This document shows, piece after piece, positions 1-64,000 of a stretch of DNA of 64,000 nucleotides. The DNA is from Pocillopora damicornis (Eukaryota), in NCBI RefSeq assembly GCF_003704095.1, contig NW_020844495.1, forward strand, positions 124,001 through 188,000. The letters are read 5' to 3'. The number at the start of each line of letters is the position of its first letter. Within the stretch, counting starts at the first letter, position 1. A program made the translations under genes and the position numbers. The notes under the pieces are model-generated. The model worked only from the letters and a program-made list of their open reading frames with translations. It was not told the origin of the DNA and did no database searches.

Positions 1-12032: not shown

Positions 12033-15000
12033 TGTACGTTAATTAAAATGATAGCCATTGAAACGTTTCAGACAAAGCCAAAGGTTTTACAGGGCTTAAA
12101 ACGATTCCCTTTAACTTGGCCTTGCCTTTTCCTTGACTATCTGTTCGTTAACAGCGTATTCCAATTAAGGTTTTAATCTCATTTAGTGAGCTGCCAATCC
12201 GGTGTGCGTTTTGCCATCCTGGTGTAATTGAACGATCTTTGACCACTTCCCGTATCCTAATGCCTTTTTTCCCTCACGCCTCTCAAAACATTGAATTAAC
12301 TCGGCAGAGGAGGGCGGGAAAACCATTGTTCAATGGTGGAGCTGGCGAATTGTTTATTAAATACAGTTAACTGGATTAGCTCTTGAGCAATTAACCGTTT
12401 AGAAATCAATTTCTTCCAGTGTTTTCTTGAGCTGGAACGAATGAACCGTTTTCAGAAAAAAAAAATATCTGTGCTCATGGTGTTTGCGTTATTGCTTCAT
12501 TGAAGCAGTACGTGATTTTGGCTTAAATTAAAGAATCAATGATTTTGAATTGCTAATAACTCGAGTCGACAGGCCTGACAACTTTGTCTTCCTATAAAAA
12601 CCTTCAGAAATTAGATTGATTGATGGGTGTTTTTCTTGCCAAAATTAAAATAGGTTCTTTTGTTATTTCTCGACGGGTGAAGCTTTGAAATGCTGCTGTC
12701 ACAATACATTTTGACGACCTATCTCTCTCCTCTCACGTCGACTTGAAATCTAAAAACAAAATCGTATCTTAAAAGGTTTTAACAGATTTCCAGTTCTTTA
12801 ATTCCTTAACACGAGCTGTTGACAGCTACTTCAGCGCTACGCATCTCAACCTGTTTTGATTCGGAGTTGATATTTCAAGGAGATATGACTTAAATCGGTT
12901 AAGTCTTGTTCTCGAGAACATTTCTGTCTGGTTTGAGATTCATCTCAAAATATTAAGAGTAACTTTTCGAGGGGTCATCACTAAAGTTTAAGAAATCTTC
13001 GATCAGAGCCGGTAGTTTTGATATTTTTATGTATCTGAAACTCCCACTATATTCTGATTACTATTTAATGAACTGTGGGGGTGGTCCTGATTTTCAAGAC
13101 CTCTCGGACTGTTTCTTGACACTAAAGTAAGCTTCTACGCTATTTATTTTTCCGATTGTAAGGTGCACAAACCCTGTAAATGTTCCAAGATATGACAGAT
13201 CGTATAATTAAGGCCTGCCAAGCATCGTGCGGTCTTGTCAATGTTTGCAAATGTCGTAGGACATCAGCATATCTACTGTGGCTCAAAACACAGGAAACAG
13301 CCACATTGACCTCAACAAACATCTAGGTTTTCTACAATAAAACACAAATGTTTTGAATACCTGTTAGGGGGATTACTATCAAAGTGACAAAGATGTTTCT
13401 GTGACCTTCAACAGCGCATGTATAGACCCTGTTTCTGCCAATGTTTCATTTCACTGATGGTATCGACCGCACATCACAATGAATCGACCCAGAGAAATTT
13501 TTGCCCCCCAAAAAAACCTTCTTTGCATGCAGTTCGATTCTTCGTTGAGGTAGAAGTTCATCGAGGAGTATGAAGTTTACTCAATTAAGTTATTGTTTTC
13601 GTTACCTCGTTTTTCGTTGTTAATCTAAATCTCAGTTTCATCTTTAAAGGTCACAAGGACAGCTCTTTGGCGTCATCTACTATCGTTTTTGACAAGTGGG
13701 CAGAATTGCGATGACTTTGATTTTGTCAGCGATAGCAAATATCACGGAATCATTTCCCACGTCTTCAAGTCTTTTTTCTTCAAACCAGAACCTCGTTCAA
13801 GCTCGGTGATCTCTCCATAAGCTTGAGATAAAATCTCAGTGCAGAAAAGAACGGTTAAATGAGAATTTACGCCAGGTAATTATTTTGAGGTTCTCTTTAT
13901 CAAGTCCACGCCTCTTGTCTGAGCCTTTTCTAGTTTTAATAGTGGGCCGGACTAACTTTTTGACCCGAACGCACTAGGAAAACAATTTGGCGCCTCATCA
14001 TGACACGAAGCAGATATTGTCATCAAAATATCTTTTATGGCTAAACTCAAACAAATCAGTGTGTTTTATGGTTTTCGAAAAGCTTTCTTGACACTGCATG
14101 AGCGAAGGGTGATGCCAAAAGAACATTTTTTGCTCGGAGATTAAAGGCTTACCGTCTGAACTTCCGAAATAAGATTGACCTCACACTAAATCTATTTGCT
14201 ATTTCCACCTCAAATTGTTTCATTTACAATGAAGTCTGGGCTCTTGGTAATTAGAAAATCCCTTCGAGGGAGCCGGTGATTATAAATGGTTTGAGCTGAA
14301 AGTAGTAAAATCTCTCCTGCTAATTCTCAGAAACAATTTGGAGGTTTTCACTCTCTGGGATATCACTTCAGCCGGAAATTATTCAAGCGTAAAAAAATTA
14401 AAACAAAACAAACTTTAAACGGAGTCGCATGTCCATGCATACAGACCGCACATGCTGGATTGTTGAAGAATGAGTATAAGAGATGTAGGGTATGTTTAGT
14501 TATCTGATAATTTAATTGAAAAGGATTTTTCTCAAAATATTGAGAACGTTAACAGCACTTGAATCATAACCCTTAAGTATCTGAAACTCTTACACCAAAT
14601 CGAACATTTTCATGAAAATTTTTTAGGGTGTTCTTCTGCTGTGGAGCTTATGGAATGAAATGTGAGTTATACTTTGTTATCTTGTACCTATTTTAAGGAG
14701 TCTGTTGAGGGATCCATGCAATTTTTTACAGACAATACACCTGTATAAATTACAAATGAAGAACTCGGTCAAATTTGTCAAACGTTCAAATAGCTGATTG
14801 GGATGATCGACCAAATGAGATAACAAACCAGATCCGGCTGCGGTGTGGTATAGTCCCAGCCGTGCTTATAACAAGTCCTATGATCTTGAGAGAACTGATT
14901 TCAAAGAAAAAGGCGAAAGGGGCTCTGCTAAAACTGCCAACATCTTACCTTCTGGATCTCATACATTCGTATCCGCGATGGGGAAAAAGACAACATCTAA

Positions 15001-15899
15001 TCAATGATAACGGGGGACTCTCTCATGCCTCGAGTTTGGATTACGTTGTACCCCACAGGTGTCGTACTCAAGAGTTATTCTAATTGAGTTGTCGTTTCCT
15101 GGGGATGAAAATGATTGAGGATGAATATTTTTCACGTTACTTCCTGTCAGAAAAATTCATCTAGAAGTCGCATGCTTTAATCAAAAGTAATTTTGGCGTG
15201 GAATTAAAGGAAGCAATTTATCGCGACTGCGAAACAAATCTGTCATTCCATCCGAGATAGAAGCCTTGTGATATAGTTTTGTTGCGAAAATAATTACCTC
15301 TAGTATTTTGTTATCTGCTATTTAGGTCAGAATACAGCAAGAAAGTTATCCCCGTTTATCTGTCAGGAATTGGACAGCTACTGTGTTGTAATAAAGCTCA
15401 ACTTTTGTTCAAAACAACGCGGGTGGTCCCAAACTTACAAATACTTTGACGTTTCAACCTTCAACTTGCTAAGGGTCCAATCATCGCAGATTACCCCTAA
15501 CATTGTACCTTTATTACTGCACTGCCACCATGACCCGTGTTCGACACAAAGAACAGAACAGGGTCACCTTTGTGAATATATTTTTGTACGGTTTTTGTGA
15601 ATTTTTAGCCATCAGACGGGAAGGAACTGACACGTATTAAATTGCGTGAACATTCTGTTAATTTTTATTTTAACTTTTTTTTAGAGCGCGATCCACCAAT
15701 AATTTTAAGGGGTTTTTGAAAGTTAATTTCCCACAATATGATTTTGAAAGCTTTCCGGTCGTCCTCAGGTGTTTCAATTATTTTTATTCCATAACGTATG
15801 CAATAAATGGGTTGTATTTGATGGAAATATAAACTTCTATAGTTAATAAAAAAAATATGTCAAGAAAAGAAACTGTCAAGGAAAATAGAGTTTAGAAAG

Positions 15900-16745
15900 A
15901 CATACTTCTGAACAGACTGCTCACAACCTCCAAACTAGTTTTAAAAAAACACAATATTAATGACAGAAAAAATTAAAAACTTCAAAAGTACCTCCTCAAA
16001 ATTTACAACTGAAATGTTCACGCCCTGGCAAAATAATTCTGAGCTAAAACTCAAAAGTTAGAGATACTTTTGCTTACACCGCGCAGGCATTGTTCGTTAC
16101 AAATCATTCTAATCGGTCACTGAGGAGGGTTTCATTCAGATGCTTAAAATTTACAAAACCACCATGCACAGCATATTACAAAAGTACCAGACGAAATTAC
16201 TACTCTTTGTATCTGTAGTATTTTCCTCACGAACCTGTAGGTATTAGAGTTAGAGAAACCTCGTTTTCAGTAATGAACAATACCATATGGGAACCTCCCC
16301 AATTGCTTTTAATTGAATGTCTCACGCTAGGGTTTTATCGAAAGACATAAAGTTAGGGCCATCTTGTGCAGCAAAAAGAAAAAAAGCACCAAATGAACAG
16401 ACTAGCTTCCATTTGATTGACATACACTAAGGTTTTATCAACAGACTAAAAGTCTGAATACTTTGTAAAGTTTAATTAAGGCAGTACGTGCTCAGATCGA
16501 GAGCTTTCATTTACACGCTAAAATTTCCAACCACCTTTCCCAGCATAACAATCAAAGCCACAAGAATGTAATCCAAAGTAGCCTTGATTCATTTGAATGA
16601 ACCAGTCGCCCTATGTGGGGTTTGTTACACAAACGTGCAAGCTAGTACCACCTCGTACTGTAAAACAAACACGACCACATGAATCTACTGCTTAGTAACT
16701 TTCATTAGAATGGTCACACACAAAGGTTTTATCCTTGGTTTAAAA
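15900..16745 (-). repeat. Degenerate ~100-bp-unit tandem/dispersed repeat
   Basis: Recurrent ggttttatc...ccacc..gcacagcat...agtac...agctttcattt motifs; boundaries approximate. Confidence 0.6.
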
Positions 16746-19700
16746 CGTTACAACCCCCTACTACAATAAAGTGTTCTAGTATAGGTTATGATCGGTTTTT
16801 ATTGTATAATATTACCCTCGGACTTGAGTAAAAAGTTCAGCTTGAATTAATCCTTGGATGAAGAAGCAAAAACCAAAATATTGGTATAAATTCTCTTTTT
16901 AAGGATATCCCTTCACTATATTCAACCAGCTGCTATCATCCACGTTGTCTCATAATGAATTTAATTGCTTTTCCGTTCATATTTGCATAGTTTTTCAGCC
17001 CGATATGTGAGATTAGTTCACCTCTTGCAGTGGCTTGCACGTACACTTCAAGTTAAGGTTTTTTATCGCCGCCGTCATGTGATTACTGCATTTTAAAGAT
17101 GAAAAAAAGCCTTATTCATTAGATTTCTTTTTTTCATTTCCTTTCGCCAGACTTGTGTAATTCTATACCTTAAGTGTATGTACATGAGAGGTAATAGTTT
17201 TGTCAATACGAACAGCAACAACTTTAACCTTGGTATTAAGCACCTTAATATTCCAAATTTTACTAAGGGTTCCCGGGATGAACATACAGAATTTTTACAA
17301 TTATTGCACTTCCTCGAGACTTATGTTATTGTTAAGGAGTTTTCTTAAGGTCAGTCCTTGATTGAAAAGCTTAGGGAAAAATGAGGGTTAGAATAGAAAG
17401 AAGCCGGATTAAACTTGCGTGGGACAAACTCCCTTGGTTTTCAGCCGGCTGGACGATAAAGCGCTTTCTCATTAACAGTAAGAATTGAAATTGTTTCGCG
17501 TTTGTAATAAATGTGGCATTGTTTAATCTGCCTGCCTTCACCTGTGCTGACACGTACGGGCAATGTGTTAACTTTATTCGTTTTTATTCACACAGATGAA
17601 GTCCATGGACAACAATATATGGAACGCGTGGCATTGGACAAGCGGAGTTGTCAACACGGAGTCATTTATGCCCGGTTCAGATGAAAAACACACACTTGGG
17701 CTGTCAAACCAGTTTTATGAACTGGGGGAAAACTAATTAAACTTCATGCAAACTGACCGCCAGTTTCATTCATGGAAAATGATGACACTTGACATGCGAT
17801 TTTGTCTGCAGAGAACAAAGGTTCCAACATTGCTTTTATGAGCTCTCAGATTCTTGAAGTATTGAGACATCAATGTTGTGAGAAATGCCATTTACCTAAC
17901 GTTCTAATTTGTTCTAATGTGCTTCCGACAGACAGACAAAAAGAAGAACGTGTTATTGAATAGCAAGGCTGGATGTTCAGTTCCATTGTGAACAGCTCCC
18001 ATGTTCTCATAAGAATTCTGCTACCAAAAGCAAACAAGAAAACAGAAAACTTCATAAAGATATTTCAAGCGCGCCATAAAATACTCGCGGTATTATAAAC
18101 AGATAACGTGAACGCTTAAGACACTTTCTATTTCATAGATAAAGCGGGGTACCAAAAGGATAAACTTGTCAAAGGAAATGAATCTGTGGGTGAAAATGTG
18201 TTCAGAGCAAATAAAAAGACATGGAACCTCATGTCTTGATTACTTGGTTAAACCTTATTAGGGAAATATCGGAAGTAACTTTCACTTTATTTGCATTGTA
18301 GTCCAAACTTTGCCAACTTGAAGCAAGGTTTTATTTCCACCTAAAGAAAACTTTTCAAAAAAAAATATTATGACCCGCCTTTTTTTGTTCTTGAATTCAT
18401 AACCGAGCATATCTCTGAAGTGTTTTATCTCTCGTGATTTTAAATGGTTAAATGAAAAGTAATACGGGTCGAAAAACAACAGAAATTATCTCTCTATGGA
18501 AAATCTTGACGTGAAGAACATCATAGAATTTCATAGGCAGAGTTTCCAAGCAAGTGAAGTGCTTTGCAGTTAATAAATTCATTCAGCGACGCGTGCTATG
18601 CCTGAGTTGTTGTACGCTAAAAGATAAGGCACCGCTTTAAACAATTGACTAATTCTTTCTGACTTAGCACAGAGGCCCGATGATATCACTGATATTTTTG
18701 GTTCTTGATTAGACCGAGTTTCAACAGCTTTGCAGCCGCGTGCTCATGGCGAAATCAGTAAAAGGTGAAGGTAATAGTGCATTTTGTGGCATTCATTGAC
18801 AGGGAAAGATTCGAATTACATTTAACGACTGACCTAGAACCAAGGGCAACTGACACAGTTTGTAGCACTTACTAGTATTATAACGTTCCAAGCTGAACTG
18901 GCCGGCACTGTGCCATATCATGAGACATTCGGGAATATTTCAATCTCTAGCCTACTAGACCTCTAGCGGACATCATCTATTCGCCTTGCAAATGTAGAGG
19001 AAAACTCGATCAACTAGGTATTTATTTAAGTGGCAAGTCATTCTTTCACTCTTCATCTCACATTGTCGTGATTCCAGTCACGGTTGAAGTTCAAAATTTT
19101 TATCAATAAAAACGTGACCTTTTTCATGCCATTCTGTCGTTAGGTGAAAAAAAACCAAACCGGGTTGGTTTTAGCGCAAAATTCTTACTACATACATGGA
19201 ATTCAATTTTTCAGTCACCAAAAGGAATCACTCGCTCACAACGCATTGCTTCTGCGTCTCGGTGAAGAACCACTGTAAATAACAACGTGCAGCTGCAGGC
19301 GTTCTTTAGAACTGAACATCTAAGAGGAATGACTTTCTGGAACGCTGCTCACATCCACTGTAAACTAGTTTTCGATGAAACCAATAAATTGATGCCTTTT
19401 TTCTCTGAAAATTCTACTAGAGCTTCGATTTACAAACGATTATAAAAGGTACGACCGGAATCCGATTTCAGCGAAATTTACACATTACAGAAAACTGAAA
19501 TATTTCAGTTGCCCTATCTGGATTTAGAGCGAACCACTGGTGTTGTTATTGAAGTCAGTTGAAATCTATGTTTGAGTTTTCCTTAGATTGTATTTATCGC
19601 AGATTGCTGTATAGCCTAGTCTGTTGCTTGAAACAAACCAAGCATATAGCTCGAAGAGACTAAATATTTGTCCAACCTACAATGCCGGTTTAGCAAAAGA

Positions 19701-22180
19701 AATGAAACATTCCTCTTTCATACATTAATTTATGCTCGATTCAGAGCGTCTTAGAAATTTGTATTTTAAATGTAGCTAATTCTAGCTTGTTTGGCATTCC
19801 AAACAAAATATAAACTAGGAATCAAATAGCACCCATGAGAAAGTTGACTGCATGTATTCAGCGCTCATGATTATGTTAGCAGCATGTGTTATAGCTACAA
19901 TGAGTTGCTTTGATCATATATATGATGAGTATTTCATGATCGCTTATTAGCTTAAAGCGTCGTATTCCCATAGATCTGGTGAATTAATCCCTTAAAGCAT
20001 ACCCAGAATATAGAGCACAAATTGAAAATAAAGCTAACTTAAGCTCAACGACTCGATTTTAGGCTTTTAAAGGAAGTTATTTGGGCGTGAGTAGTTAAAG
20101 TTCCCTGGCAGTTACGCTTCGTGTACGAAAATCATTTCACATTTATTTATTTGATATCCGCGCACTGTGGCTAAAGTTTCACGGGAGCATTGGAGAAAGA
20201 GACGCAATTTTATCGAAATATTAATGCCAGCTGCTCCGAATGTAACTAATTCTGGACTGACAGCCATATCTGAGTCAGCCTCTCCTCGCCTTCGTCTACT
20301 GATCGACTTGAAAAGAGCAATTTACAGACAGCATCTCCGCTAGCAATGAAAATCCTAATTCAAGTATGTTTTCTCCAACTTTTGATACTACACAGTGATT
20401 TAGGGAGGCCGAATCTTAACACAGGGTTGTTGGGTTTGAAAACCAGTCTTGACAAGTTGAGGTGTAAAGCATTTTCAATTGAACTACTGGAAGATAAGCT
20501 TGCGCTTCCATGGTAGTCAGCTTACAGATACGAGTATGCAGCCATTTATCATCTGAGAAGCACCACAATTGATACGATTCTTTACCGAAATTGAAGTTTT
20601 CATAACTTTCGCGATGCAATCCCTAATTTCAATTTTCTATTTATTTACGGTTTGTTTTATCAGCGCGTCAAAAAGTGCTCATTTTAATTTTGCTATTGCG
20701 GCCATGTTTGCATTTACATACAGCTTCTACATCAGCTGTCTACTTTAAACAATGGCGTATTGGTTGCGCTTTCTTTCAAATCAGGTGGTTAAACTTAGCA
20801 CTTGTGAACCTCAAAAGCTTTACAAGGGATTCTTTCTCTGGAACAGTTCCAAACGCTGGCTCTTTAAAAACATTTACAAACAGGTAGGAAGATTTCCTGT
20901 TGAAGACCAAAATTTACATGCCGCGCCTACAAGCACATCCAGTGCGCGGAGGGAAAGACTTATCTTCTTGTTATCTTCTTCCTGTTAATTCTTTTATCGC
21001 ATCCCTGGCAATATTATACGATACGAATTAAACGCAGTTCTGGCACATATGGCGTATTAAGTTTATCTCTAGAAGCTGAAACCACGTGAGCTCTTCAAAA
21101 CCAAATTATTAAACGTTAAGTGTACGTAATCCGAAACCCTCTCATAGCATTAAGCATTCATGACTAAAGTGACCAGAAATCCGCAATTCACTACAGTTTG
21201 TGAAAGGTCGAGTGGATATCCTTTCACTGGTTTTTTTATACAGCTTCTGCATACAATATTCACTCTTGAGATGAAAACGAAAGCATGTTTGGTGAACCAT
21301 GCCTGCCCCTATATATTTCATCCCCTACAGCCTGGTTGTTATGGGAAGATAACAGCCAAAGCTGATGGCGACGGTCTAAGGGGCAAGGAGAAATTTTACA
21401 TTTTCCGTGACCATAAAAAAGCATCCTGATGGAAACATTCAAGGACTTTTTAAAACACTTATTACAATCAAAAACTCTTAAAAATCAAGTCACTGGATTC
21501 AACCGTTTTAACTGTTACTGTAATAACACTCAACTATGTGTGATTTTTTTTCGAGGGATGAAAATTGGATTGTTACAGGCCACTTCGCTTGACAAAATAA
21601 CATACGACGCTTCATCGGTGTTTCTGCCATGTCACCGGTTTTAGAAAGTAAAAGACAAACCGCTAAGCTACTAACAAGCTTACTCACTTCTGTTTCCTAA
21701 ATTCATAAAGAGGTCATCCTTCACTAGTGAGTGTCGATAATTTTTTTGCTTAGGTCGTGTGAACATCGATACTAATATACCTGCTCAGCTTGGAGCCTTT
21801 CCTTTTATCATAGTAAGTTTTTTGACCGCAAAACCATTTTTCTTAAGAAGCCGCAGCGCATTTAGACTTGTAGTAGTTTCTCTTTGAAGAAGGAGGTGCC
21901 TCTTGGATCAGGACAAAGCCATCGTTGTAGATTATATTTTAGAAGGCGGCTTCGTTTCATGGTCGCAAAAAAGGCTTCGCTCGTTGCAGCCCTTAAGTTA
22001 TTTTGAAATTTTAAGAAAAGCGACTGATAACAGAAGCATTAATACTTCCTTTATTGTCAAATGGCACCGGTCGAGAAACCAGATCCATGTAATAGCGAGA
22101 AATTGGGATTTAAAATGAGATAAACATCGAATTTTTCTCTTAAAAGGTGGCTCTCGGCTTGTTGCTCTGAGTGCATTTTA

Positions 22181-22196
22181 CAGACACTTTGGCGCC
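22181..22196 (-). promoter_or_regulatory. Candidate BMP-responsive Smad1/5-Smad4 composite element
   Basis: Minus strand GGCGCC-AAAGT-GTCTG matches GRCGNC-N5-GTCTG exactly. Confidence 0.45.
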
Positions 22197-25100
22197 ATTG
22201 AAATTAACCAAGAACAGTTGCTGTGCTTCAGTTTAGTTTCCTGCCGTAATACGTGGCAAGTTAAAGTTTAAGTAATAAATTGCAGGGCAAGTCTATCACC
22301 CTGGGTTCACCAGTCTAAAGCCCCGTTTATAAATAAATGAGATGGAGATAAAACAGACGCACAGACATACCACGGACTTAGAAATCGAGCAATAAATAAG
22401 TGGAAGTTTTTTAAGTTTAAACCCATAGGATAGTCTGAAATGAGCATCAACTTTCCGCGACGACTATATTTTGGGTCGAATCGCAATGCAGCGTTGCTCT
22501 AAGTTTCAAATAAACTTTCCTTTGCTTCTATTTAGTTAGCTGTCTTCTTTCATTTTTAATCTCAAACAAAACGGAAATGCCGTCCAAGTAGAAATTGTAA
22601 AGGATGATAAATGCAATGTATTTAGAGCTACAACTTTTGCATTAGTAACAGCGTCATCTTCAAATCCTGCGGGTGTGGAAGTCGGTCATCTGAAGGCTTT
22701 GTTTATTTACATAATCTACTATCGCTTTTAAATTTCAGAACGCAAAGAAAAGGATCAGCAACTGATACCAGGGTGCTGGAGAGCAAGGATGGAGATTACA
22801 GGATTAGTTTTAAGACGAAATAATTCCCATATCTGCTTTTTGTAGGAGTGGTCTTAAAAGTAATTGAAAAGATCAGTTTCACCCTTGAAAGTGTAAATCG
22901 ATAATTTTTTGTGGAAAACTACTTTCAAATTGTAAGACATACACAAGCCTCACCTTTTTTCGTAAATCGCAACTGACTTTCTCTTTATACAACGATTAGT
23001 TGTTACGAAGCTTGATGTCAACTTCGAGAACTTCGACTTCAAACACATGAAGCACAACTTGGCTTTCAGACGTCACGGAAGCAGATTCACGCAGAGAACG
23101 CAAAGAGTATGTAGCGGTACTTGGTTGTTAATATTCAGTGTAGATATACACATGGTGGATATATATAAAAAAAGCTTTATTCAGTTACTCTTAAGAACAG
23201 TAATTCTGTCACCAAACATTCAGGTATTCTATTGCTTTCTTTCACATTTTCCTCTACTGTCCATTAAGCGAAATGTCATGGTATGCAAAACAGGTTTAGT
23301 TTCTGAAGTCCATTCGACATTGCAGCTAGTTACAACCCATTAATAATGGTAAAAAAAGGCAGTATGGGTTTCAAACAAAACAAAACAAAAAGTAGAAAAC
23401 AAAATCCATTAATCGCATTTTAAAAAAATATTCAAGAAGGTACTCTGTAGTCTCTTGAATGAAAATAAACAATTCTCGAAGCTGTATCGTGAAGGCTGAC
23501 CTCCTTCACTCGAGTAGGTTGCTCCTTTACCGGCCGGTGATTTCAATACGAGTTGCGGGTAAATTATGGCTTTTTAAAACCTATGCGACTAATTCAGGTA
23601 AATTAAAAAAGTGTTTGCCATTTGAGTGATCGTGTTTTGAGGGTAGTGTTCTCTGGGACGCATAGGGGTAACTTTAAAAAATGCGTCCAAATGTCTGCGT
23701 AGTTGACAGCTCATATATCATCACCGTTCGACTATAGTGTTCTAAAGTTAACTACGAAACAACTTCAAACCGAATTTTAAGAATAGTTTCAGTGTTAATT
23801 TAAGTGGAGTCAATGAGCTTTTCCTCTGCGGCGAAAAGTTGAATTTCTGGTACATGTAAATAAAGAGGAAAGCTTCGGTCGCGACACTCGTCTACTGACC
23901 ATCTTGCTCGAGGGAAAACAAACCGAAATTATTTTTTGCGTAAGAAGTTTCAAAAAGGGCCGAGCATTCTGTGTTCGACCGGCGGCGTTTCTTTTTTCTT
24001 TGCGAGTAAATTCTTACACAAAAACGAGTGGGATGTCATCTCCTCTCATAACTACCTTCGTTAACTGGTCTTCAACTAATTTTAATAGATTCCTTGTTTT
24101 AAAAGGTTCTACCGCGTTTTATGCATTAAAGACATTTTAATATTTCAAGAGAAAATTTTTTTTTCATTTTTTTAAGTGGCCCTGTTAGTTGTTGAAGCAA
24201 CAACCGTTCCAATTCAAAACATTATCCTTAAACAATAAACCTAATTCTTGCATTTACTTGAGATTCGAATAAAAACGCCCATAGGTATACCAAAGCTGTA
24301 ATAAATACTTAGATGAGGTATGAGTTACAACCAAAACAATACGAATCATAAAAGCACGTTGAAGCGGGGAACACCTCCATTTATTTCCCGAGAAACAAAT
24401 TGAATATCCGCTACCTCCACACAATGTAGCATCTTTCCGTGGCCTTTGCTCTAATTTCATTCCATACCACCAGCTGTGTGAAGTGCTCCTAACTGGTAGC
24501 TCATGAAAAGAATGGAATAACGCCAATAGATATGATTTAAATCCGACGATAAAGAAAGATTAAAAGTAACTAAGACATAACAATGTTGAAGAGAACCATC
24601 CAGAGTTTCCAATACAATATCAGACATTTTTACATCAGCGCGTCACTTAAGCAACTCTACCACCTGTGACGCCTACCTCCTTTTAACTACACATTGTCCA
24701 TTATATTAACAAAAAAATGTCTCTGTCATATTTCAGTGAGACAAAAACATCATCTACGAACTTTCACATCATCGTAAAACAACCCTATAAAATCTCAGTT
24801 ACGATATAAGTAGTTTCCCTCTTCAAACATGGGGGGCACTTTGCATAGGTTATATGCATTTCAGTGTTAGAGATCTCCATATATTTATGTGGTAGAGTAG
24901 TTATAATGCCATAATTCTTGCAAAATATGGCTATGTATGATTGCTATTAATTTGTTTGCCACAATCTCAAATCTACAAAATAAAGAAGCAGTTACAATGA
25001 AGTGCTTGGCTTTGGAAATCATTCTCAAACTGGATTCTTCTTGGCCGGATTGGCATGTGTCTTCGTGGGTCAATTTTAAAAATAGCTAAACAGAGACATG

Positions 25101-26934
25101 CACGTTTTACATAGAGCTTTCATATTTCGTTTTATTTCCAATGTTTAATTGTGTTCCATTACTTAAAGTAGTCAGCTGTAACTGAGATAGGTTAAATAAA
25201 ATAAATAAAACTTTGTTCATTTATACACGCGCTGCGCGGAGGTAATCGAGTTCGTGAAAGTCTTGCCTTCTGTGAAGTGACTTGAAATTATAAATACGTA
25301 GGAAAACTGAAGAAGCAGGCAAGTTTGCATCACACAGAAAAGAATTCGAACCAAGAACTATGTTTTACACATCTGCACCTATCTTTTCCCATCCTCGCCA
25401 AAGCTACACTTGACTACGAAAGCGTGAAAACGTCTGTTAAAAGTCGGATGAGTTTGACATATTGCTCTCGAGAAGAAAACAAGTGCTCGAAATTTCGCTC
25501 TTCGTTAGCACGCCCGCTTCCAACACTCGAAATCATTCCAACATAATGTTTTTGTTTCTCTAATTTATTAACACTTTTCAACAAAGAGGTATAAGTGAAA
25601 CAGTGGGTAATGTATTATTCATAGTGTTTTCTTTCGATTCTCTCGTTTTTTTTTCCATTTGCGACTTGAAGCTCTCAATAACATGAAGCGTAGTACCAAT
25701 TTTACCTTTAACTTTGAGTACAGTGTAGGTTGTAATTCAAAATAGAGGAAGTATTATAAGTTTCAAATTGCATAACTTATTCTAATTGACTCAAACTCTG
25801 TGATATCGAAACGATTTGCTCGCGATGTCTGTCGATTGTCACTGTTTTCTTTTGAGCTAATCCGAAGGCAAACTAGCGTTGATTCAATTTGGTAAAGATC
25901 CATTCTAAGAAATTACACTGACCACTCCTCTTTTTTCATCGGGTAAACACGAACAACAATCAATTACGAGCTGATTCCACGGTCCATTAAACATTGTGAC
26001 CAAAGCCCGTAACAACCTTTTCCCCATCTTCACTTTAAAATGAAAACAAAAACTGGTACTTTCATGTCTTAATGAGAGAATTTCTTCGGTTGTTTGGTTT
26101 TACAAAAGCAGGCTCCGGGTTAAGTGCGAAAATTGTGTGTCAAAGTGTTAGAGGACATCTCATAAAATCCTTTAAGTAGAACGAGACGTGTTGTTTGCCA
26201 AATATTGCGTTGTCAATTTTGATTCACTCATTCGTGAGCGCCCAGCATTGCGGTTGTAATGTTTTGTGACAATTCGTGCGGTAAAACGAAAAGCTGCTTT
26301 GGCGAAGAAAACTAACTAATTGCTACCGACGTTTACGCCAAACTCAAATAACTAACATTTTAGTGAAAACGAGAGGATTTGTAATTAGAATTTAAGTTTA
26401 CCTTGCCAAGGATTATCTCCTGAAAAATGATGAGCTCTTATCTTCATCTTCATAATTTCAGACATGCATTTACTAAAAGCATTAGGAACAATTTTCAAGC
26501 AACCTAGCAACTTATAGTACAAAAATAACTACGAAATCAAAAATTTTCGTTTAAAAGAAACATCTACAAAATCATTTGCTAAAAAAATCTGGTTTCTTAC
26601 AATTTTTAAAGGATAAAAACAAAAATCTTTTCAATCATTTCTGAGACGTAAAAGACAACAGCTGTTATATCACACGAAAATAGCCTTTGCTGCGCGTTTG
26701 TCGAAAGAGAACTCCAAAGAAATTTAAGAACATCTAATAAAAACATCAAACCTGGACAAATTGTTAGATTCTTTAAATAATGAGATCCTTTGCCCTCGTA
26801 GGTTTTTGAAATCAATGTTGGCTTATAAGCTTACAATTGACTTTGTTCTTTTCTCCGTGACAGATTATTTCAAGGAGATCTGCATTGTTCTGTGGATTCC
26901 TCTCGCAACACACGTTGTACAAAGCATGCTTATG

Positions 26935-27425
26935 CTACCAGCTCCAATAAGGATTGCTAGGAGGAATGTATGATGAACTTACTGCAGGAAAATGATAGAA
27001 GTCTGAAGGATCGTGCCGTAAATATCCAAAATTATTGACCGAAGCGCCATGACAAGGCTGGCCATCTCGCACTAAGACAGGCACAGGAACAGTTCTTGGG
27101 GTGAACAATGGAGGTCCTTCATTCATAACTCCTTTTTCAAAACTCTGTTTCTTGTATTTATATCGATGATTCTGAAACCAAATTTTCACCTGCGTCGGGC
27201 TTAAATTGATTATTCTCGCGAGCTGTTCGCGCTCCGGCGCGGAGAGGTACCTTTGTTGACGAAACCTTCTTTCGAGTTCATAAGTTTGCGCCTTGGTGAA
27301 CAGAACTCTTCGTTTCCGCTTTTTTGGCGGATCGTTCAAGTCATCTGGCGTTTCCTCTCGCTCAGATATTTCTTGGGAGCCCGCTGAGGATGTCGAAGGC
27401 CTTTCTGTCGGGCTCGGATGTGGAT
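26935..27425 (-). CDS. Nkx2.2: NK2 gene B, coding exon 2 (most canonical Nkx2.2-like paralog); ~232 aa spliced
   Basis: Acceptor tttttgtttttccgccgtaacag|AT; [34 protein letters not shown]...WFQNHRYK; NK2-[18 protein letters not shown]; ends YWSW. Confidence 0.95.
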
Positions 27426-27874
27426 CTGTTACGGCGGAAAAACAAAAAATTTCATTAATGTTTCGCCTATGTAACGATATCTACGACACAACTAAAGAGC
27501 TGCGAAGTTGTAAGAAATTAGGTGAACTGTAAGCCACAGTAATTAGCCTGTTGTCCCTTACACGAGGCACATAAAGAAAACAACCTTCAAAACTAGAAGC
27601 AATATGGCATTCACTCAATTAAAATTTGAAACTGCAGTCATCTTTCAGTCGTGCTTGCAATTGCCTCGTAAAACGCGTCATTGTATGTTTTCCGGAAAAG
27701 AAATTCGGTTGTATGCGAAAAATCCGTCGCGTCGCGCGTAGTTTACAGAAGAAACAAAATAAACTCTTTCGAGAACTTCGGCGAGATTTTTACCATCTAT
27801 CGAGTTTAGCACTTCATAAATACCGGCGTTTACTTTTCGCTCGATCAAAGATACAAAATCAAGTTCATTCTTAC

Positions 27875-28082
27875 TTGTATATGAGTACTCTTGGCCTTGA
27901 TTACACACTACAGAGCCACATGACGGAGTATGAGTGTTTCCGCCAGGGCAATGATAACTCTCGGTTGAGGACGATTCATGGGTTGTTTCGCTTTTAGACG
28001 GGCATAGTCCGGTGTCGGGTAAATTAAGAATGTCTCTGACGGAGAACGAAGTCATGTCGTAAGATCGATCGATTGCGGACAT
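27875..28082 (-). CDS. Nkx2.2: NK2 gene B, coding exon 1 (TN motif MTSFSVRDILNL; alternative start at 28055)
   Basis: TN/eh1 motif; donor A|GTAAGA after 27875; 208 nt (phase 1). Confidence 0.88.
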
Positions 28083-28166
28083 GGATTTCAGATGAGTGCC
28101 ATTACAAAGCCAAACACAGTCGCAATTCAGTCATACTCGATCCGAAGCGGTTCGCAGCCAAACTTC

Positions 28167-28386
28167 TTATACTTTGGGGCGTGCCCAGGCTCTCAAGTGT
28201 TGAACAAGATGTTTGACATTAAACAAATGTTGCCCAAATTCGCGTAAGTCGACTTCTATTGATAGGTTAAGGTGGTGACGAAGTTGACATCACAATTAAT
28301 TAGAAAGATAGCAATTGAATGCCCTGTCACACGTAAACCCCTTTCGAATGACAGATTTGCCCTAAAAGGCTTCATCTGACATGTCA
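28167..28386 (-). promoter_or_regulatory. Proximal promoter of gene B: TATA-like, GC/KLF box, NK2 site, six TGACA sites
   Basis: TATAAG near 28167-28172; CACGCCC; TCAAGTG 28193-28199; TGACA/TGTCA at 28214, 28285, 28325, 28349, 28377, 28382. Confidence 0.65.
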
Positions 28387-31300
28387 CGCTGGGCGGGCTG
28401 ACCCGACTGCTTGCTTCCCCCCGCTTAGAACTCAAACAATCATTGCTTTCTCTTGAATGGGTCACTTTATTGGAGTTCTGACGTCCAAAACTAATTTCAA
28501 GACACTTCCTCAACTTGCGACCCATATAAATGTCTCAAGGACTCAGCTCATGTAGCCTTATCCACGCCTCTTCACATTTTGAAATATCGTTGTAATCGAA
28601 GTTGAAAGGTTGAACACCAGCTAATGGTCGATCGGAAGAGAGAACTGTTGGATTAGTGATAAAATCTATAAAAATTTGCACCTTTGCTAATCGCCCCGGC
28701 TTTCCATGTTTTTTCCTTCTTATTTTCGTCTAAACCTATTTACGATATCACGCACACGTTTGAGTGTTTGGAAGGTGTTATATACTATTGTTTTTATTAC
28801 ATATTTTTTATTATAGACTGAATTCTTGAGAAATACCACTTTTTATAAGTGGTTGCTTATTTGCAGTGCGCTGCTCTCTCAAGACTACCGGCTGCTAAGC
28901 TTGTTCAGCAAATGGCTTTCTACATATTGTACGAGGAGCATTTGGACACTGTCAACATTTTAATTACGTGAATGTTCGTTTGATTGTGGGGTTGTAAACG
29001 CTTCGTTAATGAGTCCCAGTTGCATTTTAATATCTTTCCTAAAAAGCCAAATGTTTACGTTGGGTTGGCGCAAACCGTCAGAACTTTCACAAAAGAATTA
29101 AGGAATAAAAAGTTTTCTTTCGTCTTACAATGGGTGCGCTATAAATAAAGCTGGACAGACATTGATATCCGAGCAGTTTTATAATTTTTTTTTTAACAGA
29201 ACGAGTTCGCGTCTTTCCTAAAGTAAATAGCACTAGAGAACACCTGAAAGACAATTCTTAAACCATTTACTTAAAGGACTTATCCGTCCTTGAGCGAAAA
29301 CTGAGTATATTAACTGTGAACTCCACTGAGTAGTAGTTTGCGAAGCGTTTCCGCATTGTCATTGAAACGATGGCATTATAAATGCGATCTTTTGAACAAA
29401 GGGAAAAATTACCGAAGTCCTGTATGAACTACAGTATTTTCCTTATACATGAGAGCACTGGTTGAGGCTTTTCAACAGGAACAGGTATGTTCCAAGAGTT
29501 GTAATTACCACCAGATCTTGGCTTTACGCCGGCCCGGTGAGGGTTTAGCACGCGGCGAGCTGCGTAGGGGTCGAATGGGAAGTCTTGAAACAACATGCGC
29601 CCTGAATAGATTCTCTAACACCCATTTGTTCGACCTCCACCAAAGGCTCGTGCCAATACCTGCTAAGAACCTTCTTAGTACTTAAGATATTGGCTACTTA
29701 ACAGGAAAAGGTTTTTTTTCTTTCAGCCTCCTCGTGTGAAACGAGTCCTCTTCATTGTTTCCTAATGCGTTCAGCTGACTTATTTTTTGGTGTTCATTTA
29801 GTTCCCGATACGTCTCCTTCATCGAATTTAAAAGACGGTTCTTAACGCCTCACTCCTACGTCGGAGAGAGAGAATGAAAAACTAGCGCAAATTTAGGATG
29901 ATCGAACGTTTCACAAGCTCATAAATATTTTACAGTCGGAGAGATGAAGTACAAGGAGGTATTACGTTGCTAAACGTGTTTGCTTAACAACCAACTAACT
30001 CAAACAAACTGTTTGCTCGTGTCACTCGGTGATCGACAGGCAGACCATTATAGCATTAGGGCAAAGATATTCTAATTTAAGCTCTGTGAATATCATGAAT
30101 CAATAGAAAGTTCTACACACAAAAGTGTTCTGTTTTTCGCGTGTTCCGTACAACTGACTGACTGACATTCAAACTCAACAATGCGCGGCTCATAAATAAA
30201 CATTACAACCTAAAACGTCTAATACAGTTCAATTAGGGAGGATTAAAATTTTACGCCTTGAGATAGACTGATTCCTTTATTCTCTGTTCTTATCCTTTTC
30301 TCCCTTTATCGTAAGGAATGAATAATTCCTGTTTTTCCTACAGTAAAAAGCAGTTCAAACGAGAGAGGCGCACAGACAACATGAAAAAGAACGGCGAATT
30401 TTTATTGTCTACCGGCTGAACCATTAGCACCCGTTCCTCCAAACAACCACTAATTAGTGTTAAAAAAATTCGACGGTTTTGCAAAAACCACTCAGTAAAT
30501 GGCTATATCGCAATAAGGCGATCGTATTACACCAAAAGGGCCGCCCACTTGGGCTATGAGAGCGTAGCTTGAAAGCCTTTCAAGAGATCCATTGCGTTTT
30601 ATAAGATGAAAACATCTTCAGATCTCAACAGCGTGTAAAGGCTTTACCCTAACATTAACTCTTGAAACACATCGAGGGCCTTCAAGTGCTGCGTGGTTGA
30701 ATGCATTGCTTCCGTGAATTTGGTTTAACTACAAGATGAAGTAGCGATGCCGTGGGCAACAACAGACTGTACGTTCGAGTGCAAATTTCATAAACAATAC
30801 AATACTTACTTCTTGACTTGCACATTTCATTGAAAGTAATTTTAAGAAACAAATTAGCAAATGACTTAAGAAAAGTGTTACTTTAAAACTCTTTTGCGAG
30901 GAAAAAGACAGCTTTACCTCGAAGGGATAACTATACTACGCTAAAATGGATTAAAATTTATAAAAACCGAACTTGAACCGAGATGCAAATAATATTTTTT
31001 TTCTCTGTCGTATCCAGTAGTCCATATCGTTTTACAGCGGTGAAGCAAATCAATATTTTATGGGGTAGACTTACAAAATTACTTGGATAAAAATTCTTGC
31101 CAAAACCATGTGTTTATGGATGGGATAGTTCAGTAGTTTTGCTTGGACAGTGTTGTGAGAATTCGGGGTAAAAGTAATTCCTCCCAACCGGAGCAAAGTG
31201 TTTAATTTCAAGGAAATTGAAATGGTTTCTTGCCCTGTTTTCAGTCAAAAGGAACAGCTGGTTGTGACCGAAAATATATCGTTAACCAGGTAAAACACAT

Positions 31301-34300
31301 TGTATTCATTAGAACCCGGTGAAGCTTTTTTTGCTGGTGAACTAAACTAGAACTGCCTGGCCGTGAATAATTCCTAGCTTTAGGGTATAAGAAATTTTAT
31401 TCCCAGATGAAGAAACATAGGAAACAACACGACCCAGTGTCTTCAGTGATACACGTTTGATGTGACCTACAAAACAACCGACAAAAATTAGAATTCCTGT
31501 TGATTTTGTCTCAGGAATAAATAGTCTTTTTTTTTTTCTTTTACGTTTTTCAAAAATTAACCTTTCATTGCCTTAGGGAACAATTTTTCTTGATTCGTTC
31601 ACTTTTTACGACAATACAGGTCAAACGGTGTTGGGAACGTAAAAGATAATCCGTTTCGTCGATCGACCCAAATTATGGCCTGTCACGTCAGCTATTTAGA
31701 GTCAAGTAAGAAATGATCACTCATGCCACTTCTCCGTCCCTTTAATTTGAGTAGTTAAAGTGCGTTTCACCAGCCGGAGAAATAATTCAAAACTGCACTA
31801 GATCACGCATATTTTGTTCACTTATTCAACCTTTCCGGAATGAACGGGCGTAATTACAAATTTGACAACGGTCCGAAAATGCCGGATTCGTTATGTACAG
31901 AGAGTCGGTGGTGCGGATGTATTCCTTTCTAAGTTGCATGATTTTAACAATATGAAAGCTGAGGCAAATTGTCACAAAGGATCGTCTCATGAGCAAACAA
32001 CTGAGCGTCCTGTTTCTGATAGTCAAACATCTCCTTGTATCTATTTCATTAGAACCATCTTCATTGCTAAGTGGAGAGACGTTGTGTTTCCGCTCATGTC
32101 ATTTTCAGCCCGGTATAAGAATCCATCAAAGATGCTTGATTCGTGCAAATTTAAAAAGAAACAAACTAGGCGGAGATTAATGAACGGAGTTAAATTCTTG
32201 TTCGTTACATCCCACGGAGAGGCTTGTGATTCCAGTTTTTTTACCACGTGCGAAGAATTACAAATGGAACAAGGTATGTTTTTTTGTGAGGCACACTGTA
32301 CAAAAGGCGTACGAGATTCGGTGCGTGCAGAGTATAAGAATCATCGCGCGTGCATACAAAGCAGAACTAAGCAGTTTACGGTGATGTTTCGTCGAAGCCT
32401 CTTTAGATTTTATAAATATCCCTTGAAAAGTCTAAACTATTGAAGTCACATCGTATGTAAATAAGTACGACTCGTCTTTGGAAAAACAAAGAAAATTTTA
32501 TTTGTACGGGTAACATGTTGTGGTTATTGAAGAGATGGATTGAACCCCCTATCGATCACTCAAAGGAAACTACTCCTAAGTTTTGACTAGCCCTAATAAA
32601 TCGCGTGCACAGAATAACAACTTACCTTTAGAAATTTTAGTCATAACTAAAAGATACTCTCAAAAACTAAGTCTACCCTTGTTAACGATGAATATAATGG
32701 GATCATTTAATGTATTCGCTATGAATTAAAACCTATTCTTTGGCCAATTCTTTAGTTGCCTTGCTGCAATTGTTCAATTTAGACAAAATGTCACATCTGT
32801 CAGTTGATCCAGGGAAAAAGTTTTTTTTTGCATTGTTAGTGAATCCCACACAATGTTTGCTCTCATAGCCTTTCACGTAAATGAAAACAAGCAAACCAGC
32901 ATTGTCGATATATCAAGCGTGATAACTAATGCAAACATTTTGATGCTAGAGTCCCACGAACAAATTACAAGCGAGCTGTGACGTGCAGCCTTACTTAAGA
33001 TTTTAAATGAGAAAATCTCTACCGCGCGTTTCATCAAACAAACTTAATCGATCTATTAAGAAACAAGTCGAAATCTTCACATGGAATCTTTGAAAGTTTA
33101 CCCTCGTGGAATCAGGTTACAGCTCTTGACTAAAGGATTTTCAATTCACGGTTTGTAGTGGAGGAGAAATTGAGACGTATAAAATTTGGTCGCGTAACAC
33201 TTGAAAATCTGTTGAAAGCCTCTCTCGTTGTCATATTAAAAACAGGTATTAAGCCAAAGGATCTCGCCTTCAAGAAAACTAAATGTTTTTTTGGCCATTT
33301 TGCTAGACAAAATAAAAGAATTTTTAAGCACCAACCCGCCAAACTTAACAAAGTAACAAAACTTTGATTACATTTAGTTTCACGCGCTTTTTAACACCGC
33401 CCATCAATTTGAGTTATTACTCCGCGTGTTTGTTTTCATTGTTACGAGATTTATCACCGAAAAATGTTGAATTTTCGCCTTTACAACGATCGAACTCTCC
33501 ACTCTATTTAAATCAATAACCCCTTACATGGACTGACTTGATGAGGTAACAAGGTTGGTCTTCTTACAATTTCTCCTCTCCGTAGCCTAAACAAACCTGG
33601 TACAAACCGTAGCGCCACAAGCGCGAAACTTTTGTGATGCCGTTAAACGTAGTCAATGCAACATAAATCTAAAGCCATAACAAAATCTGTGAAATAATCA
33701 AAATTTCGACGCTTTTTTTTTTTTTTTACGAAAATTTGTTCAAAACAAAAATGTATCCAGTTCTTTAAAGGAATTCCAATAAACCCGTGTGATTTTTCAG
33801 TTGCTTAATTCTTTCATTAGCCATTATAATTCAACGAACACTGGACAATGCACCACCAATGCCACGCGATTTTGTTCATCCTCGATCTAAAGGAATGAAT
33901 CTTGCACAAAGGGGGGTATTTTTAACTATTCTCCTGCGACTAGGCTGGTCATTTTTTGGATGAAATAAAATTGAATGACATAGTTGGTATATACAATGAG
34001 AGAGACGAAGTGAGGGTAGTCATTATAAAGTAACACAATAAACAATTTCCAATGAGATATGATAATAGCCCACAGAGAATCCAATAAAACTTACAGTTTT
34101 CGAGGCCAAATTTCACTTTTCTCCAGCCATTAACTGTAGGGATGAATGTCTTTGTTCAAAATGGAATATGCTCTTTTGAAATCTCCGAATTTGAAGCAAG
34201 AAAAGGGACCGTAACGCTATATATCCATATAAACTTTTGTGAAAGTTTCCATATTTGGTCATTTTGTGTGAAACTATATAGCACATATGTTATAGAAACA

Positions 34301-35091
34301 AAACCTGACAATTTCAAAACATTTTCTAGCAGATTTTCTCTTAATTTCAATTATTGTGCAAAACAGTAGCTCTGCTGGTAAAATAGAGCATGGCTTATTA
34401 TTAATTCATGACAAAAAAAGAGTAAGACAATTCACTCACCCGACGAACTGTATACAAAATTAGTGTGCGAAAACAATTAGATTTTAACATAAATTAGTCC
34501 AATAGAGCGACCATGAATAAGTCAGTAAAAAGAATACAACGTTGTACAGAGAATACTTTGCAAGAGAAATAAAAATAATCTGACACATTTAACCCGTGGG
34601 TGGACATATGTTTGAATGGCAAAAAGTTCAAGGTAAAATGTCAACAGTGAAGAATGTTATTCTGTCCTTGGGAGGGCGATCTGCAAAACACTTCTAATTT
34701 CCTGAGATGTTCAAGAGGAGGCAATGTTTACAATGTCACTTCTCTGAAATAAGATATGAGAGCTTTTCGCAGCATATCATGGTGATTGTATCGACGTTCA
34801 ACAAAACTTTGATGTCCTTCACTTGTTAATTCCCAAAGGAGGCCTCATGGTCGCTCTTCTGTCAACGGAAGAGGGAATAATTGAAAAGAAATTGTTTGGG
34901 ATGGCTATACAGGTTTTATGATTTCCAAATCGTGACGGCGTAATAAACGAAACAATGACAACAGAAATGAACGTAAACTTCCTAATCCGCCAATCCAATT
35001 AAAACCTAAATCAACAGTGTGCAATGCCACGGTATAACATGTGTGAAATAAAAGAAAAAGGAAACTTTTCGCGCCTAGAGAATGGTCTTGC

Positions 35092-35262
35092 TGTCACATT
35101 AGGTCCGTTGATGTGACAGGCATCTAGTCATGCCTTCACAGCAATCAGTTGATGTGTCAGTCTTGTCAGGGCGCTTTCTCTTAACAAAACAGCCTGATGA
35201 CATTCAGGGCAATTTGTTTTATTTCAAATGGCCTGTCATTTGTTTGAAGTGAAGCCCCGCCC
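35092..35262 (+). promoter_or_regulatory. Proximal promoter of gene C, collinear with the gene B promoter
   Basis: TGACA/TGTCA at 35092, 35114, 35155, 35164, 35198, 35234; TGAAGTG 35245-35251; GCCCCGCCC 35254-35262. Confidence 0.65.
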
Positions 35263-35371
35263 TATGTTCTAGGACCGGCCTGCCCTGTGCGTGCGACCTG
35301 CTTTTAAATCTTGTTATCTTAGCATCCAACACAATGGGACCCATTTGAGACCGTTTACACGAAACGTGAGG

Positions 35372-35540
35372 ATGGGATCCTTTTCCATAAGAGACATTCT
35401 TAATCTTCCAGAGGACAGAATCCGATCATTGAATTCCAAGAGCGAAGAACAGATGTCATTTCAAGACAGGAGCTACCCTCCACAGACGTTGTCCAGTCCA
35501 GACGAGCCAGAGGCAAACGCGCCAGAAACGGCCAAGTCAA
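35372..35540 (+). CDS. Nkx2.2: NK2 gene C, coding exon 1 (TN motif MGSFSIRDILNL)
   Basis: ATG at 35372; donor A|GTATGA at 35541; 169 nt (phase 1). Confidence 0.88.
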
Positions 35541-36216
35541 GTATGAATTATTTTAGTGTTCATGAAAATTTTTTTATGGTAGATATAAGGGCGCCGTATT
35601 CAAAAATATTATTAAAAGAGTCGAGTACAACGCAGGAGATAAGCCGACTTTCTTGAGAGTTTATTATGAAAGATAGCGGGCGAGGATTTTCTTCATTAGA
35701 GTTAAGAATAGCGAGGCCTTCAAACTTCATCATATCTGAGAAATCTCGCAGTTGCCCTACTTAACTGTCAAGCTGTATATTGTGCATCACAGAAGCGTAT
35801 AACATACAGTAGCGACTATCTGAGGTTGTTCAGCATTGTGGCGAATAGCGCATCGTTTCTACCACCACTTATATCCTCAATAGAAACGGAAAAAGCTTCA
35901 AGTGATTAATTCTGCTATGGTGCGAAAAATATGTCAAGAAATTGTCAACCTTTTGAGTTTGCGAGCCGGTTCTGTTTCGACCGGCTGTGTTCAAAAACTC
36001 TTATTCTGTCTTTGTTAGCGTGATTAAACTTCGATGATTTGAGGTTGTTTGACTTCAAGGACTTTTAAATGAGCAAATTCAGCGTTTCAATCTTGAGATA
36101 AGGTGAATAGAGGCAATCCAGAATAGATTATTCAGGCTTCATAATGTAACTGGTAGTCTGTTGAAAATCGCATCGAAGGGACTCTAACTTGAACAACTTT
36201 CATTTCATATTCACAG

Positions 36217-36656
36217 GCGGCCAACAAACAAGCGTCTCGCAGTTTGACTCCGTCAAAAAGGATCATTCCGACAAAGACTTGAAGAAACGCAAACGGCGAG
36301 TGTTGTTCACGAAAGCGCAAACTTTTGTCTTGGAAAGAAGATTTCAACAGCAGAGATACTTATCTGCGCCCGAACGAGAGGAATTGGCGAGAATCGTAAA
36401 TCTTACACCAGCCCAAGTGAAAATTTGGTTTCAGAATCACAGATACAAATATCGTAAGCAGATTAGCGAACGAGGACCTTGGGACAAACCGTACTCTCCG
36501 CTTTCACAAGGAGCGTTGCTAAATGGTTCTGGACAATTCTGCAGTTGTGTTAGTCCTTCGTGTAACTATCTAAGCGGGTCGCCATACCAAGGCGACTACT
36601 TGCACTATCCTCCCTCCGTAAACTCTTCCTACATACAACCTACAACTTATTGGTAA
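36217..36656 (+). CDS. Nkx2.2: NK2 gene C, coding exon 2 (homeodomain; NK2-SD decayed); ~202 aa spliced
   Basis: Acceptor catttcatattcacag|GC; [34 protein letters not shown]...WFQNHRYK; C-terminus alignable to gene B. Confidence 0.94.
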
Positions 36657-39600
36657 AAAATTCACATTGCTCCCAAAAAATGCGCCCGCTGTTGTGAACA
36701 AATCGTTGTCAAATTTTAAGAAAACGCAGCACGGAGTTGAGATTATTTATCGAAAAAGTCAGTCTGTTTTACAAGTAATGGGAGCAAATGTTCACTGAAT
36801 GTATAGCGTTTGTCAAAAATAGGTTTAAGAAATGCAATGTTCAGTTTAGGAGGCAAGAGAATAAGGCTTGTATAAAGGTACCGAAATAAAGCTGTGGAAA
36901 GCTTGCAAATACTTTCTGAAAAGAGTATGCATGCCGTAAATTGTATGCTTGCTAAGGCAAAACCGAGACTCGATCTTGGTTATTTGCTCAGTAGAAATCG
37001 CGTGTATTTACCAGCATAGAAATAACAGAGAGAGGGATTTTAAAGCTAGTAAAAACTCTATTGTAAATAGTCTCGTACTAAGTGTGTAAGGTGATTATGT
37101 GGTGTGTTGTACTGCTTGGAGAAGAAAATCGGTGCTGTTTCATGCAGATAAAACAATGTACAGGAAATATCAACTGTGTGCGTTGGACATTTTTTTTGTG
37201 TATTCAACTGTCCTTCTGATTTTTTATATGGGATACTTAAACCGTCAGCAATTTTTCACGATCAAAAGTAATACCAGTCCCGTATAAATCAGCTTGGATT
37301 CAAAATTCTATAAGATGAGGTAAATAGTGATATTGATTGATCTTTCGTTTAAAACTATACAGTGATTTATGAGTTTTTTTAATCGGATTTCGATGTTTTG
37401 TCTAGCGTGTTATTTCCTTCACGGCACTTGTTTAAATGTCCATTCTAAGACCCAGTATGAAAGAAGTACTCTAGAAGGTTCAAAAAACAGTAGCAGGTAA
37501 CAGTTTTTTAGATTACCATGATCTTGTGTCATTTAATAGGAAAATCGAACGAGTTGTTTAATCTTTAGCGCGTGCTATAAGCCAATATCAAGCAAAGCAT
37601 TCCAGTCAGTTTATAAATCTCGTCTAAGATTCGCCGTGATTGTTTTCAAGAGGCTACAATTTGCTTTGGAAAGCTAGATTTCAGTGTTTTTCCACTTCAA
37701 TTCAGTTCAGTAGCGATCATATTTCTTTTGTAGTTAAATATTTAAACAGTTTCGTTGGACCATAGCATCAATATTGAAACTAAAAGATTAGAGTCGGCAA
37801 TCGACAAAAATAACAAAAAATGTTTTTCTTTTAGTGTGGTATAAGTTACAGAAACAAAACAGAACTAGACCACGAACGAGATAAACCAAGCATCTTTGTT
37901 CCTTTATGGTTTAATGTCGCTGCTTTATTCTTTGAAATTACATTTAAAAAAATGCAAAACTGAGGGTTGTGATTGTGGGACAGTTTCGATCTCCCACTCA
38001 AAGCGCGTTTTGTTTGCTCAAACGGTGAATTTGGTGAAAAACGGAAATTAACCCGTAGAGTCCGAGAGAAAACAGCTCAGTCATGGATCCCGTCTCTGTT
38101 AAGCGTCTTGGCCAGATTCATCGATGACTTACGCTCGCTACACATTCTATTCGGGATAGATGAACTTAACATCTGCAATACAAGCGAAAATCACAACAGT
38201 ATCATGTCTTTTTTGGCTGTAGAAACAATAGTAACTTGAAGAACTCAGATCTGATGCGAACATTTATATGCCCCGTTACAAAGCCCTTTTCAATTTTGAC
38301 AATTCTAGTGTACGAGGGTAGTGCGCTTATTTTGACAACGTGGTTACGATGGGTGCGTCTCAGGTCTTAAGCTTTCTCAGGGACGACAACAATAGATTTT
38401 GGATATATCGTTTCCTATAAGACTGAAGATGTTTAATATTTTACGCCTGTACATGTGGATAAGTAAAAGTTTTATTGTTGCTTGTTTAAGGATTAGCTGT
38501 ATTTACTATAAAGGTAATAAAAGGTTTTTATTTAGACTTTAAATTTCCTATGCTGCAAGCGATGCAGGAAGTTTGCTAAAAAGTGTGATTTCATTGCTAC
38601 GTAAAATTAGACTTGCTAACAAATTTCGCCTCTGTTCACTTTATTTTAGCATTTAATTAGTGCATCGCACTTTAACACGAAAAAAATGACGCTTCGGGCT
38701 CAGGCAACACAGAATTTAATTGGAAATATTTCTGACAACGGAAGCGCATTTCCGAATGGACGGCTGCGAATTTCTGGGTGGGAAATTCGCGGTCATAAAG
38801 CTATTTTTGACACGATTTCTTTACAATGAAAAGGAAACGGAGTCTTTTTTGGACAATTGCGACCGGGTTAGTTTTGTGAATACTTTTCTTTTTCTTTATG
38901 ACTGTCAGCACAGAATTAAAAAGACATCATTAACTGTGATTTCATGTCATAGCTCAGTGACATTTCAAAGTTATTGGCTAAATAAAGCCAAGGAAATAAC
39001 TGATCAAACAGCCTCGCATCACGCTCTCAGTCAATCCTTAAAGAAGAGCACTTGAAATTTTTAATTTTTCGCGAAATCAAAACACCTCTAAATTCTGAAT
39101 TGATTGATCTCTGAAATCGAGAACCAATTTTGCGGCGGGAAAATGAACTTGTTTTATGATTGAGAGGTTCTTGGTTACAAAAGGGATAAAAAACCCACTG
39201 TTTGTTTATTGAGGCAGCTTTGTGTGTTCAACAATAGTTTAATAACACTAACTTTAATTAAAAATGGCCGTTTACTGTTTAAAAATGTTTGATTACTAAA
39301 CCGTGCTGTTGATTCAAGGTTTTGTCTCTTTTATCTTTGTCATTTCAGGTGCGGCAGCGAATTTCTTTAAAAGAAAACTTATTGGTTCATGTATGATTTT
39401 TTTTTTGGAAACACAACTTATTTGACTGAAAATTTTGACTGGCGAGACATGGTTGGTCAGGCGGCAACACATTATTCAAACACAAGGATGCAAAGAAAGC
39501 TTTTTTTTCACTGTCTGATTTGGCTTAAATTTTTGTATAAACTTGAGCTGACATTTCCTAAACTTATCTTCGTATTTCCTCAATAACGCAGTTTACACAG

Positions 39601-42600
39601 GATTCAAATTAATCCAATTTCAATTTTGCGTGTAGGTGATAAAACTTTGAATTGAAAATTGCAAAACTTAAAGACTTGATAGTTGCTGGAGTCTGATGAA
39701 AAATCGAATTCATTAGGAGGGCTGGAAAATAAAAAGAGGCGAATTTCCTCCTTCTAAAATCAATATTTTTTGTAAATTTTAATATGGCTAATAAAACAAA
39801 TAGCGTCAATTTTCAGAGCAAAGAATGACAAAACGCACTAACAGACAAAATCTTTGTGCAAATGATAAAAACTAGAAAACTAATTCGTATTCTCTGTCTA
39901 ACAGTCTTGTTTGGTCCTCTTTTCAACGCCTTTCCGCCACACGAAATGGTTTGTTTTGTCTTGACCACCATTCAAAAAAAACTCAAATGATTTCCTATGC
40001 TTTGTTTTACTGATCAAAACTAAATTTGAAATAGAAAGAAAAAGGTTCACATTGATACAATGAACTACTAATAAAGTATATTTTTTCCCGTTGGGATATG
40101 TTTTACATAGAGATGGTTCGATCAAAAATAGACTAGGAATATTATTCTGTACCAAGCCCAGTAAGGGGGAAAGAGCTTCAACGAATCATGCTTTTATCAA
40201 CATTTGCGAGTCGAAAGGAAAGACGTACACTCCCATCATTATTTTCATCTCGCAGCATTGTTAGTCTCGTGTTTGTGAAGTGAAGGCGGTCCAAAGTTAA
40301 GTGTATCCATTTTTGCACTCTACTGCTGCGAGTGCCCTCTCTTAATTCTGAGATTTCTCAACGGAAGATCAATTCTTTCATGTGAAGGTGGGGCTTTGCA
40401 ATAAGAGGGTCATCACAAAGTGTCACGTGATGAAGGTAAGACTTGAAAGGCTGTCAGTTCCTTTTCACAAAAACAATATTTTTTGAGGCTATAGAGAAAA
40501 ATTTTAAAATACGGAATACACATTTCATTTTTAACTTTCGATGTAAAACCAAAAAAGAATTCATAAAATATACAGCTATTCATAGGTAGAAATTATCATC
40601 TCTTAGTTGCTCATTAAATTTTAACGATTTTTTTGTGAGGATTCCCGTTGAAATAGGGATAAAAACTTATTGCGACCGCACATTTCTGATTATTTACTTG
40701 ACACCTTCACGACAACATATCAGATAAGGTTCTGCCAGCTAGTGGCTTGTTAATCTATGTGATAATCTACAATGAGATCTGCTTCAGAACTTAATTCTTT
40801 TTCGTTTACTCGCGTTTCCGATCAAAAAGCATTACACAAAACAATATCATAATATTTTCCTTCCCACCTACAGCATATGTAAACATTGAGGGAAAAGGAG
40901 ATTTCTCTTCAATAAATAAACACAGCATTAAATAGTGGAGACAAAAAAAATAAAATACGACACAAATTTGCCGTTATGGAAAACGAGATTATTTCTTGCC
41001 TTCCTTTTCTTCCTTTTCTTCCTTTTTCTTTTTTTCTCTCAAACCTTAGAATGTCATCTCGTGTTTTCATTCAAATTATCGATGTGTGCTTATGAAAAGC
41101 AACGTCAGTTAGTAATAACTTGCTTATCAACTGCACGTACAAAGAATTGACAATACAACTTTCGTAACCAATGTGGTATGATTGATAAAGCCAACTCAAA
41201 GAGTACAAGTCAGTTTTGTATGGTAACTTCTGTTCGGTGATCGTAACACTAGTCAATCGTCTGCTCAGGAAAGGGGATAAATTACGCAAACAATAGACAA
41301 AATAGAAGTGAAGCGTTAATTCTGTGAACAATTGTGCTAACCAACGACTTTTTTTTTTTTTGCGCCAATGTCTCGATTTAATCAGCTTCGGAGTTGATGA
41401 TGTCTGTTTAAACATCCTCAGAAACAATGTAGTATCAATGAGACGTGGCGCCGTTTGCCTTAGAGAAGGTCTGGCATTGACAAAATCTAGTTATGCCAGC
41501 AGACCTCTTTACTTCACTAAAAATATAAATACGTATTTCCTTCCTTCAACCTACTTAATTACCACCCACATTATTTTTGGAACAATCGATACGGTCACGG
41601 CCCGTAACTACTCACTATACAGCCGTTCCTGCAACCCTTCAAGGCTCCATTCAAGTCAGCCCGTCTTTGTTGTCAGAAACCTGAGACAAACCTAACTAAG
41701 TAGTCTTTCATTACTTTTGCCAAATAAACAACATGGTATGTGGGTTTTTTGCTAAACTTTCCAGGTAGATTCCTACATTTGAACAAATTTTCATATTCTA
41801 AGATTACAGATTCTACCACTGATCAGAGGATATGATAAATTAAGATAAAGCTTTTACTTTTAAAGAGGTTGCGGGGGTACAAATTGCTTTGTGAATGAAT
41901 GTGTGTAAAATCGCACAGATATTTTAACCAGCTGAGGGTGAATTCAATTTTCTTATTATCTCCTTCACAAAAGCTCAAATTTGTAATCCAAACAGTAACA
42001 ACACCTCTTCATAATGCTGAAAAGAGCAAGATCGAGAAAGTGATAGAATCTCTTTGTACAGCAGTATTTGTATTTCAAGTTATGACTCATTCATCTTTTC
42101 TCATCCGGTGTTACAGTTTCACAATAAGTTGTATAAGTCATTACAGCTTCTTCTGTTGTCATTCTGTCACCTATTTGCCACTATAGCGCAGGGGTCAGTT
42201 TAGAAAGCTAGTTGACTTGGGGAATAACCAAGTCTTCATCTTAGTATATGGGCCACTTCAGTTTTATGCTCTGGAGAAATGTTCTCCCATACTACTGTTT
42301 GAATACTCTGTACGCAAAACTTTACCGGGTCTATTGTAAGTTACCGCCTCTTCAACCTCAGGTGAATTCTAAATTCGCTAAATACCTGCTTTAATTGATA
42401 AAGTCTTTAATAAATTTTGCTCACCATCTTAGAGTGTGAACTATGATCTGTAATGCGTGACAATTGCATATTTGTGGTCTTCTTCTCCATTTTACAGCAC
42501 TTATCTGTGTATATGGCGTTTGTCACAAGGTTTTTTTTAAAATCTTAATCCCTCGCTCTCAATTACTTAGATGACGCACAGATCACGTGTAATATAGCTC

Positions 42601-43324
42601 GAGTTCTGTATTCGATCGATTCATCTATCTGTTTCCATGAATGTTTGAATGCCTATATTTCAAAGAGTTCAATGGCAAAGAATATTACTGTTATTTTTCA
42701 AGATAAAGACTGTTTGAAAAAGATTTCTTCGCTGCTTTGATGTTCCAAAAAAATGAAAAAAACTGAAGCTCGGAAGTAATATTGATGAGAAACATATCTT
42801 CATAACCAAGTGGGATCTGTTGTTTAATCCGGCCCGCCCATTCACTAATTAACATACGCATGGAACAGTTTTCAGAACTGTCGTTTTTAAACGATTTATC
42901 TCGAAAATATTTTGTCACTGTTGCATGTTTACCATGGATAGTCTATGAACTTCCACGAAACTGCAATCTTACCGTAAATTCTCGTAATTCAAGCGATCAT
43001 GAAATGACACAGTATGGCCGCAGAGGGGATGTTGCGAAATGCCATTATTTTTCATGGAAAATCCTAAAATTTCAAAAATACCTCACACTACTTGTTGTTA
43101 TTTTCAGATTGCCATTTCCGTTCCAGATATGATAACATCTGATCCTGTTATGGGGTGCTTCTTGCGTAGACCATATAAAAATAATGCACCTTCGAGTTCC
43201 GATTCCTGCCGGTTCAAAGTACTAACGTTACCACGGTCTTTGTGTATCAAAATCTATGGCTAAAGGAACCGGATGAGAGAAAAGCTCTTGAAGTAAAGTT
43301 ATTTTAATCAGCTAAATATGCATG

Positions 43325-43368
43325 TAAGTGATTAATGGATGTAGCCTTGATTTATGATTGACTGACAG
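43325..43368 (+). promoter_or_regulatory. Candidate Pbx-Hox-Meis enhancer module
   Basis: TGATTAATGG 43329-43338, TGATTTATGA 43348-43357, TGATTGAC 43355-43362, TGACAG 43363-43368. Confidence 0.5.
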
Positions 43369-44099
43369 AGAGGACACACTTGTAAGTTATATCTTTGCGT
43401 TAAAAGGGGTTATTAAAACCCTCGTTGCTTCTTATGGAACGAAAAGACATTTTGAAAGCCACATCCGGCGGTCGTCTGTTTTTATCAAAAACAATCCCAC
43501 TCTGTCTTACGCAGAATAAACTTTCCAGCACGAATTGACGGAACCAACCAAAGCCACGAGCTGTGAAGATTTACCCAAGTGGTTTAAATCTCATGAAAGT
43601 ATTGCACGGGCTTTGTGGGGCGTATCACGTTTTTGACGAGCTTTAACGTAACGATTTTGGCACACTCTCTTTCGTGAGAGGGTGTTTTGTTTTCAGTGGC
43701 ATTTTAGACCATAACTAACAGAGGATAAGAGCGTAAAGGTCACTTACGAAATCTGGTTAAATCTCGATATTCACTGAGTGTACGCAGAGAAGCTTAGTGT
43801 CGCTAATCGCACTCAAACTCCGGACATAGAAGATAAGAAGTAATGGGATATTGTCTAGCAATTTTAATTCTCCACGAAGAACATTTAGCAGGCAATAACT
43901 ACTAACACTGCAGATTTTAAAACTACTTACATGGAGCTGACAAAACTCCTCTTTGATACCATACTGTGGTTTGAGTCGAGAGAAAGCCCACATTATAAGG
44001 TAAAGATAAGAAATACGCTCCCGTTAAACACTAATCAACCTGGACTAATGTGCAGTTCTAGGATCTTCATTCATTTCAGTCAGTGAGTTACAATATAAA

Positions 44100-44670
44100 T
44101 TAAACGCTGTAGTTTGTGAACATCCTACGAAACAATTCCAAGCAGTACTACTATTATGTGGTACTCTTAATTGTGCTACAAAAGGTAGTTTTAACTCTGT
44201 AGATAAAACTCCACTGTATGACCTTTCAAATGAAAGGTACCATGCAGTAACTTCCCAGGGCGCTCTTAAACAATATACAAGGTGATTCTAACTAAGTCTG
44301 TGTCATTGTCTACCTTTTTCTAAGTCTGCGAATGAAAGCTTAATGTGTGACCATACATTCCTCTGAAAGCTGCTAAGCAGCACTTTCAAGAAGTAATTTT
44401 ATCATGCTCATTAGAAGGGTGTGACTCTTAAGTCTTTTGGCAAACCCTCCTAGTGTATCATAATTCAATAGGAACTGTCAAACAGCTTCAAACAATATTA
44501 ATTTAGTTTGCAACCCACCGAGTGTATCTGTGATGCGTTACCATTCTAATGAAAGCTATCTTTAACTTTGTTAACTTAAATGAAAGCTTTTAAGCATTAC
44601 TTTCCATGTGGTATGTATATTATGCTGTACAAGATATGAGTTCTAATCGGTCAGTAAAATCCTAGCAAAC
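44100..44670 (+). repeat. Same ~100-bp-unit repeat family, several decayed copies
   Basis: Recurrent aatgaaagct...gcagtact...tgtggta...tacaaggt...ttctaact...tctgt; boundaries approximate. Confidence 0.7.
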
Positions 44671-46699
44671 GCCCTTTAACACAAATGGGCTTAAGAAATG
44701 CAGTTGCGGTTCACTGAAAGCCCTTTATGAAAATGTAGTCGTAGATGTCATAGGGCACAAGTGATTTTATCCTTTATACGCTATTTGCTTTAATTTTGTG
44801 TGATGCTGATAATTCTTAAAATTTAACAAAAAAGATTTAGATAATGGATTATAACTGCTACTGTTTAAGTAGTTGTTTAGACTCTGTCCAGAAACCCAGC
44901 ACGACCAAACCAACTTAACCTGCTGAAGTGTTTACGCAAACACGCCTCTAAAAATACTGTGTCTCTTCGCCGAAACAATTCTTTCCTCGAGAAATTGGAA
45001 CTTCCATCACCGAGGGTTTACTCCTTCGCATAAGCTCAAAAACAACAACAACAAAAAAATGACAACAGAATAAAAATAACAAAAGCATTTTACCAAAGCG
45101 TGAGTGGTTTGTACAGTAAATATTCTAAGCTGACAGGCAAACGGTAATCAAAACCACTGTCAATCAAGGTAAATTAGTGGCAATAATTCAAGCTGGTATA
45201 ATCTGCAACTAAAGAACTTCACATCCAGGAGTTAATTTCATTTTCTTGAGAGAATATTTGACATGAGATTGCCTCGAGCAATTGTCACATTCCGTGCGAA
45301 ATATGCATCCGGATTGGCTTACAAAATTACACACAAGCGGGGCCTACGACCTTGCACTGCGTCGGCAAAGGAATAGCCTATTTGGATGACTCATTTTCCT
45401 GACTGAGCAGCGAACAAAAAGCACATGAGAATATCGCCACGCTTTATTTATCCGACTTTACACATGGACAAAGGTTACTTGAATTCGAAGAAATATTGCT
45501 GCACGAGTCCTGAGTGAAGTTAGCTATTATACGCTGCGTGCGCTCTGCCGGCCATAACAAGCAGTACATAAATTCTTAAGTAATAGAAAGGAACAGTTGA
45601 GTGGTTTAAAAAAATTCTTGAACTCCAGCACTCGACTAACAATACTTCCGGACTTTCCAAGTTGATGCAGTGTCTAAATTCAACTGAGCCCATCTGCATT
45701 TTTCTTAAAAAACAGCAAGTTAACACCAGCAAGGAGGGTATTTACACCGCATGAATTCGAGACGTGCGAAAATCCGTGCAGTTTTGAGTGAATAATTCTG
45801 GTGAAGATCTTCATTTTGTTATCAAAGCAGAAAAGACAAATAATGAATCATAGTCTCCGAGACTTTGGCTAAATAAACCCAAGTCACTTTGAAACACGTT
45901 TCTTCCTCATTCGCTCCAAAATGGCACAACACAAAATGAATTGAAGCCAACTCATGACACTATCCCTGTTTTCTTATTCAATGCCTGCTATATCTCATGA
46001 ACAGCTTGCAAGATAGATTAACGTGCACATTTCGATCTTAAACATGACAAAAAAGCGCTTGAACGCAACTTTCTTCTTGCCTAAAGAGCATCGCTTCATA
46101 CATTCATTTATTTTCGAAAATGTGCAAAGTTCAATGTATATTACTCTCGAGAATCAACGAAGCTGAGTCGTCCGACACTATTACGGTTTCGGTTTACTTA
46201 CATGAATTTCTGTTTAGGAGTCATGTATGTTTACAACATGAGAATTTTTCAGCTCCAAGTGTTATGCTCATTGTTGTCGCGAACTTGCAATGACATTCCA
46301 CAAGAAACAAATCAGAAGGTCGAACTAGGAAAGACTCACGAACGTGGAAGTTCGTCTCACAAGACGCTCCAATCAAAAGAAACAAAAAGCGGCAAGTTAA
46401 TTCCTATTAGGTAGCTTTTCAATCGATATGAAACACTTCTTGATCTGAAGAGTTTCGCTGATACGATCCGCAGGCTCACACTCAGAGAAACTCAATTTGT
46501 ATTGCGGTTTTGTCAGTGATAAACAAAGCTTGGAAGTACAATCAAGAAGCCTCCATTTGCAAACGGGTTCAATCGCACACCTCAGAGGTACATTTTGTAG
46601 CATATTACTATTCATTTGCATGGTTACACATTAGGGTTCTATCCGCAAACTTAAAAGTCAGAACCATTTTGTACCTCATAATAAACAGGGCCATATGGA

Positions 46700-46950
46700 A
46701 ATAATGCCCACCTTTCATGTAAATGGACTCATATTGGGGTTTTATCCACAGAATTAATTGTAACCACCATCTTGTACAGCAATAACTGAAAGTACTGCCA
46801 AGTAGCTTTCTTTTGTATGGTGGTACGCGTGGGTTTTATCCATACACTTAAACTGAAGTAAGAGTCACCTTGCACAGCATAACAAAGAGTACTATATAAA
46901 AGAACTGTTCAGTAGCTTTCATTTGAGCGGTTATTGTATTGGGTTTTGTA
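46700..46950 (-). repeat. Same ~100-bp-unit repeat family, ~2.5 copies
   Basis: gggttttatcca...cc.tg.acagca...agtact...agtagctttc repeated. Confidence 0.7.
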
Positions 46951-49643
46951 AAATGGGGGTCATGTTAACTTAAACGAGTAATAAAGAACACAAGTTATTA
47001 GCAAGTACGGTAAAATTGATCACCTTTCTTGGAGAGACTTAAGAAAGTTGTCCAACTTTACAATTAATATGTTATGGATTTAATAGCGAGAAAATGGGTA
47101 AGGAATGTTTCATGGATTTGACTTGTACATGATATGAAAGGAATCGATTTGTACGGGTAAGGCTGTAGTTGGAGCAACTGTATAAATTCAGGCCAAAACA
47201 AAATCATTTCGGGTTTCGCAGAGGCTTACCTGCAGTTTACAAGTGAAAATCTATTCATCATTCGTCATTAGCTAAGTCTATTATTCTTTGTGACTGTTAC
47301 GGAATTCAAGGCAGATTAGCTCTCATTGCCACCGGAGGAAAAAAACCTACTTTCGCTCAACCAAAAGGTAAAATTTCTAGCAAAATATGACCAATTTCTC
47401 GTTTCTTCCGACCTGATCTATTAAGCTGCAGTATTCGAGGGAAGTTGAAGGACTGTTAAGTTTGGTAAAGACTACTTTGATACTTTTCACGCTATGCTGT
47501 TCGCAGTCAGGGCTTCCGTAGCAATCTAGGCCTATTAATTAAGTAGTTTGCCCGCACAAAATTTGCAAATTCGTTATCACAGCAAGCTGTTCTCTAAAAC
47601 AAACCTACAAACACCTGGTTATATCTTGCACAAATGTTTGTTTAAAGTAATTGCATTGTACAAACCTTATACATGGGGTATCACACATTCGAACGAGGGG
47701 GCGTCACCGGACAATAATAAGCTTGTGTGAAAAATACCACATTGTGGTTAGGTACGTGATTATGAACAAAATCTTCGATCTTCCGGTAAATATGGACTAC
47801 TAACCACACATGGCAATCTTTAGAATAGTTGTTAGTTCAAAAGACACGATGGTTTTGTAAGACTAACCGTTCACTTTTAGACCGGGCCTCTAAATGACCG
47901 CTACGAAATGGTGATGTTTACATAGCTCTGATCTCTTTTGTGTTTAGAGTTGGAGCATACTTTCCATCCTCTATGATGTTTTTCTTGTTAGCCTCAGAAG
48001 TCTCCTTCATTTAAGCTTGTTTTCTGTTTAGCCTTTGACTTCTTTATTTAAATTCGTTTCATACATGGTGAGAAACGATGAGTCCCACAAAAACGGCAAG
48101 TAGTTCGACATTCACATTTGAAACATGTAATTATGTGGTACACTTAGCTCATAAAAGTACTGAGTCTAAGCTGATAAAATCAAATTACGTTTCAATAAAA
48201 ATTAAATTTATTTTCTAAATTGGATTAGAGCTCCCTTCGCTCATTCATAAATCTTGGAGACTCAAATCTCGAAAGTTTCTGATTTGCTATTGAATAAGTC
48301 AAGCACTTAACCTCCCCAAAAAAGCATAGAATGACACTAGGTGAAACTGTCATTGAATATGTCAATTGCTCGTGTACTTTGAGCTTTTGTAGCTCGACAG
48401 ACACTAGAAAGAACCATGAGGTACAAAGGTGGCTACAAAATAATTTTGCGAAAAAATGAACTAAAGTTCTTCCTTGACGGCGCTGACAACGGCTTAAAGC
48501 TAGACGATCAAGAACAAAAGTTGGACGACCAAAAGTAAAATGGGACGAAGTTTCATTCATGAGCCGGTTAGAAAACAGATTTCAAAGAAAAGCGTGTATT
48601 TAAGCTTATGTTTTACTTTGTTAACTATCCACAAGACCAAACAGAGCTACAAACGATGTATTTATGTTCATTCAATTGGCATGATCACCAAGTCACTACT
48701 TGGCAAGCTAATTGGTCGACCACGTGTCACACAACATCATCATTGCGGGAGTCACGTCTGTCATCCAATCTCAGCCCACCTGGGAAGCAAATTATGAGAA
48801 GCTATCTGGTCTAAGGTCCATAACTGAAACTCTGTGAATGTTTTTGGTGAAAATGGCTTTTTATGAAAGAATTTCCCACTTCGACCTTGAAGTGCCCGTT
48901 ACTTACCAAAGAAACATACTAAAGGCCACAAACATGCCTCTCACTGACAAACATTGGTCCCTGAACGTATGCCAAGAGCTAATGGGTCTGTTAATTTTAA
49001 GCTTTAAAGCTCTGGAGATTCTTACACGTTACAATACACAGGACTAAGAGAAGTAGACTTGACATGATCAAGAGAAATAAAACAATCTGGCAAGTCTTTC
49101 CGTTTTCCCTTACGGGTTAATCCCCGTCTTATCAGCCCAAAGCTTCCACTATGAGCAGATAGACATCGTAACGTCTATTGAGTTCAAATGAACTGTCCTT
49201 GAATACGTGCCTAAATCCATTAAACGACGATCGTTTGTTTGACATGGCTGACAGATTAAATCCGATAAAAGGAAATGAGTGACGTTTGAGACAGAGCGTC
49301 ACTGGTTTGGTGAATGCCATGAGAAAGAGGAATTCTAATGCTGCTTAATTTGAAGATCACTTGTCCTCTCTTACTGAAGGGCCGTTTGAGCACGTTCGCA
49401 CGTTTTCCGTGCCAGATTTCTCCTAAATCCGGGTTTACGAGACGGAAAAATGACCTCTGGGTCGTGTGTGATGTTTTACGTCAGACTGGCCTCTTAATCC
49501 GCTGTCACTAACAACATTGAACACTCATGCAGCTACTTTGGCATTTCCGTTGTAGGAAATCAATTTTGTTATTGTTTGTCTTGTAAAGTATTGCACTTAT
49601 CTAAATTATTTTTAAACTCTTACGGATCAGCACCTCAGCCATG

Positions 49644-49704
49644 GACCAATCAGAGGACTGTCTGTCTAGTGTTAACGCGGAGACCACTCGATAAGGTCCC
49701 GCCC
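49644..49704 (+). promoter_or_regulatory. Proximal promoter of gene D: CCAAT box, NK-like site, GC box
   Basis: gaccaatcag, accactcga and cccgccc ~95-155 bp upstream of the ATG at 49798. Confidence 0.5.
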
Positions 49705-49797
49705 TAATTTCCTGTATTTTGCCACACGCAAAAGCTAAACAGGACAGCTCGCGCGAGTTAGTGATAACTTATGCGTCTTGTATACAAAGCAAGAACT

Positions 49798-50020
49798 ATG
49801 GCTCAGCTAAGTTCAAAGCAAATCATCACTTTCTCCATCGACGGTATCCTAAGCTCTGGCAACGAAGAGGAAAATCTTCGAAGAAGCTCGGTGGATTATC
49901 GAGAAGACATCATCAAAACGGAAACATTTCCATCTGCTGAGAAATCAACAGTACATGTCGAAATCAACGCGGCGAGAACGAACAACAATAGCCCTGATTA
50001 TAAGTTGGATAAACATTGTG
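49798..50020 (+). CDS. Nkx2.2: NK2 gene D, coding exon 1 (eh1 motif ITFSIDGILS; in-frame upstream ATG at 49771)
   Basis: eh1-like motif; strong donor G|GTGAGT at 50021; 223 nt (phase 1); matches phase of exon at 53457; intron 3436 bp. Confidence 0.82.
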
Positions 50021-53000
50021 GTGAGTATGAAAATTTTGTTTTCGTGGGATATATTTTTTCTGAGGGTTCAATGTATTTCCGCATCGTATCTTGGAAGAGC
50101 CACAACGTATAAGTGTTAAACACACTTTTAAAAATACAGGAAAGAGAAGCATTAGTCGCCTCTCAGCGATTTAAAGCTATGAGGAGTAAATGCCAGGATA
50201 GGAGGTTACTCTTTTCGTTATGATGCTGTAATTTCCTTCCTTAAAACCCCTTAATGAACACGATGTATTCGGTAATAATTTCCCTGGCTTTTGTCTTACG
50301 CGATAACAATCGTGAAGCTTGCACACTTTTCATTCCGCGTGATCACTGCCTTAGAAACAATTCTCTTTTCTTCATGATCGTCCTCGTCTACTGAGGGCCT
50401 GGAAAAGGCTAAAACTTGTCCATTAATTGCTTTTTAAGAAAGGTTAACTCGGTCAAGCTGTAGATCATTATTTTTAGAAGTGGGAAATGCAAACATTATT
50501 TCTCTGAAAGGTGTTCGAATCCAATTAAAATAGCATCGAGAAGGACTAAATTGGATAATGTTTTAACCAGATCATCCGAATATTCCTGCATCCACTCTTC
50601 ATCCACTCTTCATTACTAACTGATAACTTCAGTATCATGTTCATTAGGAGATCAAAGGAAGCTTTGTGTTATCGCACACGAACAGGTTCTTCATGGGAAA
50701 TTAAAATCCGTATTTCAGCGTAGTGGCTATCACCAGGCTTTCAAACGGAACTCACGCGCTCTCATATCTCACTACATACTATATAAAATCGTCGTCTCTT
50801 GTGTTCTTTCCTCTTTCTCTCCAGTTTCTTTTTCAATCCAGTTGTGACTTTGATTTACGGATAAACACATAAGATAATATTTCTTTGGGTTTATTTGACA
50901 TGTTAACGATGTTTTTGATAACTTCATCTTCTCTCTCCGGAAGAATTTAATTAGCCTTACTCACTCAGAAATAACTGTCCGTATTTACTCTCTCTACGTG
51001 CTTCTCCAAGCAGCTTCTACACGTTAGCTTTTCTCATTTTATTCCGAGTTGAGCTTAAGTGGATTTCAGTTCAAATCGAAACGTGACAAGCACAAAAAAA
51101 GCGTGAAGCACTGCATTTATCACTGTCTGACGAGAAAGCCTTGTGGTTAGGATTAAATTCAAACGTAGACAGGAAAAACGCAACAACTTTCTAATAATCT
51201 TATCTTAAACACGCCAACTCAAGAGCAACAGAATTGGTACAGTTTTCTATTAGCAATATCATGAACCTCTTAAGTCCTTGAACAGTGGGTTTTAAAGGCG
51301 AAAGCTAAAATGCTATTAGCATGCATTGTAGAGAATTAGAGAATAAAAGATCATGAAGTGAAATACTTGAACCACTTAACAAACTAGACTGCGGAGAACC
51401 TTGGAAATTTAGAGTATGTGCAAAAATGCACAGATTCTCATGCAAATTAAGTCATGAAGGCTTTTACGGAGAGTTGAAACTGATTTGTCAAGTGACGAGA
51501 TGATTGTCAAATTCTGTAAAATTCTGGTAAAATTATGGTCACTATAGACAGAAAATGACAGAAAATCGTGCCAGTAGAGGAGTCATTCATGCTGGTTCGT
51601 CTGACAACATGGGCGCCATTTGTCTAAAAGTGGTTCTTTGACCCCAAGAGATTACACTCACTGCAGATTATAAGGTGTAAATGTTTTAGAAGTAGGCGGA
51701 GTTGCGTTCTTGAGGCACTCTTGGATCGAAGTATTATTATTTTCACCAAGACACGCAATGATTTTATTATCAAAGGTGTTGTTCATTTTAGCTCATTTTT
51801 CACACTCGGTGAACACTCTATTTCGGGAAAGTGACTCAATCAACTCACAACTTGTCAAGTCTCAAATGAAAGAAGGTTCTAAACTGTCACATGCCTGTAA
51901 ATCTGGAACAGTGGGTCTCAAAATATGGTAGAAATGTGGCCCGGAGGATTGATTTGCTTCCGAGAGTCACTCGTATCGCTAAATCGACACACAACTGGCC
52001 TTTGAGACCAAATGTCTACTTCCACGTTCATGGTTAAGATCTTCATTAGATTTTATCTCTTATTAACTTGTGGAGAAACAAACAAGGCGAAATATGTTGG
52101 TAATTGCTGGAATCTATGAACTAAATTAAGTATAAAAGAGTTGATCAGACATCAAAACTAACTGACACTCTGGCTTAACCGAACATGCACACCATGAGCG
52201 CCAAATAAGTTGAGCTGCTAATTCTCATGTTTGTACAGATAACGTCACAGCATTGTTTTCATTCATTTAAAATGTTCCATGCTCGCCCTCCCATGAATTA
52301 GTAAAAGAAACATTTCTTGGATAGTCGTTTCTCGGCGTTACTGAAGATTAATAATTTTCGAAAAAGTTATGCTCATAAGCACAGCTTTATGATTAACAAG
52401 TAAGCTTAGCAGTTTTCACGAAAAGCGCCGTCGTGATATGTAAAGGATCCATTTGTTAGAGGTTATATTTTTTTTCCTTAAAAATTGACCATACTAAGGC
52501 TCTGCATCGAGTGAATGGACTGGGTTGTGTCGTGGTGCTTAACGAAATAATTGACATTATGGAAAGTCTACTGGTTTTGCTGGCACGAACAAGTTAAGTT
52601 CTCTTGTGGGCTTTTCCTGTGCTCGCTCAACGAGGTCATAGTGAGCTATGGCGGAAATTAGAAAGTAAACACAGGCTTAAGTACTACATTTAGCTTTTAT
52701 TAGGAGAAGAATATGTCTGGTTTTGGTGGGTAGAGGGATCTTTGACTACAATTCTTCATGTGCTTGTCATTCTGTAATAAATTCATGAAAACAGTAACCT
52801 TGTTGAATGCTTGAAAGATTTTGGCACAATTGGCTGTATCTCAAAACTTTCAACCTGTTTACCTCTCGTATTTAAAGCTTGAATCCTCGAGATTTTATTG
52901 GCAATGTAAAGCTCATTCTTTGTTAAGCCAACCTTCAATTCCTCAGTTTTTGATGGCGAAAGGACCCATCAGTATTATCTGCATAGAGCTAAAACTTTCA

Positions 53001-53456
53001 ATGATCAAAACAGTAGGCTTTTTACGACTGGCTAGCTAAACCCTCTAGGAGAAAACTAATTTGCTGATGAAACAAGAGGTAGATATGAGTCTCGATAAGG
53101 CCGCTAAAACCTTACTGGTTGGGGCAATTCACGAAAGACCGCGACCACAGAGGTGCTGAGGCATTACAGTTGGTTCTTTACTATAGAGGCTGCTGTATCT
53201 GGTTATGCGAGTGTACTGACCAAAAGGGTGAATGGCTTAAGACGATTATAACGCTTCAAATAGTGGCTTTTCATTAAACGATTTAGTGGTCTACAGCCTT
53301 ACTGCTGGTAAAGATGAAATATGATTATTTGAGACTTTGGTATAAATAACACTGCACGCAACTCTCTCATCTATAACTCGCCTACATATTGATCAACTAG
53401 TTATATTAACTCAATCGATAATGGTAGGCTGTAATAATTTGTTCGTTTTCTCATAG

Positions 53457-53989
53457 AATCTGGGATTAAAGAAACAGAAGGTAATACAGATTCCTCAGCT
53501 GCTACCAAGATAAAAGCGTCAAACAAGAAAAAGAGACGTGTTTTATTTTCAAAGGCTCAAGTGTACCAATTAGAAAGCAGATTTCGCGTTCAAAAGTACC
53601 TTTCGGCTGTTGAAAGAGATCAGTTGGCTAGAATGATCAACCTGACACCCTCACAGGTGAAAATTTGGTTTCAGAACCATCGATACAAGAGTCGTCAGCA
53701 GATTAAGCATGATGGACAGTTCGAGGACGACCCCAAGGTTCCATGCGGGGGACACTACCATCCGGCAGAGGTTCCGTGCTTACAGCCATGCCCGTATTAC
53801 GAGCCTAGGGACACAATCAATTCATTCTCCTCGGCTTTCATGCCTTGGTCTTCAGTATGTCCAGCCTCTTCGCTGGCTCCAATAAACACTTTCTCGTTCT
53901 CACCACCTCCCGGTCAACATTTCGTACGCTATCCTTCGTGCCAATATGAAAGCCAAAGACAACCGCTGTATCCTCCAGTTTTTTATTAA
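53457..53989 (+). CDS. Nkx2.2: NK2 gene D, coding exon 2 (divergent homeodomain); ~251 aa spliced
   Basis: Acceptor tttgttcgttttctcatag|AA; frame open through [34 protein letters not shown]...WFQNHRYK (the ORF track starts mid-homeodomain at a GTG). Confidence 0.93.
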
Positions 53990-56900
53990 TTTTATCTTGT
54001 TCGCGGGCTCTCCATGAGAAATCCACGGTTTTCGAAATCACCCTGCATCATTTTGGAGGATAGTATTCATCCATTCAAAATTTTTTCCGAGTATTTCAGC
54101 ATTGGTTGAGTTGAGACTAGGAGACAGTTACTTTGTTGGGTTGCTCTTTCATGGGAACATTCTGGCATCCTTTTAAATCACACTGTGATAACTCAAGGCC
54201 ATAACTTACTTTTTATGAACGTTTATGAAATGTTGTTGCGTTTTACAAGGAAAATGCTTAGCTTTGCATTGACAAGTCTAAAATGTCAAGGTAACATACT
54301 ATGCGCTACTCTCCTGCAATGTTCAGTTACCAACTTAAAATTTATTGTAATATAATTCTTGCCTTGTTTGTTTGTTTGTTTTTTTTTAGAGCTAAAACCT
54401 TTTTATGACACATGGAGTTTGTACTCTATTTATTCTCGGTTCATTTACAATTGATCATGAACGAAGCTTGTTACGCAATTTCGCTTAATTGACAGAAGAA
54501 TGTTCATACATCTGACTGCTCTGTAAATAATCACTGAAAATAAATCTTCACCTAAAAATGCAATATTGCGTGTTAATTGTTTCATAGCTTTCGTAGGGTC
54601 GTTGAGCCAATCACACCCGGAAATTTGCTTTTCAGTAAAGTTAGACAAGAACTTGATGGTGTGCAAAGCTTTATCTCCACACTGTCCATTTACTTTACGA
54701 AGTGATGCAATATTTTGTCAATTGCAATGTTCTAAACCCCTAATAAAACGATTTATTTTTTTTCAGTAAACAGCAAATCGGGCGAATTGAATCGCTTTTT
54801 CTGTTTCATGCAGTTACCACTGTATCTTCGGCTTAGCGTGGTTTATGTCAACTAAAGTAACTAATCATCACTGCCTGTAACTTTCTTTTCTTTTGGCAAG
54901 AATTGGAGACGAGTTGAGACACGTTCAACATGGAATTTTTTTCACTTTCACAGCAGGAAATGTTTTTTGATATCACCCTGGAAAATCGCATGTTCTTCAG
55001 CACCTGTTCACGCGAATTCTGCACAGGTAACATAGCCTTGCATGCAGACTTAAATCCGATCGCGAAATCTAATTAACATTACCCTCATCCTCCTGTCAGA
55101 GCTCTATTTTATTTCCTTTCAAACTTCACGTTTCCTTGAAAGCATCAGTGATAAGAACCATTCAACCAACAGGATCAGGCAACATGCTCACAGTTCATCT
55201 CCTTCTCAATGACCTTACCTTACCCTAACACGGATATTAGGAGAATTAAGGAATTTATCAAGGTAATTTATTGTACCAACTGTGCATGAAATTACAGGAT
55301 GCAAGTATTATATCAGTAATTTTGCGAGATTTCAATTCAACTCTGGGGAAAAGGGCCCTCGAAGCAAGCACAGCTGAAGAAGTCAGTGCTGGAAAGCTCA
55401 AATCAACCACATTCAGAGAAATCAAGATCTGGAATAGTTATTAACACAAATGCTTGTCCGACTAAGGCTATCGCATATCAGCCGCTTCGAAATTCCATAC
55501 AAATTCAGTGGTACGACATTTTGACGGTTGAAATCTATAACCCACAAACCCATAGGCGTAACTGGTATCTCTTTTATCCTTAACGTATCATCACCGATAT
55601 TCAGGTCCGCGAGAGTAAAGAAAATAATCGCCCAGCAAAGAGAGGAGAGTGTAAGAAATATGCATACTAATGTTAAAGGGTGTTGAAGGTCAAGATGACC
55701 AGAGAAAGAGTGCTTATGGTCTTCGGAAGGAACGTCAACAAAGTTTCAGATATCAAACAGCTTGGCAGGATTTGAGACTTACAAAAATTGGCGGATGTTT
55801 TGGAAGCTAGGGCTGAAAACTACACTCCTTGACTAGAACGTTTCACACGAAAGAGCGCAACCTCGTTCCGCTCACCTTTTTGTTGAAAGGAGGCAATTGG
55901 GGACTGACCCAATAGAAAGGCCTGGCTTAATCTCAACTCTGCCGAAAGGCAGATCATTTATAAGTTTATTATATCTGATAACGTCACGACCAAAAAACGC
56001 TTCAAATCGCGAAGAAAAAAAAGAAAAAAAAAACAATTGGAAACCACAATCACCCTTAATACGGCCAATTTTCAGAAAGTATTTTACAAACATAAAACCT
56101 TCCTCTAACGTAAGTCACTGAGCATGCTCAATATCTCGTGCAAGGAAGTTTCAACAATTTAAAATTGGATAAAATTCAAGTGTAGAAATTAGCGTAAATA
56201 GTACTTCCATGCGGTTCTTTTTATTTTGCCGTGCAAGGCGGTTCTTAACTGGATCAAGCCCTAATGTGTGACCTCCACACTAATGAATTGAACATTCCTT
56301 TCAAGTTGCACTGTTCATGATATTAATCAAGTTGGTTTTAAATTTGAAGGATGAAAGGTATAAAACCTAGTACGTTACCAATCGAAAAAAGTTATTTTTT
56401 GTGCAACTCTCTCTCTTCCATGTGTTATTGTTTGTTAAATAACGGATTACTGTAATCCAAGTTGGCACCATCATGATAAGAGCTACTAAGCAGCACTTGC
56501 ACGTATGTTCCATTTGTACAAGGTGGTTTAAATAAGCCTCTGGATGAATCCCAAAACCCTTCACCTTTTCGCCCGAGAGCTAAGAGAAGAATAAAAAAGT
56601 AAAGAAGGCAAAATAAAAATAAAAAAAAAAACGTTTGGAAAATGAACGGTTGGCCATTGGTCTTGTAAGAGTCGAAATAGTTTTTTCCATCTTATTTAAG
56701 GGGAAAGGGCAGAATAGGAGGTGACAGAGTTATCCTCTTTTCGACAAGAGCTTTTAACGATGAAAAGTCGACGTTGTTTTTATAGCCATCATGGCGACAA
56801 TTAGGTCTTTTCGTAGAGAAGAAAAAATTCATGGCATTGAAAAGCCAGACATTTGAAAAAGATTCTCCTGTCTGGTTTATGTCCCTTGAAATCCTCTTAA

Positions 56901-57479
56901 TCAATAATCAGTCTAAGCCTTATTCAGTTCAACCAACACATCACGGAAATAAAAGCTAAATCTCGAAACTCAAAGAGACATCTAATTCAGCAAATAAGAT
57001 AACGAGATAGCTTTTTATTTACTCTCAGAAATCTTTTCTAATCGTTACCGAACTTACAACCACGTAACTGAGATGGATGCGTGGGTAAAGCTGAAATCAA
57101 AGGTGTTTCCGTATCGAACGTTCGGGAGTCCATGATTCTCTGACATAGTAATGTTTCGTGGAAATTTCTGGGCAAGGTATCGAGGAAACAATCTTGTCTG
57201 TATGACGTGATTCACTAAACGTTCTGAATGACAGTTGGTTTTTTAACCGAAAGCAGAGCAGGTGAAACCCGCGAAGCTTTTCAGGTGCTCTTTTAAATAT
57301 GGGACGTTGATAATGAATTTGGAAAATGAGACGTGCAATGATAAATTACAGGAGAGTCTAGACGACCACACGTTTTACCGCCTTTTGTAACCCACATTTG
57401 CTTTTTCTTTGTTTTTCATGAGTATCTACTTCATTTAGTCCGGCAGAAGACTGAGAGGTTCTCAACCGCTCACCACTTG

Positions 57480-57551
57480 TTTCACACAGGAAATTCTCAG
57501 GGATTTCACATAGGAAATTCCCAAGGATTTCACACAGGAAATTCCCAGGGA
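57480..57551. repeat. 24-bp minisatellite x3 (tttcacacaggaaattcccaggga)
   Basis: Copies start at 57480, 57504 and 57528. Confidence 0.92.
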
Positions 57552-60500
57552 TATTTCTTGTATTCCCCCTGAGTCTTCTTCCCCCCTTCTGTCCCCCTTC
57601 ACTTTCTCGTACAACTCGAACGTGAGCCGTTAAATGCACTGAGGGGGACAGGCAGACTATAATTAAATATTTCCTTCCTCGAAGAGATTTAGAGGCACTC
57701 AAATAGCAAAGGGGGTCGTTTAGCACATTCAACGAACGGAACTACCAAAATAAATTTCATGGACCATTGGTCTTTTGTGAAGCGCGCGCACATACCGAAG
57801 AAACCTTGACTTGGCACCGGCAGAAGTCTCCGATGGACATGCGAATGTGTCTGATGTTTCAAGTTATACTCACGCACCTTTACGTCTACCAAATTGATGG
57901 TTTTCAACAAAAAGTACTTCTGCCATCTGGGACTACAAAGCTTTCGTTTATAGAACTGTTTGACATGCTTCGATTTACTGACGATAACCTCCTCCTACTT
58001 GGCCTTCCGTTTCAAGGCCATGTTAAGAGCCTTTGTTTTATCAGAATTGTACTAAAGATAAAAACACTCATCTACCGAAATAAAACTCTTTTGTATTTAG
58101 CTACGTGTTTTATTGATTTAATCCGTTCATGAACGAGACTTGCTACAAATGAACAAGTATGGTTCCGCCCTACGTGAGATGCGTTTAGCCGCTCAGCAAA
58201 GGATTCAGCTGTCTTGTAAGTATGGGCAGGCAAACATTGATATTACTTGCACTGTTCACTGAAAAGGCAGAGGTTCTCCAGGGAGTATTTTCCAACGTTG
58301 CAGCCCGAACAAACGTTAAAAAACGATAGTAAAGGCAACATTTGAGATAAAAGAATGGTAGATATTATTCCGCGGGCAAGACCGTAAACACTTCACAGAA
58401 CATTGCACGTGCATAAAGTTCCTAGGGATTACGCAACGTAAGAAGAGCTATCTGTTTATCACAAGAAGATGCACTCTCCAAGAGGTTCTTCAGTGTTTTT
58501 TTAAGGCCGATGGCAGCAGAAGGTTATCTGCGTAAGTTTATCATCTACAAAGGAAGGGAATTACCCCAGCAAATCCTCTGATATTCATCAGTGGTATCAC
58601 TGCAGCATCAGTTTCCCGTAGTAACCAAATACATTACTGATACAGGTCTCCTTTCTAGGAGAGTAACTTGTCTAAGGCGTCTTAGATTTTATTATTGTTT
58701 TTAATGTTTTTAAATTCTTTTTCATCTTAGCGTGCGTTATTTCTTACCAATAATCTAGCATGCCAGATCTCATAAAATAGCATGAACGATAATATTGACG
58801 GCAAACTCAGTATTTTTCTCGCAGTAACGTTTATCTCGCATTCATTCGGTACAAGAACAAAAACGGTCATACAACGCGAAACTACGCCTTGACATGAGCA
58901 ACTACACCTGATCAAAGCTGAACTACAATGGTGGAAGACAAAAATGTCATATCATGTAACTTCAGTACAATTTTTGTGTTCTAGGACTAAGTTTTCGAGG
59001 TGACATTTAATATTTTGCTTTAGGAGAATGTTGCAGATGTGTAAGATATCAGATTCGCTGGTTCACACCGAACACAACAAGAATACACGAAAAGTTGTGA
59101 TCCAAAACAAGACGAGTTAAGACGCAACAGCTAAACGCGAGTCATGGAATGAAAAGTTACCTCAAATAGCGGTAAAACTTCTCAGGAGTTATTTAGATCA
59201 ATTTCTGCGATACCTGCGCAACATCTCCTGATATGCTTTCTTTTTCAACAACTCTCGGACTAAAGAAGAGATATCAATTTTCGAAAATGAATAGTTATCT
59301 GAGAGACCAACATGTACTTCACGAACGCCACAGAGGAATTTAAAAAAACCTTTTTTTTTTTCATTGTGTATTAATATGATAATGTCATTTCAAACTGATC
59401 TTTCGCAGTAATAAGTTAAGTGACTTAGTACCTGTAACAATTTTGGAACATCAGGGCTTGCATATGAATCACCTTTCATGAAGAAAAAACAGTTAATCAC
59501 ACAGGGTCAAAAAAGGAATTATAACTTTCCAATTTGACAGTGGAGTCATTCCAGTTCAAACGCTAAGATAATTTGAAAAGATTGGGGGTTTTGGGGGCTT
59601 TTAGCCTTGGGTGGATGTTCTCGTGTGTTTTAAAAACATTTTAGGTTCCCAGCACCAAACGCAGATAAATCAAGACAGCTGAAGTGATGAACTTTGTAAA
59701 CTTTCTTTGTTATTCTAAACCGCTACAAGCTGTGTGTACTCGTGGAGCAAATTTGAACATACCTGTCGAGATATCGCATAGATTTCTCGATTTATTTCTT
59801 GCAAAAATTATCATTCCAATCTTGAATTAATGACTATTGGTGTATATTCTATTAAGCGGAGTTACAAAAGCCCTTTATTACTTTTAAACTGTATTTCTTT
59901 ATTTACTATTTTCCTGTCAATACTGTAAGTAGCTACCTTTTGAAATACTTAGCGACACTGGAATTCTAAAATGTCTCTAATTTTCTAAGCGTAATCGCTT
60001 AAACCTGGCCTTGAAGACTCAATTTTGAAGATTAACTCCTTGTTAATCATTTTAACGCAAACCAGAGCTCTGTAAACACTGGCGTTAAGCTGCAAATTTG
60101 GAAATTTTCCTTGAACGTCAAACAATGGTTGTTGACATCGATATGAATATTGCGCGCAATGCTCAACGCACCCCTTGAAGAAAAGGTCTTTCTCTCGTTT
60201 TCCCGCTCGCCCGGCTTTGGTCGATATAGCCGCCTCCTCCGCAAAGATAAGTCCAAACAAGTCGCAAATCAGTTCTATTTTAAAGCGACAGTTGAGATGA
60301 AGGCCGCGCTTGGCACTTAAGATAGAGTTCCGCGCCAATCTCTCCGGACCAAGGTTATAACGAATGCACTCTTATCATTACTTATCCCTATTACCGCGAA
60401 AATACGTAGAGCTTAAGAATCGCCGCAACGCTCCGCCTAAAGAGATAACATCACGTTCCCAACATCTTTAAATCCCTTTTTTTCCCAACGAGGTTTGAGA

Positions 60501-61295
60501 TCCTATAATAGACGTTGATCATGTCCCAAGAAACCCACGCAAAGGAGACTAACAACAATAAAAAATCGTTTCTTTGTTGGCGCAAACTGCGTCCGGTTGA
60601 TTTCTTTTCGTACACTGAGAAGTTTATTGTTATTTAATGGCCAGTAGAAAAGGATATCCTAATCCCTGAGTTTGTCAGTGGCTCTTACATATTACTTAGT
60701 AGATTACAAAATCTTATGACCATATACAACTTGTTTGCCAAGATCTCGGCAAATATTGCAATTCTATGTTAAACCGAGCCGTTGTCACAGGGCAGTTTGA
60801 CTTGAAGACAATAAAACTCTCAACAATAAACACCCAGCAGTGAGGATTTATCAAATGTTTCGCGCCTATGGTGAGAATCTTAAGACTTCTGTTCTTAGAG
60901 TCCTTGTCGGCTGAGAATGAAGTATTTCATGAGCAGGAATACAAATAGATATGACCGGTAATCTTTTGTACATAAGCTAGTGTTGCACATGGCGAAACTT
61001 CAAGAACTCTTCAAACGAAGCTTAACCCTAAAGCTTTTTCAAAGTAAACTGGGCCACCAGCTTAAGAACACAGACTGTTCTGTTTCATCACAGACTTGTC
61101 TGGCAAATTTTGAATGTTAAAAAGCGATAATCTTGAAGGTATTACACAAAACGTCTAATGTTGAATGGAATACGAAATATTAACCCCTAGAGTAACAGCT
61201 AAGTTGTATAAACACGAACGGGATTAGATGTTTGGTTGCGTTAGTAGCGTCAAAATAACTGACTCGAACGCTATTTACTAAAGCATTACTCTAAT

Positions 61296-61780
61296 CTAAG
61301 AAAAGCCCCAGAAGCGATTATTGTATACAGCGCCGGTGCTCGAGTACAGGAAAGGCACTGGAGGATAACCGGAGAATCCATTACTGAATTCCTGCCTTGG
61401 AGTGGTTAAAGTTCTATGTCTATAACAAGGCTGGCCTTCATGTACAAGAACAGGGACGGGAACAAGTCTTGGGCTCATGAAAGGCAAGGCCTCGCTCGCA
61501 AGATGTCCTTTATCCCCGATCTGCTTCTTGAATTTATACCGGTGATTCTGAAACCATATTTTTACTTGTGTCGGAGAGAGGTTTATAAGTCGAGCTAACT
61601 GTTCCCGTTCTGGCGCAGAAAGGTACCGTTGCTGTCTAAAGCGTCTCTCAAGTTCGAAGATCTGCGCCTTAGAGAATAGCACTCTTCGTTTTCGCTTTTT
61701 AGTGTTGGGAATTTCAGTTTCTGGGTCATTTTCGTTTTCGTTGCTAAAATCCTCTACATCGAGTCTCTCTGTAGAATCAG
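61296..61780 (-). CDS. Nkx2.2: NK2 gene E, coding exon 2 (homeodomain + NK2-SD); ~230 aa spliced
   Basis: Acceptor ttttcttccttttattttag|CT; [34 protein letters not shown]...WFQNHRYK; NK2-[18 protein letters not shown]. Confidence 0.95.
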
Positions 61781-62156
61781 CTAAAATAAAAGGAAGAAAA
61801 ATGTTAAAAACGGAAATGACGATCGACGAACTGAAAAACAGAATGCAGGAACGCGGAACACTGACGCAAATTTTTCGCACGCTTCGTGAATTTGATTTTG
61901 CGCGATGCATTTCTTGCGTGATTACACTTTCTTGCTGAGTTTGTTTATGTGTCTCGTGTAAAATCCAAAACATGAAAATTTTCTTTTACATGTAACCCTT
62001 GGTTAAGTACTTGATGCGCAATTTAAGAATATGGCAAGTAGAATATTGCGATTGTGACACTTGAGTCTCCACTTATCGACAAAAATAGAATTTATAGAGC
62101 CGATTGAAGACAACTGAACTGCGAGGGAAATATGGGGATGTTAGCTGGGTCTGTAC

Positions 62157-62364
62157 CTTCGTAAGAAGATTGTTCCGTTCCACGAGCTGGACTTGAATCT
62201 GGAGAACTACTGTTACGTTCTTCACACTTAGACGTACTGATCCCTTGGTCTCGAAGTTCTTCAAGGCTCAGGCTAGTTACATTTTTGCGAGTTTCGTTTC
62301 CTTGCCTTCTTCCACACTTGCTCTCCTCAAGAGCGAGAATACTGTCTATCGAAAACGAGCTCAT
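62157..62364 (-). CDS. Nkx2.2: NK2 gene E, coding exon 1 (eh1 motif MSSFSIDSILAL)
   Basis: ATG at 62364; best donor AG|GTACAG after 62157; 208 nt (phase 1); this donor is less certain than the others. Confidence 0.8.
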
Positions 62365-62476
62365 TTCGACCGAGTATCCGGCTATCGAGAGAGGTACTGA
62401 ATTTAGGGTTTCATTAAGTCGATCATTGTAGCTCTCGCTCTAAAATATGCGTAAGGGTTGAAATGGACGAGACATG

Positions 62477-62604
62477 TGTCAGTTTCAGTGGGAGTGGCCG
62501 TGGTTCTTAAGTGTGAAGAGTGTGACAGTCATGTTATGTCACTAGCTGATCAAATGATCCTTTTTCGGGCAGCTTTATCAACGATTTGTCACTGTCGCTT
62601 GTCA
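62477..62604 (-). promoter_or_regulatory. Proximal promoter of gene E
   Basis: TGACA/TGTCA at 62477, 62523, 62537, 62587, 62600; TTAAGTG 62507-62513 next to GGGAGTGG. Confidence 0.6.
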
Positions 62605-64000
62605 ACACGCGATTAGACGTAAAGAGAAACATTAATTAGATGTATTGTGATCAAGTCTGCCTTCGCCAGTAGTAGCATACTTGATGTTATTGCTGAGGTT
62701 TTTCCGGTGACGGGCGATTGGAAGTAGTTTGAAATTTGAAAATTAGAGCTTCCGTGGCAGTCGTTAATGCCTTTGATTTCACAGCAATTTTTCTTAAACT
62801 TTTCTATTGTTAAAACTGTCATTACGTTCAACAGTTACAAACCCTTTGAGTACATAAAACGCGAGCTCTTTGAGGTTGCTATTTCAATTCAATGTTGCCT
62901 GCCCGCCCCTTCGTTATACCATAATTACTGAGCGTACTTTAGATTCACTTATCAAAAAGATTATGCAAGACGTAAGTAAAAAATTAAACATTGCTTAAAG
63001 AACAAAACTGCAGCACATCAGCCGCGAAATAAATAGCTGAAGCAAAACCAATTACAGCACCACGTCGTAGTTGTGAACTCAGTGCCATGGTGCACTCTCG
63101 CGCGTGTGCCTTGTTTACACAATGAGCGAAAGGGTGTTTGGGCGCCGATTCCTTTTAAGCTTTCGAGAAGGTATACTTTCTGTCGTTCTAAATCTGCGGT
63201 TAACCTAGGCGTGAGCACTGAACGCAAAGAATGGCTGCCGAAAAGGGCTTAAGTGGCTTCTTTCACGTAATATGAGGCCTTAAGACGCCAAACAATGTAC
63301 AAATAGAAGGCAGTGTTTTATTGGTCGAGGGTTGTTGTTTGTGAAAATGTGCAATTAAAGACTCCTTAAGGCAGCACATGGTCTGGTTAAAAGCTTGTAA
63401 TTGTGACCGCAGATTTGAAGCACATGCAATTAGCCTCGGAAGCACATTTAATTTCGTGATGAAAGTGATATCCTGAATTGATTCTTCACAACGTCACTTT
63501 CGAAAATACGACAACACAAACTTGGCAGACAATTCAGCTCTTTAAATTGAAGTTTATTGCGATGGCAACCCGTGAAATCTTTTGACTGTGAATAATTCTT
63601 TCATTAGTATGAAACTAATACTCCTTAATGTGATAATGCAGTCTTGTTGTCTTTGTCACTTTGGCAAAAGGAAATTTGTTGATGAACTTTTGTGAAAAAG
63701 AAGAAATGGATTTCGGAAAATAAAATTTCTGAGGGACTCCCGTATTCATTAGGGGAAATTTCTTAGTTGAGCACCAAATTAACGGACCAAACTAGCTAAC
63801 AAGTCAGAACGACTTCGATGAATGGAGAAGACTGTCCATCCTAGAATTAAACGAAAACTTTCACCAACGTCGAAATGGAGCCACATTTCTGTGGACGAAT
63901 CAATATAACCCCCGCCAAGACTTGTTGATTCAGCGCTGAAAGGGACTCGAGACTTTTTAAACACGTAAGTGTAAAAATTATTTACGAAGCCGGAGTAGGG

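Follow-up and report, generated by a model that had tools for sequence, protein, structure and literature searches.

Two head-to-head NK2 homeobox genes of hexacorals share a collinear, conserved upstream module that is largely transcribed 5′ leader

Introduction

Conserved non-coding elements outside vertebrates are, to our knowledge, scarce and little studied. Vertebrate developmental genes have duplicated, i.e., paralogous, conserved non-coding elements in their vicinity (PMC2781166, PMC1896008, PMC3595034); in the literature, we found no conserved non-coding element shared by paralogues in cnidarians. Three further systems are relevant. Deeply conserved elements have been described in the 5′ regions of animal genes, with no NK2 gene among them (PMC4613772), and Hox mRNAs carry conserved inhibitory upstream open reading frames (uORFs) (PMC8892498). 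The NK2 genes of Nematostella are reported to be clustered on chromosome 2, and two anemones to have 145 ultraconserved elements in common (PMC10719294).

Here, we analysed a 64,000-nt stretch of the Pocillopora damicornis genome (the window) that contains 5 NK2-class homeobox genes, denoted A, B, C, D and E, of which B and C are head-to-head neighbours with an intergenic region of 7.3 kb. The module upstream of B and C resembles the vertebrate paralogous elements in that non-coding DNA at transcription-factor genes is conserved among orthologues and still recognisable between paralogues, with A, B and C holding different subsets. By contrast, it is cnidarian, involves local tandem or inverted rather than whole-genome duplication, and is proximal, at the leader, whereas the vertebrate elements are distal enhancers. 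Like the elements of PMC4613772, it consists of non-coding blocks a few hundred bases from the start codon, in a fixed relative position, but the genes are different and the conservation of the NK2 blocks is seen within Hexacorallia only. The likeness to the Hox uORFs (PMC8892498) lies in a homeobox mRNA with a conserved upstream frame before the main start codon; unlike those, the putative regulatory uORF of the NK2 genes has only 4 codons, free internal codons, a strong start context and a 12-nt flank, and is shared by paralogues. The clustered NK2 genes are the same as those of PMC10719294, the accessible part of which describes neither the paralogous leader module nor the uORF.

The module is short, sharply bounded and present in Nematostella, in which transgenesis is feasible, so that it is directly testable. 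It bears on how duplicated developmental genes retain or split their regulatory input, on whether the inputs of TALE, Fox and NK2 factors to NK2 genes are of ancient origin, and on the control of a homeobox mRNA by a minimal uORF. Furthermore, it illustrates that apparent promoter conservation may sit in a transcribed leader.

Results and discussion

Gene models and shared elements

Gene B is an Nkx2.2/vnd-type orthologue, and gene C is the orthologue of a Nematostella gene named Nkx2.2E in one source. B, on the minus strand, has its main ATG at 28082 and another ATG in the same frame at 28055, followed by a GT..AG intron (27426..27874), the splice joint of which is present in four RNA runs, and by the coding part of exon 2 (26938-27425). 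On the plus strand, C starts with the ATG at 35372 and comprises coding exon 1 (35372-35540), an intron (35541..36216) and exon 2 (36217-36656). NK2 proteins contain a short N-terminal TN motif, FS.RDILNL. In protein searches run one exon at a time, BLASTP aligned the first exons of B and C only over 17 residues around this motif, in agreement with an earlier note on this DNA, which had described exon 1 as unalignable beyond it. Runs of N in the window extend over 89-4143.

The same note had reported two motif blocks common to the upstream regions of B and C. All four strings are found where it placed them, namely, at 28331-28319 (block 1) and 28235-28212 (block 2) on the minus strand for B, and at 35112-35123 and 35207-35228 on the plus strand for C; the distances between the block starts, 96 bp in B and 95 bp in C, are exact, and the additional TGTCA sites indeed occur in the same order. 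These two blocks are part of a collinear similarity of ~300 bp. In gene orientation, it begins with a CTGTCA site (28349..28354, minus strand, in B; 35091..35096, plus strand, in C), with TGTCA present in 4/5 B orthologues and in the corresponding place in C. Block 1 follows, with a TGACA core in 5/5 B orthologues and, in C, TGAC in 4/5 orthologues, preceded by TGAT. The next block of B, TTCAATTGCTATC...TCTAATTAAT...TGTCAAC (28283..28320, minus strand), is nearly invariant from coral to anemone and is found also in gene A but not in C. Its TGTCA (28285-28289) aligns with 35155-35159 in C, the first of two TGTCA sites (35155..35168, plus strand) matched to TGTCAAC..GTCAC of B. Block 2 consists of a TTGTTT core, present in all C orthologues, and, in B, TGTCAAA.

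Downstream of block 2, B has CACTTGAGAG (28190..28199, minus strand), which reads TCAAGTG, an NK2-type site, on the other strand and is aligned to AAGTG within TGAAGTG of C (35245..35251, plus strand). All 5 C orthologues have AAGTG unchanged, and all 11 leaders have AG.G at this position. In the C leaders of the three anemones, and on the reverse strand of Pocillopora B, the candidate NK2 site has a canonical form (TCAAGTG or TTAAGTG); elsewhere, it is a variant (TGAAGTG, TTGAGTG or CTCGAG). Next comes a C-rich box of the Sp/KLF type in B (CACGCCCC; 28176..28183, minus strand), represented by CACACCC in two anemones and absent in Nematostella, and a GC box in C (AGCCCCGCCC; 35253..35262, plus strand).

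Conservation in other hexacorals

Phylogenetic footprinting, which the earlier note had proposed as a check, finds the orthologous upstream regions conserved in one further coral (L008) and three sea anemones (Actinia, Nematostella and Actinostola), all of which possess the head-to-head B/C pair with both regions. Hidden Markov models built from the anemone sequences alone match the coral regions with E = 3e-42 for B and E = 5.6e-18 for C. Between the two corals, the B and C leaders are identical at a fraction of 0.86-0.87 of positions, the corresponding fraction being 0.57-0.58 in the surrounding intergenic DNA and 0.74-0.83 in exon 2, and the best-conserved 100 bp of the entire locus lie inside the B region. 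Within the 7.3-kb intergenic region, the only non-coding matches between coral and anemone are the two leaders and one element in the middle. Blocks 1 and 2 are 103 nt apart (counted from the TGAC of block 1) in 5/5 B orthologues; in the C orthologues, the distance is 94-101 nt.

The upstream regions are non-coding: the anemone frames before the start codon carry stops, and the distance from block to ATG is not constant modulo 3. A hidden coding extension, considered on account of an NGTHL frame in both B and C, was rejected given the stops and shifted frames of the orthologues in that place. The comparison indicates that the upstream regions of B and C are under purifying selection. The earlier note had deduced selection from non-coding DNA being better conserved than the adjacent exon 1 coding sequence, and both the footprinting and the profile tests described below concur. 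Taken together, the regions have the properties of paralogous conserved non-coding elements, i.e., non-coding nature, conservation above the neutral level and significant similarity between paralogues, both B to C and A to B. The evidence of conservation pertains to Hexacorallia; at the sea-cucumber and snail loci, where the gene models are without a TN-motif first exon, we detected no block or alignment signal.

Transcribed leaders and a 4-codon uORF

The earlier note regarded the regions as promoters. They are collinear and paralogous, but their placement upstream of the start site does not hold for most of the module. Spliced RNA-seq contigs that cover block 2 of B have 5′ ends at 28235 and 28241, with the Montipora equivalent at 28288 and one contig extending to 28534, and those covering both C blocks have 5′ ends at 35040 and 35000; the RNA runs consist of contigs only, the ends of which do not equate to transcription start sites. 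Because spliced contigs begin upstream of block 2 of B and of both blocks of C, most of the module is transcribed 5′ leader rather than promoter upstream of the start site, with the boundary between promoter and leader uncertain block by block; block 2 of B and blocks 1 and 2 of C do not lie upstream of transcription, as promoter elements in the strict sense would. TATA-like elements in coral B (TATAAGAAG) and coral C (TTTTAAAT), which are located within the RNA contigs and are not conserved in anemones, were discounted.

The strongest element common to B and C, missed in the earlier note, is a uORF block inside the spliced contigs. In B, the 4-codon uORF occupies 28088..28102 on the minus strand (ATG 28102-28100 in the context GTAATGG, TGA 28090-28088); in C, the block spans 35333..35359 on the plus strand, with the 4-codon uORF running from the ATG at 35334 to the TGA at 35348, followed by GACCGTTTACAC. 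An upstream ATG (uATG) in an RNNATGG context is present at -38 to -52 in 11/11 leaders; the uORF has 4 codons in 10 of these and 9 codons in the remaining one, and its stop always precedes the main ATG, by 22-34 nt. In Montipora, TGA is substituted by TAA, so that the stop is kept. The internal codons vary freely, and a 12-nt flank after the uORF is conserved. Thus, this frame displays the sequence hallmarks of a regulatory uORF: a uATG in the mature mRNA, a conserved position and a stop ahead of the main ATG.

Could the entire module operate at the RNA level, as a long conserved 5′ UTR whose blocks would be bound by RNA-binding proteins or would control translation, and with little or no role of the DNA? 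The inclusion of block 2 of B and both C blocks in spliced contigs is in line with this possibility, as is the fact that the uORF is the best-conserved shared block. However, TGACA-type sites are found in either orientation, and 5′ of most contig ends as well. Conserved RNA structure was rejected as an explanation: the RNAalifold consensus over about 260 nt is weak (-7.2 kcal/mol) with almost no covariation, and no Rfam family matches the module (the single match, at chance level with E = 0.45, lies elsewhere). Moreover, the other, non-conserved uATGs, 3-8 per leader, are not depleted. On balance, we consider an exclusively RNA-level function unlikely, and some role at the RNA level conceivable. 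The abundance of these uATGs also counts against the joint explanation proposed below, since a major mRNA that is translated efficiently does not usually carry so many.

Similarity between the B and C regions

The alignment suggested in the earlier note scores 21.5. Its 1000 dinucleotide-shuffled controls average 11.2 +/- 1.7 and never exceed 20 (0/1000). With intervals set without bias, namely, the 330 nt that precede each start codon, and with real sequence of the window as control, the B to C score was equalled or beaten by 3 of 2000 random pieces. The same within-species test gave 0/2000 in coral L008, 12/2000 in both Actinia and Actinostola, and a non-significant 294/2000 for the pairwise comparison in Nematostella. 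Profiles of 6 B and 5 C leaders, with coding sequence taken out, align to each other with a score of 66.7, compared with 18.2 +/- 2.6 after column shuffling (z = 18) and 19.9 +/- 3.0 after shuffling of 8-column blocks (z = 15), which scrambles the order of the motifs while leaving them intact; without the uORF block, the score is 41.1 vs 17.1 +/- 2.6. Used alone, nhmmer with the B model matches blocks 1-2 of C only at E = 1.4, and the uORF block is the only one to reach significance singly (E = 1.2e-4). The degenerate pattern of block 2 occurs in just two places in the 234-Mb genome, B and C. The two 250-bp windows of the 64 kb that are densest in TGACA/TGTCA sites, counted in both orientations, are the B and C leaders, with 6 sites each vs a mean of 0.79.

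These data bear on the possibility that B and C gained sites for the same regulators independently. The shared motifs, such as TGACA, TTGTTT and the GC box, are indeed short and of common types, but their order and spacing are alike as well, and scrambling the order of whole motifs abolishes the score (z = 15 and 8). Between one anemone B and one coral C, the 27-nt uORF block hardly differs, and the subset shared by A and B is a different one, as expected under descent with loss. Accordingly, convergence appears very improbable. Recent gene conversion, by which the upstream regions of the inverted paralogues would have been homogenised, is less credible still. Inverted neighbours can exchange sequence, but cross-species comparisons of B with C score at least as high as within-species ones (e.g., 31.5 for Actinia B vs L008 C), and the leaders group with their own orthologues along the whole length. 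Finally, a similarity arising by chance, from base composition or from a repeat fragment common to both regions, a concern inasmuch as the earlier intervals were picked by eye, is dismissed by the shuffle, real-sequence and profile controls and by the uniqueness of both regions in the 234-Mb genome, where each matches itself alone and no repeat or transposable-element copies were found, ruling out an origin from a transposon.

Proposed origin and function

The B and C regions are homologous, collinear, under purifying selection and, for the most part, transcribed as a long 5′ leader. The most plausible joint explanation is that B and C, and in part A, keep an ancestral proximal regulatory region that combines a DNA-level array of transcription-factor sites with a uORF; we deem this scenario probable. 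The duplication that gave rise to B and C would have included some 300 bp of upstream DNA and would predate the split of stony corals and sea anemones, and the order and nearly fixed spacing of the ancestral region would have been retained in both genes and in part in A. From 5′ to 3′, this region would have comprised CTGTCA; TGAC(A) (block 1); TGTCA..GTCA; the TTGTTT core (block 2); an (A/G)AG(T/A)G NK2-type site; the C-rich box; the 4-codon uORF; GACCGTkTACAC; and the start codon.

We infer that the upstream part functions as DNA, in the form of a promoter-proximal array of transcription-factor sites. The TGACA sites, which we take to be candidate TALE-class sites, e.g., for Meis/Pbx, form a cluster in which TGACA(G) is enriched and conserved among orthologues; the T-rich core is presumably a candidate Fox/Sox-like site, and T[CT]AAGTG a candidate NK2 site for auto- or cross-regulation. 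A shared array of this kind would provide the paralogues with common transcriptional input, and the uORF would restrain how much of the main frame is translated. It is conceivable, albeit doubtful, that the module is an ancestral control region of the anthozoan NK2 cluster that has survived, in which the transcription-factor array, including a self- and cross-regulating NK2 site, and a translation-gating 4-codon uORF have persisted in 3 or more paralogues for over half a billion years, and that it might reach octocorals, medusozoans and bilaterian Nkx2.2/vnd.

As for the remaining paralogues in the window, no first exon was detected for gene D, and the upstream region of gene E has a TGACA cluster, yet does not align collinearly with those of A, B or C. 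The module is not peculiar to the B/C pair, given that gene A has part of it. The upstream regions of A and B share a collinear part (score 27.0, 0/2000), and the copies of the B elements upstream of A are located at 11954..12070 on the minus strand, with a TAATTAA block at 12019-12070 and block 2 at 11954-11972.

An ordered module upstream of paralogous NK2-class genes

The region upstream of the start codons of genes B and C is an ancient, selected and collinear module common to these paralogues, and is largely transcribed. A six-frame scan of the window (G000:C1130:124001-188000; source genome of 234.35 Mb in 4393 contigs) revealed five NK2-class homeodomains, encoded by genes A (about 10.8 kb, minus strand), B (about 27.2 kb, minus), C (about 36.4 kb, plus), D (about 53.7 kb, plus) and E (about 61.6 kb, minus). 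First exons encoding the TN motif, the short N-terminal FS.RDILNL motif of NK2 proteins, were located for A, B, C and E; none was found in the window for D (53438-53989), whose homeodomain diverges most among the five. Exon 2 of E is 100% identical to the Pocillopora damicornis protein named pdam_00016675. Genes B and C stand head to head, with start codons 7.3 kb apart. B, on the minus strand, comprises coding exon 2 (26938-27425), an intron (27426-27874; splice joint recovered in four RNA runs) and exon 1 with ATGs at 28082 and 28055; C, on the plus strand, starts at 35372, with exon 1 extending to 35540, an intron at 35541-36216 and exon 2 at 36217-36656. The B protein shows 93% identity to Stylophora "Nkx-2.2a" and also matches Acropora "Ventral nervous system defective 1". 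Judging from protein sequence, B is an Nkx2.2/vnd-type orthologue and C is the orthologue of the Nematostella protein that the sources name Nkx2.2E / Nkx-2.8.

Conservation from corals to sea anemones

Exon-by-exon protein searches followed by contig look-up yielded genomic loci from four species, namely, a stony coral (L008; ENA assembly, 86% protein identity) and the anemones Actinia tenebrosa (L011), Nematostella vectensis (L012) and Actinostola (L013), and a metagenome contig (L022) provided an additional coral B leader. The head-to-head arrangement of B and C, with 5.4-9 kb between them, recurs in all four loci, so that the B/C duplication antedates the coral-anemone split. Within the upstream 450 nt, the B region is nearly invariant across about 230 nt from corals to anemones, and the C region is likewise conserved, albeit more weakly; models built from anemones only retrieve the Pocillopora leaders with E = 3e-42 (B) and 5.6e-18 (C). 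Identity between Pocillopora and L008 is 0.87 in the B leader and 0.86 in the C leader; other intergenic DNA reaches 0.57-0.58, introns 0.66-0.72, and the homeobox exons 0.83 and 0.74. The top 100-bp window in 9.8 kb (0.98) falls inside the B leader. Phylogenetic footprinting thus bears out the selection that the earlier note had proposed for this DNA.

Intergenic non-coding BLAST matches between Pocillopora and anemones are confined to the two leaders and a middle element at 29960-30141, the third deeply conserved element between B and C (Actinia, E = 1e-14; Nematostella, E = 8e-20), which holds a TTTGTTT motif and a GTGACA site and may be a shared enhancer. Further identity peaks between Pocillopora and L008 lie at 28556-28710 and 34669-34795, and within the introns of C (35821-35998) and B (27779-27874), at 0.94-0.95, well above other intron DNA.

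Duplicated conserved non-coding elements are known in vertebrates (PMC2781166, PMC1896008, PMC3595034), conserved upstream open reading frames (uORFs) in Hox mRNAs (PMC8892498), and deeply conserved 5'-region elements for other genes (PMC4613772). The Nematostella NK2 cluster has been described (PMC10719294); literature searches on conserved non-coding elements, uORFs and this cluster found no report of the present module. Two bilaterian loci, for both of which the gene models lack the first exon, gave no module signal.

A transcribed leader with a conserved uORF

The earlier note had placed two motif blocks in the promoters of B (28331-28319 and 28235-28212) and C (35112-35123 and 35207-35228). 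Among spliced RNA-seq contigs with the full coding sequence, the 5' ends of which are not start sites, those of Pocillopora B begin at 28235, where block 2 begins, and at 28210 and 28131, and those of Montipora B at the equivalent of 28288; splice-crossing contigs from four further RNA runs reach 28132, 28189, 28241 and 28534. Pocillopora C contigs begin upstream of both C blocks, at 35040 and 35000. At least some mRNAs contain B block 2 and both C blocks. TATA-like strings near the blocks were discarded, being inside RNA contigs and not conserved in anemones. In one poly-A RNA run, a 1169-nt contig of depth 11 (above intron level) covers 28775-29900, intergenic upstream of B, and could derive from an upstream exon, a non-coding RNA or DNA carry-over. 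In Stylophora, a B mRNA contig (L005, positions 1-26) differs from every other coral 5' of TGTAC, some 25 nt ahead of the start codon; an alternative first exon or a join made in assembly may account for this.

An upstream ATG in RNNATGG context lies 38-52 nt ahead of the conserved start codon in all 11 leaders, and 22-34 nt separate the uORF stop from the main ATG. The uORF has four codons (M-x-x-I/L-stop) in 10 leaders and nine in Nematostella C; there is free variation at codons 2 and 3, and the stop is retained in Montipora despite a change from TGA to TAA. An N-terminal extension is ruled out, because the number of nucleotides up to the main ATG varies modulo 3 and stops interrupt these frames in anemones. 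We infer that the uORF would limit translation. The 12-nt flank after its stop is also conserved, for which the uORF alone is an insufficient explanation. At base 28099, the window differs from all four RNA runs and from three mRNA contigs, in which uORF codon 2 is CCA instead of GCA; the start, length and stop of the uORF are unaltered. Coral B orthologues read CCATGTAC (window 28080-28084; L008 9396-9400) where anemones read CCGTGTAC, which creates a new in-frame ATG 5 nt past the uORF stop and adds nine codons before the ancestral MTSFS start.

The main alternative is that the module acts solely at the RNA level. The leaders are indeed largely transcribed; folding of the leader RNA revealed no conserved structure, and comparison with Rfam no family. 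We infer instead that the upstream part of the module would act as DNA, with putative transcription-factor sites arrayed in promoter-proximal position. Meis, Pbx-Meis pairs and other homeodomain factors of the TALE class have TGACA(G) as their core site; the NK2 site is T(C/T)AAGTG and that of Sp/KLF factors CNCRCCC, and TGTTTA and AACAAAG are similar to Fox and Sox/TCF sites. With six TGACA/TGTCA sites each, in both orientations and several kept from coral to anemone, the B and C leaders are the two densest 250-bp windows in the 64 kb (mean 0.79, sd 1.0). The third densest (5 sites) lies upstream of gene E (62376-62625), in a region without collinear similarity to those of A, B and C. Of the NK2-type sites, those of the three anemone C leaders have the canonical form, as does that of Pocillopora B on the opposite strand; the others are variants. 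Aligned to window 28163-28175, anemone B leaders (L011, L012 and L013) carry a perfect TGACGTCA palindrome of the CRE type, and corals TATAAGAAG.

Collinearity among paralogues

Both blocks occur where the earlier note had placed them, with starts 96 and 95 bp apart, and its intervals align with a score of 21.5 (dinucleotide shuffles, 11.2 +/- 1.7; 0/1000 as high). When the choice of intervals was avoided by comparing the 330 nt 5' of each start codon with randomly drawn genuine segments of the window, 3/2000 reached the observed score. Within species, the corresponding counts are 0/2000 in L008 and 12/2000 in both Actinia and Actinostola, and the similarity is not significant in Nematostella. 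A whole-genome search for repeat copies of the B and C regions found none elsewhere. By nhmmer between paralogues, only the last, uORF block is individually significant (E = 1.2e-4); the two blocks of the earlier note reach E = 1.4, so that the case for both rests on collinearity rather than on either block singly.

In an alignment of 11 B and C leaders, both groups share, in the same order, CTGTCA; TGAC(A), i.e., block 1; TGTCA then GTCA; the TTGTTT core of block 2; C(T/C)TGT; (A/G)AG(T/A)G; a C-rich box; AATGG....CATTTGA.A.C..T.TACAC; and the start codon. Profile-versus-profile local alignment, with coding sequence removed, scores 66.7, compared with 18.2 +/- 2.6 for column shuffles and 19.9 +/- 3.0 when order is shuffled with 8-column motifs intact; without the last block, the score is 41.1 (17.1 +/- 2.6). 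The distance between blocks 1 and 2 is 103 nt in 5/5 B orthologues and 94-101 nt in C. Cross-species B versus C scores, up to 31.5, equal or exceed those within species, which speaks against recent gene conversion.

Comparisons of the upstream regions of A with C, and of E with any other gene, are not significant. By contrast, the region upstream of A matches B (score 27.0, 0/2000) even more strongly than B matches C: the B model finds this region with E = 0.0067, and module copies at 11954-12070 (minus strand) are collinear with the TAATTAA block and block 2 of B. Given a match of A to B without one to C, B looks closest to the ancestral layout, with A and C apparently keeping different subsets, and the stronger A-B collinearity implies that the module is older than the A/B/C duplications.
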